A stretch of 64,000 nucleotides of DNA. Origin: Candidatus Moraniibacteriota bacterium. GTDB taxonomy: Bacteria; Patescibacteriota; Minisyncoccia; Moranbacterales; GCA-2747515. The position numbers and the translations under genes were made by a program. The notes beneath the pieces were generated by a model. The model saw nothing but the letters and a program-made list of their open reading frames with translations. It had not been told where the DNA came from and searched no databases. Shown piece by piece: positions 1-64,000 of this stretch. How positions within the stretch are numbered: position 1 is the first letter of the stretch; each line of letters starts with the position of its first letter. The DNA is taken from contig JBBQZC010000001.1 of NCBI GenBank assembly GCA_038208115.1, positions 13,977 to 77,976 on the forward strand, written 5' to 3'.

Positions 1-1173
1 AATGAACGGACCTGCAATCACAAATATGATGTGTAAGTAATACACGAGTGCAGGAATAATTGATTTTTTCCAATAAAACGAACCAGTAAAAAACGTATTT
101 CTAATGAAACTTTTCTTCCAACGAACTCGTTGTTTGATTACACCACTAAATGTATCCGGTAATATAGTCAACGATTTTGCAGATTTAGCATACACCACCT
201 TCCAATCTTTTATGGGATAATCGATTTCTTTCACACAATCTTCATTGGCATATTTTTCTTTCATTTTTTTCCCAATATACTTACTGCCAAGCAAAAAACC
301 AGTCAATGTCCTATCTGTAGCAAACTTGAATTCCTGCCCGAGAAATTTATCTTGTTCCCATGCAGGAATAAAATTAAAAATGGCCTCTTTGCGGAAAACT
401 GCCAATGGACCAGAAACACAACTCACCACACCGAAGTAACTCTCAAAGGCTTTATAAATGGCAAATTGACCCTCTGCCCAAGAATCCTGGGCACGCGTAA
501 GAATATTGGTACTTGAATTTTTTAATCGAAAGTGCCCACTGACTCCACCAACATCTGGAAAAACAGTAAAGATTGGCACAATTTTTTCAATCGCACTAGC
601 CTCCCATACCGAATCACTATCTGAAAAAGCAAAAATATTTCCGTGCGCTTCTCTCATTGCACGACCGAGCGCTCTTTTTTTACCTGCATTTTCTTGATGA
701 ATTACCTTTATTTTTCCCCTTTTGGCGTATCTGTTGAGGATTTTTGCTGTTCCGTCAATACTTCCATCATTTACAAAGATTACTTCTTTATTTTTATATG
801 TTTGATTGATGAGTGATAAAATGCATTGTTCAATATTATTTTCCTCATTATAGACCGCCACCATACAACTCACCAAAGGATCTTCTGGTTGCACACCCTT
901 TTCCAAATTCTTTTGTTCGATATCCTTTGCAATCAATGCCGGATCTTCATATTTAAAAATGGCATAATAGAAATTGATTGCCAAAACCACCGTAACCGCT
1001 ATTCCGTAAATATACAAAATAAAATAATCTGACTCTACAAAAAATGACTTTCCTATGATTATCGCAAAAATTGAAAAAACAATAAAATGAACTACTACCT
1101 TATGTCTTAAATTTAGTTGATCGCTTTTATAAAAAGTGTACTTTCTGACGCTTTTTGTTTTTCTGACATCCAT
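1..1173 (-). CDS. Processive family-2 glycosyltransferase (cellulose/chitin/hyaluronan-synthase-like), N-terminal ~390 aa; the gene continues past the window start
   Basis: Own minus-strand translation: start MDVRKTKS at 1173, two TM helices, then VAVYNEENNIEQCILSLINQTYKNKEVIFVNDGSIDGT (GT2 DxD region) and VIKQRVRWKKS (QxxRW motif of processive GT2). No stop occurs before position 1, so the ORF track does not list it. Confidence 0.8.
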   Translation of the reverse strand, partial: MDVRKTKSVRKYTFYKSDQLNLRHKVVVHFIVFSIFAIIIGKSFFVESDYFILYIYGIAVTVVLAINFYYAIFKYEDPALIAKDIEQKNLEKGVQPEDPLVSCMVAVYNEENNIEQCILSLINQTYKNKEVIFVNDGSIDGTAKILNRYAKRGKIKVIHQENAGKKRALGRAMREAHGNIFAFSDSDSVWEASAIEKIVPIFTVFPDVGGVSGHFRLKNSSTNILTRAQDSWAEGQFAIYKAFESYFGVVSCVSGPLAVFRKEAIFNFIPAWEQDKFLGQEFKFATDRTLTGFLLGSKYIGKKMKEKYANEDCVKEIDYPIKDWKVVYAKSAKSLTILPDTFSGVIKQRVRWKKSFIRNTFFTGSFYWKKSIIPALVYYLHIIFVIAGPFI

Positions 1174-1402
1174 ACAATTTACCAACCAATCATTACGTAT
1201 TATCTTTCATCAATATTACATGCATCTGCTTATCCTTGTTATCATTTTTCCCTTTTTATCTAAAAATCACATTCATACGTATGATAATTTTATGTCATGC
1301 CACATCCACTATCTACAACAAAATTATTTTTTTCTTTCTATTAATTATTATGTATTTTTATTACGTGCTATAACTTGTGGCTTTCTCATGTAATCATACA
1401 AA

Positions 1403-1595
1403 CAAAAAACCGACCAAACTAAAAAGCCAAAAAAGCTTTTTGTTCTAAGTCGGTTTCGCCACTCAACTCCCCGTACGCTCACAAGCGACCAAGAATACTT
1501 ACCATAAAATCATCACTCCGCACGGATCAATGTCCCTTAAATGTTCAATTTTCTATTGTTTTAAAAATTATACCAGGTAATTATCAAATCAACAA
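1403..1595 (-). ncRNA. Structured leader RNA, copy A (promoter + conserved core + intrinsic terminator), 5' of the GT2 synthase gene
   Basis: Minus strand: TTGTTG-17-TATAAT promoter (plus 1590-1595 and 1567-1572). Conserved core UUAAGGGACAUUGAUCCGUGCGG...GAGCGUACGGGGAGU...AAACCG. Hairpin plus U-tract at plus 1403-1450. Paralogous to the copies at 15.7, 17.6 and 21.9 kb. Confidence 0.5.
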
Positions 1596-1671
1596 CATGA
1601 ATGCATAATCCAAAAGCACTTCGATTTTCATCGAAGTGCAATCATATACAATATTTTGGATTAATCACTAT

Positions 1672-2439
1672 TTATGTGATCTTTTCCTTAGAAAGAAAAG
1701 CTTGGATATCATTAACTGTACCCATGAATTGTGCTGGAAAGATAATTGTCGAATTCTTTTCTACACTGATTTCTGCCATCGTCTGCAAGTTACGTAATTG
1801 CAATGCAATCGGATGTGCTGCCATCACATCAGCAGTCTCTGCCAATTTTTGACTCGCCAAAAGCTCCCCTTCTGCTGCAATGATCTTGGCACGCTTTTCC
1901 CTCTCTGCCTCTGCCTGTTTTGCCATTGCGCGTTGCATGTTTTCTGGGAGTTCTATATCTTTGATTTCAACGACAGATACCAAAACGCCCCATGGCTCTG
2001 TATTACTATCAAGTACTGTGCTAATTTCTCTGTTGATTTCATCTCGCTCAGACAGGACTTCATCCAATTGAAAACGCCCGACGATATTTCGCACTGTCGT
2101 CTGTGCAATCTGATTGATCGCACTGCGCACATCCTCGATGGATACTATACTTTTTTCTGCATCGACAATCTTATAGTAGGCTACAGCAGAGATGTCTACT
2201 GACACGTTATCTTTGGTGATGATTTTTTGTGGTGGAATCGGCAATGTCACAGTACGAAAATCGATTTTGCGCATTTTATCAATATACGGGATAATCCAAT
2301 TAAGCCCTGGATCTCTACTGGAAATGATCTTACCAAAACGAAATACTACACCTTTTTCATATTGTTGCACCACACGAAACCCCGGAAGGACTAGAAATAT
2401 AAAAAACGAGATTATAAACGTAACAATCACGTAGGCCAT
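1672..2439 (-). CDS. SPFH/band-7 (stomatin/prohibitin-like) membrane protein
   Basis: N-terminal TM helix, then a GKIISSRDPGLNWIIPYIDK...VTKDNVSVDISAVAYYKIVD band-7 core and a C-terminal coiled coil (AKQAEAEREKRAKII). Confidence 0.8.
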   Translation of the reverse strand: MAYVIVTFIISFFIFLVLPGFRVVQQYEKGVVFRFGKIISSRDPGLNWIIPYIDKMRKIDFRTVTLPIPPQKIITKDNVSVDISAVAYYKIVDAEKSIVSIEDVRSAINQIAQTTVRNIVGRFQLDEVLSERDEINREISTVLDSNTEPWGVLVSVVEIKDIELPENMQRAMAKQAEAEREKRAKIIAAEGELLASQKLAETADVMAAHPIALQLRNLQTMAEISVEKNSTIIFPAQFMGTVNDIQAFLSKEKIT

Positions 2440-2510
2440 AGATTTATATGTAAATTATTATATGATAACTATAGCATAACCTGCAAAAAAATAAAGCACC
2501 TTTTTATGCT

Positions 2511-3140
2511 TTATAATTCTATATATCCGGACCAACATGTATGATCTTCTGGTATATGTACGATATGAATTTGTTTTTTTTCAAATACTTCTTCTACTGC
2601 TTTTGTCGCTCCTGGACAATGCTCATGCCCATAATCATCAAAATAGATTACACTCGGTCGTGACATAATGGATTTTACATTTTCAGCGCAGTACTTCACA
2701 GGAACATACAGGTCACAATCAATATGTGCAAATGATATGTTTGTAAGATGAAGAGATTCTAAAATCTCTTCGACTTTGCCCTGATACAGAGTTATCCATT
2801 CTGCAAATCCATTTTTCTGAATATATTCTTCCATATCATCCTTTGTCACATCCGCATATTTTCCTACTGGATGCACAGCATGTCCATCTGAATATGGATG
2901 ACCCACAAATGTATCAATACCATATACCTTATACTCTGGACAAATCTTTTTTACTACTTCTGCCAGAGCAAGAAGCGTACCACCACGATATACTCCCACT
3001 TCCAAGACATTACCTGGATTTTTTGCAAGAGTTTCTGCACATTTATCAATTAAATATTGAAGCCGATTTTCAGGAATAACTGTTGTTCCATACGGAACAC
3101 TTTCCACAGGAGAATTCACATTAATTTTCTCTGTTTTCAT
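2511..3140 (-). CDS. Class I SAM-dependent O-methyltransferase (TylF/MycF macrocin-OMT-like)
   Basis: LEVGVYRGGTLLAL glycine-rich SAM motif and a DCDLY motif typical of the TylF family. Confidence 0.6.
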   Translation of the reverse strand: MKTEKINVNSPVESVPYGTTVIPENRLQYLIDKCAETLAKNPGNVLEVGVYRGGTLLALAEVVKKICPEYKVYGIDTFVGHPYSDGHAVHPVGKYADVTKDDMEEYIQKNGFAEWITLYQGKVEEILESLHLTNISFAHIDCDLYVPVKYCAENVKSIMSRPSVIYFDDYGHEHCPGATKAVEEVFEKKQIHIVHIPEDHTCWSGYIEL

Positions 3141-3159
3141 TATTAATAATATATACTCA

Positions 3160-3696
3160 TTAAAAATTTGCTACGTATGCAACTTCTGTTTCTGCCAAAA
3201 TCGTTTTTTGAAATGGCCCAAGATATGCTTTAACAATCAACTTTTGTCCATGCAATACCTGTGGGACCCAATCCTTATCAGCTGGCATCATTTCAGCAAA
3301 CGGAAGCATGTTAATATCAAACCCTGTTGGTGTGAGCATTTCATTGGTTTCTGCCGGATTCCCTGACCATTTAGTAGCCAAAAATACGTGGGCTTTACAA
3401 ATAAATTTTTCTCCATCACTTTTTGTATTATAAAAATCGACAATAGCCACTTTTTCTAAAAATTCTTCTGACACGATAACATGGCATTCCTCTCTCACCT
3501 CCCTCACCACCGCGTGAATCTCTGTCTCTCCAGCATCAATTCCGCCACCATAACCCATCCAACATCCCTCACCAATTTTGCTTGCCTTACGTGCCAATAT
3601 AACCGTATTATCTTTCATCAAAAAACAAATCACCGCATCAATCAAAACTTTTTCTTCTTTTATAATCATTTTTTTACACGATTTAGCACATATCAA
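3160..3696 (-). CDS. NUDIX hydrolase
   Basis: Nudix box GGGIDAGETEIHAVVREVREECHV. The true start may be the internal Met (MIIKEEK, about 3667). Confidence 0.75.
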   Translation of the reverse strand: MICAKSCKKMIIKEEKVLIDAVICFLMKDNTVILARKASKIGEGCWMGYGGGIDAGETEIHAVVREVREECHVIVSEEFLEKVAIVDFYNTKSDGEKFICKAHVFLATKWSGNPAETNEMLTPTGFDINMLPFAEMMPADKDWVPQVLHGQKLIVKAYLGPFQKTILAETEVAYVANF

Positions 3697-3805
3697 TATC
3701 TACTAAAATCTATTTAAAAAGTATATTTTGAGTTTATATCAATATTCTCAATCTATCAAATAAAAAACCACATGCCATTACGATGTGACACGTGGATTTG
3801 ATTAT

Positions 3806-4063
3806 TTATCTTACTTTTTCTTGTGATAACAAATATCCTTCTACAGGAATATTGTGATTTTGCAAGAATTTCGTCGCCATTTTTAGAAACTCACCTGTTG
3901 CTATAATCTCTGATGGCATATTGTCAAACTCTTTACTGGGTTTTTTAGCAAATACACAACAAAAAGCCACCGGCAAAGCTTTTTGCTTTTTAATTACAGA
4001 AAAAATTTTTCCTATCTGATCAATAACCATGTGAACAATCCCTGTGTGGACAGTGCATTGCAT
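3806..4063 (-). CDS. Hypothetical small protein
   Basis: 85-aa ORF with no recognisable motif. It directly abuts the 23S-like fragment, so its coding status is uncertain. Confidence 0.3.
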   Translation of the reverse strand: MQCTVHTGIVHMVIDQIGKIFSVIKKQKALPVAFCCVFAKKPSKEFDNMPSEIIATGEFLKMATKFLQNHNIPVEGYLLSQEKVR

Positions 4064-4160
4064 TCACTAGTTCTGATACCAGACGTTCGCTCGCCGCTAC
4101 TTGTCTTTCTCTCTGTAAAAGCCGGTGGAGTCCTACTTAACCCAGTGCTCCCATAATATT
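4064..4160 (-). other. Short fragment resembling the 23S rRNA 5' domain (relic/pseudo-rRNA)
   Basis: Minus strand reads ...GGGAGCACUGGGUUAAGUAGGACUCC...GAAAGACAAGUAGCGGCGAGCGAACGUCUGG. The block AGUAGCGGCGAGCGAACG is identical to the universally conserved 23S segment (E. coli about nt 230-250), with degenerate similarity upstream to GGAACUGAAACAUCUAAGUA. There is no further 23S-like sequence on either side. Confidence 0.3.
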
Positions 4161-4767
4161 TGAACATTCCTGGCTAATGCCATTTTATCAAAAATATATT
4201 GAATACACAACATTAAATCAATCTCATCTTACATTCTACTTAGCTCTATCAATTTTATCATTCACTTCAAAATAAAACCAGCAAAACAGAATAATTATAA
4301 ATGACCAAAAAAATGATCATTATTCTGCCCTTGATCGCTAAACAACCTTCACTAAAAGAGATATTCTCTCATAAACATTTTATTCAGATCAATTGATATT
4401 TTGTTTTCAAATATTTTCTCATATAATCCACGCATTCACGATGACCCTGTACGATTATTTTTAAAAAGAATACGTGTTTTTGATATGTTACAAAATCGCA
4501 TGTATTAATAACAATAAAGATGCTCATAATGTTGGCAAAAAATATAGGCCATGCTCGATAAAAAACTGTCCGATTGTAATGTCGATATTGTATGTATTTT
4601 TTTGTAATATATGCGAGATATTTGCTTTTTTGTGGAATATTCATTATTCTGTGAGCTAACGAGATATAAATCATATTTCTCCGTTCCTTTATATATAGTG
4701 ATGTGTCTCTATTCATTTTTGACACATTTAGCCAGTTCATTTAAATCATTGAGAGGAGAATCACACA

Positions 4768-6534
4768 ATGACCATACTACTAGAAAAGATCTTTACAGCA
4801 ACAGTCATCTCCAATCTTCCAGAAAGCATAGGCTCGAGCGTTCATAAATTACAGTTGCGTCTGAATAAAGATTGTTTTTCGGCAGGAGCAGGACAGTTTG
4901 TTGCCTTGGCTCCTATCAATCCTGCAACACTTGCACCACGACCATTTACGATCGTTTCTTATAGAGACAACGTGGTCACATTACTGATCAATGCAGTCGG
5001 GACAAATACTCGTGAATACACAAAGATGCCCTGCCAACACATTATTGAACTTTATGGATCGTATGGCAAAGAGATTGAGTTTGATCAAAGTTGCACATCA
5101 TGCATTTTCGTAGGAGGCGGAATAGGCAATGCAGCATTGGTCCTACCCACTCACAAAGCATTAATTCAACAAAAAGATGTTACGGTGTATCTCGGCGCAA
5201 GAGAAGAAGAACACATCCCTGCTCTTGCACATTTCCATGATCTCCCAATCACGCTCAAAACGATTGCTGAGCGCGGTTCTACACGATCAGGTTATGTCAC
5301 AGATCTGTTGTATGAAAAATTACTCACAGACAACGGCGTGTCCACTGTTGTGGCATGTGGACCAAAAGCTATGCTCAGAAAAATTCATAATCTTTGCGTC
5401 CAGTTCGGCAATCCTTGCATAACGATTGTGGAAGAAGTAATGATTTGTGGCATGGGTGCATGCAAAGGTTGTGCGATTTTTGGTGGCATCGAAGGTAAAG
5501 AAGTGTTGCATGTCTGTAGCGATGGTCCTGCTTTTGATTCACGATGGATCTTTTGGAATCAATTTTCCCCTCAACTCACTACCGTGCATGTAAGTGAATC
5601 TCGTTCGATTAGTGACAAGAATGATATTGACACTCATTGCATGATTGGTGACCTCAGACTTTCAACGCCTTTTATGAATTGCTCCGGCACATTGGATCTT
5701 GATGCGTGCATGGATGGTAGCTTTGATCTAACAGGAGTAGGCGCATTTGTGATTAAAGGACTTTCATTATATCCTCGTTCCGGTAATCCTATGCCGCGAG
5801 TATATGAAACACCCTCTGGCATGCTCAATTCCATCGGCTTGGAGTATATCGGCATAGAAGCATTTATCAAAGATGTTCTTCCGTATTTGCGCACATTAAA
5901 TATTCCAATCATCGCCAACATCAATGGCACATCCATCGATGAATATTGTGTTTTAACTAAACGCTTGAGTGAAACAGACATATCTGCTCTCGAAGTCAAT
6001 ATTTCGTGTCCAAATGTCAAAAAAGGTGGCATGATCTTTGGTATTGATCCAAGCTCTGCTGCTAAAGTTACATCTGCAGTAAAAATGTTAACACATTTGC
6101 CCGTCATTATTAAGCTCACACCAAATGTGACTGACATCACAGTGATTGCCAAAGCAGTGGAAGATGCTGGTGCAGATATTATCTCTTTGATCAACACTGT
6201 ACTTGGCACATCGATTGATATTTGGCATCGCAAAACACGTTTCGCAAACGTCGTTGCAGGATTATCAGGCCCTGCTATTCGTCCGATTGCATTGCGATGT
6301 GTGTTAAGTGTAGCAAATACCGTGCACATACCCATAATTGGTATGGGCGGTAATGAAAATGGTTACACAGCGGCAGAATTCATGATGGCAGGTGCGACAG
6401 CAACAGCATTTGGCACCTCTGGATTTGCAAATCGCACAATCTTTCGATCAGCAATCGACCAGTTGCGTGAAGTTGCACATTTTCATGGGTATTCCTCAAC
6501 ATCTAAACTTGTGAAATGCCTCAAAGTCCCCTAG
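4768..6534 (+). CDS. pyrD: Fused dihydroorotate dehydrogenase: electron-transfer subunit (PyrK-like, N-terminal) + class 1B catalytic subunit (PyrD, C-terminal)
   Basis: N-terminal half has an FAD/NAD-binding fold and a C-terminal 2Fe-2S motif MICGMGACKGC. The C-terminal half has DHODH signatures (LSTPFMNCSGT..., NISCPNVKKGG, TPNVTDI..., GGNENG). Confidence 0.75.
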   Translation: MTILLEKIFTATVISNLPESIGSSVHKLQLRLNKDCFSAGAGQFVALAPINPATLAPRPFTIVSYRDNVVTLLINAVGTNTREYTKMPCQHIIELYGSYGKEIEFDQSCTSCIFVGGGIGNAALVLPTHKALIQQKDVTVYLGAREEEHIPALAHFHDLPITLKTIAERGSTRSGYVTDLLYEKLLTDNGVSTVVACGPKAMLRKIHNLCVQFGNPCITIVEEVMICGMGACKGCAIFGGIEGKEVLHVCSDGPAFDSRWIFWNQFSPQLTTVHVSESRSISDKNDIDTHCMIGDLRLSTPFMNCSGTLDLDACMDGSFDLTGVGAFVIKGLSLYPRSGNPMPRVYETPSGMLNSIGLEYIGIEAFIKDVLPYLRTLNIPIIANINGTSIDEYCVLTKRLSETDISALEVNISCPNVKKGGMIFGIDPSSAAKVTSAVKMLTHLPVIIKLTPNVTDITVIAKAVEDAGADIISLINTVLGTSIDIWHRKTRFANVVAGLSGPAIRPIALRCVLSVANTVHIPIIGMGGNENGYTAAEFMMAGATATAFGTSGFANRTIFRSAIDQLREVAHFHGYSSTSKLVKCLKVP

Positions 6535-6648
6535 GTATGGTGAACTCATCACACAAAACTGAGGCAGTCGACACCATGTCGCACTGCCTCTTATATTTTT
6601 AAAAAAATGTGACATCAATTACTATTGCATTGCCTCAAGTATAAATAA

Positions 6649-7065
6649 TTATGTTCTACTTAGCTCTATCAATTCTCTCAGTCGCCGATCCATATCATCA
6701 CCAATGTTCAAATGCTTCGGACGAATGCTATCATACGCAATATCATCACTCCCAAAAGGTATCACGACGACATTGCTCGTTTTTTGATCTATGCCGAAAG
6801 CAATTTTCATCCCTTCATCCTTAAATCTCTGTATTAACTCATCAATTGGCGTAACAAATCCCGGAAAATCTTCTTCTTCCGCTTTCAATTTTGTATAACT
6901 ATGCGGATTGATCCCTGAAAAAGGAAACCGTTCGTTGCCTTCTGTGAGTTCTCGCACTAACATGATCCGCCGATCTCTCATCTGTGCTTTTTCTAATTCT
7001 TGCGCTTCTTTCAACTGTTCTTGTGACGGACCATTATACCCACTTGGCATTTCATGACTGGACAT
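6649..7065 (-). CDS. Hypothetical protein
   Basis: 138-aa ORF with coding-like composition and no recognised motif. Confidence 0.4.
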   Translation of the reverse strand: MSSHEMPSGYNGPSQEQLKEAQELEKAQMRDRRIMLVRELTEGNERFPFSGINPHSYTKLKAEEEDFPGFVTPIDELIQRFKDEGMKIAFGIDQKTSNVVVIPFGSDDIAYDSIRPKHLNIGDDMDRRLRELIELSRT

Positions 7066-7307
7066 ATCATTATGTTTTTATACAATTAACTTTACATGTC
7101 AAATCTAGCATAATTCTACCAAGTCACATACTAGTCCTTCATTAAAAAAAGACCAGGGTGTTTCCTGATCTTTCCTCGTTGAGAATTTAGTCTATTATTT
7201 GAGATCAATTTTATAACATCATTTTAAAGCACGCATTTATGAAATTTGATTTCAAATAAATAAGGACAATAACAAATTCTTGTTATTGTCCTATGCACCA
7301 GAAGGCG

Positions 7308-7898
7308 TCACGCTGCTATACACTCATCGTAATAGCGATCATCAGCCTGTCTCACTGCTGTGAAAAGCTTCTCAAAAAACTCCCGATTTTGACTAATATC
7401 CAGGAGGTATTGAATCCGAAGATCTTCCAGAGGAATTTTGAAGACGTATATCGCGATAACGATTGCGATTGCTTCATCTTCCCACTCTTTGAGACCAGAG
7501 ACTCCGATACCCCATGTCACCACTGGATCAATCGTGATCGATATAGCGCCGCCAAACTGATCGATGATCAGATTGCGACTCTGATAGGAAGTTAAATCTC
7601 CATGCATGAACATTCTATCTATTTTTTCTTCTGCAAACTCCCAACACCCCTTACGAAAATTGGCATCGGGAAAATCTGTACCGATTTTCGTCTTCAAGAG
7701 TGGGGTAGAAATGCCTTTTTTCCGCAAGGCAAGCACAAACGCCTTGCGTTCCACGGCCATAAGCAAATGCGAATCTATTGCCACCGCGAAAATCTGCTCA
7801 GTAGTGAGTTCAATCCTTCGCTTTAATGCATCACTCTCTACAGTAAAATCTGACACTTCAAATAATCCGCATGACATACGATCTCTCCTTTTGATCAA
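7308..7898 (-). CDS. Hypothetical protein
   Basis: 196-aa ORF with no recognised motif. Confidence 0.4.
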   Translation of the reverse strand: MIKRRDRMSCGLFEVSDFTVESDALKRRIELTTEQIFAVAIDSHLLMAVERKAFVLALRKKGISTPLLKTKIGTDFPDANFRKGCWEFAEEKIDRMFMHGDLTSYQSRNLIIDQFGGAISITIDPVVTWGIGVSGLKEWEDEAIAIVIAIYVFKIPLEDLRIQYLLDISQNREFFEKLFTAVRQADDRYYDECIAA

Positions 7899-8530
7899 AA
7901 ATGTTGGTACTCATCACATCTATTTCTCTGTAAAACTACAACGACTAACCATCATATCAAATACACAAAGCCCTGTCAATCTAGAAAAATAATATAAATT
8001 TGTATTTAAAATCAAAAACTTAAAGGATTGTAACATATCCCTCATCAATCCTAGTGACGCTCTAAATGTAATCCCACTTTTATGTAAAATTTTGCATGTC
8101 TCAACGCCACAAAAACCACATTATACTACTCCCTCTCCTTATTTTTTTCATTTCTTCAATTTTATAATCGTCAAAATCCACGTCCATAAAGTCAGTACAT
8201 TTACCAATTACTATATTGGTGAAAAAAATAGCGAAGTAATCTATCTGTAAAAACTTTGCATGGATTAAATCAATCCTTAATTGACAAAGAACAAACAGCT
8301 CAGAATGGTACAGCTGAAAGAAGTCATGGAGACGATGATGTTTGTAATCTGAAGAAAAAGATCCGTATATGAAATAAATACTTCAATAATTTAGAATATT
8401 ATGCCCTCCTCCATGTTTGATTATTACTATGTTTATTGTTAAAGTTACATCTTATATTCATCATATTTTCGACTTTCTGACAACAACCAAAAAATGAATC
8501 TGTTACCACCAATTGAAACGAATTTATTAT

Positions 8531-9919
8531 TTATTTGATTACTTTTAATTTCTCAAGTGCCATGAGGACGTGAATAGAAAAAACATCAAGAAATTCCAAT
8601 TCTTGTGACGCAATACTGTTATTTCCCTCAAACCCAAGAAATAGAAAACCTTTACATGAATTGTCTGCAATAAATGGAACTACTACAAAATAACTCAAAT
8701 TTCCATTTATATTAAAGTGGGCAATATCATAATATTCACATGAGGAACTTATTGTTCTTTGTTCTTTAATCATTTTTTTGATGAATGCAATTTTTTGCGA
8801 ATCCACTCTTCCAAAAACATTCATTTTTGTCTTATGATATCCCTCTCCAAATACCAAACTAAACAGACCCTTGCTATCATATTTATATATTAAAGCCACA
8901 TTTGCTTGCGAAGAAGTCATGGCAACATTTGTGATATGTGCAAAAAGTTCTTTTTTGTTTTTTTTATAATTTGAGTGCTTATCTATTTCCAATAATGCTG
9001 CAATTTTTCTATTGGAATAACCTACTTGCTCGTAAGCATCGATGAGATTATCTCTAATTTTTTGTTGCAACTCACTTTGAACTACGTGATATTCCTCTTG
9101 ACTTTTTTTTAGATCATAAAACAGTAAGCGATATGGATCCATAAGTCCGATTTCTAAAATGGCCTTATAAATCAAAAGAAATGAAATGTATTTTAGAAAA
9201 TGTCCAAGCATATTCTGGAAATCATAAACATTAATATATCCAGTGAAAATTAACTCTGAAATTACTTTAACGATGAGAGCGAGAGAAAGAAGATTATATA
9301 CTGAAGAATCAAATAATACTTTCTTTTTATAGAGCAATGCGATAGAAACAACAAAAATACCAACAATTACATATTCACTAACTACTTTGAAACGAGTAAG
9401 TCCAGCTGTTTCGGTGTACATATTTGGAAATACATGCCAATAAAATATAGATAGCAACATCAATATTACAATTATCATGTACGTCAGAAATATATAATTT
9501 GCATTGAGTAGAATCCTCCATTGATCTTGAACAGATTTTTTTCTTAAAATAATAAACGCTCCAATAAATGAAAATGCCTCAAGATAGCGTGCACTGATCC
9601 AGAGTTGTGTAGGAAGATTGGTCGTGTGATCCATAAATATATTCATTCCCTTATAACTCAAAACATGTAGCAAATCTAAGCCACCGACAAAAAAATAACC
9701 AATTCCCAGAATAAGCAGATAGTAGTTGCTCACAAAACTTTTTGACGACCATGCGACAGCAAATATGCCGAAAGATATGACTACGGTGAAAAGTTCGATG
9801 AGAGAATGAAATAATAAATAACTATGCAAACTGGTCAATTGTAATACGAAACAGCTCACAATAATCCCTAGTGGGAAAACAAGTTTTCTTATTGCTTTTT
9901 TGTCTGCATTCATATGCAA
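8531..9919 (-). CDS. Membrane sensor protein: multi-TM (MASE-like) N-terminal domain + cytoplasmic GAF-like domain, no obvious output domain
   Basis: About 8 predicted TM helices in residues 1-260, then a GAF-like region (FSLVFGEGYHK...YFVVVPFIADNSCKGFLFLGFEGNN). There is no kinase, GGDEF or HTH. Confidence 0.5.
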   Translation of the reverse strand: MHMNADKKAIRKLVFPLGIIVSCFVLQLTSLHSYLLFHSLIELFTVVISFGIFAVAWSSKSFVSNYYLLILGIGYFFVGGLDLLHVLSYKGMNIFMDHTTNLPTQLWISARYLEAFSFIGAFIILRKKSVQDQWRILLNANYIFLTYMIIVILMLLSIFYWHVFPNMYTETAGLTRFKVVSEYVIVGIFVVSIALLYKKKVLFDSSVYNLLSLALIVKVISELIFTGYINVYDFQNMLGHFLKYISFLLIYKAILEIGLMDPYRLLFYDLKKSQEEYHVVQSELQQKIRDNLIDAYEQVGYSNRKIAALLEIDKHSNYKKNKKELFAHITNVAMTSSQANVALIYKYDSKGLFSLVFGEGYHKTKMNVFGRVDSQKIAFIKKMIKEQRTISSSCEYYDIAHFNINGNLSYFVVVPFIADNSCKGFLFLGFEGNNSIASQELEFLDVFSIHVLMALEKLKVIK

Positions 9920-10132
9920 AAATGTGCTCAGTGGATAAATTTTTTTTGCGATTTATGCAACTAAAACCAAACGTTATCATTAAATATGAATCAGATTACA
10001 ATATCAACAAACACTACAAAATCTAATACGCGATCATTTAACAAAAAATATAAAACAAACCATATTCCACACAATACAAATCGCATCGAATTATCAAATT
10101 AATAAGCTGTCACCGCATTACACAATTAACTA

Positions 10133-10678
10133 TTATTCCGTTCTGGTATCTAGAGCAGTTACTTTTTGATCACGCTCTTTGTCAGCTTCTGGATCACTAA
10201 AACTTTTATCCTCCGTGTCGTTAGAGTTGTCTGGTGTTAAGTTCTGGTCCGATTCAGTGATTTGACTACCATCATTTGCCTGATCGACGTCGACACTATT
10301 TAGATTATTTTCTTCATCTGGCGTATCTACATCGGGATGGATAGGGTCTTCCGTCTCACTCGGCAAGTCAGTATCGGGACTACTTGACAAATCTTCTACA
10401 GCCACATCAAAGACAGTTACAGTATCATTTGGAGTTTCTTTTTGCGTAGAAATCTCCTCCACATCACCAAGCAGCAAATTACCGTCTTCACGAACTTCGC
10501 GTAAGAGTGCACCCTCTTCCGTCCACGTGGAAGCGATAAAAAAATTTTCTGAGGATTTTTCTTTATCAACAAAAATGGCATTCGTGCCACTGATACGATT
10601 TGCATTCATCATCAAAAAAACCAAAAACATGGCAAAGGAAATTTTTTTTATTGATTTAAAAATTGTTTTCATGATCAT
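10133..10678 (-). CDS. Small acidic secreted protein with a SipW-cognate-type signal peptide
   Basis: N-terminus MIMKTIFKSIKKISFAMFLVFLMMNANRISGTNAIFVDKEKSSENFFIAS resembles the TasA/SipW-cognate signal class. The rest is D/E/T/P-rich. Confidence 0.55.
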   Translation of the reverse strand: MIMKTIFKSIKKISFAMFLVFLMMNANRISGTNAIFVDKEKSSENFFIASTWTEEGALLREVREDGNLLLGDVEEISTQKETPNDTVTVFDVAVEDLSSSPDTDLPSETEDPIHPDVDTPDEENNLNSVDVDQANDGSQITESDQNLTPDNSNDTEDKSFSDPEADKERDQKVTALDTRTE

Positions 10679-10682
10679 ATGT

Positions 10683-11423
10683 TTACAAACCCATCCTTCT
10701 CCTCGCTTTTATTATTTTTTCTGGAACGATCTCTGTATTTTTGAAAGTAGCTTCCTGCGCTCTACTTTCGCCCGTGTAACGAAAATACTCTTCTTTGAGG
10801 GGATAAAATTCATCAAATTCCTGAATTCTACTTTTTCCCGTGAATCGGATAGGTTCTTTTTTGAGAGGATGAAATTCCTCCAGAATCTCGCTTTTTCTCT
10901 TTCTCCTTTTGTAGCTCTTCACTATTTCATCCTTAATATTCTTGATCTCTTCGTAAATAATTACCACTGCTGGAATGATCACGAGAAGAATGAATCCTGG
11001 CATCGTACGTGCATATCCAATCGGATAACCGATGTATGGGATTATGAAAATTTCTTTGCCGACAACATTACTTTGACTGGTCATCTCACCGTCCACATCC
11101 TCATTGGCATCACCCTTGGTTTTATATGAGATCTTTCCATTATCATTATTTATAGAAACAATGCGATGTGTAATCGTCACTTTCGAATCATTGGTTGCGC
11201 GAGTCACGATGTCACCGACATTATAGTTAGACATGGATTTCACAAAAATAAGACTGCCTGTATGTATCGTCGGTTCCATGGATCCAGATTGTACTGTATA
11301 AACCTTATAATTCCCTTTGATGGGTAAGAAAGTTATCACTATCAAAGCGAGGAATGACAAAATCACTACCCATATAAAACTTCCTATTATTTTGATGATC
11401 TTTGCTGTCATATCTTTTTTCAC
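10683..11423 (-). CDS. sipW: Signal peptidase I, SipW type (archaeal/eukaryotic-like S26B)
   Basis: N-terminal TM, then SGSMEPTIHTGSLIFV (catalytic Ser box) and GDIVT...ITHRIV (His box); C-terminal TM and basic tail. Adjacent to TasA-like genes. Confidence 0.8.
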   Translation of the reverse strand: MKKDMTAKIIKIIGSFIWVVILSFLALIVITFLPIKGNYKVYTVQSGSMEPTIHTGSLIFVKSMSNYNVGDIVTRATNDSKVTITHRIVSINNDNGKISYKTKGDANEDVDGEMTSQSNVVGKEIFIIPYIGYPIGYARTMPGFILLVIIPAVVIIYEEIKNIKDEIVKSYKRRKRKSEILEEFHPLKKEPIRFTGKSRIQEFDEFYPLKEEYFRYTGESRAQEATFKNTEIVPEKIIKARRRMGL

Positions 11424-11444
11424 TTATATTTCACATTATTGGTG

Positions 11445-12518
11445 TCAAAACCAATGATACTTTTCATGTGCACACTTTTTGTTTACACACGCATCATGTG
11501 TCTTTGGATTTTTGTCATCACAATCATCTTTTCCTCGACACGATGGATGCACACAATCATTGTTGACGATCCCATCGCAATCATTGTCCACATAATCATC
11601 ACAAATTTCCTCAACTGGCAGTACTTCACCTTTGCACTTTCCCCAACGTCCATCACGAGTACACGTCTCCAGACCGCTCCGACAACTACCAATATCTTTT
11701 GTGGTAGAATTGCCAGAATAACACGCACGTGTCGACCGTGGGACACATTTATCCGTATCACCTACAGTGATATCAGCACATCGAAAACTCTTATTTTTAT
11801 CTGACTGTTTAGCATAAAACTCAATATCAGCCTTATACGAATCGGTTTGTATGATGTTGCCGACAGAATCCAAAACAGTCCAACTGACTCCGAGATAGTA
11901 ATCTTTATTTTGTGTGAGTGGTCCGATATTTCCGCTAAAGACATTTGTATTTTCGCTATCCGCCAAAGGCAGTATAAGTGTTTGGAGAGGTCCTGTCCCG
12001 CTAGTTAATAACTGATCACAGTTAGGCTGATAAATATTATCGCCTGGTTTCACATGATTTTTTTTACAGACATCAGCCCACACTGTGAAATTGAGATTTT
12101 GTGCCAACTCTCCATCCCATGCATTAGAATTATTTTCTGCATCATCCTCGAGCAATTCCGGCTCGACAGAACTTATATCATCATTTTCTGTTGGGCGGAT
12201 GATCGCACAACCCCATGCGTCCTGATTTTTGAGATGTAAGCTAATTGTTCCCTCTCCCCAATCACCTGGTTTTACATCATCAAAGTTAAAAAACTTTTGA
12301 TGTGTAAGATCTTTTTGTCTCCAGTGTCCAGCATTTGGATTCCCATCTACATCCTTGTTATAATAACCAGCATAATCGATTTCCAAATCGAGTTTCTTCT
12401 TGGAGTATGTGTTCCAAATCGGCTCCTGACCCTGTACAAAACAAGCATATGCCTCATAGCCACCCATCGTTGCGATGATTGCTATGATAATAAGACTTTT
12501 GTAAAAACGCTTTAACAT
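11445..12518 (-). CDS. Secreted TasA/camelysin-like domain protein with a cysteine-rich C-terminal metal-binding-like module
   Basis: Signal peptide. FNFDDVKPGDWGEGTISLHLKNQDAWG is shared with the two downstream paralogs and resembles the TasA core LSNLKPGD. The C-terminus has CxxC...DNDCDG...C repeats. Confidence 0.55.
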   Translation of the reverse strand: MLKRFYKSLIIIAIIATMGGYEAYACFVQGQEPIWNTYSKKKLDLEIDYAGYYNKDVDGNPNAGHWRQKDLTHQKFFNFDDVKPGDWGEGTISLHLKNQDAWGCAIIRPTENDDISSVEPELLEDDAENNSNAWDGELAQNLNFTVWADVCKKNHVKPGDNIYQPNCDQLLTSGTGPLQTLILPLADSENTNVFSGNIGPLTQNKDYYLGVSWTVLDSVGNIIQTDSYKADIEFYAKQSDKNKSFRCADITVGDTDKCVPRSTRACYSGNSTTKDIGSCRSGLETCTRDGRWGKCKGEVLPVEEICDDYVDNDCDGIVNNDCVHPSCRGKDDCDDKNPKTHDACVNKKCAHEKYHWF

Positions 12519-12564
12519 AACTTCTTTTTAATCAGGAGATTATATTTTGTCATTTGCTCTTTGG

Positions 12565-13932
12565 TTAGGCTCCATCAAACCCAACTGGGTTGTTCTCATA
12601 TTGTTCAATTTCAAAAGTAATATCTGATTCAAATATATCTGTTTGTGCTTCATTACCCGTATCAGATGGCAATTCCCAACCGATGCCAAAATAGTAGGTC
12701 ACGCCAGAAGTCATGTGACCGTCCGCCGTAATTCCAGTAGCGAGGACATTTCCATTATCTGCATATGCTGCGAGAATTGCATCTGTAATAAGCCATTCTT
12801 CTCCACCAGCATCGACCGCACCTGGTTCGATGAGTACTATTTCTCCATCTTGCTTGATGTTGTCACCCTCACCGATGTCATTTCCCTTACCTTGAAAACC
12901 AGCCGTCACACCAGAATCCAGCCATACCTGAAAATCCAAATTTTCCCGAAGTTCACCCTTACCATCAGTACATGCGCTCCCCTCCGCTTCTTCTTCTGGA
13001 TCTACACAGGTACCATCTTCATCTTGCGTCACATCTACCACCATTTTTCCCCACGCGTCTCCATTGCTAATATGCAGACTGACAGTATTTTCTCCCACAT
13101 CACCAGGTTTTATGTCACCAAAATTGAAGAGTTTGTTAGTAGGCCCAAGATCAGTCATTGTCCACGTATTGTCACAACTCACACCATCGAGATCTTGAAC
13201 TGTAGACTCCGGACAATTCATCTCATGGATATCAACATTATCCAAAAACATGCCTAATTGATCATCTACTCCTGTTTCTTCAAAAATTATTTTTACTGTA
13301 CCCACAGTTGGTCCCGTGATAATCTGCGAAAATGAAGTCCATACAAAAGGATCGACTGAGGACAGAGAGGCATCAAGAATCACCGAATTGTCAAAAGTAA
13401 CTTTCAATTTGTTATCGTCGTGACCTGGTCGTGGTGCATATTTAAATGATATTAAATATTTTCCACTAGAGACTGCGCTGATATCCTGTGATAATTTAAC
13501 TGGGTAAAAACTATCCAATTCTACATATTGATTTCCATCAAATGCAGTAGAACCCAGGCTGATGTCATTTTCCTGATATTCCAAACCTTCAACATCTCCA
13601 GGCCCAGGCGTTCCTTCGACGATCCACGGTGCGATATCACCTCCTGAAAATATCTGCCAATGATCTGTATTATCAACATCAGGATCTTCAAAACTGCCAT
13701 TTGAGACCAAATTATCACCTACTGTCTCACAACTGGACTCATCAACCCATACTCCATCTTGACAGACGAAGCCATTATAATGTGCGGTACTGTCCACCTC
13801 CAAATCCAAACTATCAGCCATAAAAGTATTGCCTGTGGACGTCTCTGCATCTGAGAAAAAAGACCACGTAGCGCCAGAGGCAATCGCACCGACTACAGTC
13901 ACGATCGCCATACTTTTAAATATTTTTTTCAT
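12565..13932 (-). CDS. Secreted TasA/camelysin-like protein with SipW-cognate signal peptide
   Basis: N-terminus ...GATWSFFSDAETSTGNTFMADSLDLEV (SipW-cognate class). Core FNFGDIKPGDVGENTVSLHISNGDAWG. Confidence 0.6.
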   Translation of the reverse strand: MKKIFKSMAIVTVVGAIASGATWSFFSDAETSTGNTFMADSLDLEVDSTAHYNGFVCQDGVWVDESSCETVGDNLVSNGSFEDPDVDNTDHWQIFSGGDIAPWIVEGTPGPGDVEGLEYQENDISLGSTAFDGNQYVELDSFYPVKLSQDISAVSSGKYLISFKYAPRPGHDDNKLKVTFDNSVILDASLSSVDPFVWTSFSQIITGPTVGTVKIIFEETGVDDQLGMFLDNVDIHEMNCPESTVQDLDGVSCDNTWTMTDLGPTNKLFNFGDIKPGDVGENTVSLHISNGDAWGKMVVDVTQDEDGTCVDPEEEAEGSACTDGKGELRENLDFQVWLDSGVTAGFQGKGNDIGEGDNIKQDGEIVLIEPGAVDAGGEEWLITDAILAAYADNGNVLATGITADGHMTSGVTYYFGIGWELPSDTGNEAQTDIFESDITFEIEQYENNPVGFDGA

Positions 13933-13975
13933 AAAGCGTATATTATTAATTATATTTTAAAATTAAAATCTTTAT

Positions 13976-14005
13976 CCTCTCGCTCAGAAAAAATTGAGCG
14001 AGAGT
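13976..14005 (-). terminator. Intrinsic terminator hairpin after the 14027..15439 gene
   Basis: CCTCTCGCTCAgaaaaaatTGAGCGAGAG: a perfect 10-bp stem in an AT-rich context just 3' of the stop. Confidence 0.5.
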
Positions 14006-14026
14006 AAAAAGTATTAATAAAATACT

Positions 14027-15439
14027 TTAATTTGAGAAATCTGAGATTTCCCCATTAAAATCAATCCAATCGACATATCCAGTATCACCAGATGGTCCAG
14101 GCTGTCCAACGCGAACACCCAACCATGAATCAGTTGAACGTGTTTCGGCATTTGGATAATCCGCAAGGATTTGTGCCCATGTCTTGACTGTTGTTCCAGG
14201 AGTCGTACCTGTAACATCAACTAATCCAATTGGCCAAGTTGCACCCGAATAAGTCCATGAACCTGTAAGTGCATCTACAGTTGTCCACGTATTTGATACT
14301 AGACCAACAGGGACCTGGACAAGTCTTTTTTGCCAAATGTCAGTGTTATTGAAGTCGATATTGAAATTAAGGAATGGCGTGCCGTTCGAAGAATCAATGT
14401 CGTATATACGATATTTAAGAGAAGTTATACCAGACAATTTAACATCATTGTAGCGATAGGTTGCGATGTTGTAACGAGGATTGACACCGCTATCCAAAGT
14501 CATTTGTGCTGCTCCCGTAGATCCCGGACCAGCAACTATGTCATCAATGCCTGCAGTACCGCTAAACTGATTGATTGACATGATTGTGTCATTGGTATCA
14601 TTGTAGAAAAACCATCTGCCGCTTGTTTTTGCTGAAACCAGACTACTAGATTCTATATCATTAGCAGTTATCCCATTATTTCTTGGGGCCGGACAAGCAA
14701 AGTTGTCATTATTTCTCGCTTGTTCAATGTAGAACCAAACATCACCAATTAATGAATCGGATTGCGAAATATTTGTCACAGCCGAACCACTACAATTCAG
14801 GGTTCCGTTTTCAATTCCACTGATTGTTCCATAGCACCAATACAATCCCAGATATTTAGTAGTTGCACCAGTCAGTGTTCCCAAATCATAAGCCTTACCA
14901 GACAAAACATCACTAGCTGGTCCAAAAAATGGATTTGCAAATAAAGGATATTCTCCTGATTCCCAGATATTGTCACCATCAAGATCATCCCAAGCAAAAA
15001 CATTAAGTTCCTGTGCCAACTCTCCTTGGCCTATCCCACCAGTCGTGTCAAATTTGCTTTCTGGTTCAGTAATCCCGTTGTCATCACTTTTCATCTTGTC
15101 AAAAATAACACAAGCTCTCGCGTCATTATTTATAACATGAAGACTTATTGTATTTTCACCCTCGTCCCCTGGCTTTAAATCAGCAAAATCGAAAAACTTT
15201 TGATTTGTGATATCAACACCTGGACTATCTTGACCCCATGTTCCCGCTGGATACGAAGCTCCATTATACGTTGCTTGACTATCAACCTTCAAATCAATTG
15301 AACCAGCCGTAAAATTGTTTCCAGTAGATGTTTCCGTATCACTAAAGAATGAATACGTTCCGTACCCTGCAATCGCAGCGACAGATAGTACGATTAGTCC
15401 GCTTTTGATCATTTTTTTCATAATTTTTTGTTCCCTCAC
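14027..15439 (-). CDS. Secreted TasA/camelysin-like protein with SipW-cognate signal peptide
   Basis: N-terminus ...AGYGTYSFFSDTETSTGNNFTAGSIDLKV. Core FDFADLKPGDEGENTISLHVINNDARA. The likely true start is MKKMIKS (about 15421), with a GAGGGA SD. Confidence 0.6.
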   Translation of the reverse strand: MREQKIMKKMIKSGLIVLSVAAIAGYGTYSFFSDTETSTGNNFTAGSIDLKVDSQATYNGASYPAGTWGQDSPGVDITNQKFFDFADLKPGDEGENTISLHVINNDARACVIFDKMKSDDNGITEPESKFDTTGGIGQGELAQELNVFAWDDLDGDNIWESGEYPLFANPFFGPASDVLSGKAYDLGTLTGATTKYLGLYWCYGTISGIENGTLNCSGSAVTNISQSDSLIGDVWFYIEQARNNDNFACPAPRNNGITANDIESSSLVSAKTSGRWFFYNDTNDTIMSINQFSGTAGIDDIVAGPGSTGAAQMTLDSGVNPRYNIATYRYNDVKLSGITSLKYRIYDIDSSNGTPFLNFNIDFNNTDIWQKRLVQVPVGLVSNTWTTVDALTGSWTYSGATWPIGLVDVTGTTPGTTVKTWAQILADYPNAETRSTDSWLGVRVGQPGPSGDTGYVDWIDFNGEISDFSN

Positions 15440-15619
15440 ATTTTTTTATCTTTTTTCTTTTGTTGAAGTGAAAAAGTGTGAAGAAATAATTTATTAATTA
15501 ATTAATTTTCGCCACCACACATCGCATTGCGATCATTTGGTGAATATTTCGGACATTTTAGGTAGTCCGACACCTTCGACCTTTTGTGACTCATGCTTTC
15601 ACATTTTTTCTACTAAATT

Positions 15620-15926
15620 AAAAAGCCAATGGAATCTCACCAGTTCAACTGATGAGATAACATTGGCTTTTTAATACAAATGTTAATTTTGTTATGGTAC
15701 ATTCACCCGTAATTAATTTAATAAACATAAAAACCGACTTAAACCAAGAGAGTAAAAACTCTCTGACTCTAAGCCGGTTTTGCTATTTGACTCCCCACAC
15801 GCTCATTAGCAACCAATAGTTTCTGAACTTCATGAAACTCTTGCGTATGGATCAATGTCTCTTAAATAATTTTAAAATCACTCTGTTTTAAAATTTTATC
15901 ATAGGTTGTTAATTCATACAAATCAA
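15620..15926 (-). ncRNA. Structured leader RNA, copy B (promoter, conserved core, terminator hairpin 1, second strong hairpin), 5' of a TasA-like gene
   Basis: Minus strand: TTGATT-17-TATGAT (plus 15921-15926 and 15898-15903). Core UUAAGAGACAUUGAUCCAUACGC...UUGGUUGCUAAUGAGCGUGUGGGGAGUCAAAUAGCAAAACCGG. Hairpin plus U-run at plus 15720-15775. Second hairpin with flanking A and U tracts at plus 15620-15672. Confidence 0.55.
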
Positions 15927-16156
15927 GTTATGCACATGTTATGCACTTTTCTCATTTTCTTTTTTTTCGTTTCTCAAATACGCCCGCATTTTCGCTAAAA
16001 AAAATGATGTAATATACATCATTATTTTATCTCATATTATTTTTGCTAATATATATTCACATTTTGTGTGAAAGTACGATTTATATAAAAATCAATCCCT
16101 TCTGGAATTGACACGACGTGATATTTTATTCTTCTAGAGTAAACTGATATATATAC

Positions 16157-16492
16157 TCAAATATCACTCTTATCTTGCGTATTTTTGATTCTTTTGATCC
16201 CTCTCATCCCCAATATAATCAAACAAATAATAAGAATTTTTAAGAAATAGTGTCCACCCAGATCAATAAAATTCCGAGTCAAAGGTGTAATATGACCAAC
16301 AGCAATATGGATGACGATGCTCATGGGCAAAGTCAAAAATATCCAATTTCGTTTGGGTATGTGGATACCACATTTTTTAAATATCCACGACAGCAGCGGG
16401 GAAAGCATAAGAACTCCCAAAAAAGCCAGTGCGAGATCAAACACAGCAAATTCAAATATGCGAAATTGTCTGAGAAATTCTATTGAAATCAT
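16157..16492 (-). CDS. Small integral membrane protein (hypothetical)
   Basis: 111-aa ORF with 3-4 hydrophobic helices and a His-rich HIAVGH stretch. Confidence 0.35.
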   Translation of the reverse strand: MISIEFLRQFRIFEFAVFDLALAFLGVLMLSPLLSWIFKKCGIHIPKRNWIFLTLPMSIVIHIAVGHITPLTRNFIDLGGHYFLKILIICLIILGMRGIKRIKNTQDKSDI

Positions 16493-16776
16493 AATTTTAT
16501 TGAGTACGTAATTTCGTTATACACAGTTTTTTTCTTTTCAATTTTCGACTTACCCACACTAGATTATCTAAGGACACACTACCACACAATCACAGTAATA
16601 CAAAAAAAACACTTATGCACATTTTTATGTACCAGTGTTTCTCCTGGCACTATTTCACTTTCATTCACTTTTTTTTGTTCAGTAACGTGTTACGTAACAT
16701 ATTTTGATAGAGAGAATTTTTTTAAAAAACCAGACTAATCATTTCACTCAGACAATGTTTGATACATATAAACCGA

Positions 16777-17358
16777 CTATCTCATAATCTCATGAAGCAA
16801 CTCTGGAAATGTACTCGTACCCAATTCGCTTGTTCTATAGTGCCCTTTTCCTGTCAATTCGATTACTCGACCGCCTAGTGCATCATGGAAGATTTCCACG
16901 CTCTTTTTACCATCCTCACTTTCATCGTCTGCAGTAAAAATGACAATATCCTCCACTCTCTTTGTAATGGCTGTGTCTATATCATATGTATAAAAAGATA
17001 CTCTTCCACTATCGTCTTTATTGGCTATTTTCCATGGTGCTACAAGGATAAGTTTTGCTATGCTTCGTTGGGATTCTCCCAGCCAACGGACCAAAAAAGC
17101 ACATGCGCAACTGTGTCCGACGAGAATCGTTTTTTCATTAACATCATATTGTTGTAATTTTGTTTTAAATTTTTCATAATCAGGCGCCCATGAAAAAGGC
17201 ATCAGAGGTGCGTCTGCCATTATACTCTCTTTTATCAATTCTTCTTTTATCCACATAGTCCAATGATTTTCTGCAGTTCGTTGCGTCAGTTGTATGGCAT
17301 TCTCTTGATCATATTCGCAACCATGTATAATAATGCAGTTTTTTTGTGAATGAATCAT
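16777..17358 (-). CDS. Alpha/beta-fold serine hydrolase (YdeN/RBBP9-like esterase)
   Basis: About 190 aa with a nucleophile elbow ILVGHSCAC (GHSxG-like) and a C-terminal GKGHY. Confidence 0.55.
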   Translation of the reverse strand: MIHSQKNCIIIHGCEYDQENAIQLTQRTAENHWTMWIKEELIKESIMADAPLMPFSWAPDYEKFKTKLQQYDVNEKTILVGHSCACAFLVRWLGESQRSIAKLILVAPWKIANKDDSGRVSFYTYDIDTAITKRVEDIVIFTADDESEDGKKSVEIFHDALGGRVIELTGKGHYRTSELGTSTFPELLHEIMR

Positions 17359-17482
17359 ATTATTTGATAATATTTATTTAATCGAATAAAAAAAACAGTT
17401 TTAGCATCACCACTGGAGTGGCTTCCGTAATATTTGTGCAGATTCTCGAGACTGTTTGTTCAGATTTTCTCTCATGAATTTA

Positions 17483-17791
17483 AAAAGACCATGGCATCCC
17501 ACCAGTTAAAAACTGGTGGGATAGCATTGGCTTTTTAATGCAAATGTTAATTTTTTATGATACATTCACCCACATTTTTAATATTATAAAAATAAAAACC
17601 GACCTAAACCGAGAGAATATATGTTCTCTGGTTCTAAGCCGGTTTTGCTATTTGACTCCCCACACGCTCATTAGCAACCAATAGTTTCTGAACTTCATGA
17701 AACTCTTGCGTATGGATCGATGTCTCTTAAGTAATTTTAAAAAAACTTTGTTTCTTAATTATATCATAGCTTATTTATTCATACAAATCTA
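17483..17791 (-). ncRNA. Structured leader RNA, copy C (near-identical to copy B), 5' of the hydrolase gene
   Basis: Minus strand: TAGATT-17-TATGAT (plus 17786-17791 and 17763-17768). The same core as B with 3 substitutions. Terminator hairpin at plus 17594-17650. Second hairpin at plus 17483-17537, with the stem covarying relative to B (CCCACCAG/CUGGUGGG versus CUCAUCAG/CUGGUGAG). Confidence 0.55.
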
Positions 17792-18002
17792 GTTATTCAC
17801 ATGTTATGCACTTTTTTCATTTTCTTTTTTTTGTTTTCTCAAATACACTCGCATTTTCGCTAAAAAAACGATTACGATCACAGCAGGCCACCACCACAGA
17901 CCCTCATTTCCATATTGTGACCACAACCAAAGAGATGCGGAAATCGCAAGTATTGGCACCGCCCACATACGCACATTTCTTTTGATTTTTTCCATTTGTA
18001 CT

Positions 18003-20666
18003 CTAGATTGAGGGATTATTTTTCTTTGGAAAAAACGACCAGTCTATAGCGAGATAAAAAGCAACTATAGCCATTAGCCAAATCCAGAATGGTAGTCTAT
18101 CAGATGACTGCAGCTCACTGTCAACGATCGCATTTAGATATTCATTCGGTTTTGACTGGAGATCTTCCAGAGTAACAGGTAATTCTGCAGCATCAGCGAA
18201 GTTGATTAGGCTTGCATAGCCCAAAATTGTAAGTGCATTATAGTCTTTGTTGCTTTCCACTTTTTCTCCATATCCATCTTCACCCTTCGCATTGGTTGCA
18301 TATGCAATATCTGTCTTTTTTCCTGGATTATTCACTGAAAGTTCGTATTTAATCAAAATTTTATCACCCTTTTCCATACTGCCGATCTGCCAGGAATACG
18401 CAACTAATTCTGTATTGTTTTCATCAAGCATTTTGTCTTTGACTAAAATATTATAGATTGTACTATCTCCTGTATTTTCTACGATGATGGTGTTTTGGAT
18501 ATTATCACCAGGTATCACTGAAGCGCCAGCACTACTAATCCTCTTGATGTCAATCTCTGAATCCACATCTTCATCATCATACATAAATTCATCCCCATCA
18601 GATATACTATCAGCAGCAGCATCGTCAGCTACTTCATCGTATTGGTGTATCACCGATGTATCATCCGTAGCGTGATTATTATCTAATTTTACTTCTTTGG
18701 TCGCTGTCGAGATTTCCGCCACAACATGCATACGACTCTCCACATTTTCTGTTTTTTTAACTTTTGCATGAACGATGAGTGTTTTTTCTTCTCCTGCTTT
18801 CATCCCTGGCAAATCCCACGACGTTTGATCTGCCGATATTTCATCAGGCAATGTGAGATCAATCGTGGTCGCCTCACAATCAGCCTGTCCCGCGTTTTTA
18901 TACTGAATCGTATAATCGATGGCCTGTTCTGGTGACACCTGATCCAATCCATCGTCGATAGAAATAGTGAGGTCAGGATAGGCAAATTCGATATCTCCTT
19001 GCCAATGACCCATATTATTCACGACTCCAAAAAACCAATTATCACCAATGATATTGGTATTGATCATATTGAATATATTGGTAACAGCCGAGGCATTTCC
19101 GGTCGTGATATTTCCGCCTGCATTATTACCTCCTGTAAGTGCTGTTGTCTCCACGGTATTATCCACGTGTGCATGATTATTATTGTACACAGTGAGTGCT
19201 CCTACAGGAGATGCGTCGATGGACTCATGACTATCGATATCATACGCCAAGACATCACTCAAATTATCATTACCCCAATTCAAAAGCGTTCCATTCCAAC
19301 TCCCCATATTATTTACCAAGAGCAAAAACCAGTTATTTTTAATGATATTTGTATTGATGACATTTACCACATTCGTTGCAGAGATCGCATCACCAGTCTG
19401 AATGGTCGTAGAGTATGCAGAAGAGTTATTTCCTGTATCAGCTGTTGTCACCATGGTATTATCTACATGTGCATCGTTCTCATTGACAATCACCGTGTCA
19501 CGGAATACACGTGGAGATCTTGTCGTAAGCAATCCCTGACCCGGCACAATCAGATCTCCGATCCAATTCCCAAAAATATTTACATTTGCGAAAAGCCAGT
19601 TTTCACCTATGATATTTGTATTGACATGATTGACAATATCAGTGATAGCGGTCGCACTGCCAGTATTCACATCCACATCGCCTATCAATTCATTTGCGCC
19701 AGTAATTGCTTCTGTTATCACATTGTTTGTTAATTCAGCATTATTTATATTTGTAATCGCCGCACTGATGACATTGCTTCGGTCCTGTGCATCAGAAATA
19801 ATGTGGTGAAAAATTTCGAGAAGATTAATATCACTGACATAATCACCATAAATGTCTATGTTCAGATAATCCCCATTTTGCGTGATCACATTTGTATTAA
19901 TATCATTATTGACAATCGTCACACTCGCAGCATCTCCTGTTTCTACTTGTACAGCCTCATCTGCCTGAACCTGATTATGTGCATCATTGTCTACTATTTG
20001 GTCATACTGTTCATTTTGGCCAGTATTTGCAATTGTCTCTCCATCATTTGAGATCACAGCGTCGTTCACATTTTCAATCAGTACTTCTGGACAAGTTTCA
20101 GGACATATTACAGTCTCTTCACTATCGTCATACTCCTCACCATTTTTTTCATCATTTTCTGGATTAACCTCTCTAGGACACGCGCACGCATCGACGATAT
20201 TTTCTCCGGCAGGCATTGTTTGCACTGACTCTCCAGCAAGAGTAGCCTTATCCAACACATTTTCAGACACATTTACATCTGTCGTCAACGCACTAGCTGG
20301 ATTTGATTCATTTTGCTCTATAGAAGACACCGCTTGTGCAGTCGATTCCGACATAGAAGGATTTTTATCTGCATCATCTGTTTTTATGTCATCTTCATGA
20401 TCATTAGCTGTATCATCCTGTGCAGTTATGTCAACTTCCTCACTTTCAGATTTTTCCTCTGCTTTTTTATCACGTGAATCATCTGCGATTACATCTTCCT
20501 TTGCCTCATTCGTTATTGCAGTCTCTTCGGCATGTACGTAAAAAACAGGACAAAGCTGTCCGCATATTAAAAAAAATATCATAAAATGAGCAAGTATTTT
20601 GGGAAAGCGTCTTTTTTTCATCATATATTTATTACCACGTGTTCGGCTAATTATACGTATTTTCAC
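18003..20666 (-). CDS. Large secreted, cell-surface-anchored repeat protein (887 aa)
   Basis: Signal peptide, an acidic N-region, three about 100-aa internal repeats (..NTNIIGENW/NNW..NIFGNW/MGSWNGTL..), a DUF11/CARDB-like beta domain and a C-terminal hydrophobic anchor (LPFWIWLMAIVAFYLAI). Confidence 0.6.
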   Translation of the reverse strand: MKIRIISRTRGNKYMMKKRRFPKILAHFMIFFLICGQLCPVFYVHAEETAITNEAKEDVIADDSRDKKAEEKSESEEVDITAQDDTANDHEDDIKTDDADKNPSMSESTAQAVSSIEQNESNPASALTTDVNVSENVLDKATLAGESVQTMPAGENIVDACACPREVNPENDEKNGEEYDDSEETVICPETCPEVLIENVNDAVISNDGETIANTGQNEQYDQIVDNDAHNQVQADEAVQVETGDAASVTIVNNDINTNVITQNGDYLNIDIYGDYVSDINLLEIFHHIISDAQDRSNVISAAITNINNAELTNNVITEAITGANELIGDVDVNTGSATAITDIVNHVNTNIIGENWLFANVNIFGNWIGDLIVPGQGLLTTRSPRVFRDTVIVNENDAHVDNTMVTTADTGNNSSAYSTTIQTGDAISATNVVNVINTNIIKNNWFLLLVNNMGSWNGTLLNWGNDNLSDVLAYDIDSHESIDASPVGALTVYNNNHAHVDNTVETTALTGGNNAGGNITTGNASAVTNIFNMINTNIIGDNWFFGVVNNMGHWQGDIEFAYPDLTISIDDGLDQVSPEQAIDYTIQYKNAGQADCEATTIDLTLPDEISADQTSWDLPGMKAGEEKTLIVHAKVKKTENVESRMHVVAEISTATKEVKLDNNHATDDTSVIHQYDEVADDAAADSISDGDEFMYDDEDVDSEIDIKRISSAGASVIPGDNIQNTIIVENTGDSTIYNILVKDKMLDENNTELVAYSWQIGSMEKGDKILIKYELSVNNPGKKTDIAYATNAKGEDGYGEKVESNKDYNALTILGYASLINFADAAELPVTLEDLQSKPNEYLNAIVDSELQSSDRLPFWIWLMAIVAFYLAIDWSFFPKKNNPSI

Positions 20667-20997
20667 ATTTTTTTAAAAAAAGTATCTGATTTTTTCTTTC
20701 TTATGATGATACTTTGTATTTCGCATCGCGAATTGAAATACTGTTAGTTTTTTTATTTTGATATTTATTTTCAACAATCACATCGATCAGAATATCCACA
20801 CACGTGCACCAGAAATATTATTATTTTGGATACTCGTAGGAACATGTATTCATATTATGACCGAATCATCCGCTTTTTTATAAAATCTTATTGATTAAGT
20901 ATTTTTAACAAATTGAAACATGAAATCTTTTTTTATGATGACACGTCCACCACTAATGCAATGAAAAAATTATAATGATTTCTTTCTTTTAGGCTTA

Positions 20998-21028
20998 TAG
21001 GAGAAGACCGATATCAATCTTCTCCTAC
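20998..21028 (-). terminator. Terminator-like hairpin after the 21054..21584 gene
   Basis: TAGGAGAAGAccgatatcaaTCTTCTCCTA: a perfect 10-bp stem. Confidence 0.4.
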
Positions 21029-21053
21029 ACCTAACGAAAGTCAACTTACTCGC

Positions 21054-21584
21054 TTATTTGTTGATTGTAATATTGGAGGTACCTACGACATTCGTAAGAA
21101 GCATTTGTGCACCAGCGTAACCTGTCGTGACACTTCCTTTACCAATTTTGTTCTTTCCGGTATTAGCAGCAGTGATAACCATATTACCAATATTAGCATT
21201 GCTAGTGGTATTGATAGATACAGCACCTTGTGCAGGCATTGTGACTTTTATGGTTGCATCACCAGCGCCATTTCCCACTTCTGCCATAGCCTCAGCGTTA
21301 CCAGTAGTAATTGAGCCAGCTGAACTAGGATGATTATCATGACTGCGAGAATCCATCGTTTGCCCGCCTTTGGACAAATTTAACCCAGTATTACTAAGAG
21401 TCATAATTTTATTGGCAATAGTAGCATTGCTTGTGGTCGTAAGAGTCAAACTTGGACAACATGTGTTTTCACAATTGTTGCAATTGTGATCATCATGTCC
21501 CATTGTTGGAGCTTTAGCGAAAACTACGTTTGCTGTCAAAGCGAAAGCGAAAGTTGCTACTCCAAAGATTATTAATTTTTTCAT
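21054..21584 (-). CDS. Small secreted repeat protein related to the N-terminal repeats of the 887-aa surface protein
   Basis: Signal peptide, a Cys cluster (HNCNNCENTCCPS), then repeated T/N/G-rich units (TSNATIANKIMTLSNTGLN / TTSNANIGNMVITAANTGKN). Confidence 0.5.
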   Translation of the reverse strand: MKKLIIFGVATFAFALTANVVFAKAPTMGHDDHNCNNCENTCCPSLTLTTTSNATIANKIMTLSNTGLNLSKGGQTMDSRSHDNHPSSAGSITTGNAEAMAEVGNGAGDATIKVTMPAQGAVSINTTSNANIGNMVITAANTGKNKIGKGSVTTGYAGAQMLLTNVVGTSNITINK

Positions 21585-21791
21585 GCGTGTTTCACCTTCC
21601 TTTCTAGCTTAATCTGTTGAATAGACTTAAATTGATCCAACAGATTTGATATTACCAGCTGAGAGTTTCATGAACGCTTCAGCTGATCTTGACTTTTTAT
21701 GTGTCTACAAATTAAGTGCGGATGCACCAATCGTGATTTGTACATTCGTACGCAATTCACCCGTTTGCCTTTTGGGACAGGCAATTTGTAG

Positions 21792-22102
21792 AAAAAAAGC
21801 CAATTGCATCACACCAACCGACGTTGATAGTATGCAATTGACTTACAAAATTCAATTTGTATCTAGAAATAGACATTTCACCCGTACTTAATTTTTACGA
21901 AATAAAAAAACCGACTTATATCAAAAAACTCCTGTTTTTTGAATTAAGCCGGTTTTGCCATTTGACTCCCCACATGCTCGTTAGCAACCAATAAAGTTTC
22001 TCATCTCTTTAGAAACCCATGCATGTAGATCAACATCTCTTAAATATATTCGATTTTAAATTCAACTTTATTGAAGTATACCATTTTCAAAAAATCGCAC
22101 AA
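21792..22102 (-). ncRNA. Structured leader RNA, copy D, 5' of the small secreted repeat protein gene
   Basis: Minus strand: TTGTGC-16-TATACT (plus 22097-22102 and 22075-22080). Core UUAAGAGAUGUUGAUCUACAUGC...UUGGUUGCUAACGAGCAUGUGGGGAGUCAAAUGGCAAAACCGG. Terminator hairpin at plus 21904-21960. Second hairpin plus U-tract at plus 21792-21845. Confidence 0.5.
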
Positions 22103-22356
22103 GTTGAGTTATCCACAGTCCCCTCCATTTTAAAAAATACTCACTATAGAACTCTTTTATCAAAATCTCATACTACACATATGTAACTACGAAAAAATAT
22201 AAAAACCATTCCCATGCGCGAGACTGTTTTTTTTAAACATACAGTGTGACGAAAATTTATGAGAAATGCACTTTCTGCGTCTCCCACCAGGTAGTAGATG
22301 ACTATATTGTCATTTATTGGTTCTCATGATAAATTAAGTGCATATCGATTAGTTCT

Positions 22357-22875
22357 TTGCACCATTCAACTATCCACACAACAAGAAAAGGAGTCGTATT
22401 TATGGATATCAAGATTCGCATAGGCAAAACTCGTATCGTTGTTATCTGTGGATCCTTCGCATATAAGATCGTCCGTTTTCGCTTATATGACCTGCTGTGT
22501 AAATGGGTAAAACTGGAATATGAAAAGAGAAAATATGATAACAAAACCGCATATGTCAACGTAAAAAGACATACGCGAAAGCAACTTATAACAGATATGC
22601 TCATTGCATGTTTTCGCGCCAACTACACAGAACATGAACATTGGCGCAGATGTCCTAATGCAGACAAATTCGTACCAACACTTTTTACATTCTTCTATCT
22701 CATCAACATTCAAGAACGCGATGAGGTAGCACGAGATTATTCCAACAAGTTCATATCTTCCGCACACAATCGAAAATGTGGCGACTACTTACTGGGAGAT
22801 GACAGTTTACACATCGACAATTTTACAGTTGCAGGGAGACTACTTGATTATGGAGGAGTGCCTCTCGAACCGTAA
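22357..22875 (+). CDS. Hypothetical protein
   Basis: 172-aa ORF, probable start at internal MDIKIRIGK. Lone plus-strand gene in a minus-strand region. No motif recognised. Confidence 0.35.
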   Translation: MHHSTIHTTRKGVVFMDIKIRIGKTRIVVICGSFAYKIVRFRLYDLLCKWVKLEYEKRKYDNKTAYVNVKRHTRKQLITDMLIACFRANYTEHEHWRRCPNADKFVPTLFTFFYLINIQERDEVARDYSNKFISSAHNRKCGDYLLGDDSLHIDNFTVAGRLLDYGGVPLEP

Positions 22876-23112
22876 GATGCATATGACCATTTCACTAAAG
22901 CACAAACCTGTTTGGACGATTGTCCAGACAGGTTATTTTTTTCTTACATTATTGCTATTATATGCCTTTCACGCACACCGTGTATACTACCATATTTTTC
23001 ATCTATCCTGACATTTTACTTAACATTTATCTTCATTTTTTGTCCGTTGTATTGTAGCAAAATAAAAAAGTCGTCACATTGAAAATATTACACTCTCAAT
23101 GGACGACTCGCG

Positions 23113-23559
23113 TTATGTCTCTGTTTGATGGTTGATCAAACATAACAATATTTCTGCAATCACTTCATTATACGAATCGGTGACACCACAGACTGAAACC
23201 ATGCATCCCAGTCGATAAACTGCAGTAGCAGAAGGATGTATGTGATTATGTGTTTTTGACAAAGGCAAAAGATTAGCAGTTGTTACTCCGAGTTCTCTCA
23301 CTTTTTGTTTAAGATGCATAAGTGCATCATGTGCAGAATTCTGGCACTGTGCTGATGTCCCCCATACAGTCTCCCAATCACGATGATCTGAATTTTGTCC
23401 AAAATTAGCGACAAATACAGCATCAGTGTCCGCAGATGTGGCCAACGTCGATACAAACGACGGTCCCCATATTGCTTCCGGCTCATCCAATATTCTCAAA
23501 ATGGTTGGCGATGCCAATTTCACTGCTTTGTCCAGCATTTCCTTAGTCAATACCTTCAT
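23113..23559 (-). CDS. Hypothetical protein
   Basis: 148-aa ORF, coding-like, no motif recognised. Confidence 0.4.
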   Translation of the reverse strand: MKVLTKEMLDKAVKLASPTILRILDEPEAIWGPSFVSTLATSADTDAVFVANFGQNSDHRDWETVWGTSAQCQNSAHDALMHLKQKVRELGVTTANLLPLSKTHNHIHPSATAVYRLGCMVSVCGVTDSYNEVIAEILLCLINHQTET

Positions 23560-23723
23560 GTGTCTTTCTCCCTATGGATTTTTTGCAATCATTTCGACTC
23601 TTCTCAATAAACTATTAATTAAAAATGGATAATCATAGCACATCACTCTGTCAATTTTATCAAAATTTTTAAATAAATAACCGCTAATAGTTGCATTTCT
23701 ATCAACGGTTACTCCACGATATA

Positions 23724-24353
23724 TCATTTCATGAGGCTAATCTCATAAAGCATTAATGGATCACCATGGTTTTGTCTTTCAACTTCAAAACAAAACGGCT
23801 TTTCGTTTTCCAAAAGAAAATGCAAATACCATTCCAAATCTCTTCTCCCTGAACGAAATTCTGGTGCTGGCAATACACCTCTTGCAGAAATTTTTTTGCA
23901 GACCACAAATGGCGTTATTGTCTCAATGATCATCATATCGACTGAATCTCGAAGATTTCTACGCAAAACGTGCACGAGATCCGTCACACTTAGACACACC
24001 TTCTCATGCAAATCAAAATATTTTGAACGCCAAGAATCATCCTTGATTTCTTCCGCAGTGATGGTGATTACGCATCTGCAGTGATTGGTGAAAATAATTA
24101 AATTCTGATGAATTTTTAAAGAATGAAATAAAGAGAGAATTCTAAGCGCTGATGCGAGATCCGGAGAAATAATATTGATATATGGATCTAAGTTCATTTC
24201 GCCATCAGGCAAATTTATCCGATTCATAGACTCTGGCAACGCAGAAATATAAAGGTTCTTTACTCCGATATTTTTTAAACCCTCCCTAATAAGAACTATA
24301 ATACTTTTACTTTCGTCACCATAACCGAGCACACCTATTCTGACTACGGACAT
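23724..24353 (-). CDS. Hypothetical protein with Rossmann-like N-terminus
   Basis: N-terminus MSVVRIGVLGYGDESKSIIVLI suggests a beta-alpha-beta nucleotide-binding start. Family not identified. Confidence 0.4.
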   Translation of the reverse strand: MSVVRIGVLGYGDESKSIIVLIREGLKNIGVKNLYISALPESMNRINLPDGEMNLDPYINIISPDLASALRILSLFHSLKIHQNLIIFTNHCRCVITITAEEIKDDSWRSKYFDLHEKVCLSVTDLVHVLRRNLRDSVDMMIIETITPFVVCKKISARGVLPAPEFRSGRRDLEWYLHFLLENEKPFCFEVERQNHGDPLMLYEISLMK

Positions 24354-24773
24354 AGTCTTCTCCTCGTAAATTGATGTGAAAAATTAAATGGATGCATCCC
24401 AAAGAACATCTATAATGCGTACTATATACACTATATTAATTATTCACTATACTTTGTTTTCAAACTTTTGTCAATCAAATCTGCTCCAACTCCATTCTGA
24501 AGTGCAATTTTCTTTTCTATCAAAAAACACTTCGTAACTGTTTTTTTGGGTGGGGGGATGATATTATAGTATGATATAGCTACCACATTTGGATATGAAC
24601 AACTAAAAAATGAAGTAAATCTATATTGCAGATATTTTGTCATCACAACGTTCATTACTTTTTTATAATATTCTTTTATTGAAACATTATAGCTCAATTT
24701 CATCACTCGCTTCACATCTACAAAAAATTAAAAGTCAATCCCATAAATTCTGGGATTGACCTCTTTCTGCTTT

Positions 24774-25391
24774 TTACATCTGTGGACATACGGCAGTTTT
24801 CCACCAATTTGTGATGGCAGCATCATATGCGGCAGTAAGATCAAATACTTTTCCCGCCAGATAAAACCGCGTCTGTAATGTCGTGTTACCCGTTTTGCGG
24901 ATTTCTGCCAATACTTGTGGGTAATCCGCCGGATCTACAATGACTGTAACATCATGGAAATTTTTGGCAGCTGCACGTATCATACCCGGCCCTCCGATAT
25001 CGATGTTTTCGATAGCATCAGCAACCGAGCATTTCGGATTTGCGATAGTCTTTTCAAAAGCATACAGATTTACGAGGACGAGATCGATGTTCTTCAAATC
25101 ATGCGCAGCACATTCATCCTGATGCTTGAGATTGCTACGCTGGTTCAAGATGCCGCCATGCACTTTGGGATGCATGGTCTTGACCCGACCATCCAGCATT
25201 TCTGGAAAACCCGTGAACTCCGCGACGTCCATGACGGTCACGCCACTTTCCCGCAATTTATTTGCAGTGCCACCGGTTGACAGGATTTGGATTTTCATAT
25301 GTGCCAATTCTCTGGCAAAATCTTCAATACCAGATTTATCTGTCAAGCTGATAAGCGCCCGTTCGATTGGCCTGATGAGATGTGCTTGCAT
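24774..25391 (-). CDS. purH: Stand-alone IMP cyclohydrolase (PurH N-terminal MGS-like domain only)
   Basis: ALISLTDKSG...STGGTANKLRESG...GRVKTMHPKVHGGIL matches the PurH IMPCH domain. The protein is only about 205 aa, so the AICAR transformylase domain is absent. Start taken at the internal MQAHLIRP. Confidence 0.7.
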   Translation of the reverse strand: MQAHLIRPIERALISLTDKSGIEDFARELAHMKIQILSTGGTANKLRESGVTVMDVAEFTGFPEMLDGRVKTMHPKVHGGILNQRSNLKHQDECAAHDLKNIDLVLVNLYAFEKTIANPKCSVADAIENIDIGGPGMIRAAAKNFHDVTVIVDPADYPQVLAEIRKTGNTTLQTRFYLAGKVFDLTAAYDAAITNWWKTAVCPQM

Positions 25392-25565
25392 TATGTACTC
25401 CTTTCTTTCTATTCCTGACAATAAAAAGCTTTATGTGATCGATTGCGCAATCAGGTGCGCACATGAAACTATCCCTTTTTCAAATAACAACGATTCTTTA
25501 ATATATCGCAAAAATAGGTTAATTGTCAATAAAAAATTAACTGAATTTTAATCACATAAATAAAA

Positions 25566-25597
25566 AGCATCTCATCACGAACTCGCGAAAAGATGCT
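25566..25597 (-). terminator. Intrinsic terminator after the 25610..26089 gene
   Basis: Minus-strand RNA GGAGCAUCUUUUCGCGAGUUCGUGAUGAGAUGCUUUUUAUUU: hairpin plus U-tract. Confidence 0.45.
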
Positions 25598-25609
25598 CCA
25601 TCCTCGTCA

Positions 25610-26089
25610 TCAATAAGACGATGTCTGCCACTCTACCACTCGCGTGCCATGATTATTTACACACACACGAATAATCACGTAAATCGGCGAGAGACTCTTA
25701 TCTCTGTACTTTCTTACGACTGCCGTGCAGACTGGCAAGAGAATAAAGTATCGAGAAATATGTATTTGCATCCGTGTACCATTTTTTTCATAAGATGGCA
25801 CAGCATCATATAGAAAAACTGGTGTTTTTCTCATCGAGCGACTTGGGCATGAGATCTGCGACAACGAGATGCTCCTTACCACCGTAGCCTTTTTTGGCAG
25901 AGCGCCAAAAAGCAAATCTCCATCAAAGACTACAAGTGCCCTTTGCTCACGTTCATCCAGAGGAATACGATATTCACCTGAGAGTTCATCGGGAAAACTG
26001 ACAGAAACGCTTTTTGCATCGTTCCTATGTACATCCAATGTTCCGACAGATTTTTCATGACGATAATGGTAGATCTTTTCTGACATCAA
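25610..26089 (-). CDS. Hypothetical protein
   Basis: 159-aa ORF followed by a terminator. The C-terminal third is low-complexity and Cys-rich. Confidence 0.35.
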   Translation of the reverse strand: MMSEKIYHYRHEKSVGTLDVHRNDAKSVSVSFPDELSGEYRIPLDEREQRALVVFDGDLLFGALPKKATVVRSISLSQISCPSRSMRKTPVFLYDAVPSYEKNGTRMQIHISRYFILLPVCTAVVRKYRDKSLSPIYVIIRVCVNNHGTRVVEWQTSSY

Positions 26090-26327
26090 TAGTCCTCCTC
26101 AAATAAAATAGTGTAATAGCAAAATAGATTTCAACACAAAGAACATGAACAAAGCATTTTATCTCTCTTTTTACATCATGTCAATAACACGATCCTCAAC
26201 TCAAAACTCGCAACAATGTCCTCCCACACCAAGGAATCTTGACCATAAGAACGACAAAATAAAATAATATATTGCGAAATGGTCCTGAAAGTATCACGAC
26301 AAGCAATAACAATTCATGTATTCTTTT

Positions 26328-27251
26328 TTAATGGATTATATCCGCGATCGATTGACTTTTATATTGATCATTGCAAATCGTCTGTGCCACTTCATCACCA
26401 AACACCAATGCTTGATAAATCCCCTCTCCAGTAAAGCCTGAGGTTATACCCGCTGCATCACCAATCAAAAAAACGTTGTCAAAATGATATCCACGATAAT
26501 CACAATTGATTGGATGTGCTTCCATCGGAATATTATCAACGATGATGTTCTCTTTCTGAAGCCACATGTTAAATTTATCCATTGATTTTTTTGCTGACAA
26601 GATTTTTGGAAAATACCCTGTACCAATCGATGTCCTCTGTGCATACGGAAAAATCCATGCATACCATGAATGAAATAATCGCGTATCAAAGATGATTTCG
26701 ATATCTTTAAATTCTTTATAAGAAGTCGGTATAATATATTGATATGCCACACCAAATCTATCAGTAGCAATATTCAAAAATTTCCGCACGATTGAATGCG
26801 ACCCGTCGGCACCGACTAAATGATTATAGTAAATCTTATGCAAACCTTGTATGACAATATGATCGTTTGCAATACTGGTAACAGTTGTCCCAGAGCTTAC
26901 CGTCACATTTTTCATATCATCCAATTTGTGCAATTGCCATTGTCCCAGATTTTTACGGTCGATTGTATAGAGAAACACACCACCAAAATTGATACGCGTC
27001 ACAAATGATCCAATGCGAAACACGATGTTATCAAAAGTATTTTCTATGATTTGATCAGGCATTCCGATACTTTGCAAATAAACAATCGCTTTCCGTGTCA
27101 ACCCACCTGCGCAAATCTTGGGACCAATAAGGTCTTTTTTTTCAAGGATTAGGACACTTTTACCCGCATTGCCGAGCACCTCCGCACAACGCAAGCCACC
27201 TGGCCCAGCCCCCACGATCACCACATCATATTTTTCTTTGTATAACATCAC
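26328..27251 (-). CDS. FAD-dependent geranylgeranyl reductase family oxidoreductase
   Basis: YDVVIVGAGPGGLRCAE (FAD GxGxxG) and LIGDAAG (GD motif). The length and layout match the GGR/ChlP family. Confidence 0.7.
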   Translation of the reverse strand: MMLYKEKYDVVIVGAGPGGLRCAEVLGNAGKSVLILEKKDLIGPKICAGGLTRKAIVYLQSIGMPDQIIENTFDNIVFRIGSFVTRINFGGVFLYTIDRKNLGQWQLHKLDDMKNVTVSSGTTVTSIANDHIVIQGLHKIYYNHLVGADGSHSIVRKFLNIATDRFGVAYQYIIPTSYKEFKDIEIIFDTRLFHSWYAWIFPYAQRTSIGTGYFPKILSAKKSMDKFNMWLQKENIIVDNIPMEAHPINCDYRGYHFDNVFLIGDAAGITSGFTGEGIYQALVFGDEVAQTICNDQYKSQSIADIIH

Positions 27252-27424
27252 AAGGATAGCACTAAATTTATATTAAAAAATACTACATATAATCAGTAAT
27301 ATATTTTAATTCTACACAATAATCCCCTAAAATACAATTTCCACTCATGAAATACCAAAAATACAGATGACATGTGGTAGATGACAGTGTCGTATTACAG
27401 AAATAATATGGATATCTCTGGCAA

Positions 27425-27664
27425 TTAACGGAGTGCTCTGACAATTGCAATCAAAATGACTGCGCCAAGCAAAGCAACGAGAAAGCTATAAAAATTAAAC
27501 CCTGTTACACCAGTTTTGCCAAATATGCTCATGACATAGCCACCAATGACCGATCCTATAATCCCTACGATAATATCAAGAATAAGCCCTTCATTTGTAC
27601 CCATGATCATGGATGCGACCCACCCTACAATGGCACCAAATGCGATCCAAATAATGATTTCCAT
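27425..27664 (-). CDS. GlsB/YeaQ/YmgE family small membrane protein (transglycosylase-associated)
   Basis: IIWIAFGAIVGWVASMIMG...GIIGSVIGGYV pattern typical of PF04226. Confidence 0.7.
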   Translation of the reverse strand: MEIIIWIAFGAIVGWVASMIMGTNEGLILDIIVGIIGSVIGGYVMSIFGKTGVTGFNFYSFLVALLGAVILIAIVRALR

Positions 27665-27698
27665 AGTTTTAGTTGTTAATATTTAATTGAACTGCAGT

Positions 27699-28043
27699 TT
27701 ATCGGTCTTGTTGGCTTAATTTACTTTGAGCTATCATGTCACTAACAGGGCGACCCATCAAAAAAATTTTGATGACAGCCCACGCTACGAGCCAATAGAT
27801 TATCATAGCCAAAATTGTCGTCCTTTCAAAAAAACTGCCCTGCGTATACAGATTTCGAAAAACGGCTTCAAATGGTATGGCAAAAAAGCCAGATACACTG
27901 TAAATGAAACTAGTAAAACCAGCTAACGGATTAGCTTGAAGCAACTTCAATATGAAGCGAAGTAACAAAAAAGCCTCTAAAACCATCAAGACATACCAGA
28001 TAATCTGTGTTCCTCGATATAAAGATTTTGATTGTGTGTCCAT
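27699..28043 (-). CDS. Small membrane protein (YggT-like, tentative)
   Basis: 114 aa with two or three TM helices. Family call is tentative. Confidence 0.35.
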   Translation of the reverse strand: MDTQSKSLYRGTQIIWYVLMVLEAFLLLRFILKLLQANPLAGFTSFIYSVSGFFAIPFEAVFRNLYTQGSFFERTTILAMIIYWLVAWAVIKIFLMGRPVSDMIAQSKLSQQDR

Positions 28044-28305
28044 ATGTGTTTGTTTTAAAAATTATTCCTTGACGGAATATATTACTAACACATTGTCGAC
28101 CTCAATTTTTACTGACGTGCAATATATGCGGTACATTAACACATAAGTTGATGAACTACTAATACACAATGTGCACTCATGAGATATTAAAATCTCATTA
28201 TGATAAACCTTTTATCATTTATACGCTATTTTTTTGAAAACTACATCAACTCATAGATACAATCATCAAAACCATCACTATAGATGTGCAAAACAAAAAT
28301 ATTAA

Positions 28306-29304
28306 TTAATGAATCGGCGTTACATTTTTTGTATAGGAATTATTTCCTTCATCACTTTCATCAACGTCTGCATCAGAATCTACGACCGCCTTTGTCGTAT
28401 AATTCGCCCATCCACCATATGTATAGTCACACTCCACCGTTTCACTATCTCCCACTTTAAGGATATCGATTTTCTCGTGACACGCTCTGCTACCAGTAAC
28501 CGTTGGCCACCATTCCCAATAAAAATCTTCTGCATCGGTTTCGCCCTTGTTTTTAATCTTGAAGCTCACAGTGAACTCTTCTCCCTGCGTAGGATCATGA
28601 TTAAACTTATAATCACTAATGGACAGATCAGCCTTTTCTGCTACAGCAATCTCTTTTTTGCTTACATTATTATTCTCATCAATTTCATCATTTTCATCTT
28701 TTGTGTCTACAATGAACTTTGACGCATAGTCATCTACTTCATTATATACATAATCACACTCGATCATCTTTGTCGCACCGACAGCCAATCCATCTTCATC
28801 ACCTTTGCAATCACGACCGGAACTTGTCGGCCACCATTCCCAGCTGAAAGATTTTGACGCTACCGTGCCTTTGTTTCCTACAACAATCTTTGCCGTAAAC
28901 TCATCTCCAATCTTTGGGACTTCTCCGAGATCATAACTTTTCACATAGAGATCCGGCTTCTTTACAACATTTTTTGTTGCTTCGTCCGTATTTTTAGAGT
29001 CATTCACAGCGGGGGCATTTGATTCTTGTGTGATGCTCGGTGGCTTCGCTGTTGTGTCAACAGTGTTCTCACCAGAAGTTGTGGTTTTTTGTGTTTCCAT
29101 TTCATTCGGTTGACCATCATCCGATTTTTTTAGTGCGTAAACTACAAGAAATCCAATCAAAACAACTATTAAAACGACAAGGAGAACGGTCATAACCCAC
29201 TGAAACGGCGTAAACTTTTTTGAAGACTGAATATCCAAAGGGTGCTCAGTTACTTCCGTCGGCTTTGCGTCATTTTTTTCTATCGACATTGGTTCGTTTT
29301 CCAT
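28306..29304 (-). CDS. Membrane-anchored protein with two CARDB-like domains
   Basis: N-terminal TM (type II), a T/P-rich linker, then two about 110-aa repeats (VGNKGTVASKSFSWEWWPT... / IKNKGETDAEDFYWEWWPT...CDYTYG) typical of CARDB. Confidence 0.55.
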   Translation of the reverse strand: MENEPMSIEKNDAKPTEVTEHPLDIQSSKKFTPFQWVMTVLLVVLIVVLIGFLVVYALKKSDDGQPNEMETQKTTTSGENTVDTTAKPPSITQESNAPAVNDSKNTDEATKNVVKKPDLYVKSYDLGEVPKIGDEFTAKIVVGNKGTVASKSFSWEWWPTSSGRDCKGDEDGLAVGATKMIECDYVYNEVDDYASKFIVDTKDENDEIDENNNVSKKEIAVAEKADLSISDYKFNHDPTQGEEFTVSFKIKNKGETDAEDFYWEWWPTVTGSRACHEKIDILKVGDSETVECDYTYGGWANYTTKAVVDSDADVDESDEGNNSYTKNVTPIH

Positions 29305-29491
29305 CGATTTATTGTTAATTTTTACAGATATTCATTTAACAACAGTATACCATAAAAATCGTGAAATATGCGTAATTTGATGTCCTTGTTTTCTTTCGCG
29401 TATACGCATCTCTAATTTATTATTTTGCGAGAAAACACAAAATTCCCCGCAAAGTGAGCCATTTCTGACTCCATACTCATTCCTGGATATG

Positions 29492-29537
29492 ACTGTTCAA
29501 GGTAGCCCTCACGAGGAGATTTTTACCTTGAACAGTT
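29492..29537. repeat. Perfect 13-bp inverted repeat (hairpin) at the island boundary
   Basis: ACTGTTCAAGGTA-n20-TACCTTGAACAGT between the AIPR-like gene stop and the CARDB gene start. Confidence 0.5.
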
Positions 29538-29695
29538 TTGCAAACCACGCACCAATACGGCGGTTGGGCTTGTGCTTAAGTAACATATTCAGTTATCACC
29601 TACACTTTATCATTCATCTTAACTATGTCTAATTAAGGAGCTTTTTTTTATTTTTTAACATAATTAAATTAGTTTTTCCTAAATTTTGCCATATT

Positions 29696-30904
29696 TTACC
29701 TTTTATTTCTAACCAACTGATCCATCTTCAAATCCAAAGTTGTCCAAACTAAACGACTTTTTGCAAATGTTTGCGGCTCATAGCCAACCTCCTTTAATGC
29801 CTTTTTATAAGGTAATGCAATATCTTGCAAGTTCTCTTCTAAAAATTCTGATGGATTTTTTGAAAACTTCAAAATACCATTATCTTCAACTAATAAATTT
29901 CTAAAAGATGCAAAGAGAGGATAAATCCAACCAGCTGGGATTGCATAATCAACTTCATCATCAATATATGGCAAAAGAACTCTTCGTTGTTTAACTACAA
30001 GATCTCCACTTCTTTTCTCTATAGTCCTAAAGTCATCTCCTAAAATCTTTGGCATATTTAGATTAATATTATCCCAAAGTTCAACAATATCCGGCAACAA
30101 CCTTGTATATTTTGCAACATTTTTTTCATCAAACATTTTTTCAAATGTTTCCAAAACCTTTTTTTTACTTGAATATGCTTCAATTGGTACATTTTCACCT
30201 TCAATTGGATATTTATCAATATTATATGCAACCAAATATCCAACCAGATCTGCAACTTTAATTTTTTTAACTCTTCCGTCATCATCAGTCTCATATTCAG
30301 AATATGATATTTGATTTTGGTACGGCTTACCATCTACAGCAACTTTAATATCATCAAATACATTCATCATATTATACAAAGTTTCTTTTCTGACCTGCAA
30401 TGCTGTATTTCTACTTTCCACAATATCTGTAACAGACTCTCTTGTATTAAAACCAACCAAAAATTCAATCTTTAAATACACCTCATCTTTAGCCAACTCA
30501 TCAGTGCTATCTGAAAAATAGTCTTTTAAAACATCGTATGTATGACCACCATCTGCAATTCCATGAAAACTTCTGTTATTTAATGTGATTGTAATTGATT
30601 GATTTTTATTATCAAAAACAAAATCATCTGCAAGCATCAAAAGCCCTTTATTACGATAAAAAAACTGATCGGGGCTATCATCAAGAGTCTCGCGCATTGC
30701 TTTCCACGCAAGTGAGCTTCTACGAGGTTCTCGTGGATTTATTGCACGAAATGCATCTAATTTATCAGCTTGATTTATAAATGCCATCGCATTCACAGTA
30801 ACAACAAATGACTTAATTCCTTTCTTTTCGTGACCAGGCACTACAGACAATTTCTTGACTGCATCATTATCAAAAACTGGTAACGTAATTACAACATCTT
30901 TCAT
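29696..30904 (-). CDS. AIPR-like (abortive-infection phage-resistance) family protein, putative
   Basis: 402 aa. The N-terminal region has NPREPRRSS...YRNKGLLMLADD...HGIADGGHTY, reminiscent of AIPR/DGQHR-type Abi proteins. Family assignment is from memory and not verified. Confidence 0.35.
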   Translation of the reverse strand: MKDVVITLPVFDNDAVKKLSVVPGHEKKGIKSFVVTVNAMAFINQADKLDAFRAINPREPRRSSLAWKAMRETLDDSPDQFFYRNKGLLMLADDFVFDNKNQSITITLNNRSFHGIADGGHTYDVLKDYFSDSTDELAKDEVYLKIEFLVGFNTRESVTDIVESRNTALQVRKETLYNMMNVFDDIKVAVDGKPYQNQISYSEYETDDDGRVKKIKVADLVGYLVAYNIDKYPIEGENVPIEAYSSKKKVLETFEKMFDEKNVAKYTRLLPDIVELWDNINLNMPKILGDDFRTIEKRSGDLVVKQRRVLLPYIDDEVDYAIPAGWIYPLFASFRNLLVEDNGILKFSKNPSEFLEENLQDIALPYKKALKEVGYEPQTFAKSRLVWTTLDLKMDQLVRNKR

Positions 30905-31138
30905 AATTAATATCTTAAAAAATAAAAAATTCGCACCTACAAAATGCGAATAAAGACACTAATCAATTTATATTTATAATATAAACTCTCTAGATTGATA
31001 ATATCCCCATTGCCGATCTTTCGATACAACACTTTGATAGTTTCCACTAATCTTTAGGTACAATGCTATCATATCACAGCAGTCCTATTTTGTCAATGTT
31101 TTATTAAAGAGAAAAAGTATGTTAATCCGTGCATCTCA

Positions 31139-31981
31139 TTACAAAATCTGAAAATTATCCTGGTTCATGGCGATATGACAGGTCATACACAGAGTTACAA
31201 GATTTTCTAGATCATTTGAATCCGAATAACGTCTATGCACAAATAAGTCTTTCCCAAATATTTCTCTATGTTTTTCTCTTGTAATCCCACAAATAATGCA
31301 TTTTTCTCCATCTCTTCGTATCGCTTTTTCTCTATTATTTTCAAAGTTTTTCTCTAATTGTTTTTGTAACAGTCTTTTTCTGACATCTGGCCTTCTAGAA
31401 TATACAAGATTCTTTTTTTTTATTGTTTCTCCATTCTTTTGATGATATCGACGAATTTGCTTCTTATGTTCTTCGCTTTTGCCATAACATTTAATGCACA
31501 CCCCCTTCGATCGATGTTTATATTTGGTACTTTCACAAATTTTGCAAAATTCATTTTCAATTGACCATTTTTTCTTTTTATTATTCAAGATTCTAGTATA
31601 TATTTCAGGATATATTTTTTTTACAAGTCTCGCATTTTTTCCTAAATAATCATTTAATTCTGTTATGCTACCAAATGTTTCAATTCCTCTGTTTTCTAAA
31701 TTTTTTACTACATCACTTATACTTTCTTTTTTTTTATTTAAATTACTCTGAAAATGCACTTTTTTAATTTTTTTGAGTCGATCCTTAATTGCTTCAATCA
31801 ATACCCATTCATATTCATACACAAAACCACTTTTGTTCCATTCGCATATTATTTGTTTTTTGATTTCTGCAGATATTTTTTGACGGATTCTTTCCCTTGT
31901 TACGCCAAGTTTCTCTCCGATAATTTGATATGTTTCTCCATTACAATATAATTTTACTAAACTTTTTTCAGAATCGCACAT
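31139..31981 (-). CDS. HNH endonuclease with N-terminal sigma-70 region-4-type HTH
   Basis: N-terminus LGVTRERIRQKISAEIKK (HTH), CxxC pairs (CKICE...CIKCYG) and an HNH core CIICG...H...N...LCMTCH. Confidence 0.6.
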   Translation of the reverse strand: MCDSEKSLVKLYCNGETYQIIGEKLGVTRERIRQKISAEIKKQIICEWNKSGFVYEYEWVLIEAIKDRLKKIKKVHFQSNLNKKKESISDVVKNLENRGIETFGSITELNDYLGKNARLVKKIYPEIYTRILNNKKKKWSIENEFCKICESTKYKHRSKGVCIKCYGKSEEHKKQIRRYHQKNGETIKKKNLVYSRRPDVRKRLLQKQLEKNFENNREKAIRRDGEKCIICGITREKHREIFGKDLFVHRRYSDSNDLENLVTLCMTCHIAMNQDNFQIL

Positions 31982-32046
31982 ATAATTTTATCTAAATTAT
32001 AATCTTGATAAATTTTAACATTTATTATACTTATTCTCAACACAAC

Positions 32047-33087
32047 CTATTTATTCAAATCCAAAAAATCCCTATGCGCTTTCTTTGCTTTTTCCTTATC
32101 AACTCCAAGATAATACTTGCACGTTGTATCCAATCTCTCGTGACCAAGGATCTCTTTGACATGCACGATTGGACATCCATTGAAAACAAGATTTGTCGCA
32201 ACTGTATGGCGAAGAATATGCGGTGTGAGCTTTTTATGGATTTTTGCCAATCTGCGGTGTCTTTCAAAAAATCGCCACACATCATCCCTACGCAAACGAT
32301 CATGCGGTTTTTTAGTTATAAACACAGCTTCATGCATGTCCGTGCGCCTTTCCAAATATCTCTCCAACCATTCCAATGATCGTTTTGTAAAAAACACTGT
32401 TCGTTCTTTACTACCTTTACCTATGATCTTAGCTTCCCGTCTTTCCCAATCGATGTCCCTACGATTAAGTGACAATGTTTCTCCAATTCGCATTCCTGAA
32501 CCCAGCAAAAGCTCAACAAGCGCACGAAAGCGAATATCATACCATCGATCTGTTCTGATTGTTTTCAAAAATGCATCTATTTCTTCTTTTGTGAGATAAA
32601 TCACTTCTCGTTTATAGCGTTTTGGTGGCCGGATCTGCTTTGGGTGCAGCGTTTTGATCTTTAAAAAACCTCCGCAATATCCAAAAAAACTTTTCATAGC
32701 ATATACGACACTTGCAATACGTGCAGGACTCAAACCACGATCCATCATGAGCCTTTTTAATCTCACAAACTCTTGTACATCATAATACGCGACCGGTTTA
32801 TCACCAATATCGCGCACAAAGCTTTTAAGACTATCTCTGTATTTTATAATAGTCTGTGGTGAAAAGTTCAATTCATAGCGTGCATATTCCAAAAAATCTT
32901 CAATAAGTTCCGTCATTGGCTTTTCATCATTTTTTCTAATGTCGGAGAATGCATTTCTTTCAACGACAGTTTTTGGATCATTTTGCATTTCTACATGTTC
33001 ATATGTCATAAACAAAAAAACCATAGTCCAAAAACTACAGTATCTATTGCCTAGCAAAGTATATGAACCAATATTTGGCTCTATCAC
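32047..33087 (-). CDS. Tyrosine recombinase/integrase (XerC/D-like)
   Basis: C-terminal catalytic box HILRHTVATNLVFNGCPIVHVKEILGHERLDTTCKYY (R..H..R..Y), an ARG box RIGETLSLNRRDID, and an N-terminal SAM-like core-binding domain. Confidence 0.85.
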   Translation of the reverse strand: MIEPNIGSYTLLGNRYCSFWTMVFLFMTYEHVEMQNDPKTVVERNAFSDIRKNDEKPMTELIEDFLEYARYELNFSPQTIIKYRDSLKSFVRDIGDKPVAYYDVQEFVRLKRLMMDRGLSPARIASVVYAMKSFFGYCGGFLKIKTLHPKQIRPPKRYKREVIYLTKEEIDAFLKTIRTDRWYDIRFRALVELLLGSGMRIGETLSLNRRDIDWERREAKIIGKGSKERTVFFTKRSLEWLERYLERRTDMHEAVFITKKPHDRLRRDDVWRFFERHRRLAKIHKKLTPHILRHTVATNLVFNGCPIVHVKEILGHERLDTTCKYYLGVDKEKAKKAHRDFLDLNK

Positions 33088-33096
33088 AAACTTTTG

Positions 33097-33120
33097 TGGT
33101 TAGTCCTACTCTATAAATGA
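33097..33120 (-). other. 3' half of the 16S pre-rRNA processing stem (pairs with 34862..34885)
   Basis: CACAAACTTTTGTGGTTAGTCCTA is the near-exact reverse complement of 34862-34885 (TAGGACTAACCACAAAAAATTGTG). This is a classic RNase III stem flanking 16S. Confidence 0.6.
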
Positions 33121-33212
33121 GTCACGAATACACATTATAAAAGATGTGTAAACGACCATTATGGGTTTAAGAATTTGAGATGACTCTCAACTCTTTTCAC
33201 CTTTACTCCCTA

Positions 33213-34702
<1,490 letters not shown>

Positions 34703-35267
34703 AACATGTCTTGATTTTCACTATGATTTGTATGAATCACCAGAATCATAGAAGTTTCTAAAAGAAACTTTCAATAGTTTGAACCTTTAGTCCGAAGACT
34801 AAATTTTTTTGACTCGATTTATAGATCAGGACACTATAATAAATTATAGTGACATTATTTTTAGGACTAACCACAAAAAATTGTGATTTAGTATATTTGC
34901 TAGTTGTCATCAAATACTGTTACTAAAGTATTTGATCAACGTATATTCTTTTGTTAAAGTTCTTGTTTTCTCATTTCTCCCTACGAGAAAGAAAAACACA
35001 TCTCTAACAACTTTATCATATGATGAAAATTTTGTCCAGAGATGTATCATTCTTTCACCCTCGTGAATGGAGTCAACGATACCGTATTCATTTCTTAACA
35101 CTAAAATCAATTATACACGGCTTTAAAATCCTGTCAAGTGCGACCTAAAATTATGAAAAAATAATTGGAATGATGATAAATTTTGAGATGACTTTTGTTG
35201 ATATTTTTATCCATTATTACTATCTTTTATTGAAAAAAGAAAACACAATATCAAAATAAAAAAATTA

Positions 35268-35301
35268 AATCGGTTTTCTCACTTTTGTGAAAAAACCGAT
35301 T
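35268..35301 (-). terminator. Intrinsic terminator after the 35334..36077 gene
   Basis: AAUCGGUUUUUUCACAAAAGUGAGAAAACCGAUU hairpin followed by a U-run on the minus strand. Confidence 0.5.
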
Positions 35302-35333
35302 ATTCATTATCCCATTTGAAAAAATTACTTGTT

Positions 35334-36077
35334 TCAGCCGGTCATCAATTTACCAACATCTTCAACAGACATGTTGCAAAGATTGCCTACATCAGAAGAA
35401 ATATTTTCAGAGTCGACAATACCACAACTCTTCTGATACGAAACAATGCGAATGAGATTACTGATTGCTTCTGCAAGTGCATCTTCGTTTCCACTGGTAT
35501 CGATCGAAGAAATGGCATCATGTAAATCTATGAGAGCAACGGATGATTGTTTCAAGCGAAGAATTTCTGCATTCTTTTTGACAACAATGGTCTGAAGATT
35601 TTCAATGCCTTTCTTGCGAGAGACGGCAATCCCAGCTGATATCTTCTGCTGTTCACTTGTAACTTTCAACTGCCTTTTCAAACTTTGATTTTCATCTACA
35701 AGTTTCTCAATCCGCACCTGATCTTTTTTGCGCCCTTTCTTCAACTTCTTGATCTCGGCGACAGACTTGGCATCTGCATCAAAAAAAGATATGACGTTGC
35801 CATACAGTTTCTGCACTTGTGCATTCTTACCGGCGAGATCGGCTTCAGCAAAGATTTGCTCCGGTCGCTTTGCGCTGGAAACACATTTGATATCAAGTGC
35901 ATCAAGAAACTCCTTCGGTGCATTCTCGAGGATCTCATCACGCTCCTTATCCGTCATTTGTGCCAAATTTAAAGTCATTGACGCAGCAAATCCTTTCTTT
36001 TTTTTCTCTTTTATAACCACTTTTATGTATTCTTCCACAGTTAGAGGTCTTCCACAACCACACGGACATGTTGGCAT
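35334..36077 (-). CDS. Coiled-coil protein with N-terminal CxCxC zinc-ribbon-like motif (paralog 1)
   Basis: MPTCPCGCGRPL start, then ENAPKEFLDAL...KRPEQIFAEADLAGKNAQVQKL...SFFDADAKSVAEIKKLKK and a long heptad-rich region. Paralogous to 36310..37155. Confidence 0.5.
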   Translation of the reverse strand: MPTCPCGCGRPLTVEEYIKVVIKEKKKKGFAASMTLNLAQMTDKERDEILENAPKEFLDALDIKCVSSAKRPEQIFAEADLAGKNAQVQKLYGNVISFFDADAKSVAEIKKLKKGRKKDQVRIEKLVDENQSLKRQLKVTSEQQKISAGIAVSRKKGIENLQTIVVKKNAEILRLKQSSVALIDLHDAISSIDTSGNEDALAEAISNLIRIVSYQKSCGIVDSENISSDVGNLCNMSVEDVGKLMTG

Positions 36078-36140
36078 CTTGCTCTCCTTTGATTTTTTTA
36101 AGTTAACTCATGAAAATTCTGACGCGACGCCAGATTTGAC

Positions 36141-36169
36141 ATAATATCAGCTTTTAAGTGCTTTGTCAA
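36141..36169 (-). promoter_or_regulatory. Sigma-70-like promoter for 35334..36077
   Basis: Minus strand TTGACA-17-TATTAT. Confidence 0.5.
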
Positions 36170-36247
36170 TCCAAAATTCACACAATTGCATTGTGATATA
36201 TAAGAATAATTATGCTAAATTACTTATATCAATATTACCAAAGAAAA

Positions 36248-36279
36248 AAGCTGATCTCACATGTGTGTGAAATCAGCTT
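36248..36279 (-). terminator. Intrinsic terminator after 36310..37155
   Basis: AAGCUGAUUUCACACACAUGUGAGAUCAGCUUUUUUCUUU on the minus strand. Confidence 0.55.
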
Positions 36280-36309
36280 AGTAAGACTCGTTGAGACACT
36301 TATGTCTTA

Positions 36310-37155
36310 CTATTTACCATTTGCTTCGACGCCTGCATCTTCCTCGGGAGATTTCTCCTGTGAGGTTTCTGCGGCGAGAGTTTCATCAGCGGCGACATCG
36401 GAATTATTGTCTTTCTGTTGCATCGCTACAGCAAGAGCTTGAATCCTTCCGATTTCTCCAAAAAGAGAACTTTTGTTTCCGCTGGCATCCATGGCAATGA
36501 CGGCATTTTGCAGTTTTGCAAATGAATCAGCAGTCGACGCCAGAGTGACAATTTCCCGACTCTTTTGTTCAACCGTGACCTGTGAATCGCGGAGATCCTG
36601 AAATGCTTCGGTCAGCAATAAATTCTTCTCCGCAACCTGAACACCGAGTCGATTATTTTGATGAATCTGGTGATCGACATCTTCTTGAAGTCGACGGATT
36701 TTATCGGTTTGTTCTGCATTGACTGCCTCAAGCTTTTTCTTTTCTTTCTTGAGCTTCTTTATTGCAGCCGTGGATTTCTCATCCTGAATGAAGAATCCAT
36801 TGACAGAATTCTGCAGGTGTGTAATCTGAGCAGCATTGCCGGCCAGTTCAGATTCAGCCAAAATCCATTCTGGCCGTTTCCTCTCATTAACTTTGACAAC
36901 GGTGTATCCGAGTTTCTTTAACACCTCCTCTGGCATACTCTTGAGAATCTCCTCGCGAACCTCATTCGGCATTTTTGCCAGGCGTTTTTTCAAATCCTCG
37001 AAACCAATCTGGTCACTGCTTTCCCGTGCCCGAGAAACGCCGCCAAAGAGATCCTCAAAAGCGTCCGGAAAACCATCAATTATATTATTGAATCGATCTA
37101 CGCGCCTTCCGCATACAATCTCCGAAAGCTCAGCTAAAAATCGCCTTGAATCCAT
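36310..37155 (-). CDS. Coiled-coil protein (paralog 2 of 35334..36077)
   Basis: Shared blocks with paralog 1: KSMPEEVLKKL...KRPEWILAESELAGNAAQITHL...FFIQDEKSTAAIKKLKK, then a coiled coil and an acidic tail. Confidence 0.5.
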   Translation of the reverse strand: MDSRRFLAELSEIVCGRRVDRFNNIIDGFPDAFEDLFGGVSRARESSDQIGFEDLKKRLAKMPNEVREEILKSMPEEVLKKLGYTVVKVNERKRPEWILAESELAGNAAQITHLQNSVNGFFIQDEKSTAAIKKLKKEKKKLEAVNAEQTDKIRRLQEDVDHQIHQNNRLGVQVAEKNLLLTEAFQDLRDSQVTVEQKSREIVTLASTADSFAKLQNAVIAMDASGNKSSLFGEIGRIQALAVAMQQKDNNSDVAADETLAAETSQEKSPEEDAGVEANGK

Positions 37156-37224
37156 CTTATGACCTCTCCTTCTATAGTTTTATCAAGATTACTACTGTAA
37201 ATCTGACCCCATGCCAGAATTGAC

Positions 37225-37253
37225 ATGATAGCAAATTTTAAGTACTTTGTCAA
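37225..37253 (-). promoter_or_regulatory. Sigma-70-like promoter for 36310..37155 (duplicate of the 36141..36169 promoter)
   Basis: Minus strand TTGACA-17-TATCAT. The surrounding 40 nt are about 80% identical to the paralog's promoter region. Confidence 0.5.
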
Positions 37254-37443
37254 TAGTAAAAAATCGAGTCTGAAAACTCCATTTTTATCAAAGTTACTAA
37301 TGAACTATTTACATAAACTCTCATATTTTGTAACGTCCATTTATCTGTTATGTCCGTAAAAATGGGGATTCAGAAATCTCGCATATATGACATAATATTC
37401 CGAGATTTTCACCTTCGCAAAAAAAATATTTTAAAAAAAACGA

Positions 37444-37911
37444 TCATATAAATTCCAATAATTTTTGCACTTTATCACGTAAATTTTCTGTGCTACCCAT
37501 AATCGGTGATCGCGGAATCACTTTAATCGTTTTGCGACCTGCTAATACATCCTCGATAATCATTTTGGTCTCCTCTGGAGAATAATCGCGATCCTGTGAC
37601 GCTGAATATGCACCGCCCATGCGATCGATCATTTTACATATGATAGCTTTTTCTTTTTCAAAAAATTCTTTTTGCAATTGCATAATCTCACTATTGATCC
37701 GTGCCAGAATTGTTCGATCTGCGTGTACGATATCTCTAAAAGCGAGAATGCCTTCTTTTTGTTTCTTGAGATCAGCTATACGCAATAATAATAAATCATT
37801 ATTATTATCAACTGCTTCTATCTGGATAGTCGCATCAAGATCTGGTTTGCCGTGCGGTTTCTGCTCTACCGCTTTTTTTGCCACATCGACGCCTCCTTCA
37901 TACATCATCAT
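37444..37911 (-). CDS. Hypothetical protein
   Basis: 155-aa ORF, partly coiled-coil, no motif recognised. Confidence 0.4.
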   Translation of the reverse strand: MMMYEGGVDVAKKAVEQKPHGKPDLDATIQIEAVDNNNDLLLLRIADLKKQKEGILAFRDIVHADRTILARINSEIMQLQKEFFEKEKAIICKMIDRMGGAYSASQDRDYSPEETKMIIEDVLAGRKTIKVIPRSPIMGSTENLRDKVQKLLEFI

Positions 37912-37927
37912 ACAATAGTGTTATTTA

Positions 37928-38503
37928 TTATTTAGTCGTTTCATACGCAAAATTATTTTTTAGATCACTAAAAACCATGTTATTTTGATCTTTCTCCGAC
38001 ACAATCGGATTAACGATACCATATTTATCCAATTGCCAATCAATCGCGATTGATAGGTCATCCCACGCAAGAGCGCCCTCTGCATCTTTTACATAGACAT
38101 CTGTGCATTTGTAGCTGAATATTGTATCATCCTCCAGAGCCAGAAATCCATGCGCAAAACCCTCTGGAATCCAAAACTGTTTTTTATTATCAGCCGAAAG
38201 CTCTACAGACACCCACTGTCCGTACGTCGGTGACCCATGCCGAATATCCACAGCAACATCGAGTACACCCCCCACGATTACCTGCACGAGCTTACCTTGT
38301 GCATGTGGACGCCTCTGAAAATGCAATCCTCGCAAAACGCCCTTTGCTGATCGTGATAAGTTATCTTGTACAAATTCGTCTGATATGCCATTCGCTTTGT
38401 ACCGCTCCCTATTATACGTTTCCGCAAAAAAACCGCGCAGATCTCCAAATATATCAGGCGTGATCACTAACAATCCATCTATCTTTGTTTCTTCTGTTTT
38501 CAT
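37928..38503 (-). CDS. rfbC: dTDP-4-dehydrorhamnose 3,5-epimerase
   Basis: GDLRGFFAETY, VLRGLHFQ and WIPEGFAHGF signatures of the RmlC cupin. Confidence 0.85.
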   Translation of the reverse strand: MKTEETKIDGLLVITPDIFGDLRGFFAETYNRERYKANGISDEFVQDNLSRSAKGVLRGLHFQRRPHAQGKLVQVIVGGVLDVAVDIRHGSPTYGQWVSVELSADNKKQFWIPEGFAHGFLALEDDTIFSYKCTDVYVKDAEGALAWDDLSIAIDWQLDKYGIVNPIVSEKDQNNMVFSDLKNNFAYETTK

Positions 38504-38610
38504 ATAGCGTCAGATGTAATTTTATATTTCTCTATTATATCATAAAAAAACACCAATCCCGTGAGAAAAGTGTTTTTTTGTGATGTAAATAGACTGAAAA
38601 AATACATGTA

Positions 38611-40011
38611 CTATTTCTTTTTCATCACATCTGACAAAATAACGTCTGTATCCATTGTAAATACATATTCTTGTATATCCATTCCTGGATTTTTTACACG
38701 CACATTCACTGGAATATTATGCACACCAGATTGCTTTTGAATTTTAAGATCGTATGGATAACTATTTTTCAGATTGATTGGCAAATTATAACGCACAACA
38801 AAATCTTTCTCTGTACCAAGTGGCACGTGTATGAGGCAACCTACATAGCGTTTATCGTATTTTGTACCATATTGTGCTGGCAATACACAATTTGACATAT
38901 CTGTGAACCATGTATCATTTGGTGCATATACACGTACATACGTTTGATAATCATTTGTCTTCCAATCTTTTTGTGTTGCTGTATTGTCATAATGAATCGT
39001 CAATACTGCCTGTGGAATTGTACCAGAAAGATCAATGTCGTAACCAATGCTCCGCTCCACAACATGATCCGTTTTATATGAAGCAAGATTTGCATCCACT
39101 ACCATTATATAATCCTTATTCCACGCAGTATCAACAGCGCCACGCCAATTCACAGCATCCACGAGCTGTGTCATACGCATGTCCGTAAAATATAATTGAA
39201 TATCTTTACTATCAAGCACATATATGAATTGACTCACCAATGTCAGCTTCTCTCGTATTGATAGCGCCTTTGTTCGCTTAACAATCTCTTTTAGTAATTC
39301 ATCCATAATGACCTTACGATCACCCTTTTTAATATCTTGCTCTTTATAACCTTTTTCGACTTGATATTCCAATTTTAAAATTGCATCTCCACTACGATAT
39401 GTGTCTGGAAAACCATCTAAAGTAATCGGTCCTGTCATATTCAATACTGTGTCGAGAACAGTAGCATTTATAGCGATAATACCATCAAATTGTTCCAAAC
39501 CACCACCGAGATGATAAAAATCCTCCGCCACGCGTGCGTTCGTTGCAAAATCAGGCATCCAGTTGCTATCACGCAACTTCCATGCATTGATATTCATCGT
39601 TTCTTTCATCGGATATGGCACATCAAGTGTGTCAGGGATGCGACCATCAAAGTTTGCCGTATCATGCACAGCACTTTCAACCACTATACCGTTCTTCATC
39701 TTAACAATCGCAAAAGAACCGATGTAACCACCGCCAGGACGAAGTTCCATATTGTTTTGCAAGAGGATCATGAATGTACGTTCCGTATCATCCTCTTGAA
39801 GGAGGTAATGTGCCAATTCGAGTGATGTGTCATATTTATCACCCAAGGGTAATACTTTAGACGTATTGTATGCATAACCAATCAATTTTTTAGGATCATT
39901 TTTCACTTGCAAAAAGATATACCATCCTATCAATAAAGGAATAGCAACCACCCAAAATATAATTAATTTTTTAGTTGTATAGTTGTAAGACATAGTATTA
40001 CAATTTACCAT
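38611..40011 (-). CDS. DUF4012-like cell-envelope protein (membrane-anchored)
   Basis: N-terminal TM, then MILLQNNMELRPGGGYIGSFAIV (the LRPxGGxIG motif typical of DUF4012 proteins found near cell-wall glycan loci). Confidence 0.45.
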   Translation of the reverse strand: MVNCNTMSYNYTTKKLIIFWVVAIPLLIGWYIFLQVKNDPKKLIGYAYNTSKVLPLGDKYDTSLELAHYLLQEDDTERTFMILLQNNMELRPGGGYIGSFAIVKMKNGIVVESAVHDTANFDGRIPDTLDVPYPMKETMNINAWKLRDSNWMPDFATNARVAEDFYHLGGGLEQFDGIIAINATVLDTVLNMTGPITLDGFPDTYRSGDAILKLEYQVEKGYKEQDIKKGDRKVIMDELLKEIVKRTKALSIREKLTLVSQFIYVLDSKDIQLYFTDMRMTQLVDAVNWRGAVDTAWNKDYIMVVDANLASYKTDHVVERSIGYDIDLSGTIPQAVLTIHYDNTATQKDWKTNDYQTYVRVYAPNDTWFTDMSNCVLPAQYGTKYDKRYVGCLIHVPLGTEKDFVVRYNLPINLKNSYPYDLKIQKQSGVHNIPVNVRVKNPGMDIQEYVFTMDTDVILSDVMKKK

Positions 40012-40969
40012 TTAATAATTCATTTAATCGTGCCTTCAATTCTTCTTCCGTTGGTTCAGCCGGTGATACATCGATCTGACTATTGATGATATCCGCGTCT
40101 CTCTTTCTAAATCCCAAAGCACTGATATCTACTACAGGCAAATTGCCAGGTATTGTAGGCAGCCCATCTGGGACAGATGTTTTATGTGTTATTGGCGCCA
40201 CTATTTCTTTTTTTTCTTCTTTTAGTGCTACCTCTTGTATCTTTTCTGCTTTTTTAACTTGAGTGACTGATTGTATAGCGGTCGCAACTTCTTTGTGTTC
40301 TTCTTTCTTTTCTTGTGCACGTGGTTTCACATCTTTATCTTCACGCTGCATATATTCCGAGAGAATATTCGGTTGATATTTTTCAAATATTTTTTTTCCA
40401 TCGATAGTATTTTTTTCTGATTTAACGTCTCGCATGAGATCGATCATCTGAAACAATGCCAACACCCCAGCTATTGCACCCATCGCAATAACAATCATTA
40501 ATACATATGGAACAACACCTGCTGAAATTGTCTTTTTTGACTCTTGATCTTTGTGTATGATCTTTACTGATATATCTTTATTGATTGTATAATATTTCTG
40601 TACATTGTTAAAAATTGTATTATATACCTTTGTTTGGATATTGCGCATATTATCTTTTGCGTCCGCATAAATCGCGATGCTAATCATGTCAGTATTGGTA
40701 ATACGCTCAACATGCACATATTGCATTACATTTCCCACCTCATTACTTGATGCAACAGATTCTCTTGCAATATACACGATATTATTTACAATATGATCAA
40801 TATTTGCAAAAACCGTAGGATTTCTTGAATCAATTAACACTGTTGTCTGCATCACATAATCAGCACGAGGAACAATTACAAAGACATACAAAAAAACAGA
40901 AATGATTGCAGCAATAATAAATAATGTATATAATCGTATCATATGTGGGATTTTTTCGAAATAAATCAC
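39998..40969 (-). CDS. Wzz-like polysaccharide chain-length determinant/co-polymerase (tentative)
   Basis: TM1, an about 150-aa extracytoplasmic domain, TM2 (GVVPYVLMIVIAMGAIAGVLALF), then a charged coiled C-terminal tail. Confidence 0.4.
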   Translation of the reverse strand: MIYFEKIPHMIRLYTLFIIAAIISVFLYVFVIVPRADYVMQTTVLIDSRNPTVFANIDHIVNNIVYIARESVASSNEVGNVMQYVHVERITNTDMISIAIYADAKDNMRNIQTKVYNTIFNNVQKYYTINKDISVKIIHKDQESKKTISAGVVPYVLMIVIAMGAIAGVLALFQMIDLMRDVKSEKNTIDGKKIFEKYQPNILSEYMQREDKDVKPRAQEKKEEHKEVATAIQSVTQVKKAEKIQEVALKEEKKEIVAPITHKTSVPDGLPTIPGNLPVVDISALGFRKRDADIINSQIDVSPAEPTEEELKARLNELLNGKL

Positions 40970-41095
40970 AAAAATGCAGTAACAGACTGACTAAACATTC
41001 AATTTCAGTCGTTTCTTGCATAACAGTATATTCTACCAAAAGTTTAAGGTTTTGTCAAGAACCCTATTATTCTTCTAATCATTCTCAAAAATCGC

Positions 41096-41995
41096 ATGTC
41101 ACACATAACAATCAGTTCCTTCTCAGCAAAGTGGATTGATAAACTTGACCGCATAGATTTTGAGCTCATTGTTGCTCATTTTATTGGCAAAGAACGTTCA
41201 TTTGTCATTGCACATCCGGACCACATGATTGCATCTGAAGCACATTCTACATTAACACTTGCATTAAACCAGCGCATGAGTGACATGCCCTTGGCCTATA
41301 TTATTGGAAAAAAAGAATTCTTCGGCAGAGATTTTATCGTTACCAAAGACACGCTCATTCCTCGTCCAGAAACAGAGTTCATCATCACTGATATCATCCA
41401 CAATAAAAATACCATTCCTGCAAAAACGCTCATCGTCGATGTTGGCACAGGTAGTGGCGCTATCATCGTTACTCTTGCAAAAGAGCTAGCTGTTATGAAA
41501 AAAAATATTTCTTTCATTGGATCAGATATTTCACATGAAGCTTTATCCATTGCACGTAAAAATTCAAAGATCCATTTTGTCGACTCATATATTAATTTTT
41601 TTCATTCTGATCTTTTGAGTTATCCACAGTTACATCATGCTCTCAGTTATCCACAACTCACTAAAATTATTTTTACTGCAAATTTACCATACGTTGATGA
41701 AACAATAAAAAATGAGTTACTTCAAAAAAAAGAATCACGCTCGCTCATCCACGAACCACAAATCGCACTTTGGTCAAGTGACCATGGACTTCATCATTAT
41801 CGATTATTGATTGATCAAATTTTTTTACTAAAAAATAAATTACCACAAACGACATGTGAAATATATTGCGAGATCAGCTCCGAACAGAAAGAGATTTTTT
41901 TTACGCTGCTCGCATCCTATCACGTCGCACCAGCGCGCGTCACAATCATAAACGACCTCACAAATCGACCGCGCATCATCCACTTTACGATATGA
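41096..41995 (+). CDS. prmC: Release-factor glutamine N5-methyltransferase
   Basis: LIPRPETE, VDVGTGSGAI (SAM motif I) and NLPY (NPPY variant). Confidence 0.8.
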   Translation: MSHITISSFSAKWIDKLDRIDFELIVAHFIGKERSFVIAHPDHMIASEAHSTLTLALNQRMSDMPLAYIIGKKEFFGRDFIVTKDTLIPRPETEFIITDIIHNKNTIPAKTLIVDVGTGSGAIIVTLAKELAVMKKNISFIGSDISHEALSIARKNSKIHFVDSYINFFHSDLLSYPQLHHALSYPQLTKIIFTANLPYVDETIKNELLQKKESRSLIHEPQIALWSSDHGLHHYRLLIDQIFLLKNKLPQTTCEIYCEISSEQKEIFFTLLASYHVAPARVTIINDLTNRPRIIHFTI

Positions 41996-42321
41996 CGCTA
42001 TATGATCATATGTTAAAAAAGTCCATATAATTAGGGCTTTTTACTCCACAAAACATAAAACTCCAGATATTACTGGAGCTTTATGTTTTATTCGTTTGTA
42101 GACTATACTCGAAGAAATTATTATTTCTTTTTTTTAGCTACTTTTTTTACAACTTTTTTAGCTACTTTTTTCTTTGTTGCTTTTTTTGCTGCCATAGTTA
42201 TTTCACCATCCTTTCTATTTTTAATTTTCTATTTATTCACAAAATATTTTTTATTTAAAAAACATTTTGATTTCTATTTATATTATAAATAATATTTTAT
42301 ATTATATCAACAAATTCAAAA

Positions 42322-42843
42322 TTAGAAAAGAGCAAATCCAAAAATCGCGATCATTATAAATGAAATAAAAATATTTGTGATGACACCAAAAATAAAACCA
42401 ATGATTGTACCCACACTTGCTTTGATCGCAGTGTGTGTTTTTTTGTACTGTAAATATTCTCCAATGAATGTTCCTATAAAAGATCCAATGATCATACCTA
42501 TTATATTTGCAAATATAAAACCACAGATCATACCCAGTACCGCACCGGAAATGCCCACCCAACTCGCACCATATATTTTTGCTCCAAGTACGCCAGCAAT
42601 GATTTCTATAATACTTCCAATCATCATGAACAAACCCGTTATCAAAACAATCGTCACTGTCACCTCCTCAAAATTTGTTGCATAAGCATAAACGACGATG
42701 CCAAACCATATAACGGGTAGACTCGGGATGACTGGCACAAATATACCGAGAATGCCAATAATAAATAATAGTAAAACAAAAATGAGTAAAATGATATGCA
42801 TTGTATTTTTTGATGATTGTATTAATAAAGTGAATCGAAGCAC
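42322..42843 (-). CDS. DUF456-family integral membrane protein
   Basis: ILGIFVPVIPSLPVIWFG...LGAKIYGAS pattern with 4 TM helices. Confidence 0.5.
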   Translation of the reverse strand: MLRFTLLIQSSKNTMHIILLIFVLLLFIIGILGIFVPVIPSLPVIWFGIVVYAYATNFEEVTVTIVLITGLFMMIGSIIEIIAGVLGAKIYGASWVGISGAVLGMICGFIFANIIGMIIGSFIGTFIGEYLQYKKTHTAIKASVGTIIGFIFGVITNIFISFIMIAIFGFALF

Positions 42844-42998
42844 TAAATATATTAGACCAAAAAAACCGCATATTGTCTACGTTGACGCATAATATATTGA
42901 CTGTACAATTAAAAGAGATTTCGTTGTCCGCTCATGGCGGACGGCTTCAACGTAAGCTATTTAACAATTTAAAACTAGAAAGGACGGTGTTATACACA

Positions 42999-43742
42999 AT
43001 GACTGAAGAAAATAATGTTTCAAATTGGATTCAAGACAACCTGCGTATTATTATTAGTATTGGTATTGTTTTGTTACTTGTCTTTGCAATTTACTCCTAT
43101 TCTAAGAGAAATGCACGAACAGGTGTGATCGTTGATGATTCTCAAATAAATGAAGTTGCAATGACTGCAACAAACAATAATGATGAGATTAATCAAATCA
43201 TTGATGAGATCAAAGATGATACAAAACAAGAAATCGCAGTAACGACTACTACTCCTGAACCGGAAGGAAAAGGAGTGGAAGCACCAAAAACGGTTGCTCA
43301 AGAACAACCACCTACAGAAGTGAAAACTGAAGAAGTGCCTGCAGTTGTAGCAGAAGAAAAGTCTGCTAAAACAGATACTGTCCCAGTAAAGGAAGAAACT
43401 GCTAAAGATGTAGTACGTGAAGTAATTGAATCACATACAGAACAGCCGAAGGATGGCGTCATAAAAATTGTTGCTGTACGTGGAGATAGCGCAACAACTC
43501 TAGCTCGTAAGGCGGCTGCTGACTATATTTCCAAAAACAATATTTCGAGCATTACGCCTGCACATAAAATCTATATCGAAGATTATTTGCGCAAAGCTCA
43601 GCAAGCACGACAGATACATCCAGGTACGGAAATGTCATTTACAAATGCAGCAATCGCAGAAGCAGTAGCAAAATCGCAGAATCTCACAGAAAAACAATTA
43701 TCACATCTTGATACATATGCAAAACATGTTTCACAATTATAG
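42999..43742 (+). CDS. Membrane-anchored hypothetical protein
   Basis: Start chosen at MTEENNVS (AAGGACGG SD upstream). One TM, then an E/K/T-rich linker and a conserved-looking C-terminal domain. Confidence 0.45.
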   Translation: MTEENNVSNWIQDNLRIIISIGIVLLLVFAIYSYSKRNARTGVIVDDSQINEVAMTATNNNDEINQIIDEIKDDTKQEIAVTTTTPEPEGKGVEAPKTVAQEQPPTEVKTEEVPAVVAEEKSAKTDTVPVKEETAKDVVREVIESHTEQPKDGVIKIVAVRGDSATTLARKAAADYISKNNISSITPAHKIYIEDYLRKAQQARQIHPGTEMSFTNAAIAEAVAKSQNLTEKQLSHLDTYAKHVSQL

Positions 43743-43899
43743 AGCATGAACCGCACAGTAATTATATTCAGTTTGATGATTAGTTTGTTGCATAGATCAC
43801 TATAAGATGTTCTTTATAAAACAAAAACCTCTGGCAATGTTCCAGAGGTTTTTGTTTTGTATTGGATTATCTCTATAACGTATACAAATGTATGATTTG

Positions 43900-45288
43900 T
43901 TAGTATTTTTTCATTTTTTTCCTGATAAAAGCAGGAATTTCAATATCATTCTCCTCACTGTCTCCTATAATCTTTTTTGCAGACTGCGTGATAGATCGCA
44001 TTTGTGAATTAATTGGCTCGTCAATGATCATTTTGGTTTTCATCGGATTTTGTGATGGAATATCCATATCATTGTTACCCGACGTCTTCATCATGCGCAC
44101 ATCTTGTCCCATATCACTACTACGACGTTGCTTGGAAATATACATATCTTGTTGTCGAGCTGGTTCTTGACGACCCATCTGTGACTCCCTCTCATATTTA
44201 TCATCGTCTTCCTCTTCCTGCATGTATTTGCTGACAGGAGGATTTTTAACTTCATTGATAAATCCGCGACCATGCACTGCTGAGTCGTCTTTTCTTGCTT
44301 CCAACATACTCTCACTCTCATATGGTTCATCATTAAATCCTGTAGCGATTACAGTGATTTGAATTTCACCTTTTGGCAAGTTATCATCGATAACCGTACC
44401 AAAGATAATCCGTGCATCTGGATCGACTGATTCTGTGATAACATTTGATGCTTCTTCCACTTCAAACATCGTAATATCACTACTGCCTGTAATATTGAAC
44501 AATACTCTCTTTGCACCATCAATTGACAAATCAAGGAGCGGACTATTCACTGCAGCTCTTGCGGCTTCCTGTGCACGATTTTCGCCTGTTGCAATACCAA
44601 TTCCCATAAGCGCATCGCCACTGTTTGACATAGTCGTTTCCACATCTTTGAAATCAACGTTCACGCTCTCTGAACTACTGTTACAAATAATATCTGAAAT
44701 ACCTTGTACACCTTGTCTGAGAACATCATCCACAATGCGAAATGAATTTACAAGACTCGTTTTTTTATCGATAATTGATAAAATTTTATCATTTTGTATT
44801 GAGATAATCGTATCAACTCTTTTTTTGAGAGCAGCCAAACCTTCTTCAGCAATCGCACGACGGCGTGATCCTTCAAATGAAAATGGTTTTGTCACGACTG
44901 CAACCGTCAATATACCGAGTTCTTTTGCTGTTTCTGCAACCACTGGTGCAGCACCCGTCCCAGTACCACCACCAAGACCACATGTCACAAAAACCATATC
45001 AGCACCTTTAAGCACATTTTGAATTTCTTCACGACTCTCCTCTGCTGCTTGTCTACCTACTTCCGGATTCATTCCTGCACCCAATCCTTTTGTGAGACTT
45101 TTTCCAATATGAACTTTTTCTTCTGCTTTAGAATGATGCAGTGCTTGTGTGTCAGTATTAATTGCAACAAATTCTACACCTTTAAGATCTGCATCGATCA
45201 TACGAGAAATTGCATTACCTCCACCACCTCCAACACCAATCACCTTAATCCGTGAAAATGTTTCAATATCAGTTTTTACTTCTGCCAT
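43900..45288 (-). CDS. ftsZ: Cell division GTPase FtsZ
   Basis: [19 protein letters not shown] and [13 protein letters not shown] (T7 loop). Start taken at MAEVKTD; the ORF-track N-terminal extension is unlikely. It has a long C-terminal tail. Confidence 0.9.
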
Positions 45289-45401
45289 AACATTAATTAT
45301 AGTAGTTAAATAATATAAAAGAATTATTAATACCCTACAGTTTTTTACTGTACCACGCTCAGAAGACAAATGTCAATACGACTATTTTTACAGATAATCT
45401 A

Positions 45402-46643
45402 TTACGGCAAAAAACGACCTATCGTGCCACGGATTTTATCTGTCATCTTCTTTATGTTACCAATGGTACCTTGTCCAAAACGTGGACCGCTCGCATGTGA
45501 CCCATGTAACGCCCATAAAAGCAAACCAATTACCGTTGCATATGAAGAATCATCGACATGATCCACTACACCGAGAAGGTTTGCTGGTTGTCCAATCGAT
45601 ACAGGTAAACGTAATTTTTGTTTTGCAAAATCTATAATATGTGGCAAATGTGCACCACCACCCGTTAGCACAGCTCCTGCTGGCAATAGCTGATCTTTAC
45701 CGATTTTTTCGAGTTCATTAATGACAAGATCAAATATTTCATCAAGTCGCGCTTCAATGATCTCTAATACATGTGTATGATACACAAGATCTTTTTCTCG
45801 TTCATCAATATGAGAAAGATCGATCATACTTTTTTTATCTACGCTATCAATATCAGCACTCCCAAATTCAAATTTCACACGCTCAGCGATATCAATTTCT
45901 GTTCGTAATCCGATTGCAATGTCGTATGTGATAAAATCAGATCCAACTGGCAATACTGCTGTATGAATCAATTCTCCCTCTTCGTACACTGCAACAGATG
46001 TTGTACTTGCACCAAGATTGACTAGTACAACCCCCAATTCTTTTTGTTTTTTGGTTAATGTTGATTCAGCAGCTGCGAGAGGTTCAATAATAAAATCATC
46101 AATAGCTATGTCAGCTCGATCCATTGCGCCAGTAAGATTTTTTACATGATTGCTCGGTGCTTCAACAATAACTGCATCCACTTCCAAACGTACACCACGC
46201 AAACCAACAGGATCTTTGATATCTCTCTGATCATCCAGGCGGAAAGATCGAGGGATAACATGTATAACCTCATTATTGGATGGGATGGAAATCGCTTGTG
46301 CCGCATCGATCACTCGCACGACATCATCTTCATTTACTTCACCATCTGCTCTACCGATTGCTATCACACCTTGTGTTTCTTTCACAACAATACCAGCGCC
46401 ACCAATACTCACAATTGCATTTTTTACTCTCTCACCACTCATCTGCTCAGCACGCTCCACAGCAGCAGAAATCGTATCAGCCGCATCATTGATATCCACA
46501 ACCGCTCCGCGGCGCATCCCACTTGCTGGAACAATACCCGCACCCAAAACACGCACTTGACCATCCTCTAAAGAAACATCGGCAATCACACAGCGAACTG
46601 TGGATGACCCAAGATCAATACTTGTAATAATATTTGTTTTCAT
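45402..46643 (-). CDS. ftsA: Cell division protein FtsA
   Basis: Actin-like ATPase blocks (IDLGSSTVRC, VLVNLGASTTSVAVY, LTGGGAHL) immediately upstream of ftsZ. Confidence 0.9.
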   Translation of the reverse strand: MKTNIITSIDLGSSTVRCVIADVSLEDGQVRVLGAGIVPASGMRRGAVVDINDAADTISAAVERAEQMSGERVKNAIVSIGGAGIVVKETQGVIAIGRADGEVNEDDVVRVIDAAQAISIPSNNEVIHVIPRSFRLDDQRDIKDPVGLRGVRLEVDAVIVEAPSNHVKNLTGAMDRADIAIDDFIIEPLAAAESTLTKKQKELGVVLVNLGASTTSVAVYEEGELIHTAVLPVGSDFITYDIAIGLRTEIDIAERVKFEFGSADIDSVDKKSMIDLSHIDEREKDLVYHTHVLEIIEARLDEIFDLVINELEKIGKDQLLPAGAVLTGGGAHLPHIIDFAKQKLRLPVSIGQPANLLGVVDHVDDSSYATVIGLLLWALHGSHASGPRFGQGTIGNIKKMTDKIRGTIGRFLP

Positions 46644-46655
46644 ACGATGACTCTA

Positions 46656-47021
46656 TTATCTTATTGACGCAATCAGTAGTGGCAGAAAAATGATTACTCC
46701 TACAATGCTTGCCCCCAAACTCAACACAAGAACTGATGCTGCAGAGACATCTTTGATTACTCCTGCATACGGATGTTGTCGTGGTTTTAATATATCTACA
46801 ACACGCTCAATTGCTGTGTTCATCAATTCTATCATAAAAACCAAAAAAATCATTGTCATGATTACCGCTACTTGAAGTAATGACGCACGTAGCACATAAA
46901 GAGCACATGTAACAATGATCGCAACATAAACCTCGACACGAAAATTTCGCTCATTCTTAAAGGCATATATCAAACCTCTCCCAGCTGCTTTTGCACTTCG
47001 TGCAATCGTATATCCTTTCAT
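46656..47021 (-). CDS. dgkA: Diacylglycerol kinase family (DgkA/undecaprenol kinase)
   Basis: 121 aa, 3 TM, with NERNFR...E..N.A.E motifs. Confidence 0.7.
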   Translation of the reverse strand: MKGYTIARSAKAAGRGLIYAFKNERNFRVEVYVAIIVTCALYVLRASLLQVAVIMTMIFLVFMIELMNTAIERVVDILKPRQHPYAGVIKDVSAASVLVLSLGASIVGVIIFLPLLIASIR

Positions 47022-47485
47022 ATGTTATTTTTTGTACAAAATTCTTTACTTATTATTTCCTGCATATAAAACATTTCTTGTCCATGTTGAAATCCTAGCA
47101 AATGTAGTATACCATGAACAAACACTAAATAAAACTCTTCTGAAATAGATATTTTTCTCTCTTGCGCAGATTCTACTATATAATTATAACATAGAATAAT
47201 TTCTCCTAAGAAAACTTCATTTTTTGTCTCTCGTGAAATGTCCTGATCATCACTATAATCACCTATGGAAATCACATCTGTAGTTTGGTTCTTGCCACGC
47301 AACAACTGATTAACTCTCTGAATCTCTTTTTCATCGACTATTGCAACACTGATCGTTATATTGTGGACATCACTGCTGATTTTTTTTGCTGCGACTATTG
47401 TACGCATCGCGATATCATGCAATGACTCCTTACTAAACTGATCATAGATACCAGCATTTAATTCAACGATTACACTCATATACAC
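47018..47485 (-). CDS. ybeY: rRNA maturation endoribonuclease YbeY
   Basis: HGILHLLGFQH zinc-binding motif. Confidence 0.8.
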   Translation of the reverse strand: MYMSVIVELNAGIYDQFSKESLHDIAMRTIVAAKKISSDVHNITISVAIVDEKEIQRVNQLLRGKNQTTDVISIGDYSDDQDISRETKNEVFLGEIILCYNYIVESAQERKISISEEFYLVFVHGILHLLGFQHGQEMFYMQEIISKEFCTKNNI

Positions 47486-47502
47486 GTAAAAACGAGATTA
47501 GC

Positions 47503-47955
47503 TTAGACCAAAATTTCATTTACAACCTGACGCACTGTATTGCCATCTGAGGCATCTCCAATCTCTTGCATCACAATTCCCATGACCTTGCCCATATCAG
47601 CCTTAGATGTCACCCCAAGACTCTCCACAGCCTTTTTGACAATCACTCGGACATCATCTATGCTCATTTGCTGTGGAAGATATTTTTCTATAATAGTGAT
47701 TTCGGTTTCTTCTTTGCTTGCGAGATCTTCCCTGCTACCAGCACGAAACTGCAACGCGCTGTCTTTTCGTTGTTTTATGGCGCGTTTGATCAAAATAACT
47801 GTATGCATGTCATCCAATCCTGTCTCACGTTTTTTTTGTGCGATTTCTTCGTTTTTGATCATACTGTCAATCGTACGTAATGTGTCTCTGCTCGTTGTAT
47901 CCCCTGCCTTCATCGCAATTTTCAAGTCTTCAATAATTTTTTCTCGCAATAACAT
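47503..47955 (-). CDS. GatB/YqeY-domain protein
   Basis: LKIAMKAGD...ILIKRAIKQRKDS...DMGKVMGIVMQEIG pattern. Start taken at MLLREKI. Confidence 0.7.
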   Translation of the reverse strand: MLLREKIIEDLKIAMKAGDTTSRDTLRTIDSMIKNEEIAQKKRETGLDDMHTVILIKRAIKQRKDSALQFRAGSREDLASKEETEITIIEKYLPQQMSIDDVRVIVKKAVESLGVTSKADMGKVMGIVMQEIGDASDGNTVRQVVNEILV

Positions 47956-48044
47956 ATTTTTGTATTGAATAATAAAATATAAATAGTATTCATGCACAAT
48001 TTAGTTATTGCATTGTGCATAGAACTCGCTACATTCAACGATCA

Positions 48045-48302
48045 TTATTTTTTGATCTTCTTTTTCAATTCTTTGAAAGAATCTTCGTCAAACCGACCAA
48101 GTTTTTTCAATTTATTTACTTCTTTGCGCATCTTTGTCTTATAGAGAGCTTCTTGTCGACGTTCTGTCTTGCTCTTATCATCTGCAGCAAAACGATTCTT
48201 TCGAACATGCATTAAAACGCCACTTTGTTGCACTCGTCGTGTAAAGCGTTTAATAAGGTTTTCAGTTGTCTCGCGATCATTTTTCTTATATACGTAAACC
48301 AT
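48045..48302 (-). CDS. rpsU: 30S ribosomal protein S21
   Basis: Small basic protein. LIKRFTRRVQQSGVLMHVRKNRF aligns with the S21 core. Confidence 0.65.
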   Translation of the reverse strand: MVYVYKKNDRETTENLIKRFTRRVQQSGVLMHVRKNRFAADDKSKTERRQEALYKTKMRKEVNKLKKLGRFDEDSFKELKKKIKK

Positions 48303-48385
48303 GAGGTCACACTCCTTTCTAAATTTTCCACAAATGTGGACGACAGAATTTACATGAAATACCCATATAAACTCTACATCTTCAT

Positions 48386-48739
48386 TTATGTCATTGGATG
48401 AATATTCTCAGACAACAGAGCCCCGCCGATTATGTGTAAGTGTATATGTGGAACTTCTTGCCCACCATGTTTCCCCGTTCTGATCAATAATTTATATCCA
48501 TCATCAGCAATATGATAATCCTTTGCGATCTGCACTGCAGCAATAAACATCTCAGCAATAACAGGTGCATGTTCTGTGTCGATGTCATTCATCGAAACAA
48601 TATGTTTGCGGGGAACAATTAAAAAATGCACTGGTGCTATAGGATGAATATCTGCAAAAGCAACTACCGTAGCAGACTCATATGCCATTTTTGTTGGAAC
48701 TACTCCATTACTTATATTGCAAAATATACAGTTATTCAT
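48386..48739 (-). CDS. HIT-family (histidine triad) hydrolase
   Basis: HIHLHIIGG histidine triad. Confidence 0.8.
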   Translation of the reverse strand: MNNCIFCNISNGVVPTKMAYESATVVAFADIHPIAPVHFLIVPRKHIVSMNDIDTEHAPVIAEMFIAAVQIAKDYHIADDGYKLLIRTGKHGGQEVPHIHLHIIGGALLSENIHPMT

Positions 48740-48749
48740 ATTAACACAG

Positions 48750-50054
48750 TTATTTTGAATTCACAAGTTTTGACGATTCTTTCAAGTTCTTTTTGACAAA
48801 ATTTACAATTTTTCTCTGTGCAACAGTCTCTTGCGTACCTGTAAGCATGTTTTTGACAATCACTGTCTCATCCAATGCCTCTTGTTGACCGATGATAAGC
48901 GTAAGTTCTACACCGAGCTTATTTGCATGACGTAATTGTGTTTTGAGACTACCACGACCAAAGCTCTCGGCAACTAAAATACCCGATTGTTCAATATCAG
49001 CAAATAATCGCAAACTCTTTTTCTTTGCAAGTTCTCCCAATTGTGCCAAAAATACACGCGGCTGCGGTGATTGGTATTTTTTTGCTTTTACGCGCTTCAT
49101 TTCCATAACCAATCGATCAATGCCAAAAGCAAATCCGATAACAGGCGTAGGTTCACCGCCAAACATTTCTACTAAACCATCAAATCGTCCACCACCACCC
49201 AATGAATGACCTTTACCATCTCCATCACTTGCATAAATCTCAAAAACTGTTCGTGTATAATAATCCAATCCTCGTACGAGTTGCGGATTGATTGTGTATG
49301 GCAAATCTAACTCATCAAGATATTCCAAAAGATTTTTGAAGTGATCACGAGAATCTTTATCTAAATGATCAATAGATTGCGGTGCTCCTGCACATACCTG
49401 CATACATTTATCATCCTTTGCATCAAATATGCGTAATGGGTTTGTTTCAATCATATCTCTAAATCGCGCAGGCAATTTTGCTTTTTTGGAACGAAAATAT
49501 GCCTTTAAAAGTTTTAAATAATCCTTACGTGATTCTGTCGTGCCAATTGAGTTTACATAAAATTGTACATTGTTAATACCAAGGCTCTTTAATACACGAT
49601 GTGCAATTTGCATAACTTGCGCATCCAAGATTGGGTCATCCTCTCCAAAAATATTGAATTCTGTCTGATAAAATTCACGATAACGCCCTTCTTGTGGTCG
49701 ATCATAGCGATATACAGGTCCAAGCGAAAACAATTTGATAGGCTTCGGAAGAATGGACATGCCATGTTGGATATACGCACGACAAATTGACGCTGTCATC
49801 TCAGGACGTAGCGCGACTTGATCACCACCCTTTGTACGAAAAGTATACATTTCCTTATCTACAATATCCGTACCTTCTCCAATTGGACGTGCAAAAATAT
49901 TTTCAAACTCCACAAGCGGCGTGTCTATACGTGAAAAGCCATATTCAATTGATCTTTTTTCAAGCACTTTGCGAATTTGCTGCCAATATGGCTGATCACC
50001 CGGAAGAATATCACGCATACCACGTACGGTCTGTATTACCAATTCTTCTTGCAT
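48750..50054 (-). CDS. hisS: Histidyl-tRNA synthetase
   Basis: VRGMRDILPGD (motif 1 region), FRTKGGDQVALRPEMTAS, FRYDRPQEGRYREFYQ (motif 2) and GGGRFDGL (motif 3). Start taken at MQEELVI. Confidence 0.85.
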   Translation of the reverse strand: MQEELVIQTVRGMRDILPGDQPYWQQIRKVLEKRSIEYGFSRIDTPLVEFENIFARPIGEGTDIVDKEMYTFRTKGGDQVALRPEMTASICRAYIQHGMSILPKPIKLFSLGPVYRYDRPQEGRYREFYQTEFNIFGEDDPILDAQVMQIAHRVLKSLGINNVQFYVNSIGTTESRKDYLKLLKAYFRSKKAKLPARFRDMIETNPLRIFDAKDDKCMQVCAGAPQSIDHLDKDSRDHFKNLLEYLDELDLPYTINPQLVRGLDYYTRTVFEIYASDGDGKGHSLGGGGRFDGLVEMFGGEPTPVIGFAFGIDRLVMEMKRVKAKKYQSPQPRVFLAQLGELAKKKSLRLFADIEQSGILVAESFGRGSLKTQLRHANKLGVELTLIIGQQEALDETVIVKNMLTGTQETVAQRKIVNFVKKNLKESSKLVNSK

Positions 50055-50150
50055 CTTTGCCGCTGAACGTTTTTTACTCACATTTTTCTGTGCCAATTTT
50101 TGTCGTACCATAAGCATTGCATCAATTATAATTACACGTTGATTAAATTT

Positions 50151-50753
50151 TTAGAAATAGTGAAGACGACTCGCAGGCCATGCTCGCAACAATACTTTTC
50201 CGATTATTGCCTCTTTATTCAATGGTCCTGACATACGTGAATCACTACTGGCAGGTCGATTGTCACCTAAAACATAATATTCATCTTCTGATAAAATAAC
50301 TTTTTGTGAACCATTTGTTTTACGTCCGTCAGGAAGATATGCACCCTCTTCTAAAACAAAACCATTTGGATTTTCTGCATTTGTGATAATAACCTCTCCA
50401 TTATCGATCTCGACTGTTTCACCTGGTAATCCGACAATTCTTTTGATATAAAATTGCTTCTCATCATGCCATGATCGAAATACGACGACATCCTCTCTTT
50501 TAAGATTTTTATGTGACTCAACTGTCATAAGATCCTTTCCAAGTATCCGTATTGGCGTACTTTTATAACCAAATTCATTGATTACGAGGTATTCCTTTTC
50601 ATGGAAATTTGGCTCCATACTCGCCCCGCGCACAATGAATGGCTGAAATAAAAACATCCGCACTGGCACGATAATCACCAAAGCTAAAAAAAACATCTTT
50701 ACAACTTCAATGATAAAATCCTTCATGTTTTCCTGCTCATGTTGTTCAATCAT
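50151..50753 (-). CDS. lepB: Signal peptidase I (LepB, S26A)
   Basis: RGASMEPNF (Ser box), KRIVGLPGE (Lys box) and LGDNRPASSDSR. Confidence 0.85.
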   Translation of the reverse strand: MIEQHEQENMKDFIIEVVKMFFLALVIIVPVRMFLFQPFIVRGASMEPNFHEKEYLVINEFGYKSTPIRILGKDLMTVESHKNLKREDVVVFRSWHDEKQFYIKRIVGLPGETVEIDNGEVIITNAENPNGFVLEEGAYLPDGRKTNGSQKVILSEDEYYVLGDNRPASSDSRMSGPLNKEAIIGKVLLRAWPASRLHYF

Positions 50754-51097
50754 ATATATTGTTTTTATCTATTTTTTAACCATACAGTATAGAAGCACTT
50801 TTGCACATTGTACAAAAGAATTCTACTGTAAACGGAGTTATCATATCACATTTTTTGCTTATGTGCAAACGTTCACACCAACATCACATCTTCAATTATA
50901 TACAGCACTACAATACTGTTTGTTTTTTCTTTCGCGATGATTATGTGTCATTCTCAGTTGTGATTGCAGACACATGACAATGAGAGGCATCATCCTGATC
51001 ATTTATATTTCTATAGACGCTCTCAATCATCAAAAACGCACGATTTTCATGATGAACTCCTAAAAAAAATCCGGACATCGTAGTCCGGATTATTTTT

Positions 51098-51370
51098 TTA
51101 TTCAATGATTGCGATAACGTCTTTTGCATTCACAATTACATAGCTTATTTTTTCAAATGTAACTTCCTCTCCACCATATTTTTTAAATATGACAACGTGA
51201 CCTTTTTTTACTTTAATCTTTTCACTGTCTCCGATTGCTATCACCGTTCCTTGTTGAGAAGGCTCATTTGTTGCATTTTCTGGGATATAGATTCCTGAAG
51301 CAGTCTTTGCCTCTGGTGTTACCATTTTGATTAACACATTTTCACCTAGCGGTGTAATTTTTGTACTCAT
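51098..51370 (-). CDS. groES: Co-chaperonin GroES
   Basis: MSTKITPLGENVLIK...GIYIPENA... matches the Cpn10 fold. No groEL is adjacent. Confidence 0.8.
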   Translation of the reverse strand: MSTKITPLGENVLIKMVTPEAKTASGIYIPENATNEPSQQGTVIAIGDSEKIKVKKGHVVIFKKYGGEEVTFEKISYVIVNAKDVIAIIE

Positions 51371-51484
51371 ATCGCATTTTTTTACTAATAAAATTATATT
51401 ATACTTCGTATAGTATAACAAAAATTAGCACTCAGTCAAGTGAAGTGCTAATTTTATGCCACTGATGCTATTTTATACAAGACC

Positions 51485-52783
51485 TTACTTCACGCTCATT
51501 TTTTGCTTAACAATTTCAATTGCCTTATCGAGCTGTGGGTCTTGATTATTTTTGTAATTTTCTTCTGTGTATTCTACAACCTCATCAGGATCAATGCCTT
51601 TTTTGTTAATTTGATCACCATTCGGTGTAAGCCATTTAGCCACTGTGATTTTTGCTGCAGTGGTTGTGCTTGTTGGTATCAACTCTTGCACTGATCCTTT
51701 CCCATATGATTTTTTTCCAATGAGTACCACATCTTCACGATGATCACGAAGTGCTCCCGCCAAAATTTCTGATGCACTTGCACTACCTTCATTGATTAAA
51801 ACCACTACAGGCATATCGAGAAATGGATGCGCCCCTGAAGTATATAAATTTGTACGCTTGTCTTGTGCATCTTGTTCGATCACAACAACAGAATTATCTG
51901 GTAAAAATTTACTCGCAATCACCGTAGCTGTGTGCAATATGCCACCTGGATTATTTCGTACATCTACGATAATAGCTTTTGACCCATGATTCATCACATC
52001 AGAAATTGCCTGATTAAATTCGCGAATAGTATTTTCACCAAATTGTAATATTTTAATCTGAGCAATATCTCCTTCTAAAAATGATACTCGCACACTATCC
52101 AAACGGATTGTATCACGCAAAACAACAATCTCCTGTGTATCGCCGACACCATCATTTAATCGAAATATGCGCAATTTTAACTCCGTCCCCTTTGGGCCAC
52201 GCATTTTTTTAACCGCCTCATCTATCGTCATATCTGATGTTGTTTGACCATCAATCTCCACAATCTTATCACCTGCACGAATACCCGCTTTTTGCGCTGG
52301 GGAATCTTCGAGAGGTGTGACAATTGTGACAATATTGTCTTTCATATCGACTTCTGCTCCAATTCCTTCAAAGCTACCGTTCAATTCTTCATTAAGAGCA
52401 CTAAACTGCTCTGAATCGAGAAATACGGTATATGGATCACCTGTTGCAGATAACATCCCATTGATCGCACCATTGATCATATCTTCCGCCTTCAATTGAT
52501 CATGATCAACATATTTCTCTTTAACCAAATCCCACACATCCCAAAATAGAGCAAAATCTACGTTTTTATCTCCATCTTTATTTTCCACAACAGCGAGATC
52601 AAAGGGCACATTTTTCTCTCCATGATCTTTACCGATACTAAATCCGAAAATAAAGAATATTCCCGAAAAAAATACTGCGATAAGCATTGTTAAAATATGT
52701 GACGTGATCTTGCTTTTTTTATGCGCTTTTACGACTACTTCCTTATTAATTTCTTGATCCATTTTTTTATTATAAATTTTCAA
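51485..52783 (-). CDS. ctp: C-terminal processing (tail-specific) peptidase, S41 family with PDZ domain
   Basis: N-terminal TM, a PDZ region (GIRAGDKIVEIDG) and the S41 catalytic region (LINEGSASASEI...GKKSYGKGSVQ). Confidence 0.85.
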   Translation of the reverse strand: MKIYNKKMDQEINKEVVVKAHKKSKITSHILTMLIAVFFSGIFFIFGFSIGKDHGEKNVPFDLAVVENKDGDKNVDFALFWDVWDLVKEKYVDHDQLKAEDMINGAINGMLSATGDPYTVFLDSEQFSALNEELNGSFEGIGAEVDMKDNIVTIVTPLEDSPAQKAGIRAGDKIVEIDGQTTSDMTIDEAVKKMRGPKGTELKLRIFRLNDGVGDTQEIVVLRDTIRLDSVRVSFLEGDIAQIKILQFGENTIREFNQAISDVMNHGSKAIIVDVRNNPGGILHTATVIASKFLPDNSVVVIEQDAQDKRTNLYTSGAHPFLDMPVVVLINEGSASASEILAGALRDHREDVVLIGKKSYGKGSVQELIPTSTTTAAKITVAKWLTPNGDQINKKGIDPDEVVEYTEENYKNNQDPQLDKAIEIVKQKMSVK

Positions 52784-53591
52784 TTATTTTTGGGACTGGT
52801 CTACCTCGATATTTCTTAAAATATTTTATACCACTTGCAATATGAATCCACGTCAGCCGATTAAACAGTAGCCCCTTCAATATACCACCTTTTGCACTGC
52901 CCTTTCCATAAAAATGATACATTGTTACTTGTGGATTATAGCATACAATATATCCTTTTTCCCAAAATCGTCGACACCAGTCAACATCTTCCATATACAT
53001 GAAAAAACGCTGATCCATCTTACCGACATCTTCCATCGCCGACCGTCGCACAAACATTGCACTTCCGATCACCCACTCTACTGGATACGGCTCTGACCTA
53101 TTCACATCTTTCATTTCAAAATGTGCAAGATGCTTTTGTGCAAAAAGAAAGCGCTTTAAAAATGTACGACGATACACAATTGTCATCGGTTGATAAAAGC
53201 GAAATCGTGTATTTTCATATTTACCGTTGAAATTCTTTTGTTTTGGTGCACAAAGACCGACGCGTGTGTGTGCATCCATAAACTCTATAAGACGAGAAAC
53301 TGTTTCTTTTTCTAAAACTGTATCGGGATTGATGAAAAAAACATATTCACCCTTTACTCTGTCAATACATGCATTGACCATTGCACCAAATCCTACATTT
53401 TCTTTATGTGGAATAAAAATCGCCTCAGGAAAATCCTCTCGCATCATCATGATCATATCATCTTCCGTTGCACAATCAGCAACAATTAACTCATGATCGA
53501 TATTTTTACAATGTTCTCGAACAGACTGTAGACACAAAGAGAGCATTTCCGGATTTTTATAACTCTGCACTGCAATAGAAACTTTTGGCAT
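52770..53591 (-). CDS. Family-2 glycosyltransferase
   Basis: VSIAVQSYKNPEMLSLCLQSV... and FINPDT (DxD-like). Confidence 0.7.
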   Translation of the reverse strand: MPKVSIAVQSYKNPEMLSLCLQSVREHCKNIDHELIVADCATEDDMIMMMREDFPEAIFIPHKENVGFGAMVNACIDRVKGEYVFFINPDTVLEKETVSRLIEFMDAHTRVGLCAPKQKNFNGKYENTRFRFYQPMTIVYRRTFLKRFLFAQKHLAHFEMKDVNRSEPYPVEWVIGSAMFVRRSAMEDVGKMDQRFFMYMEDVDWCRRFWEKGYIVCYNPQVTMYHFYGKGSAKGGILKGLLFNRLTWIHIASGIKYFKKYRGRPVPKIIENL

Positions 53592-53666
53592 GAAATTTTA
53601 GTATACAAGTAAATCGTATTTTTGATATATGAAATTTTCATTGATAATAAACTGATGTACTATTTA

Positions 53667-54827
53667 TTAAATAATACTAGTAAATAGTTCTCGAATGCGA
53701 TCATATGAATCTCCGCGAGGCATAAGTATATATCCACGCTCATCACCCTCATGTGAATACAAAAGACCTTCTTCTGAGTTTTCCAAGACTTTGTGTGTCA
53801 CAGGAATATCATTACCCATCTTTTGATAAAGCTCAAAGAATCGTTGCATCTCCCAAAGCTCCATATCCGTATTTGTATTATCACTCAATGCGCCAATCAA
53901 CTCTTGCACCTTGCCAAAATCAGATAAAACTCCCATCGAAAAGGCTTTTGTCTTGATCTGTCCAATAACATCCTGTTGACGTCGCGCACGATCAAAATCA
54001 CTAGATGTTGCACGAGCACGCACATAACACAAAGCTCTATCACCATTAAGGATCGAAACACCCGCAGACACTTTGAACACACCGCCACACTCTTCTTGTG
54101 CATTATAACAGAGTGGGTATTGTGCAACTACCTTGCCACGGTCATTTGTTTTTGTCTCAAATTGCCCACTTTTTACAGTGAATACACGCGGATCACATAC
54201 TTTTGCCTCATGAAATTGCACTGGCTCGATGAACTCTTCTGCAAGATTGACTTCCACGCCACCCAAAGTATCCACGATCCTTTTAAATCCTTCAAAATTA
54301 ATCTCTACTGCATAATGCATTGGTTGACCAGTGATATCTTGCAGGATCTGTTTCATTGCTTCCATACCTTGACCATCACCTTTTTGCTCACCGTATGCAT
54401 ACACACCATTTATTTTTGTGTAATTTGTTGTTCCAGGAATTGTGACATAGAGATCACGTGGCACTGACACCATTGATGCCTTATATTCTTTATCACCTTC
54501 AGCATTCTCTGCAATACGAATACTCAAAATCATGATTGTATCCGCAAGTGTCCCACCACCAACAACGCCTTTTCCACGCATACCCAAAAGCACGACATTT
54601 ACACGCCCGTCCTTTTCACCGTCAATTTTATTTTCTGCAAGTGGTAAATTCTTCATCAAACTACCCAAAACATTACTATTTGGTGCAATCTTATCAATTA
54701 CTTTTACTGCAGCAAAAGCACAACCGCCAATAAGAAAAATACAAATAGCAGCAATTACAAGTCGCCTCTTTGTTTTACTTGCTTGCTGACCGTTTTTGGC
54801 ATTATTTTGTCGCGTATTTGGGATCAT
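53667..54827 (-). CDS. LytR-CpsA-Psr (LCP) family cell-envelope polymer transferase
   Basis: N-terminal TM, then VVLLGMRGKG...DTIMILSI...MVSVPRDLYV...INGVYAYG core motifs. Confidence 0.8.
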   Translation of the reverse strand: MIPNTRQNNAKNGQQASKTKRRLVIAAICIFLIGGCAFAAVKVIDKIAPNSNVLGSLMKNLPLAENKIDGEKDGRVNVVLLGMRGKGVVGGGTLADTIMILSIRIAENAEGDKEYKASMVSVPRDLYVTIPGTTNYTKINGVYAYGEQKGDGQGMEAMKQILQDITGQPMHYAVEINFEGFKRIVDTLGGVEVNLAEEFIEPVQFHEAKVCDPRVFTVKSGQFETKTNDRGKVVAQYPLCYNAQEECGGVFKVSAGVSILNGDRALCYVRARATSSDFDRARRQQDVIGQIKTKAFSMGVLSDFGKVQELIGALSDNTNTDMELWEMQRFFELYQKMGNDIPVTHKVLENSEEGLLYSHEGDERGYILMPRGDSYDRIRELFTSII

Positions 54828-54903
54828 AATTCTCTAAAATAAATATTACTATTGAATGATATGTAAAAAAGCGTCTTCTGCCTTGTATTCATAAAAAAAC
54901 ACT

Positions 54904-56028
54904 CTACTCAAGCGATTGATACAATCTCATGAGTTTTTGAGCAGAGATTCCCCATGAAAATCGATTTTCATGCGTCATCGTCAAAATATCACTTTTTATC
55001 TTATCATTATCTAAAACATCATACAACATTTTTTTACATTGGTCAAGACTCCTTGGATCAAAGAAAAAAACACCGCGATCCGCAATTTCTCGATGTGATG
55101 GAATATCACTCGCCACCACACACGTACCCATAGAACGTGCCTCTAAAATCGGTATACCAAAACCTTCATATAGAGATGGAAATACAAAAATTTCGGCGTT
55201 TTTATACAATACACACTTCTCTACATCTGGTGCATACCCTGTCAAAATGATGCGATTTTGTATATGTGGATATCGCGCAATCGCATTATCGATCGCACGA
55301 TCAAAATTATGTGATCGCTTACCTACTAATACGAGGAGAAGATCTTTTTTTTCTTGTGCAATTTCCGCAAAAGCCTCAATAAGAAATGGGATGTTTTTTC
55401 GTGGTTGCATCGTGCCAAGAGCCATAATATATCTTCCTGGCAATGTGTACTTCTCTCTCACAGACATTTCGTCGGTATGTGAATCACAATGCATACTTAC
55501 CGCGTTATAAATCACATGCACTTTTTCATTTGCACAATGATAATATTTTATGATTTCATCTTTGGTAAACTGCGACACTGCAATCACACAATGCGATTTT
55601 TTGATAGCATGCGGAATGAGCAGGTTAAGAAAAAAAGCATCTGTCTTTTTTATCATCTCTTTATGTACACGAAAAGATACATCATGAATATGTGTCACAA
55701 CTTTTACTGTCCTTGGCATAAAAAAAGGAATAATATATTGTGTGTGATAAATATCAATTTTTTCTCTTTTGCAGTATTGTGGTACGCTCCATAAGTTCCA
55801 TGTAAACTTATTCCCTGAACCGATTTGCACAACAATAAAATTTTTCTTTTGCACAATGCCAAGTCGATTGATCACATGTGCGAGATTTTCTGGTATACGT
55901 GTATCGATCAGTAAATGATATGTGTTTTTATCATCATAAAGCGCAAGATGGCGCACCAATTCAAAAAAGACCACCTCATCTCCCGTGCGTCCCTTTCCAA
56001 TATTTCGTATATCAATCGCGATTTTCAT
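54904..56028 (-). CDS. Family-4 glycosyltransferase
   Basis: FPSLYEGFGIPILEA (E-x7-E motif region). Confidence 0.75.
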   Translation of the reverse strand: MKIAIDIRNIGKGRTGDEVVFFELVRHLALYDDKNTYHLLIDTRIPENLAHVINRLGIVQKKNFIVVQIGSGNKFTWNLWSVPQYCKREKIDIYHTQYIIPFFMPRTVKVVTHIHDVSFRVHKEMIKKTDAFFLNLLIPHAIKKSHCVIAVSQFTKDEIIKYYHCANEKVHVIYNAVSMHCDSHTDEMSVREKYTLPGRYIMALGTMQPRKNIPFLIEAFAEIAQEKKDLLLVLVGKRSHNFDRAIDNAIARYPHIQNRIILTGYAPDVEKCVLYKNAEIFVFPSLYEGFGIPILEARSMGTCVVASDIPSHREIADRGVFFFDPRSLDQCKKMLYDVLDNDKIKSDILTMTHENRFSWGISAQKLMRLYQSLE

Positions 56029-56123
56029 ATAAAAATAAATCCTAATATTATTACAAGCATATCATATCTACACAAAGAAAAACAGGACCGTAGCGACGAC
56101 CCTGCTTAGTACATGTGCTTTTT

Positions 56124-56315
56124 TTAATCCAGTAGGATTATATTAGGAATATTTCCATTGTGCAAAAGTTGTCGATATTCCTCTGCATCCAATCTTGCGC
56201 GCAACGCACCGGTTTGTACATCAATTGCATGAAATTGTTTTGTTTCACCATGCATGATTATATTACACTCAAATACATTGTCGCCACAATCCACAGATAC
56301 CCAAGAAAGACTCAT
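56124..56315 (-). CDS. Small hypothetical protein
   Basis: 63-aa ORF between GT4 and the Wzy-like gene. Confidence 0.3.
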   Translation of the reverse strand: MSLSWVSVDCGDNVFECNIIMHGETKQFHAIDVQTGALRARLDAEEYRQLLHNGNIPNIILLD

Positions 56316-56376
56316 CGTGTTTCATCACCCCCTTCTGATTATTTTTTAAAAAAATCTTTTTGTGATATTCATAAAA

Positions 56377-57921
56377 TTACAACTTATTAAACAAAATTGC
56401 AACCATGCCAAAATAAATCCAGATAAATCCCAAAAACAATCCTGTGTTGAAAAAATTTGGCACTATGATCGCCACGGTACCTAAGATACCAAAAAGTGCA
56501 ACGGCATTAGTCATCATGTCATAATTCTGATAAAAAACATATCCAGATCGCATTATGATTACTATAAAAATGAGCATCAAAATTCCTGCTCCTATGATCC
56601 CAATAGATAATGCTGTTTCAAAGAAAATATTACTTGCATTTAGAGGCGTACCGCGTTCATCCGTGCCCAAAATGACACTACTGCTTCCCCACCCAGTACC
56701 TATCATCATATTTTCTTTGATCGAACGAAACGTTTTGGTATAAATCGTCTTTCTAATCGCAACTGTCGGATCATCACGATAGATCATAATAACTGGACGT
56801 CCTGCAGAAACTTCTGATGCAACTTCTTCCACATTTATATGACGGCATGCATACGCAGATAATTCATCGATTGATGTTATATGTCCTTTTCTTTCCAATG
56901 TTTCTGCATATTTTACATCATCACACGATACTGTAATTTCTTGCTGTCCCGTGCCAAGGCTCGAAACACGATCATCAAGTGCAAAATTGGTAACCTGGAA
57001 AACCGTAACAAAACCACTCCCCAGAAGCACTAAGCTACCTGTCCATAAAGCATGTCGAGCACACATTTTGTATTTCCTTTGTAAAAAAATAATACTGAGA
57101 TATATGACGCTAACAACGATCATCCCGAGCCACGCGCTGCGCGCAGCTGTGATGATGACTGCTGACACAATTGTAAAAGTTGCCCCATACAAAGCAATAT
57201 CAAAAAACTTCCATACATGTTTATGATGCGCATTATAATAGAGATATGCAAGACACATTGCAAAAACAAATACCAAATACATCCCAAGCCAATCTGGTTC
57301 CATAAATGTTGCATTTGATCTTCCAGGCATCACTTCATGTTGCATCAATCCCTGAAAATATAATACATTTTCACCAATCGCATATAATGCAATTACCCAT
57401 CCACTCCCTATCATAATCGGAAAAAGACCAAGCACATCCTTAATCTGCTTCACATAGACCCGAACAACAAAAAATAACACGCCATAAGATAAAAGAATGA
57501 TTGTTTGTCGTAATGAAATTCCGACATCCGTTGCACCTGCAAGGACGCCAAAGCTTAAACCAATAAATATACCGATGAGCGCATCTAGTGAATGCCACTT
57601 AAAAGTAATTTTTTGTCCACGCATATAGCGTGAGAAGATACCTATAAAGCATGCAATCCCAAAAAGCTGGTATGGTCGTAAGACTACAGAATAACTCGGC
57701 GGAATAAGTGTCATAATTTCCACAGGAATCACTGCAATAAACAATACAAAAGCAATGGCGGGTCGAAAAATTGAAAAAGCAATCACTGCACAAATGATAC
57801 TTATTGATACAAAAATATTTATATGAACAAGTACATCAAAATGATATATCCCCACAATCAAAAACAGTACCACCGTTGATAATATAGTAAGCATTCTCTT
57901 ATTTACTCCGTACGTATCCAT
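56377..57921 (-). CDS. O-antigen ligase/polymerase-like (Wzy/WaaL family) integral membrane protein
   Basis: About 12 TM helices with a large extracytoplasmic loop. Sits within a glycan locus. Confidence 0.55.
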   Translation of the reverse strand: MDTYGVNKRMLTILSTVVLFLIVGIYHFDVLVHINIFVSISIICAVIAFSIFRPAIAFVLFIAVIPVEIMTLIPPSYSVVLRPYQLFGIACFIGIFSRYMRGQKITFKWHSLDALIGIFIGLSFGVLAGATDVGISLRQTIILLSYGVLFFVVRVYVKQIKDVLGLFPIMIGSGWVIALYAIGENVLYFQGLMQHEVMPGRSNATFMEPDWLGMYLVFVFAMCLAYLYYNAHHKHVWKFFDIALYGATFTIVSAVIITAARSAWLGMIVVSVIYLSIIFLQRKYKMCARHALWTGSLVLLGSGFVTVFQVTNFALDDRVSSLGTGQQEITVSCDDVKYAETLERKGHITSIDELSAYACRHINVEEVASEVSAGRPVIMIYRDDPTVAIRKTIYTKTFRSIKENMMIGTGWGSSSVILGTDERGTPLNASNIFFETALSIGIIGAGILMLIFIVIIMRSGYVFYQNYDMMTNAVALFGILGTVAIIVPNFFNTGLFLGFIWIYFGMVAILFNKL

Positions 57922-57924
57922 ATT

Positions 57925-59076
57925 TTATATTGTACTCACTTCTCGAATCTTTTCAACAAATTTTGTCCAAGAAAAAATCTGCGCACGCTCTTTGCTTGCA
58001 TAGCTCATTTTTTCTTGTAATGCAGAATTTGTGATAATCTCTCGCATCGCATCACATAGTTGCGCATCATCATGGTTTACATAGCGGACTGCATCTCCAC
58101 CTACCTCACGGAGACTCGTATCACTAGATGTAATGACTGGCGTACCAATCGTCATAGCCTCTAATACTGGCATACCGAATCCCTCATATGACGAAGGAAA
58201 AATAAACACTTGCGCACCTTTATATAAAGCTGGTAAATCCACCTGATCCACAAAACCGAGAATCTTGACATGATCTACCAATCCAAGATCATAAACAACT
58301 TGCTCCACATCTGTGATCAGCGGAGCTAAGTGCGGCAATAATTTACCCGACACAACTAAATCTGGTGCATTAGGAATCTGTTCTCTCAACATTTTGTACG
58401 CACGCAATGTACGATCTACATTTTTACGCACTTCCAATCCGCCACCAGTATACATGTATTTTTTATACGCTAAATTATATTTCTGCATCACGTGTTGTAT
58501 TTCATCATCCACAACGTCCCTTGTAAATATTGGATCCACCGCTATTGGAGCAACTGTGATTTTTGTCGCTTTAATATTTAATTTATCTTCAAGATCGCTC
58601 TTTGTGTATTCTGATACGGCAACAATGGAGCTGGCAGAATACATCCCTATTTCAACACGCTCCCAATACAATTTCTTACGCAAATTATTTATATATTCTG
58701 GGCACGCATGTGGAATCACATCATGCACGATCATTACATGTTTCATGTCAATATATTTAATCACTGTTGCTGACTGATACAAGCTAATAAATACATCACA
58801 ATGATCACGATGTGCTTTATGCAGAAGACTATATTTTTCCCACAGTAATTTCCGAAACAAATCATCTCGACGATAAAACGGCAAAAAAGATCTCACAATA
58901 AAATTCTTTGGCAATTTTATATCAATAGGATCTTCGGTGTAAATAAAAAATTTATGATTTCTCAATGAACGATTTGATTTTACTTGTTTTGCAAGTTCTG
59001 TAAGGAAATGCAAAGTCACTTGACCAATGCCATTTCCTGGCTTTCGCAGAAATGATGCGTTAATACCAATATTCAT
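57925..59076 (-). CDS. Family-4 glycosyltransferase
   Basis: FPSSYEGFGMPVLEAM. Confidence 0.75.
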   Translation of the reverse strand: MNIGINASFLRKPGNGIGQVTLHFLTELAKQVKSNRSLRNHKFFIYTEDPIDIKLPKNFIVRSFLPFYRRDDLFRKLLWEKYSLLHKAHRDHCDVFISLYQSATVIKYIDMKHVMIVHDVIPHACPEYINNLRKKLYWERVEIGMYSASSIVAVSEYTKSDLEDKLNIKATKITVAPIAVDPIFTRDVVDDEIQHVMQKYNLAYKKYMYTGGGLEVRKNVDRTLRAYKMLREQIPNAPDLVVSGKLLPHLAPLITDVEQVVYDLGLVDHVKILGFVDQVDLPALYKGAQVFIFPSSYEGFGMPVLEAMTIGTPVITSSDTSLREVGGDAVRYVNHDDAQLCDAMREIITNSALQEKMSYASKERAQIFSWTKFVEKIREVSTI

Positions 59077-59253
59077 AATACGCCCCTATTCAATTATTAT
59101 TGATAATCCATAAAATGAATGTAAAACTTTCACTTATCATTATACACCCTTATACATCCACACTCAAACGTATAGTTTTACACACTTTTGTAAATATAGC
59201 AAAATACTGTATGATGTAGTGAAGTATAAATAATAATCTATAAATATAACCTT

Positions 59254-60528
59254 ATGAATACACAAACAGTTGCTGTAATTGGACTTGGCTATGTGGGACT
59301 CCCCCTCGCTGTACGCGCAAAGGAGCGTGGTTATCATGTGATTGGCATCGAGCTCGATAAACACAAAATTGCATTGATTAACAAGAATATTTCCCCAATA
59401 GAAGAAAAATATCTCCATGACAATCTCCCATTATTTCCCATTTCCGCGACCGATGATGCAAAGGAGATTAAGAAAGCTGACATTGTGCTCATTTGTGTCC
59501 CTACGCCTGTCGACAAACTTTATAATCCTGATCTTTCACCTGTGATAGGCGCATGTGAAATGGCAGCAAAAAATCTCAAAAAGGGCGCACTTGTCGTTCT
59601 TGAATCCACTGTAAATCCTGGAGTCTCGGAGGAAATTGTACGTCCAATATTCGAGGAACATGGCTTTACGATCGGCACAGATGTATTCATCGCCCATTGT
59701 CCAGAACGTATCAATCCTGGTGATCCCAAATGGAATGTCACAAATATTCCACGTGTTGTCGGTGCATTTACAAAAAAAGGACTTGAAAAAGCAATTAATT
59801 TTTACGAATCGATCGTTGATGCCACAATTCGACCGATGAAACACATCCGTGAAGCAGAAGCCTGTAAGGTTGTTGAAAATTCTTTCCGAGATATCAACAT
59901 CGCTTTTGTCAATGAACTCGCAAAATCGTTTGACGCACTTGGCATTGATGTTAAGGATGTCATCGATGGAGCTAGCACGAAACCATTTGCATTTATGGCT
60001 CACTATCCATCTCGCGGCATCGGTGGACATTGTATCCCAGTTGATCCCTATTATTTGATCGAGCGAGCTAAGCGGGCTGGCTTTGATCACAAATTTCTCC
60101 GCACATCACGCGAAATCAATAATTCCATGCCGGCATACACCGTAGAACTCCTCCAGGATAAACTTAATCAGATCAAACTTCCGCTCAACGGTACAAACAT
60201 TGGCATCCTCGGCATTGCATACAAAGCAAATGTCGATGATGACCGAGAATCACCCTATTATGGTATAGTCACAGCACTTAAAAAACATGGTGCAAAGATC
60301 CATTCATTTGATCCTCACATTCTCAAAAAATCGTCTGTCAAAACTCTTGGTGCACTCCTCAAAAAATCTACTGCGATCATTCTCGTCACGCATCATGCTG
60401 AGTTTGCAGAAGTCACTGGTGCACTCCTCAAAAAAAATGGTGTGAAAATAATCATTGATGGTATGAACGTCCTCGACAAAAAGGACATGGAAAAACATAA
60501 AATTATCTACAAAGGTATCGGCCGATAA
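59254..60528 (+). CDS. Nucleotide-sugar 6-dehydrogenase (UDP-glucose/UDP-ManNAc dehydrogenase family)
   Basis: VAVIGLGYVGLPLA (NAD fold), the catalytic Cys region GGHCIPVDPYY and a C-terminal UDP-binding domain. Confidence 0.85.
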   Translation: MNTQTVAVIGLGYVGLPLAVRAKERGYHVIGIELDKHKIALINKNISPIEEKYLHDNLPLFPISATDDAKEIKKADIVLICVPTPVDKLYNPDLSPVIGACEMAAKNLKKGALVVLESTVNPGVSEEIVRPIFEEHGFTIGTDVFIAHCPERINPGDPKWNVTNIPRVVGAFTKKGLEKAINFYESIVDATIRPMKHIREAEACKVVENSFRDINIAFVNELAKSFDALGIDVKDVIDGASTKPFAFMAHYPSRGIGGHCIPVDPYYLIERAKRAGFDHKFLRTSREINNSMPAYTVELLQDKLNQIKLPLNGTNIGILGIAYKANVDDDRESPYYGIVTALKKHGAKIHSFDPHILKKSSVKTLGALLKKSTAIILVTHHAEFAEVTGALLKKNGVKIIIDGMNVLDKKDMEKHKIIYKGIGR

Positions 60529-60536
60529 TAACCTAC

Positions 60537-60572
60537 AAAAAACAAGCATGCATCATAATGCTTGTTTTTTGA
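60537..60572 (+). terminator. Intrinsic terminator after the dehydrogenase gene
   Basis: AACAAGCAUGCAUCAUAAUGCUUGUUUUUU. Confidence 0.6.
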
Positions 60573-60621
60573 TGTGAAAAATAAAAAAATCAACTCTTAC
60601 GCGGAAGAGTTGAAATAAAAC

Positions 60622-60717
60622 GGTGTGTGACGACACCTGAGCCCACAAAAATTAGGAGGTTTCTTAGGAGAAAGAACGATCGGAAGATATTGACTCAAAA
60701 AAAGTGGCGTCACACAC
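60622..60717 (+). promoter_or_regulatory. Structured 5' leader element upstream of the GT2/GT4 operon (class unknown)
   Basis: A perfect 10-bp long-range stem GUGUGUGACG...CGUCACACAC encloses about 75 nt with internal hairpins and AGGAGG-like tracts, 140 nt before the GT2 start. Confidence 0.35.
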
Positions 60718-60859
60718 AATCACAACAAGTCTTCCAATTTATAAATGAGTATACATTATATGTTATACTTTGTCAAGTATCGACTCCTAGTGTACAATGG
60801 TCTATAGACATTGATAGAAAAACTGTGTATCATAACTCATCATTCATAAATATCACAAT

Positions 60860-61828
60860 ATGAAACTTATTATCAATATCCCTGCATATAACGAGGCAAA
60901 AGTAATTGGAGAAACAATTCGGAATATTCCTCGCTCATACGAAGGTATCACAGAAGTACTTATCCAGGTAATAGATGACGGATCTCATGATAGCACAGCT
61001 GATATCGCGCGCAAAGCAGGCGCTGACATCGTCGTGTCTCACAAAACAAATCACCGACTTGGCTATGCGTTCAATACAGCTGTCCGTAGTGCGCTAGCAA
61101 ACGACGCTGATATCATGGTCAATATTGACGCTGATGGTCAATTTGATCCAGAAGAGATCAAAAATTTATTAAAACCAATAATTGATGGGATCGCTGACAT
61201 CACGATCGGTGATCGATTCAAAGGTGGACATGCTGATGGTATTCCATTTATCAAAAAATTTCTCAATAAATTTGCTGCAAAACTTGTAAGTGCATTTCTT
61301 AATACAAAGATCGACGATCTCACATGTGGCTTTCGTGCACATAGTCGCGAAGCTCTCCTACGACTCAATACTGTAAATGGCTTTACATACACGCAAGAAA
61401 CAATCATCGATGCTATCGGTAAGAATCTCAAACTCATCTGGATTCCAGTCAATGTGCGTTACTTTGAAAATCGTCAATCTCGCATCGTCAAAAGTGTCTG
61501 GAAATTTGTCAGCAATAGTGCAAAGATCATCATCAAAGCAGTACGTGACGTGCGTCCAATGAAATTTTTTGGCATCCCAGGATTATTCGTCATATTTTTG
61601 TCGTTTGTGATGTTTGCAATTTTTCTCATACAATACATCCCAAAATTGGAAGTTACACCATATCGTAATTATCTCCTCACTGCAATCGTGCTCTTTTTCG
61701 TCGGTATGCAATTTCTCGTATTTGCACTCATCGCCGATATGATCAAAGCTAATCGTCAACTCACGGAAGAAACGATGTACCGCATGCGTAAACAAAAGTA
61801 TTGTCGGGATAACAACATAATAAAATAA
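60860..61828 (+). CDS. Family-2 glycosyltransferase, polyprenyl-phosphate sugar transferase type (DPM1/ArnC-like)
   Basis: IPAYNEA...VIDDGSHDST, DADGQFDP and two C-terminal TM helices. Confidence 0.75.
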   Translation: MKLIINIPAYNEAKVIGETIRNIPRSYEGITEVLIQVIDDGSHDSTADIARKAGADIVVSHKTNHRLGYAFNTAVRSALANDADIMVNIDADGQFDPEEIKNLLKPIIDGIADITIGDRFKGGHADGIPFIKKFLNKFAAKLVSAFLNTKIDDLTCGFRAHSREALLRLNTVNGFTYTQETIIDAIGKNLKLIWIPVNVRYFENRQSRIVKSVWKFVSNSAKIIIKAVRDVRPMKFFGIPGLFVIFLSFVMFAIFLIQYIPKLEVTPYRNYLLTAIVLFFVGMQFLVFALIADMIKANRQLTEETMYRMRKQKYCRDNNIIK

Positions 61829-62953
61829 ATGAATCACATGAATTCACCTTTGCGCATACTTTTTGTATCACGCGCATACCCACCAATATTTGGTGGGATC
61901 GAAAATCAAAACTATGGCATTGCGCATGCTTTAAAAAATATCACACCTACTACAATCATTGCTAACACACGAGGCAAAAAAGCATTACTATTCTTCTTGC
62001 CGTATGCATTGATCAAAATACTCTTTTTCCTTCCAAAAAACGATGTCGTCCTTTTTGGCGATGGAGTTTTAGCGCCTCTCGGTCGTGTTGCACATCTATT
62101 TTATCCACACAAAAAGTTTGTTTCGATTGTCCATGGACTTGATATCACTTATGCTAAAAAGTCGTCACTGCTTGGCAAAGCATATCGTGCAATCAATATC
62201 CCAGCGCTACGACATCTCGATAAACTCATTACAGTAGGAACACACACGATTACTGAAGCAATGCGCTTTGATATCAATCGAGATAAATGTGTTTTCATCC
62301 CAAATGGGATTGATCCTGCGGAATATTTCATCACACATACACGCGATGAACTCGCGCAATTATTACACAGTGATCTCACAGATAAAAAAGTCATTCTCCG
62401 CATGGGACGCTTCGTGCCACATAAAGGCGTTGCATGGTTTCTGGACCACGTGATGCCCCTTTTGCCAGAAAACTACATCTTTGTCGCAATGGGTGGCGCT
62501 GTATCTAATACAGCTGGGGATGTCAATTCGCTATCACTTGCGCAAAAGATGGTACAAAAACACAACTTACATGACCGTGTCTTCCTCCTCCCAAATCGTC
62601 CAGACACTGAAAAAATTATTCTTTTCAATACGGTAGATCTCGTCATTTCACCAAATATCGATATTCCCGGATCCATGGAAGGATTTGGGATCAATGCTAT
62701 CGAAACCGCAGCGTGTGAACGAGTTGTTATTGCATCAAATTTTCAAGGACTCAAGGATGCCATACATGATGGCAAAAACGGCTTTCTCATCGAACACGAA
62801 AACATCCCGGCATGGAGAGACAAAATCACAGAGGTTCTCGCGGATGATTTTGATAGAATTGCATTTGGCAAAAAAGCCCGTCTCTACACGATAGAGCACT
62901 TCAGTTGGGGAAAAATTGCTACGCAATATCGTGAAGAGCTGGAAAGTTTATAA
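61829..62953 (+). CDS. Family-4 glycosyltransferase
   Basis: SMEGFGINAIETAA and GKNGFLIE. Start codon overlaps the upstream stop. Confidence 0.7.
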   Translation: MNHMNSPLRILFVSRAYPPIFGGIENQNYGIAHALKNITPTTIIANTRGKKALLFFLPYALIKILFFLPKNDVVLFGDGVLAPLGRVAHLFYPHKKFVSIVHGLDITYAKKSSLLGKAYRAINIPALRHLDKLITVGTHTITEAMRFDINRDKCVFIPNGIDPAEYFITHTRDELAQLLHSDLTDKKVILRMGRFVPHKGVAWFLDHVMPLLPENYIFVAMGGAVSNTAGDVNSLSLAQKMVQKHNLHDRVFLLPNRPDTEKIILFNTVDLVISPNIDIPGSMEGFGINAIETAACERVVIASNFQGLKDAIHDGKNGFLIEHENIPAWRDKITEVLADDFDRIAFGKKARLYTIEHFSWGKIATQYREELESL

Positions 62954-63060
62954 AACAGATATCTTGACTATTTATTTTTACATTGCTAGTATTCATAGTC
63001 GTAATACTTCATTTGCAACACACGTATTTTATACAAACCACTCACACAAAGGAGAAAAAG

Positions 63061-63429
63061 ATGCCAATTGCATGGGTTAAGTACGATAAGGGAAAACTTA
63101 ACTGCCACGTTATTTATAAAATGGTTTATGACCTCGAAGCAAACTTGCCAAGATTAATTGCCGAAGCACTCAACGTTCCGTCTGTTCTGGGAGCACAATT
63201 AACGGAAAATGATGTCGAAGCGCGTATCGAGCCATTTGATGCCCTGAATACCAAAGCACACAAAGATCTTGAAATCGTGATTTTTGCAAATTATTTCGCA
63301 GAGCGTGAAAGAAATCTCGATACTGAAAGAGCACCCTACATCGCGAAAGAAGTAAAAAAACTGATACCTTACGGCATGAGTGGATTCGTTTACGTACGTC
63401 TCGCGCCATCTGGCTTCGCCGAATTTTAA
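63061..63429 (+). CDS. Hypothetical protein (start MPIAWVKY)
   Basis: About 123 aa. Pro2 after Met hints at a tautomerase/MIF-like fold, but the family is unverified. Confidence 0.35.
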   Translation: MPIAWVKYDKGKLNCHVIYKMVYDLEANLPRLIAEALNVPSVLGAQLTENDVEARIEPFDALNTKAHKDLEIVIFANYFAERERNLDTERAPYIAKEVKKLIPYGMSGFVYVRLAPSGFAEF

Positions 63430-63568
63430 CTCATCTATACAGCCGTGCAAACGCCGCGTACTTACACAAGTACGCGGCTATTTATTTGCTACACAAATAA
63501 TTGTAAATTGTGTTTTATTATAAACTCCATTGTGGTATGCTAAGGAGAGAAGATTTTAATCATCACTT

Positions 63569-64000
63569 ATGTTTATGGATAGTTTTTTTGTGCACCAACT
63601 TATTTTTGCCTGCACTACATGTGCATTACTACTAATTCCCGGATGGTTTTTCCTCTCAGCATGTTTTGCGCGCAATCAATTTGCACTGCTAGAAAAATTC
63701 ATTCTCAGCGTACCTGCCAGCTTTTCACTTCTTACTCTCGCCATTATCCTCGTTGATCGATTTCATCTACTACTCGACAAAAACACACTTCTCATGATCA
63801 TTGCAGTAATCACACTTCCCTTTGTAATCATGACAATTTTTACAAAAATAACAACACATACAAATATTGATATCTTCACTTTTACAAAAAAGCAATATAC
63901 CCTGCTCGGTATTATCATTATTTTCACCATACTTGCAAAAAGTCTTTTTTTGATCAATAGCATCTTCCCGACAGCTACCGACCTCGCACACCATCTTTAC
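63569..64000 (+). CDS. Polytopic membrane protein, N-terminal part (runs off window end)
   Basis: ATG at 63569 is followed by at least 4 TM helices with no stop before the window end. Possibly a GT-C-type glycosyltransferase. Confidence 0.35.
   Translation, partial: MFMDSFFVHQLIFACTTCALLLIPGWFFLSACFARNQFALLEKFILSVPASFSLLTLAIILVDRFHLLLDKNTLLMIIAVITLPFVIMTIFTKITTHTNIDIFTFTKKQYTLLGIIIIFTILAKSLFLINSIFPTATDLAHHLY

Follow-up and report, generated by a model that had tools for sequence, protein, structure and literature searches.

Genomic islands and prophages integrate at the 3' ends of tRNA or tmRNA genes, typically through P4-type integrases and with tandem accretion. In single-recombinase Xer systems (XerS/difSL, XerH/difH and archaeal XerA) the dif site is adjacent to the recombinase gene, and IMEX elements exploit the Xer machinery. 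Candidate-phyla bacteria can carry self-splicing introns and homing endonucleases in their 16S genes, and can have unlinked rRNA genes. Type III toxin–antitoxin/Abi loci (ToxIN) are composed of a promoter, a small structured RNA, an intrinsic terminator and an Abi-type ORF. The LOOT RNA motif was reportedly described by Weinberg et al. in 2017 as a candidate sRNA of uncultivated lineages. AIPR/AbiU1/COG1479 proteins form an Abi family with a ParB-superfamily nuclease domain that is linked to restriction–modification (R–M) systems (Makarova et al. 2013, PMC3632139). Even an att site in ffs, the 4.5S RNA gene, is treated as a novel target in a 2025 paper (PMC12540744), and our literature search found no report of integration at the 16S rRNA 3' terminus and processing trailer.

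The window, that is, the whole 64-kb stretch of Candidatus Moraniibacteriota DNA analysed here, contains an uninterrupted 16S rRNA gene (33214..34702; RF00177, 1414.9 bits, model positions 1–1533) whose full-length model match shows no intron. A promoter-like site, TTGACA-16-TATAAT (12/12), lies upstream at 35110..35137; these and all window features below are on the minus strand. The sequence-only reading of this DNA had described a processing stem beside the 16S gene, and the stem is real: its 3' strand (33083–33108) pairs with a leader strand at 34862–34887 over 26 nt at 92%. The 3' strand is contained in a 16S 3' trailer module (33056..33225; 72 bits), which is the single match in the window to an nhmmer profile of trailer copies. 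The module is also the unit repeated in relatives. The 16S 3' terminus together with the adjoining AGGGAG forms the core CACCTCCTTTCTAGGGAG (33206..33223), an imperfect palindrome of the form CTCC-N7-GGAG, which occurs once in the window with up to three mismatches allowed and 65 times in related loci. All duplicated trailer copies in relatives begin with this core, making it a candidate recombination core. No tRNA, 23S or 5S gene was found anywhere in the 64 kb, as had been claimed for the region after the 16S gene. The further proposal that an island had taken over the 16S–23S spacer is unsupported; 16S is unlinked from 23S in the window and in every relative looked at. This unlinked arrangement, together with a LAGLIDADG-encoding group I intron close to the 3' end of 16S in relatives, recalls the introns and homing endonucleases of candidate-phyla 16S genes. 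By comparison, the 16S gene of the window is uninterrupted, and the HNH gene described below lies outside the rRNA, encodes an HTH domain and travels with an AIPR gene, not with an intron.

Downstream of the trailer lies the first gene of the backbone, encoding a 320-aa Xer-like tyrosine recombinase (32047..33009; PF00589, 139 bits), the sole integrase in the window. Its catalytic hexad is intact, with R174, K198, H264, R267 and Y299 invariant and H290 at least 90% conserved (alignment A2), and its GC content of 0.38 is host-like. The NCBIfam models XerA, XerD and XerC score 199, 175 and 171 bits, respectively, all under their cut-offs, and the integron-integrase model gives 94.7 bits, where its cut-off is 265. 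Homologues number 956 at E<1e-40, many of them labelled XerC or XerD by the source databases; viral contigs yielded no close homologue, and no circular contigs turned up. The start codon had been placed at GTG 33087, 10 nt from the processing stem, but this position falls inside the stem strand itself and results from ORF extension. The homologues are 310–320 aa long, and ATG 33009 agrees with the start of the closest relative and with the gene caller's choice, so that translation begins about 74 nt past the stem. A terminator- or attenuator-like hairpin with a U-tract (33014..33041; folding z −3.3) abuts this ATG and is kept with compensatory changes in L020, L011, L012 and L018. Our survey of relatives was seeded with the recombinase and thus covers recombinase-bearing loci; in all 50 judgeable ones the 16S 3' end or a copy of it lies at most 450 nt 5' of the recombinase gene (a real 16S gene in 25 and a 16S-end copy in 25). 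The linkage holds at recombinase identities of 47–53% and 16S identities of 74–77%.

Relatives of the locus also contain same-strand direct repeats, composed of the last 6–14 nt of the 16S gene and the entire trailer including its processing-stem strand. In L011, a 104–105-nt repeat with 99–100% identity (9822–9925 and 16149–16253) encloses the recombinase, while in L012 six trailer copies within 12 kb separate co-oriented segments of 1–6 kb with one to five genes each. Distal trailer copies are present in L022, L023, L047, L073, L085, L087 and L100, and the recombinase lies inside repeat-bounded units in L011, L022, L023 and L100. The unit of L073 measures 1.84 kb and has the recombinase as its sole gene, and the recombinase genes of two tandem units on one contig are 70% identical at the nucleotide level. 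Trailer copies away from a 16S gene are preceded by a conserved, promoter-bearing arm with TTGC-N17-TAGAAT, and several cassettes of relatives end in a terminator followed by a partial core. Furthermore, a second integrase occurs near the recombinase in 34 of the 40 relatives having at least 3 kb of downstream flank, and it adjoins arm and core in loci where 16S stands directly 5' of the recombinase. These repeats suggest that mobile elements integrate at the 16S gene end in relatives, and the enzyme making them could be either the 16S-linked recombinase or the second integrase.

The window itself differs in this regard. The search for att sites that the sequence-only reading had proposed revealed 16S-end duplications in relatives but no direct repeats flanking the 29.3–33.1 kb region and no attR in the window, where only the 16S-proximal junction was found; nor was a second integrase or arm sequence found in the 32 kb downstream of the recombinase or elsewhere in the 64 kb. 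As in islands at tRNA or tmRNA genes, the recombinase gene adjoins the 3' end of a stable-RNA gene, and in relatives 3'-end direct repeats restore the gene and tandem arrays carry variable defence and mobile cargo. The present family is distinct in its target (the 16S rRNA 3' terminus and processing trailer), in the repeat length of 105–150 nt, in its Xer-like recombinase that is near-ubiquitous in the clade, and in the missing distal repeat of the window.

The second element of the backbone is a LOOT RNA gene (29456..29570; RF03000, 64.2 bits against a gathering score of 46.4). It has the same four hairpins as the known motif, all of them matching RF03000, and its genomic context is given here by the 16S-linked recombinase. 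The gene lies in a conserved block (29431–29575) with 89% nucleotide identity to L104. A perfect 13-bp hairpin (29492–29504/29524–29536), which had been taken as a free-standing mark of a distal boundary, is real and lies at the distal end of the variable segment as stated, but it is a part of the conserved LOOT RNA, namely its stem 2. Twelve further loci have LOOT 0.4–5 kb downstream of the recombinase and on its strand, and a 13th (L088) has it on the opposite strand; in L023, L100, L085 and L087 it lies inside repeat-bounded units. Judged by its recurrence across these loci, LOOT together with the recombinase is a conserved backbone common to Moranbacteria and more distant Patescibacteria.

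Between the two backbone elements lies a 2.47-kb cassette slot (29576..32046), which has the lowest GC content of the window (0.27–0.33 versus about 0.37 elsewhere) and is occupied by other, unrelated genes in the closest relatives. L104, whose recombinase is 91% identical at the amino acid level, aligns to window positions 33258–32062 and again to 29575–29431, with unrelated genes for proteins of 226 and 1022 aa in between. The homology of L020 stops at the recombinase stop codon, and relatives with an approximately 90% identical recombinase likewise have unrelated genes in the slot. The other genes of the window, including the HNH and AIPR genes that fill the slot here, were not found in about 100 related loci. 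L005 also has the HNH–AIPR pair, next to a gene for a UvrD helicase and with neither recombinase nor 16S beside it, and in L009 a different HNH protein is the partner of AIPR. The 6 kb 3' of the recombinase in relatives are populated by many integrases, R–M enzymes and Abi genes and are also rich in Rep, PrimPol, small terminase and IS elements. By alignment with relatives, the HNH–AIPR pair is a replaceable accessory cassette, as expected for the accessory cargo that had been postulated in a variable, mobile-element-like locus at the 16S 3' flank.

Taken together, we consider it somewhat probable that the locus combines the immobilised backbone of an element family targeting the 16S 3' end with a swapped, defence-like cassette. 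The backbone would have originated as an integrative element with the 16S gene 3' end as its target; its recombinase would exchange strands at the palindromic core, and the element would bring a replacement trailer, letting 16S maturation survive integration. As the window has neither a distal repeat nor a second integrase, its backbone is most likely an immobilised or domesticated remnant, and mobility of this copy, which also lacks an arm, is unsupported. The self-contained cassette would have been gained horizontally into the slot that separates LOOT from the recombinase stop codon, and the unrelated cassettes of close relatives share its exact boundaries, for which reason homologous recombination between the conserved flanks is the probable route of exchange. 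The same conserved boundaries also fit a replacement-type flexible island between core genes, and the host-like GC content, extreme conservation and XerA/XerD likeness of the recombinase mean that it could be a resident housekeeping gene. On this second account, which we regard as unlikely though deserving consideration, a chromosome-dimer resolvase is syntenic with 16S by chance beside a defence-island hot spot of the usual kind, LOOT is an ordinary sRNA of the host, and the trailer repeats of relatives were made by unrelated elements with their own 16S-end-targeting integrases. XerA, XerD and XerC are indeed the best family matches, the very similar homologues are numerous and often called XerC or XerD, the window has no other integrase, and most relatives have the second integrase, which adjoins arm and core where 16S directly precedes the recombinase. 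A recombinase gene adjoining a presumed palindromic site, with foreign DNA collecting beside it, is likewise shared with single-recombinase Xer systems. However, the protein scores under all three Xer equivalog cut-offs, and the GC skew stays negative along the entire window without switching sign at 33 kb, so no terminus or dif-like position lies there. Moreover, the repeats are far longer than the 28-nt dif, units carry their own recombinase copy (the only gene in L073), one contig has two diverged copies in tandem, and a 16S-trailer copy always precedes the recombinase, even where 16S is absent.

Two further accounts fare less well than the immobilised-backbone reading. An integron-like platform would require a resident cassette integrase with the 16S end as its primary site, one- to five-gene cassettes with trailer-derived sites expressed from the rRNA or arm promoter, and the HNH–AIPR pair as one captured cassette. 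The L012 array, in which a tyrosine recombinase stands beside short co-oriented cassettes split by a repeated site, and the terminator plus partial core that finish several cassettes resemble such a platform, and "tyrosine recombinase/integron integrase" is how NCBIfam describes its XerA model. Against it, the recombinase falls far below the integron-integrase cut-off and is no IntI, it sits within the array and is not divergent from it, the repeats are 16S mimics of 105–150 nt unlike attC-type hairpins, neither boundary of the window cassette has a repeated site, and the HNH and AIPR genes have their own promoters; we judge this account very improbable. The least probable is the one from which the analysis started, a single three-gene island, recently integrated from processing stem to terminal hairpin and co-transcribed with the pre-rRNA. 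The three co-oriented ORFs on the 16S strand, for tyrosine recombinase, HNH and AIPR proteins, are all confirmed, the GC content of the HNH–AIPR pair is low, and relatives show that 16S-end integration does occur. But the recombinase is at the site in every relative examined and the HNH–AIPR pair in none, so that conservation as core genes, named beforehand as counter-evidence, holds for the recombinase only. In addition, the break in homology falls at the recombinase stop codon and not 5' of the gene, with similarity returning at 29575, the pair exists without the recombinase in L005, flanking repeats are missing in the window, and the supposed terminal hairpin belongs to LOOT. With separate promoters and an internal terminator as well, the single-island model is already contradicted by the present evidence.

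Within the cassette, the upstream gene (31139..31981) encodes a 280-aa protein with an HTH domain resembling sigma-70 region 4 (PF04545, 24.8 bits) and a zinc-ribbon/HNH nuclease domain (PHROG HNH, 1.5e-13; PF01844, 20.5 bits, marginally under the 21.4 cut-off), and is preceded by a promoter-like site, TTGAGA-17-TAAAAT (32012..32040; 10/12 with TG). A homologue with 37% identity stands before the AIPR gene in L005. The downstream gene (29696..30904) encodes a short, 402-aa AIPR-family protein (PF10592, 85 bits, well over the cut-off of 25). Just 5' of its start lies a promoter–leader RNA–terminator module conserved in relatives (30925..31096), consisting of a promoter-like site (31096..31068; 11/12 with TG), a structured, conserved RNA of about 140 nt and an intrinsic terminator (30951..30929) directly before the AIPR start. 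The leader has about 80% nucleotide identity to L005, equivalent parts in L009 and a matching architecture in L010, and its structure is based on three or four sequences. Because the HNH gene and the AIPR leader each have a strong promoter-like site of their own and a terminator precedes the AIPR gene, the suggested co-transcription of all three genes with the pre-rRNA is unlikely. The layout is that of ToxIN loci, with two differences: no tandem repeats were found in the leader RNA, which had no match in Rfam, and AIPR is not of the ToxN/AbiQ type.

The nuclease-gene partner and the variable, mobile-element-rich slot are shared with the AIPR/AbiU1/COG1479 family, whereas the short form represents a very rare subfamily (seven homologues among 5.8 billion proteins), has the conserved leader and terminator in front, and matched no PADLOC model, the window as a whole giving no hit. 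This last result counts against the AIPR gene as a defence gene in the terms of the sequence-only reading, and we infer a defence role of the cassette from family annotation and context. It may act as a two-nuclease defence or addiction module with AIPR as the sensor, of a ParB-like NTP-binding or nuclease type, and HNH as the effector that would cut DNA; the leader–terminator would keep AIPR expression low. The AF2 model of AIPR (pLDDT 79.6) gave no fold match in the PDB, and no solved structural relative was found. Distant AIPR genes were found on plasmids.

The 16S rRNA gene of the window (34702..33214, minus strand; 1415 bits, full model, without insertion) is followed on the same strand by a tyrosine recombinase gene (33009..32047), an HTH+HNH gene (31981..31139), an AIPR gene (30904..29696) and a gene for a CARDB-domain protein, a predicted surface protein. 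The sequence-only reading had taken the recombinase, HNH and AIPR genes for one mobile island inserted at the 16S 3' flank. Our comparison with loci of relatives (L-numbers) confirms the feature but parses it differently: the recombinase and a small RNA, LOOT (RF03000), are conserved, whereas the HNH and AIPR genes are variable. L104 (GCA_017973795.1), whose recombinase is 91% identical in amino acids and belongs to the same 90% recombinase cluster, aligns to 33258-32062 (16S end, trailer and recombinase) at 81.6% nucleotide identity and again at 29575-29431 (LOOT) at 89%, and homology stops once more after LOOT. Between these anchors, the window holds 2.47 kb with the HNH gene, a leader RNA and the AIPR gene; by comparison, L104 holds 3.97 kb with unrelated genes of 226 and 1022 aa. 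L106 has the cassette of L104 and, at the LOOT position, small ORFs, a small terminase subunit and an integrase, and in L020 the recombinase stop codon is followed by a DUF6804/UvrD-like gene. None of about 100 related loci carries the HNH gene, the AIPR gene or any further window gene, and the cassette has the lowest GC in the window (0.27-0.33; recombinase, 0.38). Both variable presence among relatives and deviant composition are thus found for HNH and AIPR, but not for the conserved recombinase and LOOT, and the variable unit is 32046..29576, from the recombinase stop codon to the 5' end of LOOT. The distal boundary had been placed correctly for the wrong reason: the perfect 13-bp hairpin said to mark it is real, but is the second stem of LOOT, and the edge is the 5' end of that RNA. 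No repeated or attC-like site is found at 32046 or 29576.

The recombinase matches the PF00589 catalytic domain at 139.1 bits (gathering score 27.1), and its catalytic hexad is intact, with R174, K198, H264, R267 and Y299 invariant and H290 at least 90% conserved among 30 aligned homologues. The spacing of these residues (24, 66, 3, 23 and 9) is what we take to be Xer-like by comparison with XerD. Although Xer-like, the protein scores under the NCBIfam equivalog cut-offs of all three resolvases (XerA, 198.9 against 220; XerD, 174.9 against 329.6; XerC, 171 against 335), and an IntI-type integron integrase was rejected (TIGR02249, 94.7 bits against 265). Homologues number 956 at E<1e-40; the best 120 share 66-90% identity, and annotations as Candidatus Moranbacteria XerC or XerD are frequent. 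In viral contigs, the best relative is only 37% identical. The GC skew is negative over the 64 kb and shows no switch near 33 kb, which argues against a dif or terminus role of the site; the genome beyond the window may hold dif. A dif-like palindrome after the recombinase stop codon (31984-32015) was discarded, being conserved in no relative and overlapping the HNH promoter.

The gene caller and the closest relative place the recombinase start at ATG 33009, 205 nt past the 16S 3' end. The GTG at 33087, previously chosen as the start, sits within a strand of the 16S processing stem (34862-34887 pairs with 33083-33108, minus strand), and homologues are 310-320 aa long. Directly before the ATG lies a conserved A-tract, hairpin and U-tract (33041-33014), the pairing of which is kept by compensatory changes in L020, L011, L012 and L018. 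Transcripts from the perfect promoter-like site of the 16S gene (35137..35110, minus strand) would have to read through this terminator-like structure to reach the recombinase. Further downstream, the HNH gene has its own promoter-like site (32040..32012, minus strand). A second, stronger site (31096..31068, minus strand) precedes a stretch of about 140 nt that leads to an intrinsic terminator (30951..30929, minus strand), placed right ahead of the AIPR ATG. The earlier suggestion that all three genes are co-transcribed with the pre-rRNA is therefore unlikely to hold.

Using an alignment of the recombinase family as seed, we surveyed metagenomes and obtained 80 loci, so that the counts cover recombinase-bearing loci. 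The recombinase follows a genuine 16S 3' end at a distance of 200-300 nt in 25 non-redundant loci, some of them with recombinase identity of only 47-53% and 16S identity of 74-77%; the recombinase of Moranbacteria GW2011_GWC2_40_12 (74% identity) likewise follows 16S. In another 25 loci, the recombinase is preceded by the core CACCTCCTTTCTAGGGAG, corresponding to the 16S 3' terminus plus AGGGAG (33206..33223 in the window), and by a sequence resembling the trailer (33056..33225), and the DNA upstream is not 16S. Ahead of these copies is a conserved arm, roughly 100 nt long, that contains a promoter-like motif (TTGC-N17-TAGAAT). Thus, in the 50 loci that allow a judgment, the recombinase always travels with 16S 3'-end/trailer sequence, and it is a conserved 16S neighbor rather than recent cargo. 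Many metagenome contigs start 100-600 nt before the recombinase gene (e.g. L021, L023, L028, L034, L053, L054 and L057); assemblies thus break at the 16S end or trailer, which would be expected of a sequence that is repeated or common to several strains.

LOOT is the second conserved anchor of the locus. The window copy (29570..29456, minus strand) scores 64.2 bits over model positions 1-121 (gathering score 46.4) and 103.5 bits with the covariance model R1 built here, and shows the full four-hairpin architecture. By Rfam and covariance model, LOOT lies 0.4-5 kb downstream on the recombinase strand in 12 further loci with 47-91% recombinase identity; in L088, it is on the strand opposite to the recombinase. 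All its copies were found at recombinase genes that 16S immediately precedes, or on contigs whose start is too near to tell; no copy was found at loci without 16S upstream, including those with arm and core. Furthermore, in L023, L100, L085 and L087, it lies inside units bounded by repeats. An origin of LOOT as a diverged trailer copy was dismissed, since the two share no sequence similarity and Rfam finds no match on trailers. Conservation between the window (29431-29455, CACTTTGCGGGGAATTTTGTGTTTT) and L104 (5292-5316) runs about 25 nt past the Rfam 3' end, so that the transcript may be longer than the model. L104 also has a clear TTGACA-17-TATAAA promoter 7 nt before LOOT.

The trailer is a repeat unit in relatives. 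L011 repeats the final 14 nt of 16S together with 90 nt of trailer, including the processing-stem strand, 6.3 kb farther downstream (99-100% identity); enclosed by the two copies are the genes for the recombinase, DpnI, Rep_G2P and a second integrase. In L012, six copies of the trailer, spread over 12 kb, set off segments that share one orientation and hold one to five genes each, and this array is identical to those in L013, L014 and L026 from other samples; all six copies pair with the 16S leader, so pairing singles out none. Distal copies of arm, core and trailer occur in L022, L023, L047, L073, L085, L087 and L100, the unit of L073 being 1.84 kb long with the recombinase as its only gene. 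In addition, contig Ga0209749_1001161 (25.7 kb; L048 and L068) bears two tandem arm-core-trailer-recombinase units 19 kb apart, with recombinase regions 70% identical in nucleotides and integrase regions 87% identical. The left edge of all non-16S copies falls inside or just ahead of CACCTCCTTTCTAGGGAG, an imperfect palindrome (CTCC-N7-GGAG) that we read as a candidate tyrosine-recombinase core, for which such a form is expected. The pattern resembles that of islands at tRNA genes, but is found here at the 16S gene; unlike integrons, the arrays are built on 16S-trailer copies and not on attC-type sites. A literature search found no report of integration at the 16S 3' end, and a search for circular contigs found none. 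The same-strand arrays, with up to six copies of the 16S 3' end and trailer, span 8778-20942 in L012 and 9822-18264 in L011; their segments carry a 120-aa ORF, a set of recombinase, IS1595, Rep and integrase, a 262-aa ORF, an HAD hydrolase or five small ORFs, and their trailer copies are 75-97% identical to one another, as though from different donors.

Of the 40 relatives whose downstream flank extends over 3 kb or more, 34 have a second integrase, 33-43% identical, a few kb away at most. At loci with 16S immediately ahead of the recombinase, this integrase closes the unit at its distal end and shares the recombinase strand. At the others, it has the reverse orientation, and behind it stands a conserved mobile element of HTH/primase-like type, composed of an HTH gene and genes for about 170 and about 810 aa. 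This dichotomy is strict, with same-strand integrases at real 16S ends (L011, L023, L030, L042, L047, L050, L052, L059, L062, L090, L098 and L100) and opposite-strand ones at arm and core only (L015, L018, L029, L036, L048, L054, L061, L063, L067, L068, L070, L071, L072 and L097). The 3' end of the recombinase gene as att site of the neighboring integrases was rejected, as 50 loci showed no repeats there.

On these data, we favor, with some reserve, a 16S-linked recombinase-LOOT backbone that derives from, or is part of, elements integrating at the 16S 3' end, that is immobilized here, and that has received a horizontally exchanged cassette of HNH gene, leader RNA and AIPR gene. In the window, the 16S 3' end is present once, and the 64 kb contain neither a second copy of core, trailer or arm nor a second integrase; by comparison, an attL/attR-type duplication of the 16S 3' end is present in L011, L012, L022, L023, L047, L073, L085, L087 and L100. 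Flanking att sites or direct repeats, expected from the earlier proposal of an integrative element, did not emerge around 29.3-33.2 kb, where only chance-level AT-rich matches occur; the best candidate, a 19-nt inverted pair flanking the AIPR gene (29644-29662 and 30911-30929), is of low complexity and was set aside. As the main alternative, recombinase and LOOT might be ordinary resident genes flanking a flexible island, and the repeats of relatives the work of other elements. We consider this less likely, with units in relatives that enclose the recombinase itself.

A wider reading, which we hold more tentatively than that of an immobilized backbone, is that these Xer-like recombinases could act as integrases for an undescribed class of Patescibacteria elements, with the single-copy 16S 3' terminus as att site, a replacement trailer with processing-stem strand, tandem cassette arrays and LOOT as hallmark RNA; the window copy would then be domesticated, its slot occupied by the module of HNH, AIPR and leader RNA. 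On insertion, the element's own trailer would rebuild a functional pre-rRNA 3' end, and LOOT could control recombination or replication of the element. If this family reading is true, mobile DNA uses as its landing pad the 3' end of the most conserved gene, 16S, which is single-copy in these small genomes; the tRNA/tmRNA integration rule would extend to rRNA, and the frequent assembly breaks just downstream of 16S would be explained. The orphan LOOT motif gains a first consistent genomic context, so that its function is now testable. Cassette arrays with copies of the 16S 3' end could also mislead rRNA-operon annotation and binning.

The locus further offers a well-delimited variable slot in unculturable organisms in which to seek new defense genes, and the module of HNH, AIPR and leader RNA is one candidate. 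In relatives, the recombinase is followed by DpnI, ThaI, MutH-like nucleases, methylases, Abi_C/AbiGi and ABC-3C, and further by IS1595, Rep, PrimPol, small terminase and many integrases; by this context, a role of HNH and AIPR in defense or addiction is plausible. The putative HNH domain (PF01844) scores 20.5 bits against a cut-off of 21.4, PHROG HNH families match to 1.5e-13, and the translation reads CIICG...VHRRY...N...LCMTCH, which may represent the zinc-binding cysteine pairs (CxxC) and the His-Asn-His motif of such a domain. A homing endonuclease of an rRNA intron is ruled out, because 16S is colinear with its model over 1489 nt and the HNH gene starts 1.2 kb past the 16S end. The AIPR protein matches PF10592 at 85.1 bits (cut-off 25; profile positions 4-302 of 308), and its relatives are very rare (7 in 5.8 billion proteins). 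AIPR has been assigned to a ParB-like nuclease clan tied to R-M systems (Makarova et al. 2013, PMC3632139), and its invariant N..R and DGGHT motifs would fit this placement. The defense-HMM match anticipated for AIPR was not borne out in PADLOC-DB v2 at E<=0.01, where the recombinase also lacks a match and the HNH protein has only weak ones to DpdF and Csf1 through its zinc/HNH region. A marginal PHROG Abi match was found for AIPR, and distant relatives reside on plasmids; its AF2 model (pLDDT 79.6) gave no PDB fold match, a sequence search of solved structures gave nothing useful, and a peptide-pattern search for the cassette in metagenome contigs found none.

The leader before AIPR recurs in four divergent loci (window 30925-31096; L005 1297-1464; L009 945-1109; L010 about 90-260). 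In L005, an AIPR gene (67% identical) comes after a homologue of the HTH-HNH gene (37% identical), and the pair is flanked by a UvrD/GajB-like helicase and a Macro-domain gene; its leader is about 80% identical to that of the window, above the protein identity. The leader of L009, where the AIPR is 57% identical and a different HNH protein precedes, still has the promoter and the terminator, as well as a hairpin with GNRA cap and compensatory changes. In L010, promoter, RNA (about 140 nt) and terminator follow one another in the same way. The leader has no Rfam match, and its role might be that of an attenuator or antitoxin-like RNA; it differs from type III (ToxIN-like) toxin-antitoxin systems in that the tandem RNA-repeat antitoxin is absent, TRF finding no array in 30925-31096.

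As to the surroundings, Rfam finds 16S and one LOOT in the 64 kb and nothing else, and the lack of tRNA (ARAGORN), 23S and 5S noted from sequence holds for the whole window. The lack of tRNA genes, the ORFs of at least 100 aa at 1.6-59 kb that are mostly on the minus strand, and the uniformly negative GC skew fit a single replichore, remote from the origin as well as the terminus. Two paralogous coiled-coil proteins are encoded on the minus strand immediately upstream of the 16S promoter (35334-36077, 247 aa; 36310-37155, 281 aa), which match no Pfam family and occur in no related locus. The 16S genes of some relatives carry insertions near the 3' end (L002/L012 7950-9800, L011 9270-9704, L052 and L062), which comprise a group I intron that bears a LAGLIDADG ORF, as well as weak matches to group II domains.
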